A stretch of DNA of 54,196 nt, filler included, from Candidatus Desantisbacteria bacterium CG1_02_49_89 (GTDB lineage Bacteria; Desantisbacteria; UBA1551): NCBI GenBank assembly GCA_001871075.1. It is 5 parts of 5 records of this genome, joined end to end, with 100 filler letters (N's around TTAATTAATTAA, not from the genome) between each part and the next. Parts side by side here need not be neighbours in the genome. Positions count along the whole stretch, not along the records: positions 45,238 to 54,196 come from MNUP01000007.1; 4 more parts are not named here. The stretch is one strand, 5' to 3'. Every line of letters starts with the position of its first letter. The first letter of the stretch is position 1. The notes below the pieces were generated by a model. That model was not told the origin of the DNA and made no database searches. It saw only the letters and a program-made list of their open reading frames with translations. This document shows positions 1-54,196 of this stretch, piece by piece. A program made the position numbers and the translations under genes.

Positions 1-171
1 ATCTTCGAATGAGATTTAAAAAGCCGAGAGTATAGTAGCTTGAATCCCGCTGAATCCCTGTTAAAACTTTTTTACAGGGAACTTAAGAGAACTTAAAGTT
101 CCTGGGTTTAAACTAGAAACTAAAAAATAAATTCAGTTTGAGTTCTCGTCAGATCCCTGATAAATGCTTTA

Positions 172-207
172 ATCACCGTAATCATCAGTTAATAATCACC
201 GTAATCA
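172..207 (+). repeat. ATCACCGTAATCA direct-repeat pair (other copies 10046-10081 and 48388-48422 on minus)
   Basis: Exact 13-mer occurs twice with 22-23 bp spacing at three loci. Confidence 0.85.
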
Positions 208-216
208 GGAATCAAG

Positions 217-1461
217 ATGAAAAAGTATGAGAGGGCGAAATACGGGGCCGCGGCGTTCGCAGGCGCGAAGGGAAAGCTGCCCAATTCTTTCCCTCGCGAA
301 ATGGGACCCAGCTGCCTGAAATATTTACAAGAAGTGGTGGATTCAGGGCTTACCTGCGATATGGTTACAAGGTTTGAAAAGGCGTTCGCGAAGGAGCTGG
401 GAGTAAATCACTGCATCGCGACACCGGGATGCACTCCGGCTCTCGCATGCCTTGCTTCCGCGTTCGGGTTCAGATCCGGGGATGAGATAATCGTCAGCCC
501 GATAACTGATTTCGGAATGATACAGGGATTGATAAGAGAGGATCTCATCCCGGTTTTTGCCGACACAGAGCCGGGTTCAATAAATATCAGCGCCGGGACT
601 ATTGAGCCCTGCATTTCCAGGCGCACACGCGCGATCCTCGTTGTGCACAAAACAGGGCTTGTGTGTGACATGGACCCCATTAACGCACTTGCCAGAAAAC
701 ACAAGCTTATTGTTTATGAGGACGTGTGCCAGGCAGCATTCAGCGAATACAAGGGAAGATTTGCCGGAACTCTTTCCAAAGCCGCTGGATTTTCTTTTGA
801 CATGGAAAAGACAATGGGTTCTGACATAGGCGGATGCGTTGCGACCGATGACAGCAAGCTTGCTGAACGCGTAAGATTGTTCGGGCAGAGCAGGGGCGGG
901 GTGATCGTTCCCGGATATGGCAGGAAGCACGTGGCTCCGGGTTACGCCTACCGAATGTCTAATTGCACTGCCGCGATTTGCCTGGGCCAGCTTGAGATCG
1001 TAAAAAGTCAGGTTAAGCGCAGGGATAAGATGGCGCGGCTCCTGACTTCGCTTATTTCAAAAATACCCGGCATAATACCTCTGAGGATCCCGCAATACCA
1101 GAACGTGTATTCCTGCTGGATGTTCGGTTTCAGGATCGATCCGAAAATGATCAGGTGCGGCGCTGACAGATTCGCAGAACAGCTTAAAAAAGAAGGAATT
1201 ACAGGAGCAGGCACAGGAAGGTATTACCTTATGCCTGAAGCGTGCGAGTTCCTTGACGAGAATGCCAGAAAAAGAGTTTACCCGTATTCGACGCCGCCTG
1301 CTTCAAGGAAATACAGATACAGCGCCAGGACCTGCCCCAACGCAAGGGATTTCCTGAAATATTTCGTAAGGTGGATCACTTTCAGCGATAAATACACGCC
1401 GAAACACTGCGAGCTTGCAGCGGATATCATCCGCAAAACCGCAAAGCGCAATACTAATTAG
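217..1461 (+). CDS. DegT/DnrJ/EryC1/StrS family PLP aminotransferase
   Basis: FEKAFA, GDEIIVSPIT, YEDVCQA, and SFDMEKTMG containing the PLP lysine. Confidence 0.9.
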   Translation: MKKYERAKYGAAAFAGAKGKLPNSFPREMGPSCLKYLQEVVDSGLTCDMVTRFEKAFAKELGVNHCIATPGCTPALACLASAFGFRSGDEIIVSPITDFGMIQGLIREDLIPVFADTEPGSINISAGTIEPCISRRTRAILVVHKTGLVCDMDPINALARKHKLIVYEDVCQAAFSEYKGRFAGTLSKAAGFSFDMEKTMGSDIGGCVATDDSKLAERVRLFGQSRGGVIVPGYGRKHVAPGYAYRMSNCTAAICLGQLEIVKSQVKRRDKMARLLTSLISKIPGIIPLRIPQYQNVYSCWMFGFRIDPKMIRCGADRFAEQLKKEGITGAGTGRYYLMPEACEFLDENARKRVYPYSTPPASRKYRYSARTCPNARDFLKYFVRWITFSDKYTPKHCELAADIIRKTAKRNTN

Positions 1462-1502
1462 ACGCAGATTTACACAGATTATCGCAGTCATTGCTTTTTA
1501 AT

Positions 1503-1602
1503 GTCATTGCGAGGAATAAAATGACGAAGCAATCTAAGAGATTGCCGCGGGCTTTGCCCTCGCAACGACTTCGTTGGATTGATTCACTTCGTTCGCAATG
1601 AC
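1503..1602. repeat. GTCATTGCGAG...GCAATC/GATTGC...CGCAATGAC palindromic element (RPE-like); other copies 8139-8171, 16436-16556, 26550-26698, 28683-28722, 33903-33942
   Basis: Shared terminal inverted repeats and inner GCAATC/GATTGC pair; the 16436 and 26550 copies match over ~49 bp with 1 mismatch. Confidence 0.9.
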
Positions 1603-1640
1603 AAGTTTATAGCGTTATCAGCAATTCTACCGGAGGAATA

Positions 1641-4610
1641 ATGAAAAAAACTATTATTTTCATAATATTAATACTTTCAGCTTTCAGCTGCTTCGCAGCT
1701 GAGGAGGGTTTAGTGGCGCACTGGCGTTTTGACAAAGAAGGGGACATAGAGGACCTGTCCGGTAACGGCTATACTGCCGCTGTGTCCGGAGGAAGGGTCG
1801 TGACAGACTCCGGGAAGAAAGTGCTTGAGTGCGACGGCGCGCAGTCCATACAGATCGCATCCGCAAAAGACCTGTGCGTCCGAAAAAAATTCGCAATAGA
1901 GCTTTCCGTGAAATTCCCGGAAGCCACTGAAGGGATGAACCTTATCTCCAAGGAGAACGAATTCCTCCTGCGAACTGACTGGAACCAGGAAGGCGGGAAG
2001 ATCTCGTTCTTCGTGTTCGGTAACGGCGGGTGGGAGCCAAGGGTCAGCGCTTTCAACCCGCAGGCGAATACCTGGTACCACATGATCATAATGTGGGACG
2101 GCACGCAGTCATACCTTTGGGTTAACGGCGAGGTGTTCACTACCGCGCGCAGCGGTGCGGTAAAACCAACAGATGACCCGTTAGTTATCTGCTCGCGCTC
2201 AAATTTTGGCGGCCCGTTCGCGGGTTGCGTTGAATATGTCAAGGTATATAAAAGGATGCTGACCGCTGGCGAGATCGTCAGGAAGCAATACGGCATTGAT
2301 GAAAAAACAGGCGGAGGCACTGAAAATACTGTTTTTGATTTTAGCAAAGGCCTGCAAGGGTGGGTTGGACGCGAGGGCGCTGAGCTCAAAGCTGAAAGCT
2401 CAAAGCTCAAAGTAAATACAAAACAAGAGCAATCGTTCATAATAAATAAGGACCTGAACGCGAATATTGACAGGAGGGACTACCTTGCCGTGAGGATGGC
2501 CGTAGATAAAGGCTCAAGGGGAGACATAATCTTCGCGACCACGAAAGGCGCCTCCCGCGTTTCCTTCCAGACATACGCTGATAACAAGATGCACGCTTAC
2601 GTTTTCGAACCCTGGGCGTGGAACGGCTGGGGCGGGAACCTTATAGCCCTGGGCATCGGCCCGTCTGAGGTCGGAGGGACTGCGGCGCAGATCGAATACG
2701 TGAAAGTTATGGAAAGCCCTGATGCTGACCCGGAAATACAGATCACGGGATTGTTCATAGAATCAGTGCTTCCGCGGGCTGAAAAAACCGAGACTTTGAT
2801 CGTAAGGGTGAAGAACGCGGGCGGTCCTGTTTCAGGCCTGCAGGCAGTTTTGAAAACCCCGGAAGGTGTTACTGTTAAAGGCAGCGCTGTCGCGCAGATC
2901 CCCGCCCTGAAATACCTTGAAGAAAAGGAAATTTCCTGGCAGGTTGAAAGCCTTCGACCGGTGAGCGGGGATTTCGTTGTTGAGGTGACGGGAAAAGGCG
3001 TAAGCGCGTCTAAGGCGCAGAAAATAAGCTTTCTTCCAAATCCGAAGCTTCCGAAAGCTTCCTATGTTCCTGAGCCCAAGCCGGTGAAGCCGGGAAAATA
3101 CCAACTGTGGACACACTACTGCCCGCTGTGGAAGCACGGCACGCATATGGGATAGAAGCTGATAGAGCCCTGGCCTGAGAGAAAGCCGGTCATCGGGTAT
3201 TACAACGAAGGCACGCCTGAGGTCGCTGACTGGCACATCAAATACTGGCTTGAGCACGGGATATCGGCGGTTATCTACTGCTGGTACCGCACCACTATAA
3301 ACGGCCCTGTGCAGCAGCAGCTGGGCCACGCGATCCACGACGGGCTTCTGAAGGCAAGATACCTGAACATGATAAAATTCAGCATTATGTGGGAGAACGG
3401 GTGCGGGGCCGGGGCAGGCTCTTCAAAAGACGTAATGGATAACCTTATGCCTTTCTGGATAGACAACTATTTTTCGAACCCGTCGTACCTGCGGGTTGAC
3501 AACAAGCCGATACTTTACATCTGGGTCCCGCAGAACGTTACCAGGGACGCGGGCGGCAGCCCGAATGTCCGCACGCTTTTGAATGATATGCGCGAGGCGT
3601 GCAAAGCCAGAGGCCTTAACGGGCTTTACATAGTCGGCTGCGTGAGCGGCAAGGACGCGGCAGAGCTTAAGAAGATGGCTGATGAGGGATGGGACGCGAG
3701 TTCTTCTTACGGGAGTTCCTGGTGGTATCCGAAAGAGATAAAGAAAAGCGGGGATTTTATCTGCGCGCCTTACGAAGGTTTCGTGGACCAGCAGGAAGAG
3801 ATACTGAAGTTCAAGAACGAGGTTAACGCCCAGCCGGATATTACGTCGATAATGATGGGATGGGATTCCCGTCCCTGGAAGGAAACCCCGTTCTTCTGGT
3901 GTGAGAACACGGCTGAGAAGTTCAGGGACCTGTGCGTCCGAGCCAAGAAGATAACGGATTCGAAGACGACTTCCGGCCCGGAAAAGAACACGATGATCTT
4001 TTGCTGCTGGAACGAGTTCGGGGAAGGGCATTACATAGAACCGACGCGCGGCTACGGATTTTCCTACCTTGACGTGATCAGGGACGTTTTCACGGAAGCG
4101 CCCAAAGAACATATGGACATATCGCCCGAGGATGTTGGCTTGGGGCCCTACGATTCCTGGTACCAGGACGCCAAGAAACTTGCACCGATCACAAGCATTT
4201 CAGAGGACACAGAGTGGTCAGGCGCGAGGATGGGGGTCTGGACAGGCATGATGGGTTTAAAGGATGTTGAGGTGAAGGACGGGATACTTACCGCAATGAC
4301 TTCCAGCACCGATCCTGCATTCAGTTCCCCGGCTTTGAAGATACGCGCCAACAGGTACACAAGGGTTGTAATGGACATGAGGGTGAGCAAGGGCAGTTCC
4401 ATGCAGCTTTTCTTCATGACGTCCGGGGCGACGAATTACACGGAGCCTGCAAGTTCGGTTGCCCAGACAAAGGCGGATGGGGAATTCCACGAGTATTCGT
4501 TCAATGTGGGCAGGAACGAGAACTGGGGAGGGTGCCTTACCGGCATGCGCTTCGACCCGTCATCTGCCGAGGGAGCGCTGCTTGAGATAAGGTCAATAAG
4601 GCTTGAATAG
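1641..4610 (+). pseudogene. Secreted LamG-like + Ig/CARDB-like + GH99-like (WbsX-type) protein of ~989 codons, interrupted by an in-frame TAG at 3153-3155
   Basis: ORFs 1641-3155 and 3309-4610 share a frame; the intervening sequence reads KLIEPWPERKPVIGYYNEGTPEVADWHIKYWLEHGI; WNEFGEGHYIEP motif; N-terminal signal peptide. Confidence 0.75.
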
Positions 4611-4633
4611 AGTTTTTATAGGACGATGTTACG

Positions 4634-5107
4634 ATGAACGATGCACGATGTACGAGGTTTATCGCTGATTCCATGCTGGGCAGGCTTGCCAAATGGCTGC
4701 GCGTGCTGGGGTTCGACACCCTTTACAAACCTGACTGTAAAAAAGAGGATATGATCCTGCGCAGCCTGCGGGAAAAGAGGGTGATCCTGACGAGGAATAC
4801 AAGGCTGTCAAAAAGCGTGGGGCTGCAGGTTGTTTTCCTGGCTGACACAGAGGTAAAAAATCAGATAAACCAGATAATTAATGAACTAAATTTAAAGATT
4901 GATAAGTCAAGTATTTTTATACGTTGCACAATTTGTAACGAAATAGCATTGACTGTGCCAAAAGAACAGGTGAAAGATAAGGTTCCGGAATACGTTTATA
5001 ATACCCAGAAAGAGTTCAGGATATGCCCTGCCTGCAAGCGGATATACTGGGCAGGGACTCATAGCGAGAGTGTGGCAAGAATGCTTGCGGAAATAAATAT
5101 ATGTTAA
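4634..5107 (+). CDS. Mut7-C RNase domain protein (PIN-like + Zn ribbon)
   Basis: FIADSMLGRLAKWLRVLGFDT, RCTICN, CPACKRIYWAGTH. Confidence 0.92.
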   Translation: MNDARCTRFIADSMLGRLAKWLRVLGFDTLYKPDCKKEDMILRSLREKRVILTRNTRLSKSVGLQVVFLADTEVKNQINQIINELNLKIDKSSIFIRCTICNEIALTVPKEQVKDKVPEYVYNTQKEFRICPACKRIYWAGTHSESVARMLAEINIC

Positions 5108-5178
5108 AGGTTAAAAAGGTTAAAGATGTTAAAAAGGATTAATATAAAAATAATGAGGTAAAGGAAAGGAGAAATAGT

Positions 5179-8013
5179 ATGATGAAAAAGAGCTTGCGTG
5201 CGCATTTTATCCCAAACAACCACCTGGACAGGGAATGGACCCTGGATTTCCAGTGGACAAGGGCTTTAACAGTGGATTTCTTTGACGCCCTCATAGATAT
5301 TTTGAAGAAGATACCGGGTTACATATTCCTTCTAGACTCGCAGACAGTGCCTCTGGAGGACTATTTTGAGATAAGGCCGGAAAAAGAGCCCATTATAAAG
5401 AAGTATATAAAGGAAGGCAGGATCGAGATAGGACCCTGGTACACAGCGCTTGACTCGAATACGGTCCAGGGCGAGTCCATCACCAGGAACCTTCTTGTCG
5501 GGCACAATGTCGCGAGGAAATACGGCCCTGTGATGAAGGTGGGGTACACCCCGTTCGGCTTCGGCCAGGTCGGCCAGCTTCCCCAGATCTACAAGGGGTT
5601 CGGCATCGATTCCTGTTTTTTCTACCGGGGCATAAGCGACGCGGACGCGCCTGACCCCGAGTTCTACTGGGTGTCTCCTGACGGCACTGAGATCTTTTCC
5701 TCGCGTTTCGGCACGATGAGGCGGGTGAACTTTTACTTTGAGATCTGGCGGAAATCCTCCTTCACCGAAAACGGAAACGTGAAAGACCGAGAGTCCCACT
5801 GGAAGGACGGGCAGATATCGTTCAGGCTGTGCAATGAGGAGAGCCGTTATGACCACGGTTCAGTGCTGCGGCCGCAGCTCAGGCTTGACAAGGAAGCTTT
5901 GAAAAAGTGGTTCAGGACGTTCATGGACCAGGAAAAGAAAATATTCCTTACCCCGGAAATACCTATGATGCACGGAATGGATACCCGGGCTCCTGACATC
6001 CGCGAGAAGCAGGTTGTCGAGGACATACAGAACTACCTGCACAAAGACGAGGAGTTCTTCTACAGCTCAATGTCAAGATACGCGAAAGACCTTTACAGAG
6101 CCGCCAGGGGCATGAAACTGCACAGGGTTTACGGCGAGTGCAGGAGCGGGGATTCGTTCACCAACATAGTTTCCGCGCGCGCAAAGCAGAAACTCGCGGA
6201 ATCAAAAGCTGAGAACATGCTTATCAGGAACGCGGAACCTTTCTCCGCCATCGCTACCGCCGCGTGCGGCAGGGAATGGCCCAGAAAATACCTTGAGCAG
6301 GCCTGGAAGACGCTTCTCATCTGCCACCCGCACGACACAGCCGCGGGATGCGGGATAGACAGGATGGAAGAGGACTTTATGTACCGCGCGAACCAGGTTT
6401 ATTCCATTTCAAGAATGCTGCGCCAGAGAAGCCTTAAGGCGATACAGGAACGCATAGACACAACCGACGTGAAACCGGAAAATATCGTTATCACGGTTTT
6501 CAATCCGTCCCCGTTCGCCAGGACAGAGAATACCACTGCTTTCATCGCGATTCCTAAAGAATTAAACATAAAGGATTTTATTTTAACAGAACCTGTCCCG
6601 CGTAGGGGCGGGCTTGCCCGCCCATCGGTACGTGAAAAGCAAGTTTCTTATGCTATATTAAACAAGCAGTTCGCTTCCCGCGTTTACAGGGATGACGAGC
6701 AGATCGCGATGATGTGCCTTTCGGACGAATACAAGATCAGCTTCCTCGCGGAAAACATCCCTGCCCTGGGCTATAAGCGTTATGTATTAAAAAAACCTGA
6801 CTACGCCAAGGCTTCGTCAGGCAGGGGTTTGCCCGCCACTAAAGCTTTGGCGGGCGAGCGTGTGATCGTGTCAGAGAAAGCGAACACGCTCGAGAACGAA
6901 TTTTTAAAGGTTAAGATAAACCCTGACGGAACCATTGATTTAAGGGATAAGAACCGCGGTAAAACTTATAAGGGTCTCCATTATTTCGAGGACGTCGGCG
7001 AGTTCGGCCAGGGATGGGAACACCTGAAAATGTTCAAAGACAGGCTTATCACAAGCAGGGGAGTAAAGGCGGATATTTCGCTTGAGCATAATAAGGGGCT
7101 TTACGCGAGCTTCAGGGTTTCCTGGAAGCTCAGGATCCCGGCGAAGAAGATCTATTTTGACGAAAACTATGATAAGGCAAAGCGCAGCGCGGAGACAAAA
7201 CCCCTCGAGATCGCGTCCACGTACATCCTGCGCTCAGGCGCGAAAAGCCTGGAAGTCGAGACCGAGATAGACAATAAGTCGCAGGATCATAGACTGCGCG
7301 TGATCTTCCCCGCGGGTTTAAATGCGAAGGTTTCATCGGCGGAGAGCGCGTATGACGTGATGGACAGGCCTGTGGGGAACGGGAAGGATTATCCTTTCCT
7401 GAGATTTGTTGATATTTCTGACAGGAAGAACGGGCTTGCGTTCATTTCCGAGGGAATCAGGGAATTCGAGGCGCTCAAAGGCGCGAACGGCGCTGTGCTG
7501 GGGATCACCCTGTTAAGGGCGTTTGAGATCCAGATGTGCACCGTGGGTTTTTACAGGACAGCGGAAAGGTATCCGGAGGAGACGCTGAGCCAGTGCATTG
7601 GAAAGATAAGGCACAGATATTTCATCTGCCCGCACAAAGGGACATGGGCTTCGTCAGGAGTGACGGAGGAATCAGAAAGGTTCAACCTTCCGCTTGTCGT
7701 TGCGATGTGCGGGGCGGGGAACAAGGGAGACCTGCCCAAAGCCTTCAGCTTTTTTGAGATAAAGGGAAAGAACGTGATGCTTTCAGCCCTGAAGATCGCT
7801 GAGCGCAGTAATTCGTCGTTGATCGTGCGCGTTTTCAACCCTGATTCAAAACCGGCGCGCGCGGAGATCAAATTCTTCAAAAAAGTGAGATCCGCCAGGT
7901 TTGTAAACATGAACGAAGATGCCTTAGAGGGCCGTAAACCCGCCGCACGCGGCAATTCAGTTTCTTTTATTATCCCGTATAAGAAAATAGTAACCTTAAG
8001 CGTCAGTTTATAA
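5179..8013 (+). CDS. GH38 alpha-mannosidase / mannosylglycerate hydrolase-like
   Basis: HLDREW, LDSQTVPLEDY, IGPWY, HPHDTAAGC; carries in-frame REP inserts. Confidence 0.88.
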   Translation: MMKKSLRAHFIPNNHLDREWTLDFQWTRALTVDFFDALIDILKKIPGYIFLLDSQTVPLEDYFEIRPEKEPIIKKYIKEGRIEIGPWYTALDSNTVQGESITRNLLVGHNVARKYGPVMKVGYTPFGFGQVGQLPQIYKGFGIDSCFFYRGISDADAPDPEFYWVSPDGTEIFSSRFGTMRRVNFYFEIWRKSSFTENGNVKDRESHWKDGQISFRLCNEESRYDHGSVLRPQLRLDKEALKKWFRTFMDQEKKIFLTPEIPMMHGMDTRAPDIREKQVVEDIQNYLHKDEEFFYSSMSRYAKDLYRAARGMKLHRVYGECRSGDSFTNIVSARAKQKLAESKAENMLIRNAEPFSAIATAACGREWPRKYLEQAWKTLLICHPHDTAAGCGIDRMEEDFMYRANQVYSISRMLRQRSLKAIQERIDTTDVKPENIVITVFNPSPFARTENTTAFIAIPKELNIKDFILTEPVPRRGGLARPSVREKQVSYAILNKQFASRVYRDDEQIAMMCLSDEYKISFLAENIPALGYKRYVLKKPDYAKASSGRGLPATKALAGERVIVSEKANTLENEFLKVKINPDGTIDLRDKNRGKTYKGLHYFEDVGEFGQGWEHLKMFKDRLITSRGVKADISLEHNKGLYASFRVSWKLRIPAKKIYFDENYDKAKRSAETKPLEIASTYILRSGAKSLEVETEIDNKSQDHRLRVIFPAGLNAKVSSAESAYDVMDRPVGNGKDYPFLRFVDISDRKNGLAFISEGIREFEALKGANGAVLGITLLRAFEIQMCTVGFYRTAERYPEETLSQCIGKIRHRYFICPHKGTWASSGVTEESERFNLPLVVAMCGAGNKGDLPKAFSFFEIKGKNVMLSALKIAERSNSSLIVRVFNPDSKPARAEIKFFKKVRSARFVNMNEDALEGRKPAARGNSVSFIIPYKKIVTLSVSL

Positions 8014-8074
8014 GCAACCATTTCCGACCTCGTAGGTTGGAATTGGTTAACTAAGTTTATATAGTTTACAAGGG

Positions 8075-8097
8075 GTAGCCGCAGGATTTATCCTGCG
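8075..8097 (+). repeat. GTAG/GTAA-type REP hairpin (exact reverse-complement copy at 51414-51436; relatives at 6602, 34014, 37534, 40726, 44079)
   Basis: GTAGCCGCAGGATTTATCCTGCG: GTA(G/A) foot followed by a GC-rich hairpin. Confidence 0.85.
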
Positions 8098-8228
8098 ATG
8101 CATTTTTGTTAAAGGTTGTATCTGGTCCGATTTAATCAGTCATTGCGAGGAACAAAGTGACGAAGCAATCTATTTGTGCCTTTGGAAAACCATTGAAAAA
8201 TAAGCATAGCTTGTTGCTTGAAAAACAA

Positions 8229-9002
8229 ATGTCGTGGGTGTGGCGCAATAAGAAATGGGGGCTGTCCCTATTATTAGTGCTGGGACTGGCAGCAGGTGTA
8301 CATGCGCACGCGCAGGCAGTAGCTCAGGCGCCGGTCGGGCAGGAGGACATCCGCAGGACGCTTGATTATTTCAGCAACAGGCGGTACAGGGGAGTTTTTC
8401 ATCTTTTTTACGCGCTTCCCATAAGCCTTGCCGAGATCACCACGAAAACCTCGGTTACCGGCGACTCCGCAATGTTCATTATTGAAATGAAGGGTTTCTA
8501 CACCCATACAATAGAAAGCTGTTTCAGCGTGCGGACAGGCGATCCTTACTGGCACAGGTGGAGGATATCCAGCATTTTCGGCAAGAAGGACGTGTTCGCG
8601 CGTTTCGACAACGAAAACAAGCTGGCTGAATACTCAAGAAAGGAAAGCGGCAAAAAAGACTTCAGCCTGACGCTGCGTTTTGATAAACAGGCATATGACC
8701 CGTTATCAGGCCTGGTTTATTATCTTTCCCAGAAGAACAGGACCGGAAAGCTTGAGGAAGGCACGGTCAATATGACCATACTCTGGTACGCGGGCAGGAT
8801 CTATAATAATGTTGCGATAAGAATAATAAAGGAGAAGGATGAAAAGCGCAGGGTTGAGGTCGCGTCAACCAAGAAGGTCAACGGGTACGCGGTATTCGAC
8901 GAATCCGGCAGGCCTTTGGGAGGGGAAGGATTCACAGTGCCGGTGGTAGGATGGATCTCGGTTTACGATGTTGAGCTGAAAAAGAAAGTTCCTCAAAAAT
9001 AA
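8229..9002 (+). CDS. Exported protein, DUF3108-like
   Basis: Signal peptide after ATG 8229 (the upstream GTG lies in a repeat); YDPLSGLVY motif. Confidence 0.55.
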   Translation: MSWVWRNKKWGLSLLLVLGLAAGVHAHAQAVAQAPVGQEDIRRTLDYFSNRRYRGVFHLFYALPISLAEITTKTSVTGDSAMFIIEMKGFYTHTIESCFSVRTGDPYWHRWRISSIFGKKDVFARFDNENKLAEYSRKESGKKDFSLTLRFDKQAYDPLSGLVYYLSQKNRTGKLEEGTVNMTILWYAGRIYNNVAIRIIKEKDEKRRVEVASTKKVNGYAVFDESGRPLGGEGFTVPVVGWISVYDVELKKKVPQK

Positions 9003-9048
9003 TGGTTCTAATTTTTGAAGTTTGAAATCACAAAAATCACTTTAAATC

Positions 9049-9076
9049 TTGACAAATAGCGATTTCGGGTTATAAT
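9049..9076 (+). promoter_or_regulatory. Sigma70-type promoter
   Basis: TTGACA-N16-TATAAT. Confidence 0.7.
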
Positions 9077-9379
9077 ACATATATTACTTCTCCTTACTCA
9101 TCTTCCTAACCCATATTCTTCTTCCCATTCTATATCGTATTTCGCCCGCCCCTTTGGGGCGAGGTCTCGCCCCGATGTCCATCGGGGCGGATAGGGCAAG
9201 GCTTCTCAAAGACCCCCGCCAAACTAACTGGCGGGCAAGCTGCCAATCATTAAGGAGGGAGCCTGCGATTTGTAGCGGTGCGATTTATCGCACTTGTAGG
9301 GGTTCAATTCACCTGTCCGCCCTTGTCCGCCAATTTTTTAAGGAGGAAATCTTTAAGGTGGGAGGCTTGCGTTTGTTAA

Positions 9380-9420
9380 TTCCCCCTTTGTTAAAGGGGG
9401 ATTGAGGGGGATTTTGCCTG
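9380..9420. repeat. CCCCCTTT...AAAGGGGG / CCCCTC-type palindromic repeats (also ~9936-9987, 28594-28640, 30411-30462)
   Basis: Recurrent C-run/G-run hairpins followed by GGGGGATT. Confidence 0.8.
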
Positions 9421-9431
9421 CTCCGACCGTA

Positions 9432-9721
9432 GAGTCATTAACTTTGTTCTGACTCGCAGGTCCCTGTGTTAAGTTCCGGTTTTACCGGAACTACAGGGAT
9501 CGGAGCGAGAAGCCAGAAAGGAGCGCTAAACAGGGCTGAAATTGTAAACGCCCGGGGGATTTTTGTTTTTAAGTAAAAGAATAGAAGAATTAGGCTATTG
9601 CTGTCCGAAGATCCTGACACATGCCAATCGGGATACTACTTCGGGCAGAGAGATAGCGGGATTTACGAAACAAACACAAGGCGCTTGGAGTCTAATAATA
9701 TATAGACTCGGCGCTTTTTTT
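9432..9721 (+). ncRNA. Candidate structured leader with a JUMPstart-like motif
   Basis: Stems 9432-9455, 9461-9499 and 9594-9658; GGAGCGAGAAGCCAGAAAGGAGCG at 9502-9525. Confidence 0.45.
9681..9721 (+). terminator. Intrinsic terminator/attenuator
   Basis: GCGC..GAGTCTA/TAGACTC..GCGC stem followed by T7. Confidence 0.65.
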
Positions 9722-9835
9722 ATTTAAATGATTATTATTGAATTAATAAATCGCAAGAGGACTTTGATGTCAGGTCAAAAATATTATAAAATTGGATACA
9801 GGAAACAAATGAAGAATATAAAATCCTTTGGTGCA

Positions 9836-9935
9836 NNNNNNNNNNNNNNNNNNNNNNNNNNNNNNNNNNNNNNNNNNNNTTAATTAATTAANNNNNNNNN
9901 NNNNNNNNNNNNNNNNNNNNNNNNNNNNNNNNNNN
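9836..9935. other. Artificial contig linker
   Basis: N44-TTAATTAATTAA-N44 (six-frame stop). Confidence 0.97.
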
Positions 9936-10096
9936 AGCCCCTCACCTTTTCCCTCTCCCCATAGGGGAGAGGGCGGGGGTGAGGGGTATGGTTATTTTTT
10001 TAATCGCTGCGATCTATCCGTTATCGCTGCAATCGTCAGTTGTTCATCACCGTAATCATCAGTTAAAAATCACCGTAATCAAAAAGGTCTTCGAGG

Positions 10097-11302
10097 ATGA
10101 AAAACGATCTCACTGAAAAAGGGATGCTGGTAACCGTATTCTGGTTCCCGATTGTGAATGTGATCATGTACGCAGGTTTGATCTTTTCATTTTTCAGTTC
10201 TTTGACCAAACCGAAAGAATTTAAAAAGAAAACCGGGCTGGATTACGCGATCCTATTTTTTTTCCTGATCGTGGCTCTTTCTGTTTTCACGTCTCAGGAT
10301 AAATTGCTTAGTATTTACGGGCTGGCGGCATTCTGCGCTTACCCGGCGGTTTATTTCCTTTTTTCAAAAAAAATAAACGCGGAAAATATCCCGGGGATCG
10401 CAAGAAATGTTTTCTATTCACTTTTGATTGTTTTGGCGATGGCAGTAGTTCAGGTTGTTGCGCCCGGTCCGTTCCTGCTGAAGAATAAGGGGTTTTTCGA
10501 TTTCCTGGGCCTGGGCTGGGAGAAGGGGCTGAATGCGTGGCCGGGGACAAGGCTTGTGTCAACCCTGGGAAACCCGAATGTCCTGGGCGCTTACCTTATC
10601 CTTGTTCTTCCTGTTCTTGCCTGTTTTTTCCTGTATAAACCGTCTTATAAAACCGGCATTATTTTTATTGCCGGGGCTCTGTGTTTATTTTTTACTTATT
10701 CCAGGGCTGCCTGGATCGGTTTTTTTGCCGGTATCCTGACCATAGCTGTAATATCCCGGAGACGGCTGATCGTTTTATTGTGCCTGCTGATGATGATACC
10801 TTTCGCCGCCATGCCGGGCCTGAGGAACCGGCTTGTTTCGATTTTCAGGCCTTCTGCGCAATACGGCAATGTGGGCAGGTCTTACGCGTGGCAGGCAAGC
10901 ATTAATATGATAAAGGCGCATCCTCTGCTGGGCACCGGCATAAACACATACTACAGGGTGTATCCCGAATACCAGCCGCCTGGGTCAACCGACAGGTATC
11001 CGCATGCGCATAATGTTTTTTTGCAGATCGGAGCTGAAACAGGGCTGACAGGCTTGATGGCGTTCTGCGTTCTCGTTATACTCTTTTTAAAACTTTCGGT
11101 GCAGACCTACAGGAAATACGCGGTGCAGGGAAACGGGCAGGGGCTGCAATGGCTGGTACTCGGTATAATAGGCTCAACCGCGGGATTTCTTGTCCAGAAT
11201 ATCGGTGACTGCACTTTCGTGAGGGGGCAGATGGGCGTGATGTTCTGGGCGATGATGGGTATCGTGAAAGGATTTTCCGGAAGTATTGAGGAACAAAAAT
11301 AA
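10097..11302 (+). CDS. O-antigen ligase family (WaaL/Wzy_C) membrane protein
   Basis: STLGNPNVLGAYL, TYSRAAWIG, HAHNVFLQIGAETG; many TM segments. Confidence 0.88.
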   Translation: MKNDLTEKGMLVTVFWFPIVNVIMYAGLIFSFFSSLTKPKEFKKKTGLDYAILFFFLIVALSVFTSQDKLLSIYGLAAFCAYPAVYFLFSKKINAENIPGIARNVFYSLLIVLAMAVVQVVAPGPFLLKNKGFFDFLGLGWEKGLNAWPGTRLVSTLGNPNVLGAYLILVLPVLACFFLYKPSYKTGIIFIAGALCLFFTYSRAAWIGFFAGILTIAVISRRRLIVLLCLLMMIPFAAMPGLRNRLVSIFRPSAQYGNVGRSYAWQASINMIKAHPLLGTGINTYYRVYPEYQPPGSTDRYPHAHNVFLQIGAETGLTGLMAFCVLVILFLKLSVQTYRKYAVQGNGQGLQWLVLGIIGSTAGFLVQNIGDCTFVRGQMGVMFWAMMGIVKGFSGSIEEQK

Positions 11303-11313
11303 GGAGAGCAGTA

Positions 11314-12015
11314 ATGGAAGAAAAAGAAAAGGGCCTGGTGGAATATCTGGGTGTGATAAAGAAACGAAAATGGATCCTGGTGATCGCGCTGCTTATTGGT
11401 TTTGCGGTTTCGCTGATCAGCGTTATCGCCACGAAGCCGGTATATCGCGTTGAATCCGCTTTTGAGGTCGGTTTCATCCAGTCCGGATATATCGTGGAGT
11501 GTACGAACATGGCGCAGATATGCAGGACCGCGAATTTCAGGAACAAGATCAGGGAAACGCTTTCCCTGCCCGCGGGAGAAGACGTGCCGCTGAACGCAAA
11601 GTCAAGCGGTCCGGTTATTTACCTTATTAGCAATACGCAATTCCCGGAAAGATCGGTAAAAATATTGAATACGGCGATGGATATTATAGTCAGAGAGCAT
11701 GATGCAATGTATAAAGAGGCGATGAAGCCGTTCCTGAGCGAGATCGACAGCTACCGCAGGCAGATAGAAACGCTTCGGTCAGGGCAGGACGAAGTTTCGC
11801 GCATGTATCTGCTGAACCTTAGGATGCAGCTAAGCCAGCTCGAAAAGATACTGGCGCCCTACAGGACTACCAGGGTCCTGTCTCCGGCAGCGGTTTCGGA
11901 AAAACCGGTAAGACCGCGTCCTTTTACCGATATTGCCATTGGTTTACTGCTAGGCCTGCTTGCTGGATTATTCGCTGTTTTTTCAAGGGAATACCTGTTC
12001 CCGGAGAAGTCCTAA
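11314..12015 (+). CDS. Wzz-like chain-length determinant
   Basis: N- and C-terminal TM helices, coiled coil, PVRPRP preceding a Gly-rich TM. Confidence 0.8.
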   Translation: MEEKEKGLVEYLGVIKKRKWILVIALLIGFAVSLISVIATKPVYRVESAFEVGFIQSGYIVECTNMAQICRTANFRNKIRETLSLPAGEDVPLNAKSSGPVIYLISNTQFPERSVKILNTAMDIIVREHDAMYKEAMKPFLSEIDSYRRQIETLRSGQDEVSRMYLLNLRMQLSQLEKILAPYRTTRVLSPAAVSEKPVRPRPFTDIAIGLLLGLLAGLFAVFSREYLFPEKS

Positions 12016-12020
12016 AAACC

Positions 12021-13520
12021 ATGAAATTAAAATCCAGTTCCCTGATCAGGGATATATCGCAGACTTTTGTAGTGGAATTGATCGTTCTGGCAGGTTTTGT
12101 TGTTATATACAGGATCATTGCGGTAAATTTCGGGTCCGAAGGGGTAGGGGAGTATTCTCTTATCAAGAGGGTGATCGCTCTTCTCCAGCCGCTTTTGATC
12201 CTGGGTTTTACCATAGGGATCCCGAGGTATATCGCCTTGTGCGGGAGCAAAGAAGAAGCGGTTCCTTACGCACAGGCGGGTTTTGCGTCAGCCCTCATTT
12301 TTGTTATTTTATTACTGCTGTTGTTAAATGCCTTCGGCGGTTTTTTTTCGAAGATATTTTTCGGCAGCACCTCTTACGCACACCTTGTTTTTCCATTTTC
12401 TGTGCTGATGTTCGGGCTTTCGCTGCATGTGCTTGTTTATTCGTATTTCCGCGGAAACATGCATGTCAGGTCGTTTAACTCGCTCCAGACGATCAATCTT
12501 GCAGTTGCTCCGGTAGCGATCCTCGCATTCTCCGGGAACGTGACACTTGCCCGCCTTGTTATGCTGATGGGGATAAGCACGGCAGTTATTTCCGTGATAT
12601 TCATGATTCCTTTCGCGGGGCGGCTTTTTATGCCGCCGGGGAAAAAAGTGCTGGGCAGATCCCTCAGGGAATTACTTATTTACAGCCTGCCGCGGGTGCC
12701 GGGAGAATTTGCAATGGCAGGGCTTTTTTCTTTAAGCCCGGTTCTTGCGGTCCATTTCGCTTCTATGCGGGATGCGGGATACCTTGCGGTAAGCCAGAGC
12801 CTGGTAACCGGAATATGCGGGATGGCAGCGCCGCTTGGCATAATCCTTCTGCCAAAGGTGAGCAGCCTGGCAGGGCAGGGCAAGCAGGAAAGGATAAGCG
12901 AAGGCATAGGCCTGGTCAACGGTGCTGTTTTTCAATTTTCCATCTTCCTGTTCTTCCAGCTCATAATATTCACAGATGCCATTATAATGCACTGGCTGGG
13001 CCCCGGATTCGCGGGCGCAACCTGCGTTTTTCAGATAGCGCTGATATCCGTATTCTTTTACATGTATTACATATCGATGCGCAGTATCCTGGACGCGGTG
13101 CTTGTAAAACCCGTCAATACGTTCAATATTTTCCTGTCGCTGGGCCTGCTCCTGGGTTTGACGGCGGTATTGCTGATCTTTTGCCGTAGGTCAATTCCGG
13201 CTATTATAAGCATAAGCATAGCGTTCGCCGCGGGCCTTGTGCTCCTGGGTATACTTACTTATGCGTCTGTCAGGAAGCTGTATCCCGATAACCATCGGAA
13301 AGACATGGGATATATATCCGCCGCTTTGATCATTAACCTGCCAATAGCCTTTATTGCCTTTGTTCTAAAGAAGGTTGTCAGCCCAAAACTCATATACCTT
13401 TTGTTTTTTGAGATGGCGGCCTGTGTTGCTTATTTTAGCTTGCTGTGGTTATTCAAAACCGAATGGATAAGGAGGGTATTCGGCAACATGACTGAAAAAA
13501 CCGGAGCTGAACAGGTATGA
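12021..13520 (+). CDS. Wzx-like oligosaccharide flippase
   Basis: Many TM helices; FGSEGVGEYS, IGIPRYIA, ILLPKVS patterns; cluster context. Confidence 0.82.
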   Translation: MKLKSSSLIRDISQTFVVELIVLAGFVVIYRIIAVNFGSEGVGEYSLIKRVIALLQPLLILGFTIGIPRYIALCGSKEEAVPYAQAGFASALIFVILLLLLLNAFGGFFSKIFFGSTSYAHLVFPFSVLMFGLSLHVLVYSYFRGNMHVRSFNSLQTINLAVAPVAILAFSGNVTLARLVMLMGISTAVISVIFMIPFAGRLFMPPGKKVLGRSLRELLIYSLPRVPGEFAMAGLFSLSPVLAVHFASMRDAGYLAVSQSLVTGICGMAAPLGIILLPKVSSLAGQGKQERISEGIGLVNGAVFQFSIFLFFQLIIFTDAIIMHWLGPGFAGATCVFQIALISVFFYMYYISMRSILDAVLVKPVNTFNIFLSLGLLLGLTAVLLIFCRRSIPAIISISIAFAAGLVLLGILTYASVRKLYPDNHRKDMGYISAALIINLPIAFIAFVLKKVVSPKLIYLLFFEMAACVAYFSLLWLFKTEWIRRVFGNMTEKTGAEQV

Positions 13521-14647
13521 TCGCAAAAATCTTTCTTTCTCTTCTGCCTTTAGCGATCCTGGGCATAACACCACGATCGTGGACAGCATCCGTGATCGGA
13601 ACTGCCGGATACTGCCTTGCGGCATTCGTTTCATCGGTTTCCGGCCAAAACGGCAAAAGATCCGAAGGCCTTTCCTGGGTTTATGTTTCCGCGATCGGTA
13701 TTTTTCTACTGGCAGAGATGCTTTTTAATCCTTCAATGAACGGCTACGGCACGGAAAAAGGATTCTACTTCCTGCTTATAGTGCTTCCTTTCAGCTTGGC
13801 TGCAAGCAGGCTTGTAAGGGCTCCCGAGGATTTCCGCTTTGTAATGCTTGGTTTCCTGCCGCTTGGCTTGGTCCTCGCGCTGATGACGGTTGTCCTGAAC
13901 CGTCCTATTCTTGGAATATCCCGGTATTCCTGGACAGGTAATTTATGTGCCATAAGCGCGGTCATCCTGCTGCAGTTCAAGATCATAAAGAACAAGATGA
14001 TTGCCTTTTTGCTTTTTTTACTTTCCTCGGCAGGAGTCGCGGTCTCCGCGTCAAAACAGGCGGCCGTCATGCTTGTTGCCGGATTTGCCGCCACGCTTCT
14101 ATTCAATTGCTTTGATCTTAAAAGAAGAAAAAAAGATATTCTTATCCTGTCCGCGATCGTCCTGGTACTGGTTTTCTTCTGGAACCAGTTTACCGGCCTG
14201 CCGGTGATGCATCACCTGATGGGCAGGATCCAGCACAGTATGCGGTTTGACGACCGCGTCCTGATGCTTCCTGCTGCCTGGAACGGGTTCCTGGCATCTC
14301 CCTTTGCGGGTATAGGGATAGGTAATTACGCAGAAATATATACGGATTTTTCATACTTTTACCCCCATAATATATTCTTGGAGATCCTGTGCGAATTCGG
14401 AGCGGCTGGAATGATCATATTTTTCCTGCCGATAATTTTGCTCTGCGTTTTCCTGATTTCAAAATGGTCAAAGACCGGGAATGATTATTACAGGTACCTT
14501 TTTCTTTTTTTTCTTTGTTTTCTTGTGGTAGCAAACTTCGGCGGAGATTTTCAGAGCAATAGGGGAGTATGGGTTTTTGGCATAATGATGTTCGGTTTCC
14601 TGTCTTTTCCTAAATACGCAGGTAATAATACACAAGATGGAAGATAA
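13517..14647 (+). CDS. Wzy-like polymerase / O-antigen ligase family
   Basis: GIGIGNY, YPHNIFLEILCEFG; multi-TM. Confidence 0.78.
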   Translation: MIAKIFLSLLPLAILGITPRSWTASVIGTAGYCLAAFVSSVSGQNGKRSEGLSWVYVSAIGIFLLAEMLFNPSMNGYGTEKGFYFLLIVLPFSLAASRLVRAPEDFRFVMLGFLPLGLVLALMTVVLNRPILGISRYSWTGNLCAISAVILLQFKIIKNKMIAFLLFLLSSAGVAVSASKQAAVMLVAGFAATLLFNCFDLKRRKKDILILSAIVLVLVFFWNQFTGLPVMHHLMGRIQHSMRFDDRVLMLPAAWNGFLASPFAGIGIGNYAEIYTDFSYFYPHNIFLEILCEFGAAGMIIFFLPIILLCVFLISKWSKTGNDYYRYLFLFFLCFLVVANFGGDFQSNRGVWVFGIMMFGFLSFPKYAGNNTQDGR

Positions 14648-15650
14648 AAAGCCGTTCGTTTCGGTGATCATTCCCTGCAGGAATGAAAAAGAATTCATAA
14701 GAGATTGCCTGGAATCCATTATTGCCCAGGACTATCCAAAGGATAATCTTGAGTTTTTGGTTGTTGATGGCATGAGCGAAGACGGGACACGTGACATAAT
14801 CAGGCAGTTTTCATGCCGGCATCCTTTTATCAAACTCATAGACAATCCGAGAAGAATTACCCCCTGTGCATTTAATACAGGTATTAAAAATGCAAGCGGT
14901 GAAGTAATTATAAGAATGGACGCGCACGCTGTTTATAAAGAGGATTATATTTCAAAGTGCGTAAAATACTTATTTGAATACAGAGCGGACAACGTCGGCG
15001 GTGTGCTTGTAACCAGGCAGAGAGAAGACAGCTTTATCGGTAGGGCAATAGCACGGGCTTTGTCAAATAGTTTTGGGGTTGGCAACTCCATTTTCAGGAC
15101 GGGCGCGGAAAAACCTGTATGGGTTGATACGGTTTTCGGAGGTTGTTACAAAAAGGAAATTTTTGATAAAGTCGGACTTTTTAACGAAGACCTGATTTTC
15201 AGCCAGGATATAGACTTTAATCAAAGGTTGAAAAGAGCAGGGGGCAGAATATTGCTTCATCCTGATATAAAAAGTTATTATTATGCAAGATCCAGATTTA
15301 TGGATTTCTGCAGGTATAATTTTAAAAACGGAGTATGGATCACGTATCCATTAAAATTTGTAAAAACATTTCCTTTCTCATTAAGGCATATTATCCCGCT
15401 TATTTTTGCATCAAGCCTTATTATTCTGGCTGCACTGTCGCCTTTTTTTGTATTTTTTTTCTGGTTGTTTATATGTATATCAGGATTTTATTTTGTCATA
15501 AATATTTTTTTCTCAGCGAAAATAGCCATGAATGAATCTGATTTTCGATATTTATTTATTATGCCCGTAGTATTTTTTTCACTTCATTTCCTATACGGAT
15601 TAGGTTCTATCTGGGGAATAATAAAATTGCCGGGGAGACAGCGTGGTTGA
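14637..15650 (+). CDS. GT2 glycosyltransferase (ExoA-like)
   Basis: VSVIIPCRNE, VVDGMSEDGT, IIRMDAHA, QDIDFNQR. Confidence 0.92.
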   Translation: MEDKKPFVSVIIPCRNEKEFIRDCLESIIAQDYPKDNLEFLVVDGMSEDGTRDIIRQFSCRHPFIKLIDNPRRITPCAFNTGIKNASGEVIIRMDAHAVYKEDYISKCVKYLFEYRADNVGGVLVTRQREDSFIGRAIARALSNSFGVGNSIFRTGAEKPVWVDTVFGGCYKKEIFDKVGLFNEDLIFSQDIDFNQRLKRAGGRILLHPDIKSYYYARSRFMDFCRYNFKNGVWITYPLKFVKTFPFSLRHIIPLIFASSLIILAALSPFFVFFFWLFICISGFYFVINIFFSAKIAMNESDFRYLFIMPVVFFSLHFLYGLGSIWGIIKLPGRQRG

Positions 15651-16425
15651 TCCAAGAAAGCAAGATGAGGCCGAGTTTCACGACAAACTTAGAAATGAAT
15701 CGCTCAAGTATGAAGATGGCAAATACAGATATCTGACATCAAATAGAAAATATTATTCGGTTGTCCGCAGATCCAGGGATTTTACCCGTGAGTGGCTTAA
15801 AAAGAGATGCCGCGGCAGAAAAGGTCTTGATTACTGCTGCGGGAACGGCGAAAATAATATTTTTATGGCAAAGAACGGCGCGGAGAGCATGGGTATTGAC
15901 ATTTCAGGTATTTCGGTTGAAAACTGCAAGAAGCATGCTTTTGAAGAGGGAGTGGGCGATAAAGCCTCTTTTCTGGTGATGGACGCGGAAAACATGAAGT
16001 TTGAAAACGATAGTTTCGATGTCGTTATCTGCAGCGGAGTGCTTCATCATCTTGATATAGAAAAAGCTTTCAGGGAACTGTCCAGAGTTCTAAAACCCGA
16101 AGGGGAAATCATCTGCATCGAGCCGCTTGTATACAACCCGCTGTTTCAGTTATACAGGAGAATAACTCCGCAGTTGAGAACCAAATGGGAGACGGAGCAC
16201 ATTCTCACGCTGAATGACCTGGAAAAAGCAAAGAAATACTTCGGGAAAATAAACACAAGTTTCTACCACCTTTTTACGCTTCTTGCAGTGCCTTTCAGGA
16301 ACAGCAGATTTTTTGACCCGATCCTTAGACTGCTGGAAGCAGCGGATTCAGTGGCAATGAAGCTGCCGCTCGTGCAGCTGATGGCGTGGCAGATGGTTTT
16401 CATACTTTCAAAACCTTTAAAATGA
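15643..16425 (+). CDS. Class I SAM-dependent methyltransferase
   Basis: LDYCCGNG, GIDIS, FDVVICSGVLHH, RVLKPEG. Confidence 0.9.
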   Translation: MVDPRKQDEAEFHDKLRNESLKYEDGKYRYLTSNRKYYSVVRRSRDFTREWLKKRCRGRKGLDYCCGNGENNIFMAKNGAESMGIDISGISVENCKKHAFEEGVGDKASFLVMDAENMKFENDSFDVVICSGVLHHLDIEKAFRELSRVLKPEGEIICIEPLVYNPLFQLYRRITPQLRTKWETEHILTLNDLEKAKKYFGKINTSFYHLFTLLAVPFRNSRFFDPILRLLEAADSVAMKLPLVQLMAWQMVFILSKPLK

Positions 16426-16601
16426 CCACCAGTATGTCATTGCGAGCCCTAAGGGCGCGGCAATCCAGATACGAGATTGCTTCGCTATCGCTCGCAACGA
16501 CGGATTGTCCCGAAGGGATCCCTTTGGGACTTCGTCGCTTCTCTCCCCGCAATGACAGAAAAGGCATTTATGTCGCAAGGTTTCATTAATTATAGGTTAA
16601 A

Positions 16602-17198
16602 ATGTTAAAGCGACTGTTTGATATAATTGTTTCTGCTGCGGGAATCCTGTTGCTTTCACCTTTCTTTGTGATTACCGCAGCAATAATAAAACTGGATTCA
16701 AAAGGGCCTGTTTTTTACAGGGGTGTGAGGGTAGGCAGGAAAGGTAAATTGTTTAAAATTTACAAGTTCAGGACTATGGTAGCAGATGCCGATAGGATCG
16801 GAGGTTCTTCGACGCCTGAAGATGATCCGAGGGTCACGAGGATCGGAGGAATGCTCAGGAAATTCAAGCTGGACGAACTGCCCCAGCTTCTTAACGTGCT
16901 TGAGGGCGATATGAGCTTTGTGGGACCCAGGCCGGAGGTTTCATTTTATGTCAACATGTTCAAAGAAGAGGAAAAAGTAATCCTTAATGTAAAACCAGGT
17001 ATTACTGATTGGGCTTCATTGTGGAATTCAAATGAAGGTGCGGTTCTTGCCGGAAGTTCTGATCCAGAAAAAATTTATATGGAAAAAATAAGACCAGAAA
17101 AAATAAAGTTGCAGTTAAAATACATTAAGGAACAATCATTCAGTGTAGATCTGAAAATAATATTTTTAACGCTAAGAAAAATCGTATTTAGAATATAA
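16602..17198 (+). CDS. Priming undecaprenyl-phosphate sugar phosphotransferase (Bac_transf)
   Basis: KRLFDII, KFRTM, LDELPQLLNVLEGDMSFVGPRP. Confidence 0.95.
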   Translation: MLKRLFDIIVSAAGILLLSPFFVITAAIIKLDSKGPVFYRGVRVGRKGKLFKIYKFRTMVADADRIGGSSTPEDDPRVTRIGGMLRKFKLDELPQLLNVLEGDMSFVGPRPEVSFYVNMFKEEEKVILNVKPGITDWASLWNSNEGAVLAGSSDPEKIYMEKIRPEKIKLQLKYIKEQSFSVDLKIIFLTLRKIVFRI

Positions 17199-17262
17199 GT
17201 CTGCAGTCAATTATGCAATTGTTTGAATTTTTATTGTTTAACTTATAATAAAACAGGGAGCC

Positions 17263-18243
17263 ATGAAATATTCCAGGACATTGCTAAAAAACTTTTATAA
17301 GACAATGCTACGGATTAGGTTGTGCGAGGAAAGATTTGTCCACCCCATAATAAACGGCGAAATAAAATGTCCTGTGCATTTATATTCCGGCCAGGAAGCA
17401 GTTGCTGCCGGCGTATGCGCAGCTCTGCGCGCGACAGATTACGTTTTCGGCAACCACCGTTCCCACGGCCATTTTCTGGCAAAAGGCGGTAGCTTGAAAA
17501 AACTTGTCGCTGAGGTTTATTGCAGGGAAACCGGTTGTTCCCGGGGCAGGGGAGGATCCATGCACCTTATAGATGTTAACAAAGGCATGCTTGGATCAAC
17601 GCCGATAGTGGCAGGCACCATATCTCTTGCACTTGGCGCATCACTTGCTTCAAAAATAAGGAAAGATAGGCGCGTAACTGTCAGTTTTTTTGGCGACGGT
17701 GCTGCGGGCGAGGGTGTTATGTATGAATCCTTGAACTTCGCGGCACTTAATAAATTACCTATTATTTTTGTCTGCGAAAACAATCTGTATTCAACGCATA
17801 TGTCTTTAAGAGAATGTAGAACGAAAAATAATATTTACAGGATAGGCGGGTATTTTGGCGTTCGGAGTTACCGTTCTGATGGTAATGATGTGCTTAAGGT
17901 TTATGAAAGAGTCAATAGGGCTGTGAAGTTATGCAGGTCGGGAAATGGACCGGTATTTATCGAATTCATGACTTACAGAATGCGCGGGCACGTCGGGCCG
18001 AACGACAACATCCATGGATTGCATACAGACATAAGGCCAAAAAAAGAGATTGCGGAATGGCGAAAAAAAGACCCAATCAGGAAATTCAGCAAATACCTTG
18101 CGGAAGAAGGTGTTTTAAGCGAAAAAGACCTGGAATCAATAAAAGAAAAAGTGAATAAAGAAATTGCTGGGGCGTTCTTGTTTGCGAAGAGAAGCCCTTT
18201 TCCAAAAAAGGAAGAGTTGGGCAGATATGTCTTCAGGGAATAG
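17263..18243 (+). CDS. TPP-dependent dehydrogenase E1 alpha-like subunit
   Basis: HLYSGQEA, GRGGSMH, GDGA...ENN TPP motif, YRMRGH. Confidence 0.93.
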   Translation: MKYSRTLLKNFYKTMLRIRLCEERFVHPIINGEIKCPVHLYSGQEAVAAGVCAALRATDYVFGNHRSHGHFLAKGGSLKKLVAEVYCRETGCSRGRGGSMHLIDVNKGMLGSTPIVAGTISLALGASLASKIRKDRRVTVSFFGDGAAGEGVMYESLNFAALNKLPIIFVCENNLYSTHMSLRECRTKNNIYRIGGYFGVRSYRSDGNDVLKVYERVNRAVKLCRSGNGPVFIEFMTYRMRGHVGPNDNIHGLHTDIRPKKEIAEWRKKDPIRKFSKYLAEEGVLSEKDLESIKEKVNKEIAGAFLFAKRSPFPKKEELGRYVFRE

Positions 18244-19222
18244 AATTCTGCAATACAGCTTGGCTATCAATGAAGCCCTGCACCAGATAATGGCTGCGGA
18301 TAAATCCGTATTCCTTATAGGGCAAGGGGTTAAGAGCCCTTGGTATGTGGGAAACACTACCGGGGGTCTGTTAAAAAAATACGGCGCAAGCCGTATTATT
18401 GATACTCCTGTTTCGGAAAATGCAGTTACGGGAACGGCTGTGGGGGCTGCTATTGCCGGCATGAGGTCGGTCGTCGTCCATCCGAGGATTGATTTCATGG
18501 TATACGCCTTTGACCCGGTCATTAACGAGGCGGCGAATTACCATTACATGTTCGGTGGCAGAGTCTGCGTACCGGTTGTTATCTGGGGCATAGTGAACAG
18601 GGGCGGAGAGCAGGCAGCCCAGCACTCCCAGTCACTTCACGCTCTCTTTGCACATATTCCGGGTTTAAAAGTTGTCATGCCTTCAACGCCTTATGACGCA
18701 AAAGGGCTGATGATCGCAGCCATTAAAGACAATAATCCAGTTTTATTCATAGATGACCGCTGGCTGTACGGCATTAAGGGAAATGTGCCGCGCGACATGT
18801 ATACAGTCCCAATAGGCAGGGCGGTCATACGTAAAAAAGGCAGAGACGTAACCCTGATTTCAGTTTCATACATGGCCGAGGTGTCAAGACAGGCGGCCCT
18901 GATGCTGGTAAAACAGGGCATCAGCGTTGAACTTATCGACCTCAGAACAGTTAAGCCTCTTGATAAAGAGATGGTCCTCAGGTCGCTGAAAAAAACAGGT
19001 AGGTTGATAATCGCTGACGGAGGATGGAAGACCTGCGGAATGGCGGCTGAAATATCGGCGTCTATTTCTGAAGAAGGATTCAGGTACCTTAAAGTTCCGA
19101 TAAAAAGGATAACGCTTCCTGATATTCCGGCCCCCGCAAGTTCAGTTTTGGAAAAGGCATATTATCCGTCAATCGGGGATATAGTAAGCGCCGCAAAGAA
19201 AATGATGCAAAAATCGGCGTAA
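18227..19222 (+). CDS. E1 beta-like (transketolase C-type) subunit
   Basis: DTPVSE, AQHSQS, PSTPYDAKGL, IDLRTVKPLD; ATG 18227 overlaps the end of alpha. Confidence 0.92.
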   Translation: MSSGNRILQYSLAINEALHQIMAADKSVFLIGQGVKSPWYVGNTTGGLLKKYGASRIIDTPVSENAVTGTAVGAAIAGMRSVVVHPRIDFMVYAFDPVINEAANYHYMFGGRVCVPVVIWGIVNRGGEQAAQHSQSLHALFAHIPGLKVVMPSTPYDAKGLMIAAIKDNNPVLFIDDRWLYGIKGNVPRDMYTVPIGRAVIRKKGRDVTLISVSYMAEVSRQAALMLVKQGISVELIDLRTVKPLDKEMVLRSLKKTGRLIIADGGWKTCGMAAEISASISEEGFRYLKVPIKRITLPDIPAPASSVLEKAYYPSIGDIVSAAKKMMQKSA

Positions 19223-19256
19223 TCTTAGTCTGCAATCTATGCAATCAGGAGTTCTA

Positions 19257-20366
19257 ATGTCATATAAAGTTCGTTTTGTAGATCCGGCTAGGAATTACAA
19301 GATGATCAAAAAAGAGATTGACGCAGCTTATCATGAAGTGATGTCGCGCGGGGACCTTATTATGCGCGGACAGCTGAAGCACTTCGAAGAAAAGCTTGCG
19401 GGGTTCGTCGGCACAAAATACGCGGTCGGGCTCAATAGCGGATATGACGCACTTCATATTTCCATGATGGCCGCGGGGATAAAGTCCGGCGACGAAGTGA
19501 TAGTTCCCGCGCATACGTTTCTCGCTACTGCATCCGCGGTTGTAAACGCGGGTGGCAGACTGGTTCTTGCGGACGTGTCAGAGGATTATAATGTTGATCC
19601 CGGAAAGATCGAAAAGGCGATTACTTCGAGGTCAAAGGCTATAATACCCGTGCACTTGAACGGCAGGGCATGCGACATGGATGCGGTAATGTCTATTGCA
19701 ATAAAACACAGGCTTGTTGTCATTGAGGATGCCTGCCAGTCGCTCGGAGCTACCTTCCGCGGCAAAAAAACCGGCTCCTTCGGTTTAACGGGCTGCTGGA
19801 GTTTTTATCCTTTCAAGATACTCGGTGGCTACGGAGACGGAGGCGCAATAACGACTAATGACGCAAAAGTTGAAAGATACGCAAAATTGCTGCGTTATAA
19901 CGGAGAAAAAAAAGAAACCGGCGCCTATTACTACCACGGTTTTACATGCCTGCTTGATAATATCCAGGCGGCTTTTCTTGCCGTAAAACTGCGTCATCTT
20001 CCTGAATGGCTGAGAAGGCGCAGGAAGATCGCGGATATTTACAGAAAGGGATTGAGCGGCATAGAGGGTCTGAAGCTGCCGCATTTTGAGGACAAGAGAT
20101 TCGGGGATGTTTTCCAGAATTATGTCGTTAGGACGAGTAGAAGGGATGAGCTGTATAATCACCTGAAAAAAAACGGGGTAGAAATACTCATACACTGGAG
20201 GATCCCTTATTATAAATATAAAGGTCTTAAACTTAAGACCGGAAGATTTTCCGAGACTGAATCTATTTCGCGCGAGGTCCTTTCGCTGCCCATGAACGTT
20301 GAAATAACCGATGCCCAGGTCAAATATGTGATAAAGACCATATGCAATTTTTTTCAATTTATGTAA
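19257..20366 (+). CDS. DegT family sugar aminotransferase
   Basis: NSGYDAL, IEDACQS, SFYPFKILGGYGDGG; AGGAG before ATG 19257. Confidence 0.93.
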   Translation: MSYKVRFVDPARNYKMIKKEIDAAYHEVMSRGDLIMRGQLKHFEEKLAGFVGTKYAVGLNSGYDALHISMMAAGIKSGDEVIVPAHTFLATASAVVNAGGRLVLADVSEDYNVDPGKIEKAITSRSKAIIPVHLNGRACDMDAVMSIAIKHRLVVIEDACQSLGATFRGKKTGSFGLTGCWSFYPFKILGGYGDGGAITTNDAKVERYAKLLRYNGEKKETGAYYYHGFTCLLDNIQAAFLAVKLRHLPEWLRRRRKIADIYRKGLSGIEGLKLPHFEDKRFGDVFQNYVVRTSRRDELYNHLKKNGVEILIHWRIPYYKYKGLKLKTGRFSETESISREVLSLPMNVEITDAQVKYVIKTICNFFQFM

Positions 20367-20379
20367 TCAGGAAGTAAAA

Positions 20380-21552
20380 ATGAAGCCGTTATCTCGCATA
20401 ACTGAAAAATTCACCGAATCGGTGATTAGGGAAATGACACGCATCTGCGATGCCGTCGGAGGGTATAACCTTTCTCAGGGTTTCCCTGATTTTGAATCTC
20501 CCGCGAAGGTCAAGAATGCGGCAATAAAAGCGATCCTCGGCGGTTATAACCAGTATCCGGTTACTTTCGGGGAACCTAAATTAAGGAAGGCGATTGTGAA
20601 GAAGGCCTGGAGCTTCAACAGGATTAGGTGCAACCCGGAAACAGATATAACAGTTACCTGCGGAGCTACCGAAGCCATGATAGCAACATTAAAAGCGGTT
20701 ATAAACCCGGGTGAAGAAATAGTCATTTTCGAACCTTTTTATGAGAACTACGGTCCTGACGGCATCCTTTCAGGGGCAAAACCGCGGTATGTTTCACTAT
20801 ACCCGCCGGATTGGAAATATTATTCAAAAGAACTTTCGGCCGCTTTTAACAGGAAGACCAAGGCGGTTATCATAAACACCCCGAATAACCCGACAGGCAA
20901 GGTGTTTACCAGGCAGGAACTGGAGGAAATAGCATCCTTGTGCGCCAGGTGGGACTGTCTAGCTGTCACAGACGAGATCTACGAGCATATAACCTACGAC
21001 GAAGAAAAACATATTTCAATGGCTTCATTAAATGGTATGGCACATAGGACCGTCACGATCAACTCCATTTCCAAGACCTATTCTGTTACAGGTTGGCGCG
21101 TCGGCTGGGCTATAGCGGACAGCAGGATCACCAGCAGAATAAGGAAGGTACATGATTTCCTGACCGTGGGAGCGCCGACTCCTTTCCAGGAAGCGGCGGC
21201 TTTCGCTTTGGGAATGCCGGCGGCATATTACCGCAGACTGCGTTCCAGATATGAAAAGTCGAGGGAGTTTTTATTCAACCTTCTTGTTGAGACCGGGTTC
21301 CGGCCTTTCATGCCCAAAGGGGCTTATTATATAATGGCGGGAATAGGCGACCTTATGAAGAAACTGGACATTAGAGACGATTTTTCATTCAGTAAAAAAC
21401 TTATCGAGATGACTGGTGTTGCGACTGTCCCGGGGACATCTTTTTATTCGTCTTTAGGGAAGGGCAGGGACCAGATAAGGTTCTGTTTCTGCAAGAAACA
21501 GCAGACTCTTGATAATGTAAAAAAGGGACTGATGCGCCTGAAAAACGCTTAG
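20380..21552 (+). CDS. Class I/II PLP aminotransferase
   Basis: NLSQGFPD, NTPNNPTG, DEIY, SISKTYSVTGWRVGW. Confidence 0.93.
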   Translation: MKPLSRITEKFTESVIREMTRICDAVGGYNLSQGFPDFESPAKVKNAAIKAILGGYNQYPVTFGEPKLRKAIVKKAWSFNRIRCNPETDITVTCGATEAMIATLKAVINPGEEIVIFEPFYENYGPDGILSGAKPRYVSLYPPDWKYYSKELSAAFNRKTKAVIINTPNNPTGKVFTRQELEEIASLCARWDCLAVTDEIYEHITYDEEKHISMASLNGMAHRTVTINSISKTYSVTGWRVGWAIADSRITSRIRKVHDFLTVGAPTPFQEAAAFALGMPAAYYRRLRSRYEKSREFLFNLLVETGFRPFMPKGAYYIMAGIGDLMKKLDIRDDFSFSKKLIEMTGVATVPGTSFYSSLGKGRDQIRFCFCKKQQTLDNVKKGLMRLKNA

Positions 21553-21564
21553 AACGGGGAGAAA

Positions 21565-22606
21565 ATGAAAGCTAAGAATATATCGCTTGTTCTTATTGAT
21601 TTTGTTCTTCTGAGTCTGGCGATACTCCTGGCTTTCAGGATACGTTTCCCTGATTTTGCCGCACTCCCCAATTTTCTCGCGTTTAAGAAATATTTTGTGT
21701 TCTTCATACTTATTAAGATCTGCTCGTATTACCTGTTCGGGCTTTACGGAGGGATATGGAGGTACGCGGGCCTCAGCGAAGCTTTCAGCGTATTATACGC
21801 CGTTACGGCCGGGACCCTGGCATCTATCAGTTTTATCTTTTTCACCCAGGTTCCCTTTGTCTTCAAAATGCCGCTCGTGCCCCGTTCGGTAATACTCATA
21901 GACTGGTTTTTCAACCTTCTTTTTATAGGGAGCGTCCGTTTTGTGCCAAGGATCCGCAAGGATCTATGGCTCAAGCCTGCCTCAGTTGCAAAGAGGCTTC
22001 TGATAGTCGGCGCGGGAGATACCGGCGAGCTTGTGATCAGAGAGATAGCAAGGCATCCGGAGCTTGGTTACAAGCCCGTGGGTTTCATTGATGATGATCC
22101 GGAAAAAAGAGGCAGAAGGATACACAACCTGAAGGTCCTGGGGACAAGGGAAGATATCCCCCTGATCATTGAAAGGGAAAATATAGTTGAAATAATAATC
22201 GCGATACCTGCCGCTTCTGGAAGGATAATACGGGAAATAGTAAATTACTGCCAGAAGGTAAAAGTAGAACTGAAGATAGTTCCCGAGATCCCCAAGATCC
22301 TGCAGGGCGGTGTTTCTTTCGCGGACCTGCGAAGCGTGAAGCCCGAGGACCTGCTCGGGAGGGAAATGGTTGAGATCAACAGCGAGGACGCAAGGATTTT
22401 CCTGCAGAACAAGGTGATACTTGTCACGGGAGCGGGTGGTTCTATAGGTTCAGAGATATGCAGGCAGGTTTCGGGTTTCGGTCCCGCCCGCCTGATAATG
22501 CTTGACCATAATGAGAACGATGTTTATTTTATCGAAATTGACCTAAAAAGGAATTATCCCGTCCTGCAGTTCAGGACGGTTATAGGAGATATAAAGGACC
22601 CGATGC
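21565..22606 (+). CDS. CapD/PglF-type nucleoside-diphosphate sugar dehydratase (3' truncated by contig end)
   Basis: N-terminal TM helices, IVGAGDTG, EDLLGRE, VTGAGGSIGSE. Confidence 0.93.
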
Positions 22607-22706
22607 NNNNNNNNNNNNNNNNNNNNNNNNNNNNNNNNNNNNNNNNNNNNTTAATTAATTAANNNNNNNNNNNNNNNNNNNNNNNNNNNNNNNNNNNNNN
22701 NNNNNN
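22607..22706. other. Artificial contig linker
   Basis: N44-TTAATTAATTAA-N44. Confidence 0.97.
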
Positions 22707-23027
22707 AGTCCTCTGCCTATGAACCTGAAAGCAGGCATTGCCAATAAGTCTGCTGACAGCAAGCTTACTCTATCAGCTGACCTGAATTACTCCATCCTTG
22801 ATTCCATATGGGCTGTGGGAGCAGGTATTGAATATTGGGTCCATCCTGTGTTTGCCATAAGGGCAGGATATAAGTATAACAGCGCGATAAACAACACTTT
22901 GGGAGCGCTTGCCGGCCTAACCTGCGGTGTTGGCTTCAAGATTGGCATACTGGGTATAGATTACGCCCTTGTTCCTTACGGGGATTTAGGTTATACCCAC
23001 CGAATTTCGCTCATTGCGAAATTCTAA
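22707..23027 (+). CDS. C-terminal fragment of a PorV/PorQ-like outer-membrane beta-barrel
   Basis: GIEYW, AIRAGY, IDYALVPYGDLGYTHRISL, terminal Phe; frame is open back to the contig edge. Confidence 0.8.
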   Translation, partial: SPLPMNLKAGIANKSADSKLTLSADLNYSILDSIWAVGAGIEYWVHPVFAIRAGYKYNSAINNTLGALAGLTCGVGFKIGILGIDYALVPYGDLGYTHRISLIAKF

Positions 23028-23276
23028 TTGCGCATAACTGTTTTTATGCGCAATTGTCTAAGGGATATAGTGAACTTTATAAGACAGGACACATGATTAA
23101 TTTCATAAAAATAAAATATGAATGGATGGATTCGTTTAATTGAAAAAAAAGGGGCAAAAATGCCCCTTTTATTTTTAAAATAAAAAACCTTTATATGTAA
23201 TGCCACGGCTTGCCCGTTGGGCCTGATTACTTGCGCCGGGTAAACGCGCGGACGCGGGCATAAGGAGAAAAGAGCA

Positions 23277-25694
23277 GTGATGAAAAACCGGCTGCTGTTC
23301 CTGATACCCCAGCTGATCTGCTGCCTGGCAGCGGTGAAATACGCCGAAGGTGCCCGGGCAGGAGGCGAGGCACGCGTTTTCAGAGTTGAGGGGCTGACCA
23401 GGCCTGAGAGGGTCATGGTTGAAACCCTTCAGGGAATAGTGAACAGGAAAGGCCCAAGGCTTTTCCTGCTCACGATAGAGGAAGACCGCAAGTGGCAGGA
23501 GATATACCAAGAAAAATACGGATTTAGTTTTACCCCGGTTGAAAACCTTGCTAAGTTGATCGAGGCATTCAGAGATGATATATCCGGCCTGGTCCTTTAT
23601 GATCTTAATCTGGACGCTGAACAATGGGTTGCTGTCACACTCGCAGGCATTGAAAACCTGCTGCCTGTGACAGAAAGCATCCTGTCAGGCAAAAGCCCGG
23701 GCTTAAGAAATAACGGCCTGGCAGAAGAATACGGTTTTAGAGTCGCGCAGGACCTGCGGGACCGCTGGGACGACAATATAGAGCCGTATAACTGGGCCTT
23801 AAAAGAATTAATGCCGAAATGCAGCAGGAAGGTCTGCCACAGCATAGATGCCGAATACCGGGACGCGAAAGTAGGGCTGTGCGGTCCGATGTGGGGTTTT
23901 GATTACTCCGTGATGAAGAAAGGTTTTGTTTTCAACCTTTCTCCAGCGCCCAAGAAGGGGCTTTCCTACGGGAACGTTGAGGTAGGTGGCTATCCAAGGC
24001 AGGTAGCATTATATAGGGAAATATTGAAGAATCTTGATCCGCCTGCCCAGGTCAACGGGTACGGTGAGCCTGAGGACGTTTTCTGCAGCCTGCTCTCCGA
24101 ATACGGGCATTTTTCCTTCCACGCCTTTAATAACTGGAGCTTCCACACCGGCGTAAAGCCGCTCAATAAAGAACTGCGCCAGAAATTACACTTCACCGTT
24201 TCAAACACAAAACTTCAGAAGAAATTTTACGTAAGCTTCCTGACAAGCGAGGGCGACACGATGAAGCCTGTCATTCCCTTCGCTTACGGAGCCTGGTTCA
24301 GTTCTGTAAGAGGAAAGGTGCCGGTGAACTGGGGAATAAACCCCATAATGGCAGAGCAGTTCCCCGCGATGCTTGAGTATTACTATGAGAACGCCTCCGA
24401 GAACGATTATTTCTTCGCCGGCTGTTCAGGCGCGGGATACGTTTACCCGAACCTGCTCCCTGACGTCACGCAGTTCGCAAAGCATACAGGCAGGCTGATG
24501 GAACTCGCGGACATAAGCATTGTTGACATATGGGGAGGGGATAACCCTGAAAAGCTGGAGGAATACGCTGCCGCGGCGAAGCCTGAAGGTTTTACGCATC
24601 TGGGCGGCCCTGCCAGGATCAAAATGCTGAAACAGGGTATACCGGTGATATTCCACGAATTAAGTTACTGGCAGGAAAACGCGAAGAAGGACCTTACAGG
24701 GAAAGACCCCGGCTGGAAAGATCTTTCCCGGGATGAAAAGAACAGGGCAATGGCAGGATGGCTGGCAGAAAAGATCAGGGGGATAGCATCAAGGAACGAG
24801 CCGCCGTTCTTCATCACGGTTTACGGTGACCTGCACGGGTTTGAAGAAGGCCCGGAGATCTATAAAATGACCTCTGATATCCTGGGTGTGGAAAAATTCA
24901 AGGTTGCCCGCCTGGACGAGATGATCTCGGCAGCAAGGCTTGCCAACACAGGAAAGGTTCTCGCGGCATATCCGAAATGCCTTTTTTATTCTAAGGGCCT
25001 GCGGGTTGCGTCCTGGGATATCCGGGTCCAGAACCTGCAGGACAAAGCAGAGAAAGTAAGGATAGAAGTGAAAAGCGCTGGTATTGAGCAGATAGGACCG
25101 GAAAAGGAATTTCTTTTTAAGCCATGGGACGCAGGATACGTGAATATAAGGGCAAGACTTGATTCTGAGAAAGGTGAAGCGCAGGTTGTCCTGTCATACG
25201 GGAACAGGCGCGAGGAAAAGAATGTCGCTTTCAGCGCGATCGATGGCGATGTGCCGGAAAGCGCGGCGCTCAGATTATCGTATAGCGCTGTTAACCTGCC
25301 ACACGCAGGGGGCGGAAGAATAGAAGACAGGGAGTCAATATTCGGCGAAGCCTGGTCTTCGCGTGAAGGCAGCCCATGCCATATCATCTACGGCCCATAC
25401 GAAAGTCTTCCGGATGGGAAATACACCGCGTTTTTCAGGTTGAAAACGGCTGAAAGGATACCTGAACCGGTGTGCGTCCTGGACGTGTTCAGCGGAGGCA
25501 CAGGCGGGGCTCACAGATCAGAGGAAATTTATATAAAGGGAATTGATTTCAAAAAAGCAGGGGAATACCAGTGGTTCAGGGTCCCGTTCGAATGGTCATC
25601 AAGGTCAGGGCTTGCGGAATTCAGGGTTTTTTGGACAGGTAAAGCCGCTATTTCAGTTGATTGCGTGGCAGTATTTAAAACGGAGGGCAAGTGA
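23277..25694 (+). CDS. GxGYxYP-domain putative glycoside hydrolase, secreted
   Basis: TLQGIVNR, SEGD, PVNWGI, SGAGYVYP; signal peptide. Confidence 0.82.
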   Translation: MMKNRLLFLIPQLICCLAAVKYAEGARAGGEARVFRVEGLTRPERVMVETLQGIVNRKGPRLFLLTIEEDRKWQEIYQEKYGFSFTPVENLAKLIEAFRDDISGLVLYDLNLDAEQWVAVTLAGIENLLPVTESILSGKSPGLRNNGLAEEYGFRVAQDLRDRWDDNIEPYNWALKELMPKCSRKVCHSIDAEYRDAKVGLCGPMWGFDYSVMKKGFVFNLSPAPKKGLSYGNVEVGGYPRQVALYREILKNLDPPAQVNGYGEPEDVFCSLLSEYGHFSFHAFNNWSFHTGVKPLNKELRQKLHFTVSNTKLQKKFYVSFLTSEGDTMKPVIPFAYGAWFSSVRGKVPVNWGINPIMAEQFPAMLEYYYENASENDYFFAGCSGAGYVYPNLLPDVTQFAKHTGRLMELADISIVDIWGGDNPEKLEEYAAAAKPEGFTHLGGPARIKMLKQGIPVIFHELSYWQENAKKDLTGKDPGWKDLSRDEKNRAMAGWLAEKIRGIASRNEPPFFITVYGDLHGFEEGPEIYKMTSDILGVEKFKVARLDEMISAARLANTGKVLAAYPKCLFYSKGLRVASWDIRVQNLQDKAEKVRIEVKSAGIEQIGPEKEFLFKPWDAGYVNIRARLDSEKGEAQVVLSYGNRREEKNVAFSAIDGDVPESAALRLSYSAVNLPHAGGGRIEDRESIFGEAWSSREGSPCHIIYGPYESLPDGKYTAFFRLKTAERIPEPVCVLDVFSGGTGGAHRSEEIYIKGIDFKKAGEYQWFRVPFEWSSRSGLAEFRVFWTGKAAISVDCVAVFKTEGK

Positions 25695-26491
25695 AAATAT
25701 CAATATTCATATTAGCCATATGCCTGAGCGCCGGATGCGCGATCGGGGCGGATATCGATTATAAAAAGTTCGGTATTGAGCCGGGCACAGCAGTTTTTCC
25801 AAGCTTGAAGACCGGGTATGCTTTGCAGTATGCCGAAGGCATAAAGAATATACTCAAGACCGAAGACGGGGGAAAGACCTGGAAGGTGTGCAGGAAGGGT
25901 AAGGTAATAATGGAGCATGACGACGAAGCGCCTGAGGGGGAATCCCCCGGTTCTGAAAATATCGACATCCTGTGTTTTCCAGATGAGAACAACAGTTTTG
26001 CCTATGGCGGCGGCCAGATATCAATTCCGATATTCCTTACAACGCGTGACGGGGGCTTGACCTGGGAAGAGGCAGGCCCGGATAAGATCGAGCTGCTTAT
26101 CTGCGATGGGATCCAGGCAATGTTGATGTTCAGCGCGAACGAAGGATACATACTGAACCTTGCAGGCGGCCTGCTCAAGACTTCAAACGGCTGGAAAGAA
26201 GCAAAGAAGATGTATCCCGGGAAACCCGATGATATCTACAGTCCTGGTTGGCCTGTCCGCGATTTCATCTGCTTCAGGGATATAAATACAGGGTTCCTTA
26301 TTGTCGAAAAAGGGGTTATTTACACAGCGGACGGGGGAAAGACCTGGAGGCTCACACTTCCCTTCGATGGATACCAGGCAGAAAAAGTGGTCAGGATGAC
26401 AGATCATGTGTTGATAATATTAAAAAACACAAGTTTGGGTTATTCAAGCACCAATTTCGGCGCGGCGTGGAACAGTTGTAGATGGGATTAA
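25691..26491 (+). CDS. BNR/Asp-box repeat (YCF48-like) exported protein
   Basis: Repeated TxDGGxTW motifs; signal peptide. Confidence 0.8.
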   Translation: MKISIFILAICLSAGCAIGADIDYKKFGIEPGTAVFPSLKTGYALQYAEGIKNILKTEDGGKTWKVCRKGKVIMEHDDEAPEGESPGSENIDILCFPDENNSFAYGGGQISIPIFLTTRDGGLTWEEAGPDKIELLICDGIQAMLMFSANEGYILNLAGGLLKTSNGWKEAKKMYPGKPDDIYSPGWPVRDFICFRDINTGFLIVEKGVIYTADGGKTWRLTLPFDGYQAEKVVRMTDHVLIILKNTSLGYSSTNFGAAWNSCRWD

Positions 26492-26880
26492 GATAACTGA
26501 TCCCATTGACATAGACTATTGCATTGAAGCATTAATTTTTAACCTGCGGGTCATTGCGAGCCCGAAGGGCGCGGCAATCCAGATACGAGATTGCTTCGTC
26601 ACTCCAAAATGCTTCCCCCTGTAATTCCGATTAAACCGGAATTTAATACAGGGGCCTTCGAGTCAGAACCAGGTCGATGACTCTACGGTCGCAACGACAG
26701 ATAAATCAGGGATTCATGTTGCAAAGAACTACTGCGTAAAACTGCAGTAGTTTTTTTATTTATTATTATAAGGATAGAATATATTTTAAATGTAATGATA
26801 TATAGTATTCAAAATGTCATAATAAATAATATCTCTAATGTCTTTAATGTATTAAAAATATGTTTAAAATGATTTTTTAC

Positions 26881-26909
26881 TTGACAAATATGTAAAATTA
26901 TGCTATAAT
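26881..26909 (+). promoter_or_regulatory. Consensus sigma70 promoter with extended -10
   Basis: TTGACA-N17-TATAAT with TGn; AT-rich upstream. Confidence 0.8.
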
Positions 26910-26960
26910 ATAGATGTAGTAAAAAATTAACTTTTAAGTTAATAAACGGATGAGATAATA

Positions 26961-27308
26961 ATGGAATTCGAAAAGTTCATACCTACCAGGGGAACAGCAG
27001 AGCCAAGGATATCGATACTGAAAAGCGGGCTGATGAGTTTCAACGCGGCAGCCGTAGGTTCTTTTCTTCTGCGCAATTTCGATTCCGTTATCCTTTACTA
27101 CAGCAGGCAGAACAGGGTGATGGGCATAGAGCCCACCAACGACCAGAATGAACCTGCGAAGATCAAGCTGCAGAAAAGAAAGAATTACGTCTGGATAGGC
27201 GCCAAGAAATTCCTTGATCATTTTAAGATAAAATACCCGGCCGCGAAGGTTGCGGTGATCGCCGGGAAAGAAAGGGGGATGCTGACAATACAGGTTGAAA
27301 ACAAATAA
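26961..27308 (+). CDS. Small basic hypothetical protein
   Basis: 115-aa ORF directly after a strong promoter; no family recognised with certainty. Confidence 0.7.
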   Translation: MEFEKFIPTRGTAEPRISILKSGLMSFNAAAVGSFLLRNFDSVILYYSRQNRVMGIEPTNDQNEPAKIKLQKRKNYVWIGAKKFLDHFKIKYPAAKVAVIAGKERGMLTIQVENK

Positions 27309-27669
27309 CGCGGGCGCGATTTTGCTTCCGACAACACACACTCTAACTCATCCCACTCTTACAAATACTTTTACACCGATTCTAACACGATCAACTATAA
27401 CTATCCCGACACCTTTTACTTTACTGTCTAACAAACTATCCAACTAACAAACTATCCAACTACGTTTTTAAGGAAAGGCGCCGCGTTTTAATAAGCACAG
27501 CTGCATCAAGTCTACAGGTCCGGGCTTGCCTTTATTCAGGCAGGCCCGGGCCGTATTACCGGCAGGAATCGGTGTAATCATTTGTAAAAAATCTGAGTCC
27601 CTAAGGGATTCCCGCATTTTGCTTTCATAAGAAAGCAGCGGGGAATAATCATCATAAGGAGATAAATGT

Positions 27670-28572
27670 ATGATATATTCAAATATTCTGGAGACCATAG
27701 GCAACACCCCGATAATCAGGATCAACAAGCTTAACCCGAATAACAAAGTTGACGGAGTCAATATATACGCGAAATTCGAGGGAACCAATCCCACGGGAAG
27801 CATAAAGGACAGGATCGCACTCAAAATGATCGAGCAGGCGGAAAAGGAAGGCGTCCTGGCAAAGGGCAAGACCATAATCGAGCCTACCTCAGGCAACACC
27901 GGCATAGGCCTGGCGATGATCGGCGTCGCGAAAGGTTACAAGGTCGAGATCGTGATGAGCGGAGCTGTTTCAATAGAAAGAAGGAAGATGATACAGGCGT
28001 TCGGCGCGAAAGTGACACTGACAGACCCCGGGCTGGGAACAGACGGCGCGATCAAAAAAGCCAGGGAGCTTGTGAAAAAATATCCCCGAAGGTATTTTAT
28101 GCCGGACCAGTTCACCAACAAGTATAATAAGATCGCCCATTATAAAACAACAGCCGAGGAGATCTGGAAACAGACCAGGGGCAGGATTGACTATTTTATT
28201 TCCGCGATAGGGACCTCAGGGACCCTGATGGGCGTGGGCACATACCTTAAGGAAAAGAACCCGAAGATCAAGGTGATCTCCGCCGAGCCTATTAAGGGGC
28301 ACTATATCCAGGGCCTGAAGAACATGGAAGAAGCAATAGTCCCTGCCATATACAATCCTTCTTTGCTTGATGAGGTCATAATGATCGACACGGAACAGGC
28401 GTTTGAAATGTCAAGGCGGATAGTGAAAAAAGAGGGTATTTTCGTTGGCATGAGTTCAGGCGCCGCGATGCTTGCGGCCATAAAGGTCGCCAGGAGGATC
28501 AAAAAAGGCAATATCGTCATTATCTTCCCTGACAGGGGAGAAAAGTACCTGAGCACGAACCTGTTTAAATAA
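27670..28572 (+). CDS. Cysteine synthase (CysK/CysM family)
   Basis: IGNTP, NPTGSIKDR, EPTSGNTG, GTSGT, GMSSGA, PDRGEKYLS. Confidence 0.95.
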   Translation: MIYSNILETIGNTPIIRINKLNPNNKVDGVNIYAKFEGTNPTGSIKDRIALKMIEQAEKEGVLAKGKTIIEPTSGNTGIGLAMIGVAKGYKVEIVMSGAVSIERRKMIQAFGAKVTLTDPGLGTDGAIKKARELVKKYPRRYFMPDQFTNKYNKIAHYKTTAEEIWKQTRGRIDYFISAIGTSGTLMGVGTYLKEKNPKIKVISAEPIKGHYIQGLKNMEEAIVPAIYNPSLLDEVIMIDTEQAFEMSRRIVKKEGIFVGMSSGAAMLAAIKVARRIKKGNIVIIFPDRGEKYLSTNLFK

Positions 28573-28799
28573 AAACGCCTGCCCTGGTCCAAATCTCCCC
28601 CTTTAACAAAGGGGGATTAAGGGGGATTTAGGGGGATTTTGCCTGCCCCGACGTAACGTCGGGGCGGATGTATCGTTACTATGTCATTGCGACCCGCCAA
28701 TATTCGTGGCGGGGAAGCAATCTGTATTCATTATTTTGGAATGCCCCACATTGGTCTTGAGCCGCATTCCGCCGTATCACTATCAGAAGGAGATCGATC

Positions 28800-29960
28800 A
28801 TGCGTTTTGAACTGGACATTGATTATCCTGTTGAGAAAATGGAGCAGAGCCGTAAGCGGCTGGAAGCCTGGTCAAGGTTCTGCTACGTAGACCGGGTGCC
28901 TGTCCAGTACTGCGTTGTGCCGCGGTATTTCGCGCCTCTGTTCAAACTGCGCTATATTGATCTTTTCAAGGACGTCGAGACGCACTATTACATGCAGCTG
29001 CAGTTCGCCAAATACAGGCTCGAGAACATTCCCGAGGATTTCTGCACCGCTCCTGTTATCAATATCGCCCCTTATTTCGACAACGTTATCCCGCCCAGCG
29101 GCCAGGGCGGAGAAGTGGGATGGGTGGATGACGGCCCTCCGCGCGCTATCCCTGTTATCCGCACGGTTGAACAGATGGAACGTTTTGAAATTGCCAGGCC
29201 TGACACAGGGCTGCGCGGCAAGTCAATAGAGTGGTGGCAAAAAATGAAGGAATTCGCTGCTCAGACCAGGATTACATTTAACGGCAAGGAAGGCAGTGTT
29301 AATATTGCGCTTGGGCTTGGAGGCCTGAGTTCGCATATGATCGCGGTGGACCTGGTCGGAGCAGACTTCTACTGGTGGATGTTAGAGTATCCGGAGCAAA
29401 GCCACCGTTTTCTGGAAAAGATAACCCGGGGCGAGATCGCGACTGAGGAGAATGCAAGAAAATTAATGGGCATTCCGCTTTGCGGTGACTCATACTGTCT
29501 GGCTGAAGATTCCGCGCAGATCATGTCTTCCGCGCTGTTCAAAGAGTTCTGCGTTCCGTACAGCCGTGCTATTTTCGAACGGTTCGGCCGCGTAGAACGC
29601 GCGATCCACATGTGCGGAAACAGCGCGCACCTGCTTCAGGCGCTCAGGGATGATATGAAAATGAACACGTTTATCCTTTTCGGTTATCTGGTCCCTCCAA
29701 AGGTCGCGGCTGCGAACCTGGGCGGCGTCTCGCGTATGATGGGGAACATTGATCCAATGCTCATGAAGGACGGCAATTATCAACAGGTCAAACAAGCGGC
29801 TTTGGAATGCATTGAAGCGATAGGGCCAAGCGGTGGTTTTATGCTGGGCGACGGTGCCAATGTTTGTCCCGGGACTCCCCTGCAAAGCTTTAAGGCAATA
29901 ATGGAAGCCGCTGAAGAATACGGCCTCGGGGGCAACAGCCTGCAAAGGCTTCCACAGTAG
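28800..29960 (+). CDS. Uroporphyrinogen decarboxylase-like (URO-D/MtbA) family protein
   Basis: FKEFCVPY, IHMCG, MGNIDP, GGFMLGDGANVCPGTP. Confidence 0.82.
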   Translation: MRFELDIDYPVEKMEQSRKRLEAWSRFCYVDRVPVQYCVVPRYFAPLFKLRYIDLFKDVETHYYMQLQFAKYRLENIPEDFCTAPVINIAPYFDNVIPPSGQGGEVGWVDDGPPRAIPVIRTVEQMERFEIARPDTGLRGKSIEWWQKMKEFAAQTRITFNGKEGSVNIALGLGGLSSHMIAVDLVGADFYWWMLEYPEQSHRFLEKITRGEIATEENARKLMGIPLCGDSYCLAEDSAQIMSSALFKEFCVPYSRAIFERFGRVERAIHMCGNSAHLLQALRDDMKMNTFILFGYLVPPKVAAANLGGVSRMMGNIDPMLMKDGNYQQVKQAALECIEAIGPSGGFMLGDGANVCPGTPLQSFKAIMEAAEEYGLGGNSLQRLPQ

Positions 29961-30204
29961 TCGGGAAGTAAATAATAGGAGGATTAGAAATTGATGGGGC
30001 AGATCAGCACGGTTGCACCCGGCATAGCCCCGTTTGTCCAAGTTTGGTTTTGTTCACCAAAAAGGTAGCTCTTTGGCAGTCTTGAGGGAAAAACGGAGAA
30101 CAAGGGTAATAATAGGGGTGAACCTTGTAGGATTAGCACCAACTGCAGATCGATATACCAAATTCTAAGATTATAGCCATGGTGAACCTTAAAAAAGGGG
30201 GCCC

Positions 30205-30233
30205 TTGACTTTTGGCCCTTTTTATGATATAAT
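30205..30233 (+). promoter_or_regulatory. Sigma70 promoter without an evident downstream CDS
   Basis: TTGACT-N17-TATAAT with TGn. Confidence 0.7.
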
Positions 30234-30554
30234 AAAGACTTAAGAAGAGGAAACACCCATGGATTCGGGTCCATGGATCATGATATAAAAGCTAAAAAAG
30301 CACTTTTTTCTGTGCGGAAATAATCAAAAGTATACCTGGGGAACAATCAGAAGTATACCTATCTGGGGGAAATTGATTTAGGCTGGCTGGTTTAAAAATC
30401 AGGTAATAATCACCCTCTCCTTTATCCTCTCCCCTCGAGGGAGAGGGGTAGGGTGAGGGGGGTGGGTACTCTCGAAGGCAGAATCTGGAAGGTAGGTCGA
30501 TTTCCGGAGCAAGAAGTAACCGTGTGTCTTATCCCCAACAAAAAAATTATTGTG

Positions 30555-30654
30555 NNNNNNNNNNNNNNNNNNNNNNNNNNNNNNNNNNNNNNNNNNNNTT
30601 AATTAATTAANNNNNNNNNNNNNNNNNNNNNNNNNNNNNNNNNNNNNNNNNNNN
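30555..30654. other. Artificial contig linker
   Basis: N44-TTAATTAATTAA-N44. Confidence 0.97.
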
Positions 30655-30932
30655 TAGTAATGACAAACGACTAATGACAAATGACTGCTTCTGAAACCAC
30701 AGGTTAACACAGTTTTTGTCCCAAAGGGACTCCTTCGGAGTAACTCAGGACTTTACCTGAAAAATGCGTGAAAACGCCCTGTTTTTAACCCTTTGTCGTC
30801 GGTAACAGTTTTTTAAATTTTGGCAAATTGGTATAGTTTTCATTCTTGTTTTACTCTGTTGATAATTATTATGGCAACTTATAAACAAATCTTCATATAT
30901 GAATAGTTACTTTTTTGGAGTATTACATATAT

Positions 30933-31052
30933 TTATAGGTATGATTTTATTCTGAGTTTTTTGCAAAATGAGTGAATTAAAAACAGTCCGCCGAAGTGAG
31001 TTAAATTGCTTTCTCCGAAGGAAAACCGTATATTTCTAAGACCTTTTGCCAT
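30933..31052 (-). pseudogene. N-terminal remnant of an IS1380-like transposase
   Basis: MAKGLRNIRFSFGESNLTHFGGLFLIHSFCKKLRIKSYL*; LTxxGGL pattern typical of IS1380 transposase N-termini. Confidence 0.7.
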
Positions 31053-31107
31053 GTTAAGTAACCCTACCTAAAAGTTAGGTTCACTTGCAAATGAATTTAT
31101 CGTCATC

Positions 31108-31136
31108 ATTATACACTGTTTCCTTCGGGAAGTCAA
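31108..31136 (-). promoter_or_regulatory. Internal promoter of the IS element
   Basis: TTGACT-N17-TATAAT on the minus strand upstream of the remnant ORF. Confidence 0.7.
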
Positions 31137-31256
31137 GTATCCTTAATTACCAAAGAACGCATTTTCACGCATTTTTCAGGTTTAGCCCTGATTAAATTAA
31201 TTACGTGATTTTTACAAAATTAATTATGGAAATACGGAAAATTAATAACTTATATT

Positions 31257-31919
31257 TTATAATTTCTTCTTTACCTCCTCACGCTGCTCCCTATCCATTT
31301 GTTGTTTTAATTTTTCTTCATATTTTTGCTTTTCATAAGCCAATTTCTTGCTATTGTAGGTCACAGAAATCCAACATTTCCCTTCATTAAATTTTTCATC
31401 GGGATTCCTAATATATACTTCTTTTTTAAATTGCATCGTTGTTGTATCTGAATACCACAAGCAAATTTTATCTTTAGAAAATCCTAAATCAGAAGCATAA
31501 TCATCATAAGGTTCACCATATTTTTCAATTAATAATTCCAAAATATATTGTGAGAAAGACTCAGCTCCTGTATTTTCATATCCTGTATAAAATTCATCTT
31601 CATAAAATATTCCTGCTGCCCAAAGTTTTCTTTTAAAAAATTGAAATTGAATTTCGATAGTCTCGCCTTTAATTTGATCTTTATAATATACTGTTAAATT
31701 TGAGGTATCATTTTTAGTATAAGATCCGTCTGGCAATTGATATTTTGAAATTTGATGTTCTTTTAATTTGATTTTCTTTTCTATTAAAATTCGTTTTACT
31801 TTCTCGGGACTCATACTCCACTTGGCACCTTGATAACCATCTTCAATAGTAACTGTTTCAGCAAAACAGATTTTTGTTAAAAACAAAATTAAAATAATAA
31901 CCCAAAAAAGTCTTTTCAT
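31257..31919 (-). CDS. AT-rich exported hypothetical protein
   Basis: Signal peptide MKRLFWVIILILFLTKICFA; GAKWSMS; GGAG RBS. Confidence 0.78.
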   Translation of the reverse strand: MKRLFWVIILILFLTKICFAETVTIEDGYQGAKWSMSPEKVKRILIEKKIKLKEHQISKYQLPDGSYTKNDTSNLTVYYKDQIKGETIEIQFQFFKRKLWAAGIFYEDEFYTGYENTGAESFSQYILELLIEKYGEPYDDYASDLGFSKDKICLWYSDTTTMQFKKEVYIRNPDEKFNEGKCWISVTYNSKKLAYEKQKYEEKLKQQMDREQREEVKKKL

Positions 31920-31937
31920 AAATTTCTCCAAAATAAT

Positions 31938-31978
31938 GGGATAGCGATCATTTTTTATTCCCTTTATTTTTCAATGGA
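31938..31978. repeat. ~41-bp inter-cassette repeat (copies 32291-32331 and a split copy at 33796-33898)
   Basis: GGGA(C/T)AGCGA(C/T)CATTTTT..TTCCCTTT.TTTTTCAATGGA. Confidence 0.8.
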
Positions 31979-32064
31979 AATTCAGGAAGCAAATCCATCT
32001 GTTATCTCCCTTTACAAAAGGGAGATTTTCGGGTGCGATAAATCATATCCCTAAAAGTTATTGG

Positions 32065-32304
32065 CTATGTTAATCTGTGGTTACTTTTTTCGACTTTCCA
32101 GTAGCCACCTTTGTCAGGACCGATGCGTTTTAACAAATCTGATTTCTGCAGAATATTCAGATTGTATTTAATGCCATCTTCTGTTATTCCCGCAAGCCTG
32201 GCGAGTTCCCGGCGGGTAATCCTTGGATTCTTTTTAATGAACTCAAGTATTTTCTGGGTAGTTTTCTGGGTAAAAATTAGGGTCAAATTAGGGACAGCGA
32301 CCAT
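32065..32304 (-). CDS. Orphan winged-HTH module of the AlbA_2/Fic C-terminal type
   Basis: TQKTTQKILEFIKKNPRITRRELA...RIGPDKGGYW. Confidence 0.7.
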   Translation of the reverse strand: MVAVPNLTLIFTQKTTQKILEFIKKNPRITRRELARLAGITEDGIKYNLNILQKSDLLKRIGPDKGGYWKVEKSNHRLT

Positions 32305-32323
32305 TTTTAATTCCCTTTGTTTT

Positions 32324-33754
32324 TCAATGGAGAAAGGGAACGTTTCCTTTCTTTACAGAATAATATTTTTGTTTTGGGCTTCTAAGTTTATCGGGTATTG
32401 TTGGATGGAGCAAACCTTGCTCAATCAGCGGTTTTAATATTTCTAAGCGAAAATGCTCCCTGTCTTTTAAGTTTAAAAATTTCTGGATCTCTTCTCTGTC
32501 CCGTGGTATTTGGCAAAACTCAAGTATTCTTTTTGTGCGCTCATCTTGCGGGGTAGCTTGCGGGGTAGCTTGCGGGGTAGCTTGCGGGGTAAGCATCAAA
32601 ACGAACTTAAAAACATCTTCTTCAAAAAGCTGGGGATCACGCCCGCAATATATCCTGCAATACTTAAAAAGATTCCTTACGCCTGATCCGAGCTCATCCG
32701 CTCTGCCAATTTCCCTGAATACACGCGCAATGGAAGGATTTTTGGGATAAGGTGAAAAATAAACGGGATCAATCAAGCCAAAACCGTGCGGTTTATTGCT
32801 GTTTTCGGTATATAGTTTTTCATGGTCAATAATAAATTTAGCAGGGAAAGCATTGATATATTCGCGGTGAATAAGAATATTGCTGATAACTTCGCGCAAA
32901 ATATGGCCGCGCAGACTTACACGCTGATCATTTTCCATATAAAAAGGATCGCTTAGGTGCTTTTCCCCAAAACTGAGAAGGCGGTCATAACTGTCAATAA
33001 GATTAGTGCGGATATCATCGCGATCATCATAGCGGTCCCTGTTCTCACGCCTTAATATGGCATCGGTTCTGAAGTGCGGCAAAACCGATAAAATTGTTTC
33101 ATCCTTTCCGAAAAGCAGTATTGCGGCAAGCGTAAAACCGTTTTTCCCTGTCTGAAAATCTTTTTTATACAGCTGAGCGCTTTTTAGCATGCCAAGATCG
33201 TCCATTGATTCCCAGGCATGATTTTCACGATGAATTGCCGCCTGTTTCCTGACACGCCCGATAATGTCCTGCCGCAGATCTGCAAGCTCCATATAAGGAA
33301 AAACCTGGTTTTCTGAATAGGTTGTCTGTTTTCTTAAGAAGAGTTCGGATACAAGATTATTGTTATCTGTAATGTCAAAGTCTCCGTCTTCATTGCGGTC
33401 ATAAATCCTTCCGCTGCACCGGTGAACCTGAGAGCTTTCAGGAACATATATATACAAAATCACTTTTCCGTCAATCGCAATTTCTTCTATCGACAGGTAA
33501 AATGCAGGGCTTATTTTTTGCGGATTGTTTACGGCAGTCACAAAATCCTTTTTTATTTGTTCGATATATTTTGGGTCAATCCCCGTGATTACGCCGTTGT
33601 CATTAACGCCAAGTAGAAGTTCCCCGCCTGATCTGTTTAAAAATGCGCATACGGTATCATAAATATCTTTGGCAAGAGATGCCTTGCATTCTTTAAATTC
33701 AACAGAGATCTTTTCGCCTTGTTTAATAATTTGTTTGATTTTCAATACCTGCAT
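32324..33754 (-). CDS. AlbA_2 (Schlafen-like) + HATPase_c_4 (RecG-C-like) + HTH protein
   Basis: GEKISVEFKE, AFLNRSGG, REVISNILIHREY, DELGSG, (TPQA)n linker at 32545-32590. Confidence 0.88.
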   Translation of the reverse strand: MQVLKIKQIIKQGEKISVEFKECKASLAKDIYDTVCAFLNRSGGELLLGVNDNGVITGIDPKYIEQIKKDFVTAVNNPQKISPAFYLSIEEIAIDGKVILYIYVPESSQVHRCSGRIYDRNEDGDFDITDNNNLVSELFLRKQTTYSENQVFPYMELADLRQDIIGRVRKQAAIHRENHAWESMDDLGMLKSAQLYKKDFQTGKNGFTLAAILLFGKDETILSVLPHFRTDAILRRENRDRYDDRDDIRTNLIDSYDRLLSFGEKHLSDPFYMENDQRVSLRGHILREVISNILIHREYINAFPAKFIIDHEKLYTENSNKPHGFGLIDPVYFSPYPKNPSIARVFREIGRADELGSGVRNLFKYCRIYCGRDPQLFEEDVFKFVLMLTPQATPQATPQATPQDERTKRILEFCQIPRDREEIQKFLNLKDREHFRLEILKPLIEQGLLHPTIPDKLRSPKQKYYSVKKGNVPFLH

Positions 33755-34129
33755 TTTCTACAACTCCCCGTTAAAGACTTTTTGTAATAAAAATAGGGAC
33801 AGACACCATTTTTTATTTTGACATTTCCACAACTTCACCAACGAAAAACAAGGTTCTGAGTGAAACGAAGGTTCTTATTTTCCTTATTTTTCAATGGAAT
33901 TCGAGATTGCTTCCCCCGACATAAAGTCGGGATCGCAATGACAGCCAAAATCCCTCTGCTGTCTCCCTTTACAAAGGGAGATTGTCGGGCTTGATAAATC
34001 AAACCCCTACATCTCAGGGCTGAAGCCCTGAGTTACATTTCGTGTTTTCGTCCGCAACGCCATCAGCTCAGCTCTGGCGCGCAGGCCCCTGCATTGAGCT
34101 GCGCAGCAGCTGCAGGGGGTAATCCGTGG

Positions 34130-35143
34130 CTAAATAATTTCTTTTATGGCCTTGACGATTTTTTCAGCTGAGGGAATGTAAAAATCTTCCATAGGCGGGG
34201 AATACGGGACCGGAATATCCGGTGCGCAGACCCGCTTGATAGGCGCGTCCAGGTAATCAAACGCCTTTTCAGCAACTGAAGCCGCTATCTCAGCCCCCCA
34301 CCCGCCCGTGTAATTGTCTTCGTGCACTATCAGGAGCCTTCCTGTCTTTTTAACCGAGTCCATAACGCATTCCCAGTCAAACGGGATCAGGGTCCGGGGA
34401 TCTATCACCTCTGCGCTTATGCCTTCTTTTTCCAGGACTGCGGCGGCGGCAAGTGATTCGTAAACCATCCGTAAGGTCGCGACAATGGTCACATCCTTAC
34501 CTTCTTTTTTGACTTCCGCTTTGCCGAACGGTATCAGGTATTCTTCGTCAGGGATCTCCTGTTCAACGTCCATCGCCCCTTCAACCTTCCTGGCGCCTTT
34601 TGCCCCGTATAATTTCTTGTGCTCAAAAACCATCACCGGGTTATCATCCCTTACGGCTGTTTTCAAAAGCCCTTTAGCGTCATAAGCTGTGCTTGGGCAG
34701 GCGATCTTGATCCCGGGCACATGGAAGAAATAGGATTCAATAGACTGGGCGTGCTGGGCTCCGCGCCGGGTCGCTCCCACAGGCACGCGCACCACCATCG
34801 GGAGTTTCACTTTTCCGCCTGACATATACCTGAGCTTTGACATGTTATTTACAAGCTGGTCCATGGCGCAGAAAGCGAAATCCCCGTACTCGAAATCAGC
34901 TATGGGCCTCATTCCTGCCATTGCCGCGCCTATGGCAATACCTATAAATCCTGACTCGGAAATCGGGGTGTCAAGTATCCGCTCATGGCCGAACTGGTCT
35001 GAAAGCCCTAAGGTAACTGTGAACGCGCCGCCGAACCCGCCTGTGATGCCGATGTCCTCGCCGATGCAAAAAACGCGCTCGTCGCGTACCATTTCTTCCC
35101 TTATCGCTTCCCTTAACGCTTCAGCAATAGACATCTTCTTCAT
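34130..35143 (-). CDS. 2-oxoacid/acetoin dehydrogenase E1 beta subunit
   Basis: GEDIG, DTPISE, AQHAQS, FEHKKLY, IDPRTL. Confidence 0.93.
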   Translation of the reverse strand: MKKMSIAEALREAIREEMVRDERVFCIGEDIGITGGFGGAFTVTLGLSDQFGHERILDTPISESGFIGIAIGAAMAGMRPIADFEYGDFAFCAMDQLVNNMSKLRYMSGGKVKLPMVVRVPVGATRRGAQHAQSIESYFFHVPGIKIACPSTAYDAKGLLKTAVRDDNPVMVFEHKKLYGAKGARKVEGAMDVEQEIPDEEYLIPFGKAEVKKEGKDVTIVATLRMVYESLAAAAVLEKEGISAEVIDPRTLIPFDWECVMDSVKKTGRLLIVHEDNYTGGWGAEIAASVAEKAFDYLDAPIKRVCAPDIPVPYSPPMEDFYIPSAEKIVKAIKEII

Positions 35144-35371
35144 AGTACTCCTGCGGATTCAGACGGATTAACTAATACGGATGCATACGGATAAAAACTT
35201 TTGCCACTGAGGGCACTGAGTTCACTGAGATTTTGCCTTATCTACTTATCAACTAATCGCAAGCCTAAAGGCTTGCCCTACGAAACATTTACACGGCGCC
35301 TGCCCGCCAATTTTGCTGGGCGGGACACGATTTAAAACTCATGACTCATGACACATGACACATGACTGCAT

Positions 35372-36334
35372 CTAGGCCCACAAATCCTCGAGCGCCTGCT
35401 CGGGGGCCGGAAGCGGGCTTGCTTTGGCGAATTCCGAGGCTTCGATCATTTCTTGTTCCGCTTTTTCCTTCATAGCTTTTATTCCATCCGCGGATAGAAG
35501 CTTTGCTTCTAAAAGCATGTTTTCCATTATTATCAACGGGTCTTTTTTAAGCCACTCCTCTTTTTCGCCCTTAGGCCGGTATGTGCACGCGTCCCCGCGG
35601 GAGTGCCCTCCGTGCCTGTAAGTATTGCAGACTAAAAGCGACGGACCTTTGCCTGCCCTTGCCTGCTCAACCGCCTCTTTAGCCGCGCTGTAAACAGCAA
35701 CAGCGTCGTTACCGTCAACTGTTCTGCCAGGCATTCCGTATGCATCAGCCCGCTTTGCTATATCCGTAATTTTAAAAGCTTTCTCAATATGCGTTGACGC
35801 GGCGTAAAGGTTGTTCTCACATATGTAAACAACAGGAAGGTTCCAAAGGGAAGCCATGTTCAGGGTCTCGTGGAAAACCCCCTCGTTGGTAGCTCCTTCG
35901 CCGAAGAAAGAGACCGCGACGCTGTTTTTCTTCTGGAATTTAAACGCCAGCGCCATTCCGGCGGCTACCGGTATCCCGCCTGCGACAATAGCGATCGCAG
36001 GCGGCATTCCAACGTCAATGTCACCCACGTGCATTGACCCGCCCTTGCCTTTGCAGCATCCGGTGGATTTACCGAATATCTCAGCCATCAAAGAACCGGA
36101 AGGCACGCCTTTCGCGATCGCGTGGCCGTGCGGCCTATGGGTGCTTGTGATAACATCATCCTTCCTGAGATTAGCGCACACGCCTGCCGCGACTGCCTCC
36201 TGGCCCTGGTAAAGATGGATCGTGCCCGGTATAAACCCGTCTATGAACAGGTAGTATATCTTATTCTCAAACTCCCTTATCCTGAGCATGCACTCGTAGA
36301 TCCCCAGTAGCTTGTCTCTTGGTATGTTTTCCAT
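35372..36334 (-). CDS. 2-oxoacid/acetoin dehydrogenase E1 alpha subunit
   Basis: HLYQGQEA, GKGGSMH, GEGATNEG...ENN, YRHGGHS. Confidence 0.93.
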   Translation of the reverse strand: MENIPRDKLLGIYECMLRIREFENKIYYLFIDGFIPGTIHLYQGQEAVAAGVCANLRKDDVITSTHRPHGHAIAKGVPSGSLMAEIFGKSTGCCKGKGGSMHVGDIDVGMPPAIAIVAGGIPVAAGMALAFKFQKKNSVAVSFFGEGATNEGVFHETLNMASLWNLPVVYICENNLYAASTHIEKAFKITDIAKRADAYGMPGRTVDGNDAVAVYSAAKEAVEQARAGKGPSLLVCNTYRHGGHSRGDACTYRPKGEKEEWLKKDPLIIMENMLLEAKLLSADGIKAMKEKAEQEMIEASEFAKASPLPAPEQALEDLWA

Positions 36335-36450
36335 AAGTTTACAGAGTTTACAAGTTTACATAGGTTACAAAGTTGATACAGAATAAATTGATTTTTAATT
36401 ATAGACTCTGTAAACTTTATAAACTTTGTAAACTGCCTTTATTACTTTGT

Positions 36451-37341
36451 TCAAGCTTGGCCGGCTGAGCCGTATTTTTTGATAAGTCCCTTCACGACAT
36501 CCTTAACCCTGTTCTTTGCCTTCGTGAAAACGTCTTCATCCTTGCGCGAACCGACAACCGCCTGGATATCAAGCTTGTCTATCTCCATACCGGACGTTCT
36601 TTTAATTATTTCATCAATATATGCCTTCTTCATCACCGTGCCCACGTTGAATTTCCTCACGCCAAACCTTATCGCGTCGGGGATCGCCTCGTCAGGAAAT
36701 CCCGTGCCGCCGTGGATCACAAACGGGACTTTGACCGCTTCGTGTATTTTTTTCAGTCTTTCGATGTCAACCTGCGCCTTGCCTTCCGTTAAAAGGTGCA
36801 CGTTGCCGATCGAGACCGAAAGCGCGTCCACACCTGTTCTTCTCACGAATTCTTCCGCCTGTCCGGGATCTGTAAGCTCAGCGCTGCTGTCTTCCTTGCC
36901 GCCTGCGGTCGGAAGCTTTCCAAGCTCTCCTTCAACCGCCGTGCCGTAGGCGTGCGCTGTCCTTACAGCCCTTCTTGTAACAGATATGTTCTTCTTGAAC
37001 TCAAGCCCGCTTGTATCCATCATAACAACGTTGAATCCCAGCCTCACGCCCCTTTCCATCTGCTCAAGGGTCTGTATCTCGTTAAGGATGTAGCACACCG
37101 GCACAAGGCTTTTGCGCGCGGCCGCCCTTCCTAAAACGGCAAGATAGTCGAGCCCCCTTCGGTCAAGCCATTCCTGGCTGACAACGGAACAGCCGAAACC
37201 AATTATAACAGGCGAATTGGTTTCCTCAGCTGCTTCCAGCACTGCCTCAAGGGAATTCAGGTTCCAGCTCTCGAAATACCCGACCGCGTAGCCTTTCCTG
37301 CCCGCGTCTTCCATCATTTCCTTAAAAGTTATCAAAGGCAC
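36451..37341 (-). CDS. Class II fructose/tagatose-bisphosphate aldolase family
   Basis: VMMDTS, VEGELG, SIGNVH, VIHGGTG, KFNVGT; GTG start with GGAGG. Confidence 0.88.
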   Translation of the reverse strand: MPLITFKEMMEDAGRKGYAVGYFESWNLNSLEAVLEAAEETNSPVIIGFGCSVVSQEWLDRRGLDYLAVLGRAAARKSLVPVCYILNEIQTLEQMERGVRLGFNVVMMDTSGLEFKKNISVTRRAVRTAHAYGTAVEGELGKLPTAGGKEDSSAELTDPGQAEEFVRRTGVDALSVSIGNVHLLTEGKAQVDIERLKKIHEAVKVPFVIHGGTGFPDEAIPDAIRFGVRKFNVGTVMKKAYIDEIIKRTSGMEIDKLDIQAVVGSRKDEDVFTKAKNRVKDVVKGLIKKYGSAGQA

Positions 37342-37478
37342 AATAACCCTCCAAAAAAAACCTTTAACCACGAATTTACACTAATTTCCACGGATTTCTA
37401 CTCTGTAAACTTTGTAAACTCTATAAACTATGTCGAAGATCCCCCCTGGGACTTTCGCAAGAAAGTAGGGGGGATAAA

Positions 37479-40400
37479 TTAGCTTAAACGGATGGTTTTG
37501 ATTTCATGCTTGCCGACGGAAATTTTAATTTTAGCAGGACTAAAGTCCTGCGTTACACCAGATATTTTGAGTTTCTTGCCTGCAAGCGGGCGTTCTATCA
37601 TATCGGTCTCAACAGCGTTCTTCATCTGCGACACATTCAGCGTGATCACGCCTTTTGTCGCTTTGCCGTGCGCCTCGTAGAATCGCAGTATCATCCCCTT
37701 GCCGTCCTCCGCCTTCTTAAACGCGCTGACAATAAGGTTCTTTGGTTCCACACTCACAAATGAGTGTGTCTCCGGCAGAACCTGTCGTGCGTCGTGCGTC
37801 GTTCGTCGTGCATCGTCAGACTTGTAAACTTGTAAACTTGTCAACTTGTCAACTGCAGTTACCAGAAGCGGCTGATTGAATTCCGCGGCACGGTTCACAG
37901 TGCCTGCGGAGCGCCAGTCACCCTTGTGCGGGTACATCGCGTAACCGAAATGGTGCTCCCCGACAGCTGAAACCGGGTCAGGCTCGTAACCGCTCCTGAT
38001 AAGCGTAAGCCTTAACACATTACCGATCGCGTCACAGCCGTACTTGCAGTTGTTCAGGATGCTTAAGCCCCTTTTTCCCGCCTCATCCTTTCCTGTAAGG
38101 TCCATCCATTTCTGCGAAGGCACTTCGTTACCTATTGTCGGGCGGTAAATATACCCGAACGGTATTTCAAAACAGGCTTCTGAGCTGTTCACGCTCACAG
38201 GGAACGCGACTTTAAGCATCGGCCCGTCTGTCTGGGGCGTTCCTTTTTCCTTCCAGTCTACGTCCGCGTAGAAATCCACGCGCGGGATATCCCTGTAAAG
38301 GACTATGTCCTGCCTAAAATCCGAATCCAGTATTTTCCTTTCCACGCTTATGACAACGCGCACCGGCCCTTTTTCCTTCAGCTCGACTTTCGCGTCAGAA
38401 AGCAGGTTGTCTATCCTGCCGATTGGGCCGACTATCCAGGCAGACATCCCGTGCGGCTTCTCGTAATGCACCTGCAGCAGGTTGCCAGGCTCGAAGAAAG
38501 TCGGAGCCTCAGCCCCGTATTTGAAAGACGGCACGCAGTCCATCCCGTTACTCTTGTCTATCAGGTTGTGCACGCCGCCAGAATTCTTCCTTATCCTCAG
38601 CGTGTAGAACCTGTTCTCCGCGGTTATGAAATTCGGGTCCTCGCTGAATTTGATATCGTCAGCTTCCGGATCTTGCGCGCATTTACTCTTCTGGCAGACG
38701 TAATACGTGCGAAATCCCATCGCTGGCACGGTCGCGGCGAATATAAGGCAGTCCCCGCTCAGCTGTGTCGGGACGCAATTGCCTTTATCATCGCAGATGT
38801 TCGCGTCCCTGCGGTTCTCGACCTTGACCATCGCTATGTCAGTGCGCTCCCAGGAATGCGGGTTAAAAACAACGACCGGCTTTCCCTTTCCCTTGTAATC
38901 TATCTTAGACGCGATCACCTGCATAGCTGAATCCATAGCGCTCTTTCCAATAGACGCAACTTCGGTGAAAAATTCCTTCGCGTGATGGTCGCCGTCCCCG
39001 TATGAAGGATGTATGGCGCACCCGCAGTAAATGTCGTGGAACTGGCTGAACAGCGTGTTGTGCCACGCCTTATCCATCTTTTCAGCCGGATACTCGCCTC
39101 CCAGGGTATTCGACATCAAGCTGAGCGATTCAGCGGCCGGAAGCAGGTTCTCGCTTGTCCTGTTATACAGCTTGATATCCCCGTGGTTCGAATAGCACCC
39201 CTCGAAAGTGAAGTTCAACTCCCTGCGGCACACCGGATAATTCTTTTTGTCCTTGAGCGCGCCCTTGTAATAGCTTTCAGCTGAATCAAATATCACAGCG
39301 GGGAATTGTTTCACCTGCTGCAGCTTTTTAGCCCTTTTAACGTCCCGCCTGGTCGGCCCGCCGCCGTGGTCGCCGATCCCGTAAACCACCTGGTAATGGT
39401 TAATGCCGATCCTTTTCTTATGGTTTATCATCCAGCTGGCCATGTCAGGCCTTATCGCCATGTTGTAGGATTCACCGCTTACAAGCGCGAGGATACGGGT
39501 GCCGTCAGGAGATTCCCACCAGAAAAGCGGTCCTTCCTTCTGGGGCCTGCACCTGTGCCCGTAATAGAAATCAATGCCGCTCTTTTTCAGTATCTGGGGG
39601 TATGTCCACGGATGGCCGAACGTGTCCGGGCACCAGCAGACCTTCGGCTCAAGCCCGAATTTTTCCATCACGTATTTCTTCGCGTAGAGCGTCTGGCGCA
39701 CCAAAGCTTCTCCGCCCGCGGTATTCAGGTCGCCCTCAACCCAGGTGGAAGCTGTCACGTCCCATTTTCCCTGCTTCACCCTCTTTTTGATCTTATCGTA
39801 CAATTCCGGCAGGTTCTCCTCAACGCCGTCATAAAGCCCTGCCTGGCTCTGCGAGAATTTAAAATCCGGCACCTCATCCATAATGCTGTCAACGGTCTTG
39901 AAAGTTCCGCGCGCCGTATTCAAAGTGGCAGGCCAGGTCCACAGCCAGTTCATATCAATGTGCGCGTGGCCCACAAGGTGGATCTTCAGCTTTTTAGCTT
40001 CGCCTGAGATCCCTGAAAGCGCTTCCTGGGCTTTTTCAAGCGACGGAACAAGCTGTTCAGCGTTCTTGGCATCCAGGGCTTTTATATCAACAAGCGAAAC
40101 TGCCTTATTAAGCATTTCCGCGTATTTCTTTCCCTTCCATTCCGAAAGAGCGGCAGCAAGCCGCATCACGTTGAGCGCGACCTCCATCCTGAAGATCCTG
40201 TCCTCGACCTTTTCGAAGAACAATCTCGTGCCGTAATAAAGACTGCCCCATCCGGGCGCCTTAAGGGTCCTGATGACTATGGTAAGTTCTTCTGCTTTAG
40301 TTATTTTTTCAACAACCGGGAATATCACGTCGATAAGCCAGTCTGTTTTCGCGGCGCTCTTGCCGTTCACGAAAACTTCGGCGCCGTTGGGCGAATAAAA

Positions 40401-40661
40401 ATTCCCGTTCACCTGCGAGCCTTTCAAATCGATGCCGAACATCTCAACAGGTATCTGCCTTTTGATGCGGAAGCACGCCACTGTCGTAGGCGTATCCCAC
40501 CACTTTCCGCCGTAATTCGGCCAGGCAGAATCATCAAAACCCTTCTGCTCAGCGCCGTCTTCCGGATTTTCCTTGTATTTCCACGCCCCAAGCCCCTGCG
40601 CTCCCCTTATCTCGTTGATGAGACCTGCTAACTTCTGCTCTACCTCTTGCCACTTGTCCAT
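37479..40661 (-). CDS. GH38 alpha-mannosidase
   Basis: HAHIDMNWLW, WCPDTFGH, GIGDHGGGP, QFHDI; ATG 40661 with AAGGAG; carries in-frame repeat inserts. Confidence 0.92.
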   Translation of the reverse strand: MDKWQEVEQKLAGLINEIRGAQGLGAWKYKENPEDGAEQKGFDDSAWPNYGGKWWDTPTTVACFRIKRQIPVEMFGIDLKGSQVNGNFYSPNGAEVFVNGKSAAKTDWLIDVIFPVVEKITKAEELTIVIRTLKAPGWGSLYYGTRLFFEKVEDRIFRMEVALNVMRLAAALSEWKGKKYAEMLNKAVSLVDIKALDAKNAEQLVPSLEKAQEALSGISGEAKKLKIHLVGHAHIDMNWLWTWPATLNTARGTFKTVDSIMDEVPDFKFSQSQAGLYDGVEENLPELYDKIKKRVKQGKWDVTASTWVEGDLNTAGGEALVRQTLYAKKYVMEKFGLEPKVCWCPDTFGHPWTYPQILKKSGIDFYYGHRCRPQKEGPLFWWESPDGTRILALVSGESYNMAIRPDMASWMINHKKRIGINHYQVVYGIGDHGGGPTRRDVKRAKKLQQVKQFPAVIFDSAESYYKGALKDKKNYPVCRRELNFTFEGCYSNHGDIKLYNRTSENLLPAAESLSLMSNTLGGEYPAEKMDKAWHNTLFSQFHDIYCGCAIHPSYGDGDHHAKEFFTEVASIGKSAMDSAMQVIASKIDYKGKGKPVVVFNPHSWERTDIAMVKVENRRDANICDDKGNCVPTQLSGDCLIFAATVPAMGFRTYYVCQKSKCAQDPEADDIKFSEDPNFITAENRFYTLRIRKNSGGVHNLIDKSNGMDCVPSFKYGAEAPTFFEPGNLLQVHYEKPHGMSAWIVGPIGRIDNLLSDAKVELKEKGPVRVVISVERKILDSDFRQDIVLYRDIPRVDFYADVDWKEKGTPQTDGPMLKVAFPVSVNSSEACFEIPFGYIYRPTIGNEVPSQKWMDLTGKDEAGKRGLSILNNCKYGCDAIGNVLRLTLIRSGYEPDPVSAVGEHHFGYAMYPHKGDWRSAGTVNRAAEFNQPLLVTAVDKLTSLQVYKSDDARRTTHDARQVLPETHSFVSVEPKNLIVSAFKKAEDGKGMILRFYEAHGKATKGVITLNVSQMKNAVETDMIERPLAGKKLKISGVTQDFSPAKIKISVGKHEIKTIRLS

Positions 40662-40769
40662 GATTTTGTTTCTCTCCTTTCTTGTTTTTTTATGATTACA
40701 GTAACTCAAACCTTCAGGTTTGATGTCAGGGCTAAAGCCCTGAGTTACCAAAACTGTGTTCACCTGTGG

Positions 40770-42026
40770 TTAATTTGATTTATCGTTTGGTCCCTGCCAA
40801 AACCGTTCTGGTTCATTGTATTTCCAACCAGTGGTTTTGATTTCAAGTTTATTTTTAGGAAGCTTGGCTTCAACCTGCTCAGTGGTTTCTTTCCAGGATT
40901 TTATGCCGCTGACAGCATCCAGCACCCGGACATTCTGCGCGCCCACAGTGCAGGCGTATTTCAAGCTAACCTCAACGCTCTTTCCGTTAAGATAAGCACT
41001 TAAAAACCCGGCTATCGCTGAATCTCCTGCTCCGGTGGCACTTGCAACCTCTTCAACGCGATAGCTGGGCTCCCACAGTTCCCTTCCAGCCCAGTTATCC
41101 GGGTCAGCCGGCTTTGTCCATCCCATTTTTTCAAGTTCTTTCTTTCCAGCTGTGCGCAGGTAGAACCCGCGGACCCCGCTTTTCAGGCTCACGATCTTGG
41201 GTCCGTATGACATAAGCCTGGCTGACATCCTTGACATATCCTCGCCCTCAAAGCAATCTAAGAGGTCCTTGTCCTTTGATCCTTCCCTGAACTGCATAAA
41301 CCTATCCCTTTCGATCATAAAACAGGTCTCTTCAACGCTCGGAAGGTAGATGTCCACGAACGGGAGCACGTTTTTCAGTATCTTGTCCCAGTCCTGCTTA
41401 CCCGAATCGCTTGCCGGATCAGGAAGTGAAACGTCAAGCGAGGTCGTCACCCCGGTTTCCTTTGCTTTTTTGAATATCCTTGCAAGCTCAGCGCCTTCGT
41501 TCTCGTAAAGCCGTCGCATAAGCGGCGGGTACCCGAGGTGGAAGATCCTTGCCTGCTTTACAAGGTCAAAATTGATGTCTTCCAGGCCGAATGTGTTATT
41601 GGCTCCGGGATTATGCAGAAATATCCTGTCAATACCCGGAGGCGCGAGCGCGAGCGTATACGAACTCTGCTCGCCAGGGACCACATGCATGCCCGCCAGG
41701 GTTCGACCAGTCCGCTCTTTTTTGGCGGAGATGGGCGACCTGCCTCCTTTAAAAGTTTCTTTTAACTTATCAAGAATGGCTTTACCGAAGAAATCGTCCC
41801 CGATCTTCGCCATCAACTCAACCTTCGCGCCAAGCCTGTGCAGTCCAAGGCCTGTGTTTGACACGGGCCCGCCCGTGGAAGTCACCACTTCGCCCACGTT
41901 CACAAGCTTTCCGGGAACGAACAGCTCTCCGAACGATTTCGCCCCTGTTTTCGGAAACCTTGGTATCACGTCAAAGCATATATGCCCGGCTACTACTACA
42001 TCGATTTTCTTATCAGATTTTACCAT
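40770..42026 (-). CDS. PfkB-family carbohydrate kinase
   Basis: GGPVSNTG, IGDDFFG, ATGAGDSAIAGF. Confidence 0.92.
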   Translation of the reverse strand: MVKSDKKIDVVVAGHICFDVIPRFPKTGAKSFGELFVPGKLVNVGEVVTSTGGPVSNTGLGLHRLGAKVELMAKIGDDFFGKAILDKLKETFKGGRSPISAKKERTGRTLAGMHVVPGEQSSYTLALAPPGIDRIFLHNPGANNTFGLEDINFDLVKQARIFHLGYPPLMRRLYENEGAELARIFKKAKETGVTTSLDVSLPDPASDSGKQDWDKILKNVLPFVDIYLPSVEETCFMIERDRFMQFREGSKDKDLLDCFEGEDMSRMSARLMSYGPKIVSLKSGVRGFYLRTAGKKELEKMGWTKPADPDNWAGRELWEPSYRVEEVASATGAGDSAIAGFLSAYLNGKSVEVSLKYACTVGAQNVRVLDAVSGIKSWKETTEQVEAKLPKNKLEIKTTGWKYNEPERFWQGPNDKSN

Positions 42027-42060
42027 TTACTATTCTCCCTTCTGAAAAATTAATAAAAAT

Positions 42061-42089
42061 TTGACTTTTCCTTGATTTTCTGATATACT
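42061..42089 (+). promoter_or_regulatory. Sigma70 promoter (sRNA candidate 1)
   Basis: TTGACT-N17-TATACT with TGn. Confidence 0.72.
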
Positions 42090-42095
42090 ATTACT

Positions 42096-42172
42096 AATCC
42101 AAGTAATTGGAGTTGGATGACCCGAAGGGGTCAGCGTGAAGAAATCCCGAGAAATCGGGTTTTTTCATTTTT
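42096..42172 (+). ncRNA. Candidate ~75-nt small RNA
   Basis: Hairpins TCCAA-GTAA-TTGGA and TGACCC-GAAG-GGGTCA, then a GAAA-loop terminator with T tract. Confidence 0.55.
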
Positions 42173-42195
42173 AAAAAACTTTGATAATATAAAAT

Positions 42196-42224
42196 TTGAC
42201 TTTTAAATGAAATTATGGTATTCT
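42196..42224 (+). promoter_or_regulatory. Sigma70 promoter (sRNA candidate 2)
   Basis: TTGACT-N17-TATTCT with TGn. Confidence 0.65.
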
Positions 42225-42230
42225 ATTATT

Positions 42231-42324
42231 AGAGTGGTAAGTCCGTTACAGGCGGTTCGTTGCGTTCCCATCCATCGGTTGGCAAAAGCAACGGCACGAC
42301 AAGCCTGGAGGCACGCTCTTTTTT
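42231..42324 (+). ncRNA. Candidate ~95-nt small RNA
   Basis: Nested stems AGAGTG/CGCTCT, CAGGC/GCCTG and CGTTGC/GCAACG ending in a T tract. Confidence 0.55.
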
Positions 42325-42605
42325 ATTTATTAGGCAGATATACGGTTTTATACTTTATATATTTACCTGCACCTCTCACCTTTAAAATTTGATCTGCCTC
42401 AGTCATAGTCTTTTCTTCTTACCAATTAGCAAAAAATGCTTACCGAAAATTTACCGATTACCTGCCTTATAAATATATTTATCACTTCAGCCTTTCCCTA
42501 ATTGCTCGGCAAAGCCTGCTTCTGCCACTGCTGCTGTCTCTTCTGCCGTTACTGCCATATTCTCTTCTTTTGCTACTACAACCTTCTCCTCTACTTTATT
42601 TCCAA

Positions 42606-42649
42606 ATGGCTCGATTCTGACCCGATTATGGCTCGATTCTGACCCGATT
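42606..42649. repeat. 22-bp perfect tandem duplication
   Basis: ATGGCTCGATTCTGACCCGATT x2. Confidence 0.9.
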
Positions 42650-42676
42650 AAAACATAATATATTGCAGAACTTGCA

Positions 42677-44059
42677 TTACCTTTTAATCTTCCACCATCC
42701 CCCGCTGGTTTTTCCCTTTCTTCTTAAAATATTTTTCTTTCTCAGCCTTTTAATATATTCTTTTATTGTGTCTGAACCAATTTTTAATCTGTTGGCTATT
42801 TGATTTCGAGAAATCCTGGGATTTTTTATGATTTCCTCGAGTATTTGCTTTTCCAATCCTGATAATGTAACTTGGGGGGTAACTTGGGGGGTAACTTGGG
42901 GGGTAGTACTTATGCTCTCTTCTGCTTTAGCCATATTAAGATACTCTCGATTTTGTCCGAATGTTATATAAAAATGAGTTTCTGTAAAGTTTATTTTCGG
43001 TAACGGAGAGTGATCCTTTTTACAAATTTCCTTTATTCTTTGCATCCCTGAACCGAGTTTCTCGCCGAAATGAATCCTGGAAAATAAATCAGCAATCACC
43101 TGGTTTCTTCTGAAAACAGTTCTGCCAAGAATAAAATGTCTGGGCTTACGCCAAATATTTTCTATGCTTATTTTGTCAGGAAAGAATTTCAGAATGTTAT
43201 TATGCCCATGCTCGAAATAGTCCTTGTGCATAACTGAATTTATCACGGCTTCCCTTACTGCCTCAAACGGATATTCGTAAATTTCTTCTCTTTGAGGTTT
43301 ACCAGTAAATCTGTAGGCTACTTTTGTATACATCCGGGTAAAATTCATCACACCTTCTACTATTTCAAACAGACTTCCTTTCACTTCTTTCCTATCTATT
43401 ACGTCCGTTCCTTGTTTATCTTTAAAAAGAACTACGGTAAAAACTGACCAAGGTATAAAACTTTGAGGATTTTTTGCAAAAAATAGAATACCGGAATTAT
43501 TAAAATGCAGGTTTCCTCTCTGTCTTGTGCTGACATTCAGGCTCAATAGAATCCTTTCGCTTCCTGCGGTCTTAGATAAACCTCCAAGTTCAATAAATTC
43601 TGTCAATTTATTTTTGTCGTAATCTCCGGGATAATTGAACCCTGGCTCCATCAATTCATCAAAACGTATTTTCCCTTCAGATTTAAACAAATCGACAATT
43701 TCATTTCTTGTCATTTTCTGGGAGTTTGGACCCAACCTTTTAAAAAATCCTTCGGAGCATTCATATGGTTTATCGCTTCCCTCCCGAACAGTAATAATAA
43801 GTATATTTTCGAATTTTTCAAAAGCAATTTGCACTTTAGGCCTGCAATTACTTGCAATATCCTGAATCTGAGATTTTAACCTGTTTGAGGCCGCAAAACC
43901 CTTTATTTTGCTATCATCGGTTATGCCAAGAAAAATCCTCCCACCTGAGGAATTCGCGAAAGATACCATCTCTTTGTCAATACCTGAAAGAGACTCTTTA
44001 AATTCTATCTTGTATCCTTCACCTTCTTCAAGTATCATTTTCAGTTCTTTTTCATTCAT
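42677..44059 (-). CDS. AlbA_2 + HATPase_c_4 + winged-HTH protein
   Basis: GEGYKIEFKE, SFANSSGG, REAVINSVMHKDY, EKLGSG, (TPQV)3 linker at 42867-42904. Confidence 0.9.
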   Translation of the reverse strand: MNEKELKMILEEGEGYKIEFKESLSGIDKEMVSFANSSGGRIFLGITDDSKIKGFAASNRLKSQIQDIASNCRPKVQIAFEKFENILIITVREGSDKPYECSEGFFKRLGPNSQKMTRNEIVDLFKSEGKIRFDELMEPGFNYPGDYDKNKLTEFIELGGLSKTAGSERILLSLNVSTRQRGNLHFNNSGILFFAKNPQSFIPWSVFTVVLFKDKQGTDVIDRKEVKGSLFEIVEGVMNFTRMYTKVAYRFTGKPQREEIYEYPFEAVREAVINSVMHKDYFEHGHNNILKFFPDKISIENIWRKPRHFILGRTVFRRNQVIADLFSRIHFGEKLGSGMQRIKEICKKDHSPLPKINFTETHFYITFGQNREYLNMAKAEESISTTPQVTPQVTPQVTLSGLEKQILEEIIKNPRISRNQIANRLKIGSDTIKEYIKRLRKKNILRRKGKTSGGWWKIKR

Positions 44060-44309
44060 ATTATTAAACCTTTTCAAAGCTAAAGCCCTGAGTTACATTC
44101 AGTGAACTCAGTGCCTTCAGTGCCCTCCCGCCCAGACTTCACGTCGGGGCGAGGTCTCGCCCGCTGAAAGACGGGCGGACAGTGGCAAAAATTAGTTTAA
44201 GTTCTCGTAAGTTCCCTGTAAAAAATATATTTCTCTGTGCTTCCGTTCTTCCGTGCCTCCGTGGTTATTCTTCAATTTTCAATTTACAATTTACAATTTG
44301 AAATTTGCA

Positions 44310-45137
44310 CTATTTTTTAAAAAGTTTAACATATTCCTTGTTGAGTTTTTCGATATAGCCTGCCATTTCCGCGCTCTTTTCCTCGTCCACCCGGAACGGC
44401 ACAGCCCCAACGCCTTCGGCGTTCACGGCTGTATGGCAGTCCACCATCTCGTTCCAGGAGTATATCCCAAGCCCGTCAACGTATTCAAGCGTGTTCTTCG
44501 CTATGTCTTCGTAATCGCTGAACTGGGAAGGATTCCCATGCGTGTGGGTCCGATGCGTCAGGATCACGTCCATTTTGAATTTCTTCTTGAATTCCCTTAT
44601 TGATTCATATTCATCGAGCGTGACATCGCCTGAAGAGCGTATAAGCAGCATATCCGCGTAAGCTATCATTTCAGGAAGCGCGGCATACTGCCATTTATAG
44701 CCTACGTAATCCCCGCATCTGCGACCGCAGTCGAACTGGTACGGCAGTTCTGCCATAAAATACATATCCGGATATTTTTTCAGCAGTTCCTTTTTTATGT
44801 CAGCGAAAGCGCTGCTGCAAAGCTCTGCCCTGAATAATATATGGTCTTCAACAGGTTTTGGTTGGGTGAACCTTCTCATATTTGAATAATCAAAGATCGC
44901 GGTATCGCGTGGGTCAATTTCGGAAAAATCCTTATAGCTTGTTCCCCATTCCGAATTCAGCGGATCAATATTTTTATATTTCTTTTTCGCCCATTCCCTG
45001 AAATATTCGTTTGTCTGGGTGTCGAATGAAACCATATCCCATCCTGCTTCAACGCATAGGGAAACAACAGGATGAACCTTCCCGGCTTTTTTGACCATAA
45101 GAAGATTGCCTGTATCAGTGCCAAGGTACCTGTCAAT
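44310..45137 (-). CDS. C-terminal part of a GH42-like (beta-galactosidase-type) hydrolase, 5' truncated
   Basis: FREWAKKKYKNIDPLNSEWGTSYKDFSEI motif; frame is open to the contig edge. Confidence 0.65.
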   Translation of the reverse strand: MDRYLGTDTGNLLMVKKAGKVHPVVSLCVEAGWDMVSFDTQTNEYFREWAKKKYKNIDPLNSEWGTSYKDFSEIDPRDTAIFDYSNMRRFTQPKPVEDHILFRAELCSSAFADIKKELLKKYPDMYFMAELPYQFDCGRRCGDYVGYKWQYAALPEMIAYADMLLIRSSGDVTLDEYESIREFKKKFKMDVILTHRTHTHGNPSQFSDYEDIAKNTLEYVDGLGIYSWNEMVDCHTAVNAEGVGAVPFRVDEEKSAEMAGYIEKLNKEYVKLFKK

Positions 45138-45237
45138 NNNNNNNNNNNNNNNNNNNNNNNNNNNNNNNNNNNNNNNNNNNNTTAATTAATTAANNNNNNN
45201 NNNNNNNNNNNNNNNNNNNNNNNNNNNNNNNNNNNNN
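45138..45237. other. Artificial contig linker
   Basis: N44-TTAATTAATTAA-N44. Confidence 0.97.
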
Positions 45238-45480
45238 ATAATTTTTCCTGCTGAAAACGCTTTTAGGCATAACTTTACAGTTAAGGGCAAGCGCGCTTTT
45301 AATGGCAAGCTCTATGGCTTTCCTGTTCATGACAGGCAGGACCCCGGGCATGCCCTGGCACACAGGGCAGGTATGGGTGTTCGGCTCTGCCCCGAACTCG
45401 GTTGAGCAGGAACAGAACATCTTGGATTCTGTCTTGAGGTGCACGTGCACCTCAAGCCCGATAACTACTTCATAATCCAT
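45238..45480 (-). CDS. gatB: Asp/Glu-tRNA amidotransferase subunit B (3' truncated)
   Basis: [35 protein letters not shown]. Confidence 0.97.
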
Positions 45481-45597
45481 TTTGCCTCTTAATTATGAAT
45501 TATGAATGATGAGTTATGAATCAACTGCAAGGATTTTTTAATTTAAAATTCAGGGCTTAAGCCCTGACTCCTTGACTCATAATTCATAACTCATAAC

Positions 45598-46851
45598 TCA
45601 TAATTGTATTTTAAAGAAGTCAAGCGCGTTGTCGCGGAGGAGCTTGCGGGCGAGCATAAGGCATTCCTCCTCGTCAAACCAGCCCCTTTTGTATTTTTCC
45701 TGGATAACCTGGAAAATGATCTCCCTGGCTATGCGCGAGTGAGCGTAAGCCCCTTCGGCAAATATATAATCCCCGCCAAACCCGAATATCTTGTTGTTGG
45801 GGATCGTGTCAAGCCAGTCGTGGAGTATCTTCTTAGAGGCGGTGGGCGATATCACGTACATCCAGCACATGTCCGCGTAAACGTTGGGGAAATTCTTCGC
45901 CATCACGGCGAGTTCCGAGGAATACGGGTAGCCGGCGTGAAATATGTCGAATTTCAGGCAAGGGTATCTGAAGAAAAGGTTAAGCAGGTGCACGGGGTTT
46001 GAATTCGTAAGGTAATTGCCGTTACCCTCCTGTATGCCGGTGTGGACCTGCAAAGGAAGGCCTTTCTTTTCAAGCTTCTCAAGCATCCTGTGCATCAGGA
46101 AATCCTGCAAAGGCTTGGGGTCCGTGGCTTCCTTCTTGAGGATCCTGTCAAGAACAATGCCGGCGACGGACTTGTCCGTGTCCTCGAATTTAAGGATGCG
46201 GGCGTAGGCAAGCCCGCATTTGGCAGCGCAGGCTCCGTCCCTGACAGCAGTGTCTATCGCCGCATCAATGGTCCCGGACAAGTCGTCCACCGACGCGATC
46301 TCTTTTTTGAAAGCCTTCGATATCGCGTCAATGCTTTCCCTGTTCCATATCCCGATAAGCCCGTCAGTGTAAACGACAGGCGCGAAAAAATCCCTGTCAA
46401 GCTTTCCGAAATAGTGCATGTCCTCGGGCCTAAGGGATATGTCGATCCCGGCTTTTTCCTTCAGCACCCATTTGTAGAATCCTTTTTTATTCGCAGCCGA
46501 GATCTTTTCGGAAAGCTGAGCGAAGGTTTTTCCGCTTATTTCATTTACGCCGTACAGCTCTTTTGCCGCGAAAATCAGGGCCTTACCGTAACCGGTAGTC
46601 CTTACGCATTCCCAGTAAGGAGCAAACTTTTTCCATCTTTCTTCAAGCGGCTTCCCCGTGTCCCTGCATTCATTCAGGTCTTCGGGCTTCATCCCGGCAG
46701 AGATCAGGTCGCAGGAGGCGTAGTGGGAAAACCAGTGGAATAGGTCCACCTTTTGCCCGAGGCGCTCTTCCTCGGTCTCCAGGTGCTCGTGGGTGTCTAT
46801 TATCCTTATCTCGCTTATTTCTTTTTTCAGCCTATCCTCGAAATTTTTCAT
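45598..46851 (-). CDS. Amidohydrolase superfamily protein (uronate isomerase-like/Amidohydro_2)
   Basis: IIDTHEH, QVHTG, FHAGYPY, FGFGGD. Confidence 0.85.
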   Translation of the reverse strand: MKNFEDRLKKEISEIRIIDTHEHLETEEERLGQKVDLFHWFSHYASCDLISAGMKPEDLNECRDTGKPLEERWKKFAPYWECVRTTGYGKALIFAAKELYGVNEISGKTFAQLSEKISAANKKGFYKWVLKEKAGIDISLRPEDMHYFGKLDRDFFAPVVYTDGLIGIWNRESIDAISKAFKKEIASVDDLSGTIDAAIDTAVRDGACAAKCGLAYARILKFEDTDKSVAGIVLDRILKKEATDPKPLQDFLMHRMLEKLEKKGLPLQVHTGIQEGNGNYLTNSNPVHLLNLFFRYPCLKFDIFHAGYPYSSELAVMAKNFPNVYADMCWMYVISPTASKKILHDWLDTIPNNKIFGFGGDYIFAEGAYAHSRIAREIIFQVIQEKYKRGWFDEEECLMLARKLLRDNALDFFKIQL

Positions 46852-46868
46852 GCTGTCTCCATATTTAT

Positions 46869-46949
46869 CGTCATACGTCGTACGTCATACGTCGTACGTA
46901 AATCTTTAAGAGCATTAAACGCAAGACGTTCGACTTACGACGTTCGACG
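46869..46949. repeat. Heptamer tandem repeats (CGTCRTA/CGACGTT); related 7-9-mer arrays near 27428, 30659, 35338, 36336, 44275, 45491, 45576, 53780
   Basis: Short-period tandem arrays at many gene boundaries. Confidence 0.85.
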
Positions 46950-46950
46950 G

Positions 46951-48372
46951 TTATTTATTCTGCTCGTACGCGAATGCGGCGCGCAGGATGTCTTCCTCGG
47001 CGAAATATTTACCGAGTATCTGCAGGCCCACAGGAAGCCCGTCCTTTGTCGTTCCGCAGGGGACCGAGATCCCAGGTATCCCGGCAAGGTTCGCGGAGAT
47101 CGTGAATATGTCCGACAGGTACATCTGCAAAGGATCGCTTGTTTTCTCCCCTATCCTGAACGCGGGCGTTGGAGATGTAGGTGTCAATATCACGTCCGCC
47201 TTTCCAAACGCCTTTTCAAAATCCTGCCGTATAAGAGTGCGGACTTTATTCGCTTTCAAATAATACGCGTCATAGTATCCGGCGGAAAGAACGTATGTGC
47301 CCAGCATTATCCTGCGCTTTGCCTCTTTGCCGAACCCGTCAGCCCTGGTCTTCTTATACATATCGATAAGGTTTTCGCCTTCTTTCCTGTGCCCGTATTT
47401 TACCCCGTCATAACGCTCAAGGTTGGAGCTCGCTTCTGCTGTCGCGACTATGTAGTAGGTTGCCACGGCGTATTCCGTGTGCGGAAGCGATATGTCCACG
47501 CGCCGCGCGCCGAGTTTCTCAAGCGCCTTTATCGCTTTTTCAACTGCCTGCCTGACCTCAACATCTATGCCTTCTATGAAATATTCCTTCGGTATGCCCA
47601 GTTTCATCCCTTTCACGCTGCCTGACAGCGCCTTTTTATGATCCGGCACCGGCTTGTCCACAGAGGTTGAATCCTTGGGGTCATACCCGCTTATCGCGTT
47701 CAACAGTATCGCGCAGTCAGTCACGTCCCTTGAAAAAGGCCCTATCTGGTCAAGCGAAGAACCGAACGCTATGAGCCCGTAACGGGAGACCCTGCCGTAT
47801 GTGGGCTTCATGCCGACAACCCCGCACAGGGAAGCAGGCTGCCGTATAGAGCCGCCTGTATCCGAGCCAAGCGACACTATTGCTTCGCAGGAAGCAACCG
47901 CAGCGGCCGAACCGCCGCTTGAACCGCCGGGAACGTATCCTTTTTTTCTGGGATTTTTAGTGGGGCCGAAATGCGAAGATTCAGTGGACGATCCGAAAGC
48001 AAATTCGTCCATATTCGCCTTGCCTGTGAAGATGGCGCCCGCGTTTTTCAGCTTTTCTATGACGAAGGCGTTGTAAGGAGGGATAAAATTGTGCAGTATC
48101 TTTGAGCCGGCGGTTGTCTTTCTTCCCTTCATGCACATATTGTCCTTTATTGCTATTGGAATCCCATAAAGGGGATCGTCGGACGTCGAGCGTCGGACGT
48201 CGAGCAAAGCTGCTTGCTGCTCCATGTCGTCAAAAACAGTTATATACGCGTGGATATCCTTCTCGGAAGCGGAGATCTGCTTTTCAACCGCCTTCACGAT
48301 ATCTAAGGGGGAAATTTCCTTTTTTACGAGTTTTTCGTGCAGCTCATGGCAGGTCAGTTCATTCAGTTCCAT
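46951..48372 (-). CDS. gatA: Asp/Glu-tRNA amidotransferase subunit A
   Basis: [42 protein letters not shown]. Confidence 0.97.
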
Positions 48373-48637
48373 TTTTTCTCCAACGATTGATTACGGTGAT
48401 TTCAACTAATGATTACGGTGATATTAAAATCACCACGGAGACACAGAGGCACAGAGAAAATCTTCAGTGTAAATTAAACAGGTTAACAGGTATAGTTAAA
48501 AAGTTTGGTTTGCACAGTTTACAAAGTAAAATCCGTTGGCTATTTTCGTGCTTTCCTCGCCCATCCTTTAAGGTGGGCGAAGTCTCGCCCGCTGAAAGAC
48601 GGGCGGAGTGCTTTCGTGGAAATCTTGTGAATCCGCA

Positions 48638-49006
48638 TCAATCCATAGTTACTGTTATTTTGGTCCCTGATTTTACTTTTCGCAGCAGTTCAGGTTTCGC
48701 GGAAGTCTTTCCCACAACCACTACTTCGCTGGCAGGGACCGGTTTGTCACCGGAACTCGCAGCGGTGGGCCCGAAGAATATGCAGAGGCACTTTCCTTCA
48801 GGCCAGTACGATATGTCGCCGATATTTACGTCAAGCGTACCTCCCTTTGAAGGCGCGGTAATGCCGGTGTCAAAATATATCTCATCCCCCCAGGTTTTTA
48901 CTTTAGATTCAATGGGCAGGCGCTCGATGATCTTCTTCGCGGTCTCATTTTCCAGAAATTCCGCTTCTATGTCTCCCTGGCTGGTTTTAAAAACAACTTT
49001 TTGCAT
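48638..49006 (-). CDS. Cyclophilin-like fold protein (TM1367/DUF369-like)
   Basis: WGDEIYF, GDISYWPEGKCLCIFFGPT. Confidence 0.88.
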   Translation of the reverse strand: MQKVVFKTSQGDIEAEFLENETAKKIIERLPIESKVKTWGDEIYFDTGITAPSKGGTLDVNIGDISYWPEGKCLCIFFGPTAASSGDKPVPASEVVVVGKTSAKPELLRKVKSGTKITVTMD

Positions 49007-49010
49007 AAAC

Positions 49011-50069
49011 TCACCCTAATATTTTTTCAATTATGGGTTTTAATTTTTCTATTTCGTCGGTTGCTGTATTTAAAATTGTTTCGGGATCAATAGATATGTT
49101 AGAATATTTAAAAAAACCTAAATATCCTTCTTTTTCCTCGAAATTATTTTTTTCAATATAATCCATTATTAAATTTTTCTTCTCCCCGGTAATTTTTCGT
49201 GATATAATACGTGTAAAAAATTTATATTGTTCGGTTGTTTCTTCTCGGCACAACCCACAACAAATAGTAAACCCATTATTCCACCACAACACAGACTCAA
49301 TAAAGGTGCCATCTTTACTTTGGTATTTAGAAAATGGGTCCCTTTCAACACCAAAACCATTAGCCCAATCTCCAAATTTGGCTTCTAGTTTTTTACATAA
49401 ATCCAAAATAAGTTTTTTATAAAGATGGGATGGACCGCCCGTTTTCCCAACTGCTTTGCTTCCCGGGTAAGAACCTTCACTTTCGTAACCATCTTCGCCT
49501 ATCGGCTGAGTCATAATGTATCTATTTTCTAAATCTTCAAAAAATTCAAACTTAAAAAATTTATAAATAATATCAACTTTATTGGCTACGGTTGTTCTTG
49601 TAGGTCTTTCAGCAATAAAATTATCTTTAAAACTTGGTGCAAACACAACATCAATAATTGTATTACGATCTAGACGAAACTCATTATTAAAAAAAGATTC
49701 GTATTTTTTATGTAACAAGGTATAATCAATATTACCTTTTTCAAGTTGGTCCTTTACAATTTGTTCTATTTCAAAAATTGGCAATTTACTTAACCATGTA
49801 GTATAATCTGAAACCTGTCTAATTACATCCGCCGGGGCTTCAACATTTTTTACTTCAACAACATTAAATCTTCCTAAGCTATCTATTCCGAGCAAATCTA
49901 AAAATCTACCTCTTTCTGTTTTGATTTCACGGCCTAAATATAAGATTTTTTCTCCAGTTATTTCACTGTTGATCAATAAAAGATCTTGAACAATTTTTTC
50001 ATAGCCAATTTGCTTCCTGTTAATTTCCATTGCTTTATTATCTTTATTAATTTTAAACAAATAACTCAT
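49011..50069 (-). CDS. NucS-C/DUF91-like PD-(D/E)XK endonuclease domain protein
   Basis: EKIVQD, LDLLGID, VVEVK, QVSDY; AT-rich. Confidence 0.75.
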   Translation of the reverse strand: MSYLFKINKDNKAMEINRKQIGYEKIVQDLLLINSEITGEKILYLGREIKTERGRFLDLLGIDSLGRFNVVEVKNVEAPADVIRQVSDYTTWLSKLPIFEIEQIVKDQLEKGNIDYTLLHKKYESFFNNEFRLDRNTIIDVVFAPSFKDNFIAERPTRTTVANKVDIIYKFFKFEFFEDLENRYIMTQPIGEDGYESEGSYPGSKAVGKTGGPSHLYKKLILDLCKKLEAKFGDWANGFGVERDPFSKYQSKDGTFIESVLWWNNGFTICCGLCREETTEQYKFFTRIISRKITGEKKNLIMDYIEKNNFEEKEGYLGFFKYSNISIDPETILNTATDEIEKLKPIIEKILG

Positions 50070-50114
50070 TTATCCCCCTTGTAAGATATGGTCACGGAAT
50101 GGAGATATTACTTT

Positions 50115-51373
50115 TCATTTTATCCTTTTCTTTTTCAATTTAATAGAAAGTTTTGCCACCATATCCTTCAATTCTTCTTCCTGTCTTTGCAGTTCTTTAT
50201 ATTCTCGCAAAGCGCCGGTTTGGTCACCGACTTTAATTTTATCAGTAATAAGCTTGGGTAAGAAATCCATATATCCGGGAGAAAGATTCTTTGCTTTTTG
50301 AAATATATCTACAGCAAGGTTATATTTTCCTAATTTCTCATAACAACAACCGACTTCAAAATATGCGGAAGAAAAAAAGGGCAGTAATTCTATCGCTTCT
50401 TTATAATTTTCTACAGCTCTTTCATAATTACCTATTCTGCTATAACAAAAAGCTAAATCATAAAATATGTTACCGCTTTTAGCTAAGTCTGGCCCTCGTT
50501 CTAAAGCCTCTTTAAAAAATCCTATTGCTCTTTTATACTGCTTTAAATCCATGAACATTTGCCCATAGAGATGAAAGATTTTATAAATCTCAGGAATATT
50601 TGTACGTATTGCTTTTTTATAAATTGAGGCTACATCTTTATAACGCCGTATCTTCTCATAGACTAAACCAAGATTAATATACGAGTCAATAAGAGCTGGT
50701 TTAAGTGAGATGGCTTTTTTGTAAGATTTTATGGCTTCATTATAATTCCTTAATTCTGTAAAAGCTTTGCCAAGATTATGCCATACACGTGCATCTTTTG
50801 GATTTTTATTCAGGGCTTTCTTAAATTGCTCTGCTGCTAAATCATATTTCATATCTTCAATATTTTTGCATCCTTTTAAAAAATTGATTCCTAAATATTT
50901 TTTATCTTCTAAATTAAATTCCTCAATCCCTTTTCCGCTGACAATAATACTTCCCATAAAAACCAAAGCTTCATTATCAGCTATTCTAAACCGTAAAAGA
51001 CCGCATTTTTTACCTTTATTATTTTTTAAAGTCAAGTTTTTACAATTAGGGTAAAAGAATTGCGAAAAAATTTCCTTATCATAAAAAATAATGATCTGCC
51101 CTGGTTTTTTTAAAATTGTTGAAGATAAAGCTTCATTATACTTATTATTTTCTTCTATATTAGCGCTATTCTTCTGGTTAAAAACTAAAAACCTTCAAAT
51201 TCCAACGTTTCATATGTTTTGTTAAAAGAAATTCTTCCGCGTTCCTCACCTTCTCTATTCTTTAGATAGGAAGTTGATTTTCTCTTACAGCGAAAATGGG
51301 CTGAAAAAGAATCTCCTATAAAACTTATAATGATCTGTCCGGAGCTTTCATCAAACGCATGTTCTTTTTGCAT
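50115..51373 (-). pseudogene. Frameshifted gene: tandem duplicated ~55-aa domain + TPR repeats (~419 aa if joined)
   Basis: TPR frame stays open upstream to ~51194; one extra T in the T5 run (51187-51191) joins it to ORF 51185-51373. Confidence 0.65.
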
Positions 51374-51595
51374 TTATATACTCTCAATATAATTTTAAAG
51401 CTGATCAAAGGAACGCAGGATAAATCCTGCGGCTACCATTCTATCAAATGTGCCAATATCATGCCTGAGGCAGACCCGCCTAAACCCAGATGGCGGGAAT
51501 GGCACCGCTACATTTGACCTTTGAGCTTTGAGCTGCAGTTAACGCATTTCCTGCCCGCCTGCCACATTTATCGCCTGGCCACTCATATAGCATAT

Positions 51596-52684
51596 TCATT
51601 TTAAACGTTTATTATGCTCAAGTAATGACCGTTCCTTTTTCAGCTCTGCAACGAGCTCTTTTTTAGTAGGCAGGTAAAACTTATATTTGGAAGCAAAAAT
51701 TTGTCTTTCTCCCCCGGGTAAAGTATAACGGACCACTGCATCATTTTTATCCGTGCAAAGAACTATCCCGATAGGATGACTCTCCCCCTCCTGTCTCATT
51801 TCACGGTCATAGTAATTAACATACATCTGCATTTGGCCTAAATCCTGATGCAGAAGTCTGCCCACTTTAAGGTCAATTAAGACAAAGCATCTCAGCAGTC
51901 GGTTATAGAATACCAAATCAATGTAAAAGTGGTCGCTCTCGAGGGTAATTCTTTTCTGCCTTGCGACAAACGAGAAACCTTTGCCTAATTCAAGGATGAA
52001 TTCTTTCAAATGCTCAATCAGAGCATTTTCCAAAGTTGTTTCCCTTAGACTGGGTTCCTCTTTTAGTCCTGCAAATTCTAAAATATAAGGGTCTTTAATC
52101 AGGTCATCTGACTTTTGAATCTCCTGTCCTTTTTTAGCCAAGCGGAGTAGCCCTTTTTTGTCCTTACTTAATGCCAAGCGCTCAAAGAGAAGAGAACTCA
52201 TTTGCCTTTCCAATTCCCTGGTTGACCAATGGTTATTCACGCATTCTATCTCATAAAAACTGCGGGCATCAGGATTATCTACTTTTAGAAGAAAGCGATA
52301 GTGTGTCCATGTTAATTTTGAACGCACTGCGTTCAATCTTGGGAATTCGTCACGCATCGCGTGACTTTTTTCAGATTCTTTACGCACTGTGTGTAGTTCT
52401 GGATAAACAAGATAGAACTGCCGCATGTATTTTAAATTTGTCTCTGTAAATCCCTTACCGACTTCGGCAGTCAATCGTAAAGATAATTCGTTAATAAGAA
52501 ATAGCCCGTATTTCGCCTGCTTTTTACCCCTCTGTTCTTCTTCTACGATTTCTCTACCGATGAGCCAGTATGCCCGCACCATCTCAGTATTGACCGCGTA
52601 TAATGCCCTATTGCGCGATTCTTCAATTATGGTGCAAACTCGTTCATATATAGAAATTGATTTCTCAATATCTCTTTTTTTCAT
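51596..52684 (-). CDS. YhcG/DUF1016 family PD-(D/E)XK nuclease
   Basis: YWLIGREI, LTWTHY, WSTRELERQ, KDPYILEF, IDLK, GQMQMYVNY. Confidence 0.95.
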   Translation of the reverse strand: MKKRDIEKSISIYERVCTIIEESRNRALYAVNTEMVRAYWLIGREIVEEEQRGKKQAKYGLFLINELSLRLTAEVGKGFTETNLKYMRQFYLVYPELHTVRKESEKSHAMRDEFPRLNAVRSKLTWTHYRFLLKVDNPDARSFYEIECVNNHWSTRELERQMSSLLFERLALSKDKKGLLRLAKKGQEIQKSDDLIKDPYILEFAGLKEEPSLRETTLENALIEHLKEFILELGKGFSFVARQKRITLESDHFYIDLVFYNRLLRCFVLIDLKVGRLLHQDLGQMQMYVNYYDREMRQEGESHPIGIVLCTDKNDAVVRYTLPGGERQIFASKYKFYLPTKKELVAELKKERSLLEHNKRLK

Positions 52685-52718
52685 TTATCGTGTCTCCTCA
52701 TCTTTTTATCAAAAGCGA

Positions 52719-52952
52719 GGGAATATCCAATTACTTTTAGCTGCCGCGCATGTCCGCCAATCTTCTGGGTGGAAGGTGCTTTCTCCACCTCTGAATATTT
52801 GTCGGATCTTCGACCGTAGCGGGCTTCAAGAAATTTTGCCTGAAACTGCGGCCGGGCAAAATTTCCAGAGTGAGCAGGTAATCAGATGCGAACGGCCCGC
52901 CGAGGGAAACACCGACAAAAGGCAGCTATTACCTGTTTGAAGCGATATTCCC
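52719..52952 (+). ncRNA. Candidate structured RNA/MITE with six stems and a pseudoknot
   Basis: Multiple exact complementary pairs (listed in the finding); G-U pairs favour the plus strand. Confidence 0.6.
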
Positions 52953-52956
52953 GAGC

Positions 52957-53754
52957 CTACCGCATTTCCTGCCCGCCGGTCACGTTGATCGCCTGGCCTG
53001 TCATATAGCCTGCCTCGTCGCCTGCCAGGAACACGAGCACGTTGCAGATGTCCTCATACGCGCAGCCCCTGCCCAGCGGCACCTGTTCGGCGTATTTCTT
53101 GCGCACTTCCTCTTTGGAGATGCCCCATTTTTTCGCGTATTGCTCGTAGAGGCTGTCCTGCCACAGCGGCGAGTCTAACAGGTTTCCGGGGCATATCGCA
53201 TTTACGCGAACACCATATGGAGCAAGGTCAAGAGCTATGCTCTGCGTCAGTCCGATGCCCCCGAACTTGGACGCCGCGTACGCGGAGTTCCAGAAACTGC
53301 CTTTTTTCCCTGATTTTGAATTTATCTGGATGATAACGCCGGATTTCTGCTCCTTCATAACCTTAGCCGCTTCCTTCGCGCAGAGGAAATAGCCGACAAG
53401 GTTCACTTCCAGGACCTTGCGCCACGCGTCGTCCGGGAATTCCGTGATCTCGAACGCCTTGAGTATCCCGGCGTTGGAAACCATGAGGTCAAGGCGCCTG
53501 TATTTCACGGTTGCTTCCTTCACCATCTTTTCAACATCAGACGCTTTTGTCACGTCCACCTGCACGCCGAAGGACCTGTCCTTCCCGAATTCCGCGTTTA
53601 TCCTTTCAGCGACCTTCTTAGCCCCGTCAAAATTCATATCCGCGACTATTACTTTTGCGCCCTCGGCGCCCAGGCGCAGAGAGATGGCCTCGCCCAGGCC
53701 CTGCGCTCCTCCGGTAACAACGGCTATTTTATCCCTTAACAGCGGCTCGCACAT
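52957..53754 (-). CDS. srlD: Sorbitol-6-phosphate 2-dehydrogenase-like SDR
   Basis: TGGAQGLG, QINSKSGKKGS, YAASKFGG, GNLLDSPLW, TGQAINVTGGQ. Confidence 0.8.
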   Translation of the reverse strand: MCEPLLRDKIAVVTGGAQGLGEAISLRLGAEGAKVIVADMNFDGAKKVAERINAEFGKDRSFGVQVDVTKASDVEKMVKEATVKYRRLDLMVSNAGILKAFEITEFPDDAWRKVLEVNLVGYFLCAKEAAKVMKEQKSGVIIQINSKSGKKGSFWNSAYAASKFGGIGLTQSIALDLAPYGVRVNAICPGNLLDSPLWQDSLYEQYAKKWGISKEEVRKKYAEQVPLGRGCAYEDICNVLVFLAGDEAGYMTGQAINVTGGQEMR

Positions 53755-53941
53755 TTCTTTCCTCCAATTTTCCAAGAAACCACAGAGGACACAGAGAAAA
53801 TAGTTTTACTCTGTGACCTCCTGAAAACTATATTCTGAAGATACTAAGAGAGCACACGGAGCTTTCATTGTATTTGAATTTAATATACCCGCAAATCTCT
53901 GTGCACTCTGTGGTATATTTTTATTTGAATCTCAATCTGTT

Positions 53942-54196
53942 TTATGGTTTGATAAGGATCTTAAGGAAATCGCCGTGTTCCAGCATGAGGTTGAAACCCT
54001 GCATAAACTCGCTGAGGCTGAACTGGTGGGAGGCAAGAGACCTGACGTCGATCGAACCGGATTGTAGGAGTTTGATGGCAGACGGGAAATCGTGGAGTAG
54101 GCTGAAGGTTCCGTAGATCGTAAGCTCCCTCTTGTAAACCTCGTAAGGATTTATGCTTATCCTGGAATCAGGCGGGCAGACCCCGAAGAAAAGGAG
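53942..54196 (-). CDS. C-terminus of a zinc-dependent (sugar) alcohol dehydrogenase, runs off the window
   Basis: Manual translation LLFFGVCPP...ELTIYGTF...LASHQFSL...KILIKP*; absent from the ORF track because it has no start here. Confidence 0.85.
   Translation of the reverse strand, partial: LLFFGVCPPDSRISINPYEVYKRELTIYGTFSLLHDFPSAIKLLQSGSIDVRSLASHQFSLSEFMQGFNLMLEHGDFLKILIKP

Follow-up and report, generated by a model that had tools for sequence, protein, structure and literature searches.

Between srlD and yhcG of Candidatus Desantisbacteria bacterium CG1_02_49_89 lies a 242-nt self-complementary element that we tentatively read as a mosaic, palindromic, non-coding spacer that travelled as a passenger within a yhcG defence cassette set down at the srlD 3' end. 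This is a possible account, held somewhat short of even confidence. Because the srlD tail recurs directly after yhcG, the element and yhcG together read as a 1.4-kb insertion of which the element is the spacer. An earlier sequence-only reading of this DNA missed that key context, namely that, as judged by alignment, the element sits inside an insertion bordered by a diverged second copy, 52 bp long, of the srlD tail. Below, the window is the whole stretch of DNA analysed (54,196 nt, filler included).

Place, helices and fold of the element

The element sits in a 272-nt gap between srlD and yhcG, both on the minus strand. The gene names given in the sequence-only reading are confirmed by an srlD equivalog match of 387.7 bits (cut-off 307) and a YhcG/DUF1016 match. 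The features of the gap and its flanks are as follows.

52957..53775, minus strand: srlD, sorbitol-6-phosphate dehydrogenase, SDR family
52715..52956, no strand assigned: self-complementary element, with nested helices P1-P4 and an apical 11-bp hairpin (from folding)
52685..52714, minus strand: short AT-rich yhcG leader with a GAGGAG ribosome-binding site (read from the sequence)
51596..52684, minus strand: yhcG, a DUF1016_N plus YhcG_C PDDEXK nuclease (PADLOC PDC-S02 candidate defence system, E 4.6e-144)

The pairing search returned these helices within the element.

52719-27/52944-52: helix, 9 bp, perfect
52738-45/52921-28: helix, 8 bp
52798-805/52912-19: helix, 8 bp
52819-24/52895-900: helix, 6 bp
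52830-40/52855-65: apical hairpin, 11 bp
52768-73/52784-89: GGTGGA/TCCACC hairpin, 6 bp
52875-82/52928-35: crossing helix, 8 perfect bp, extending to 11 bp only with two G-U pairs on the plus strand
52928..52943: 3' strand shared by the crossing helix (8 bp with 52875-82) and a 7-bp helix (with 52823-29), which defines alternative fold B and lies outside the shared core described below

All helices previously described by eye were found, and the minimum-free-energy fold recovers the nested set. P1, the outer stem, gains two more G-C pairs beyond a tandem G-A mismatch and ends 1 nt from the srlD stop codon. With a GC content of 51%, against ~53-58% in srlD tiles and ~40% in yhcG tiles, the spacer resembles the srlD-side DNA and not yhcG.

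The pairings are non-random. The element holds five perfect helices of at least 8 bp, whereas 300 dinucleotide shuffles average 0.45 such helices and never exceed 4. In folding energy, z is -3.18 for the plus strand, where none of 200 shuffles does as well, and -2.51 for the minus strand, where 3 of 200 do. By GC-corrected energy, 11 (plus) and 6 (minus) of 462 window tiles of 234 nt lie below the element, which is thus in the top 1-2% of the window by fold energy, notable but not unique. Tiles whose GC-corrected folds are better on one or both strands occur at ~45280-45630, 33814-34165, 9127-9360, 9829-10060 and 27496-27730, and these may be further structured repeats.

The nested fold has nearly the same energy on either strand (-85.9 kcal/mol on plus, -85.0 on minus), with 5 G-U pairs on plus and 7 on minus, so the suggestion that G-U pairs favour the plus strand is not borne out for it. 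A plus-strand preference appears only in the crossing and alternative helices. The five long helices are all perfect Watson-Crick, and this, together with the strand symmetry, is as expected for inverted duplication at the DNA level. Of the long pseudoknot proposed earlier, the crossing helix itself is present, with its 8 perfect pairs; the pseudoknot is not established, because a single perfect helix of 8 bp is expected ~0.45 times by chance. The 7-bp helix (52823-29/52937-43) abuts the crossing helix, and together they make the two-domain fold B. On the plus strand fold B reaches -87.7 against an optimum of -90.0 kcal/mol (a gap of 2.3), and on the minus strand -77.6 against -87.0 (a gap of 9.4). 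The abutting of both helices on one 16-nt strand looks designed, with a chance of ~1% by a post hoc estimate made without simulation.

Split inverted copies and a core shared across the aquifer

Each side of the element carries blocks that recur, inverted, on the other, and on the left side two such blocks are split by a module.

52830..52874, no strand assigned: 45-nt hairpin module, splitting GCTTCAA / CAGGTAAT, the inverted copy of 52928-52943
52746..52797, no strand assigned: 52-nt module with the GGTGGA/TCCACC hairpin, splitting TAGCTGCC / TTTGTCGG, the inverted copy of 52912-52928

Reverse-complemented, 52928-43 gives GCTTCAA-A-CAGGTAAT; on the left, 45 nt stand between GCTTCAA and CAGGTAAT. 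Likewise, the reverse complement of 52895-52928 is TAGCTGCC-T-TTTGTCGG-(11 nt)-GCGGGC, and its left counterpart runs TAGCTGCC, 52 nt, TTTGTCGG, 13 nt, GCGGGC. One block is transposed relative to the mirror order, which yields the crossing helix and thus the apparent pseudoknot. The left half therefore reads as an inverted duplication of the right half with nested hairpin insertions, suggestive of a history at the DNA level. Selection on the helices could also produce the all-or-nothing pattern of blocks.

Contigs of four aquifer runs (X8, X21, X23 and X24) were placed on the region. The whole arrangement occurs, with zero differences, on one 1,236-nt contig of X8. An inner part recurs more widely.

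52867..52925, no strand assigned: inner 58-nt core, at least 85% identical in other contigs of runs X8 and X21, which then diverge

The further contigs match only from 52867 or 52882 to 52923 or 52925 and are then unlike the element (three loose-end records in X8, two in X21). Depth in the bin 52833-52939 is 210 against 65 in X8 and 15.8 against about 3-4 in X21, and the extra depth follows that of this genome across both runs (~145 over 65, and 13 over 3-4). At least three further contigs carry the core, their depth tracking this genome in two runs. Because the extra depth scales in this way, the other copies may sit in the same genome. Within the core are the 3' strands of P4 and P3 and most of that of P2, along with the crossing helix's 5' strand. 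Since the contigs share only 52867-52925, the shared part excludes the outer stem P1, some of the second stem P2, the 7-bp helix and the crossing helix's 3' strand. In the upstream flank of one relative, 19 of 30 bases are kept (loose-end consensus, by eye), and two apical pairs of the 11-bp hairpin are changed without compensation (also by eye). In one other copy the core is followed on the plus strand by GGGAGGG-TTTT-ATG, resembling a gene start.

These copies bring the element nearer to the structured MITE that had been offered as one option, in that a 58-nt part recurs and inverted copies carry nested hairpin modules. It also resembles MITEs in its size of 234-242 bp, its perfect 9-bp terminal inverted repeat (52719-27/52944-52) and its lack of coding content. 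A classical MITE was considered and rejected, because what other contigs share is an inner part rather than the termini, and the candidate target duplication, only a 2-bp GA on each flank (1 in 16 by chance), is unconvincing.

Look-alikes were sought more broadly. We compared 160 YhcG loci, whose homologues are all at most 61% identical among the matches listed; closer YhcG relatives exist outside this set (68-79% identical, plus one identical protein). Sequence relatives of the element (blastn, nhmmer) were found at 0 of the 160 loci among the matches listed (homologues at most 61% identical), as were structural relatives by a single-sequence covariance model (0 of 160, among the matches listed). 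The same three methods found no second copy in the 54-kb window. A blastn search of plasmid and phage collections gave no match, and three exact patterns gave 0 matches in viral contigs, the first of them crossing the core boundary and so unable to match other copies. Across 802 sampled Omnitrophota and Planctomycetota genomes (401 + 401) and 5 more, the DNA search returned only hits of 25-37 nt with a per-genome E of at least 2e-4; the two short genome hits on the core are both in coding DNA. Aligned with the DNA downstream of the left-over srlD tail, the element scores 17 against a shuffle mean of 17.5, with no similarity.

That the element belongs to no known RNA family holds at the gathering cut-offs of Rfam 15, where nothing fell below E 0.5 and the matches up to E 10 score far below those cut-offs (best 16.5 bits for mir-725, cut-off 76; 12.9 for sR43, cut-off 45; 11.7 for gyrA RNA, cut-off 45). 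ARAGORN found no tRNA or tmRNA within the window. Six terminator-like sites were called, none of them in 52685-52956, so by this test the element has no intrinsic terminator. No promoter-like site was called in or beside it, including upstream on the plus strand and between srlD and yhcG. In the RNA run X24, whose contigs cannot show absence, one 151-nt contig lies inside yhcG and none on the element. The proposal of an undescribed structured ncRNA or ribozyme thus gains no support, as the nested fold has no strand preference, the 160 YhcG loci hold no look-alike and no promoter-like site adjoins.

A duplicated srlD tail around the element and yhcG

The insertion is bracketed by two copies of the srlD tail, both placed by alignment.

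52958..53009, minus strand: direct-repeat copy 1, the working srlD 3' end (YMTGQAINVTGGQEMR, then stop)
51540..51591, minus strand: direct-repeat copy 2, the left-over srlD tail (YMSGQAINVAGGQEMR, then stop), immediately past the yhcG stop codon

The copies match at 45 of 52 bases (87%), covering the last 17 srlD codons and the stop. They are 1,418 bp apart, with only the element and yhcG between them. yhcG is the long ORF of the insert identified by Pfam; the ORFs listed there also include a 171-aa frame antisense to yhcG. Six of the eight differences between the copies are at third codon positions (binomial P ~0.02), and the stop codon marks the exact end of the homology. The working tail fits the family consensus YMTGQA.NVTGGQEMR, and the left-over tail deviates from it at two positions. 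This pattern suggests that the copies are the tails of two different SDR genes brought together, and not a duplicate decaying in place.

Several observations concern the surroundings. A 1,895-nt contig of X8, as deep as this genome (63.6 against 65.2), matches only the srlD tail at 52959-53033, with 10 differences; it would carry a third version of an SDR tail, perhaps that of a paralogue within this genome. The left-over tail is in frame with yhcG just after its TGA (51596-51541, minus strand), and read-through would add 18 residues, probably a coincidence. Between 51036 and 51595 is a 560-nt gap with no convincing gene, and the terminator-like hairpin there (51431-51414, minus strand) is probably the original srlD terminator. 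An AT-rich island (48850-51400; 27-35% GC against 46% in the window) adjoins the insertion. It encodes a weak PADLOC PDC-S11 candidate match (49011-50069) and a TPR protein (50115-51035), and probably represents an island of defence or accessory genes downstream of srlD. The contigs of X8, X21, X23 and X24, which drop rare forms, show no joint that skips the insert.

Insertion with long target duplication was reportedly described for restriction-modification genes by Nobusato in 2000. In the parts of Furuta 2010 (PMC2853133) drawn on here, it is reported for restriction and other defence genes and recognised by a repeat >30 bp, an insert <20 kb and no other mobility gene. The locus has a repeat of 52 bp and an insert of 1,418 bp without a mobility gene. 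Those parts of PMC2853133 also state that the repeats often span a stop codon, describe the solitary nuclease gene mcrA as inserted in this way, and propose a release-and-reinvade cycle for such cassettes. It is thus the context, not the element, that resembles long target duplication as described in those parts, both being a small nuclease unit without transposase or integrase, with a direct repeat >30 bp over the stop codon of a neighbour that is left intact. The locus differs in having a solitary PDDEXK nuclease in place of a restriction and modification pair, as does mcrA in the same portions of PMC2853133. It differs further in that its repeat copies are only 87% alike and look like the tails of two SDR genes, and in the 242-nt folded spacer inside the unit.

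Direct repeats of 15-259 bp flank yhcG at 16 of the 160 YhcG loci, among the matches listed. We analysed 15 of these, leaving out L142, where the repeat lies far off and is weak. At 8 of the 15, the upstream repeat contains or adjoins the end of a co-oriented frame lying upstream. At L081, L115, L139, L091, L022, L114 and others, from unrelated phyla, yhcG is tightly bracketed by direct repeats of 26-259 bp, and at such loci the duplicated sequence is often the 3' end of a frame lying upstream in the same orientation. An enrichment of flanking repeats at yhcG is not established, with 15 of 154 against 5 of 143 shifted control intervals (P 0.037), and 7 of 116 against 5 of 143 when flanks are equal (P 0.38). 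The gap from the upstream repeat to the yhcG start is at most 63 nt in 8 of the 15 repeat-flanked cassettes. Gaps of at least 79 nt contain simple hairpins, not a closed multi-helix fold, and 4 of the 6 other gaps of at least 100 nt fold better than shuffles (z -2.1 to -2.7). The yhcG cassettes do not need the element.

Possible origins and what they would mean

How might such a spacer have arisen? The imported block would comprise the srlD tail, the spacer and yhcG. The element would be mosaic palindromic DNA formed from inverted copies of a core of ~35-60 nt, the copies being interrupted by two small hairpin modules and one block being transposed. We infer an origin as a repeat, probably in intergenic DNA downstream of an SDR gene, a site of structured repeats in the aquifer community, from which the element would have hitch-hiked as the yhcG cassette landed at the srlD 3' end. 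Any activity would be passive, the closed structure perhaps serving as an intercistronic barrier in a minus-strand srlD-yhcG co-transcript. Such a barrier would, conceivably, protect the srlD 3' end and damp expression of the nuclease; against this, no terminator-like site is called in the element. Several points weigh against the mosaic reading itself. Perfect blocks are split by fully unlike blocks, a pattern that a palindrome decaying neutrally would not leave and that could point to selection on particular helices. There is no second copy in 54 kb, and membership of a repeat family rests on one contig-placement result. Finally, fold B is predicted to be near the optimum on the plus strand only.

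REP, BIME and REPIN-type elements are intergenic palindromic repeats, and such elements stabilise upstream mRNA. The element is likewise intergenic, just after a stop codon, and likewise made of inverted copies with perfect stems and nested hairpin modules; its core recurs elsewhere at a depth similar to that of this genome. It is, however, far larger and more branched than a REP unit (242 nt, five long-range helices), and has no second copy in 54 kb. With riboswitch-like or attenuator leaders it shares two near-isoenergetic, mutually exclusive folds, on the plus strand. Unlike them, it has these folds on a strand that does not suit the gene downstream, and it shows no conservation, expression platform or Rfam relative in the searches made.

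Could the element act as RNA? A cis-acting yhcG leader on the minus strand, tuning or gating translation of, or read-through into, a potentially toxic nuclease, would fit its sense orientation directly upstream of the yhcG ribosome-binding site, the UUUU after the closing helix and the small hairpin that reaches the edge of that site. Co-transcription of srlD and yhcG is likely, because no promoter-like site lies between them. The well-folded gaps of four other cassettes also favour a leader. We nonetheless consider such a leader unlikely, given the lack of a look-alike at the 160 YhcG loci (among the matches listed, all at most 61% identical), leaders of at most 63 nt in 8 of 15 repeat-flanked cassettes, the poor alternative fold on the minus strand (-77.6 vs -87.0) and the absence of a called terminator-like site. 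The sequence-only reading had offered a structured RNA with a pseudoknot, and in that line the element could be an independent plus-strand RNA, structured or bistable, with a pseudoknot or two alternative folds. On that strand no promoter-like site was called upstream, and the RNA would run into srlD antisense with no gene downstream. The core shared with other copies also leaves out P1, some of P2 and the crossing helix's 3' strand. The uncompensated changes in two apical pairs of the 11-bp hairpin in one relative (by eye) and the lack of an Rfam relative also count against it. We regard it as improbable, even with the plus-strand z-score of -3.18, the three pairs that the crossing helix gains only on that strand, a fold B within 2.3 kcal/mol of the optimum only there, and the GGGAGGG-TTTT-ATG that follows one other core copy. 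To the same degree improbable is a bistable RNA or DNA module of a small aquifer family, its plus strand switching between folds 2.3 kcal/mol apart, that would travel with a yhcG cassette hopping between the conserved C-terminal coding tails of SDR genes and carrying its own tail copy.

Other readings place the element at the DNA level or in a former gene. Template switching at the insertion junction may leave functionless filler, with nearby and distant pieces in direct or inverted order. In line with this, the element lies exactly where the duplicated srlD tail meets the short yhcG leader, it is pieced together from short, perfect inverted copies with one block transposed, and a 58-nt piece of it also occurs elsewhere in the community. 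Filler is usually tens of bases long, not 240, no source for the other pieces was found within the window, and random patching would not predict helices that nest so neatly into a single closed fold, which together make this origin rather unlikely. A cis-acting DNA site for cassette mobility or replication, such as a folded single-strand origin or a recombination structure in a looped-out circle, we judge highly improbable. Most repeat-flanked yhcG cassettes are too tight to hold one, the insert has no replication or recombinase gene, and no insert-skipping joint is seen in the contigs of four runs, a weak point as contigs drop rare forms. In its favour, the structure is symmetric at the DNA level, and recombination between its two repeats could release the cassette as a loop, in keeping with the release and reinvasion proposed in the consulted parts of PMC2853133. 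The slimmest chance goes to a decayed fragment of a minus-strand protein gene. A frame is open from 52925 to 52737 (62 codons, with a GxSxG-like GVSLGG motif), the loose ends of other copies stay open in frame upstream of the core (by eye), and a chance blastn hit in one genome (G260) falls on a stretch coding for GFSLGG. Searches with the frame gave nothing at E <0.1 in Pfam and PDB and no longer protein at E <=10, however, and tblastn and tblastx against the YhcG loci gave no match. One relative has a stop ten codons past the core, with only 2 of 8 changed codons synonymous (by eye), and by estimate roughly one in four such regions would hold an open frame this long.

Should the mosaic reading be true, the element would caution structure-based hunts for ncRNAs that mobile DNA can come to look like a multi-stem, pseudoknotted RNA through inverted duplication and the nested insertion of hairpins. 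The context adds a case of a solitary defence nuclease gene at the 3' end of another gene, with a duplicated tail. The mainly synonymous differences between the tails hint that the cassette carries a copy of its target between different SDR genes. If a hopping bistable module were the true account, the third-position bias would record, for the first time in nature, the 'release and reinvade' step. Conservation of the element, if it were shown, would instead make it a new module, of RNA or DNA, linked to the mobility of defence genes.
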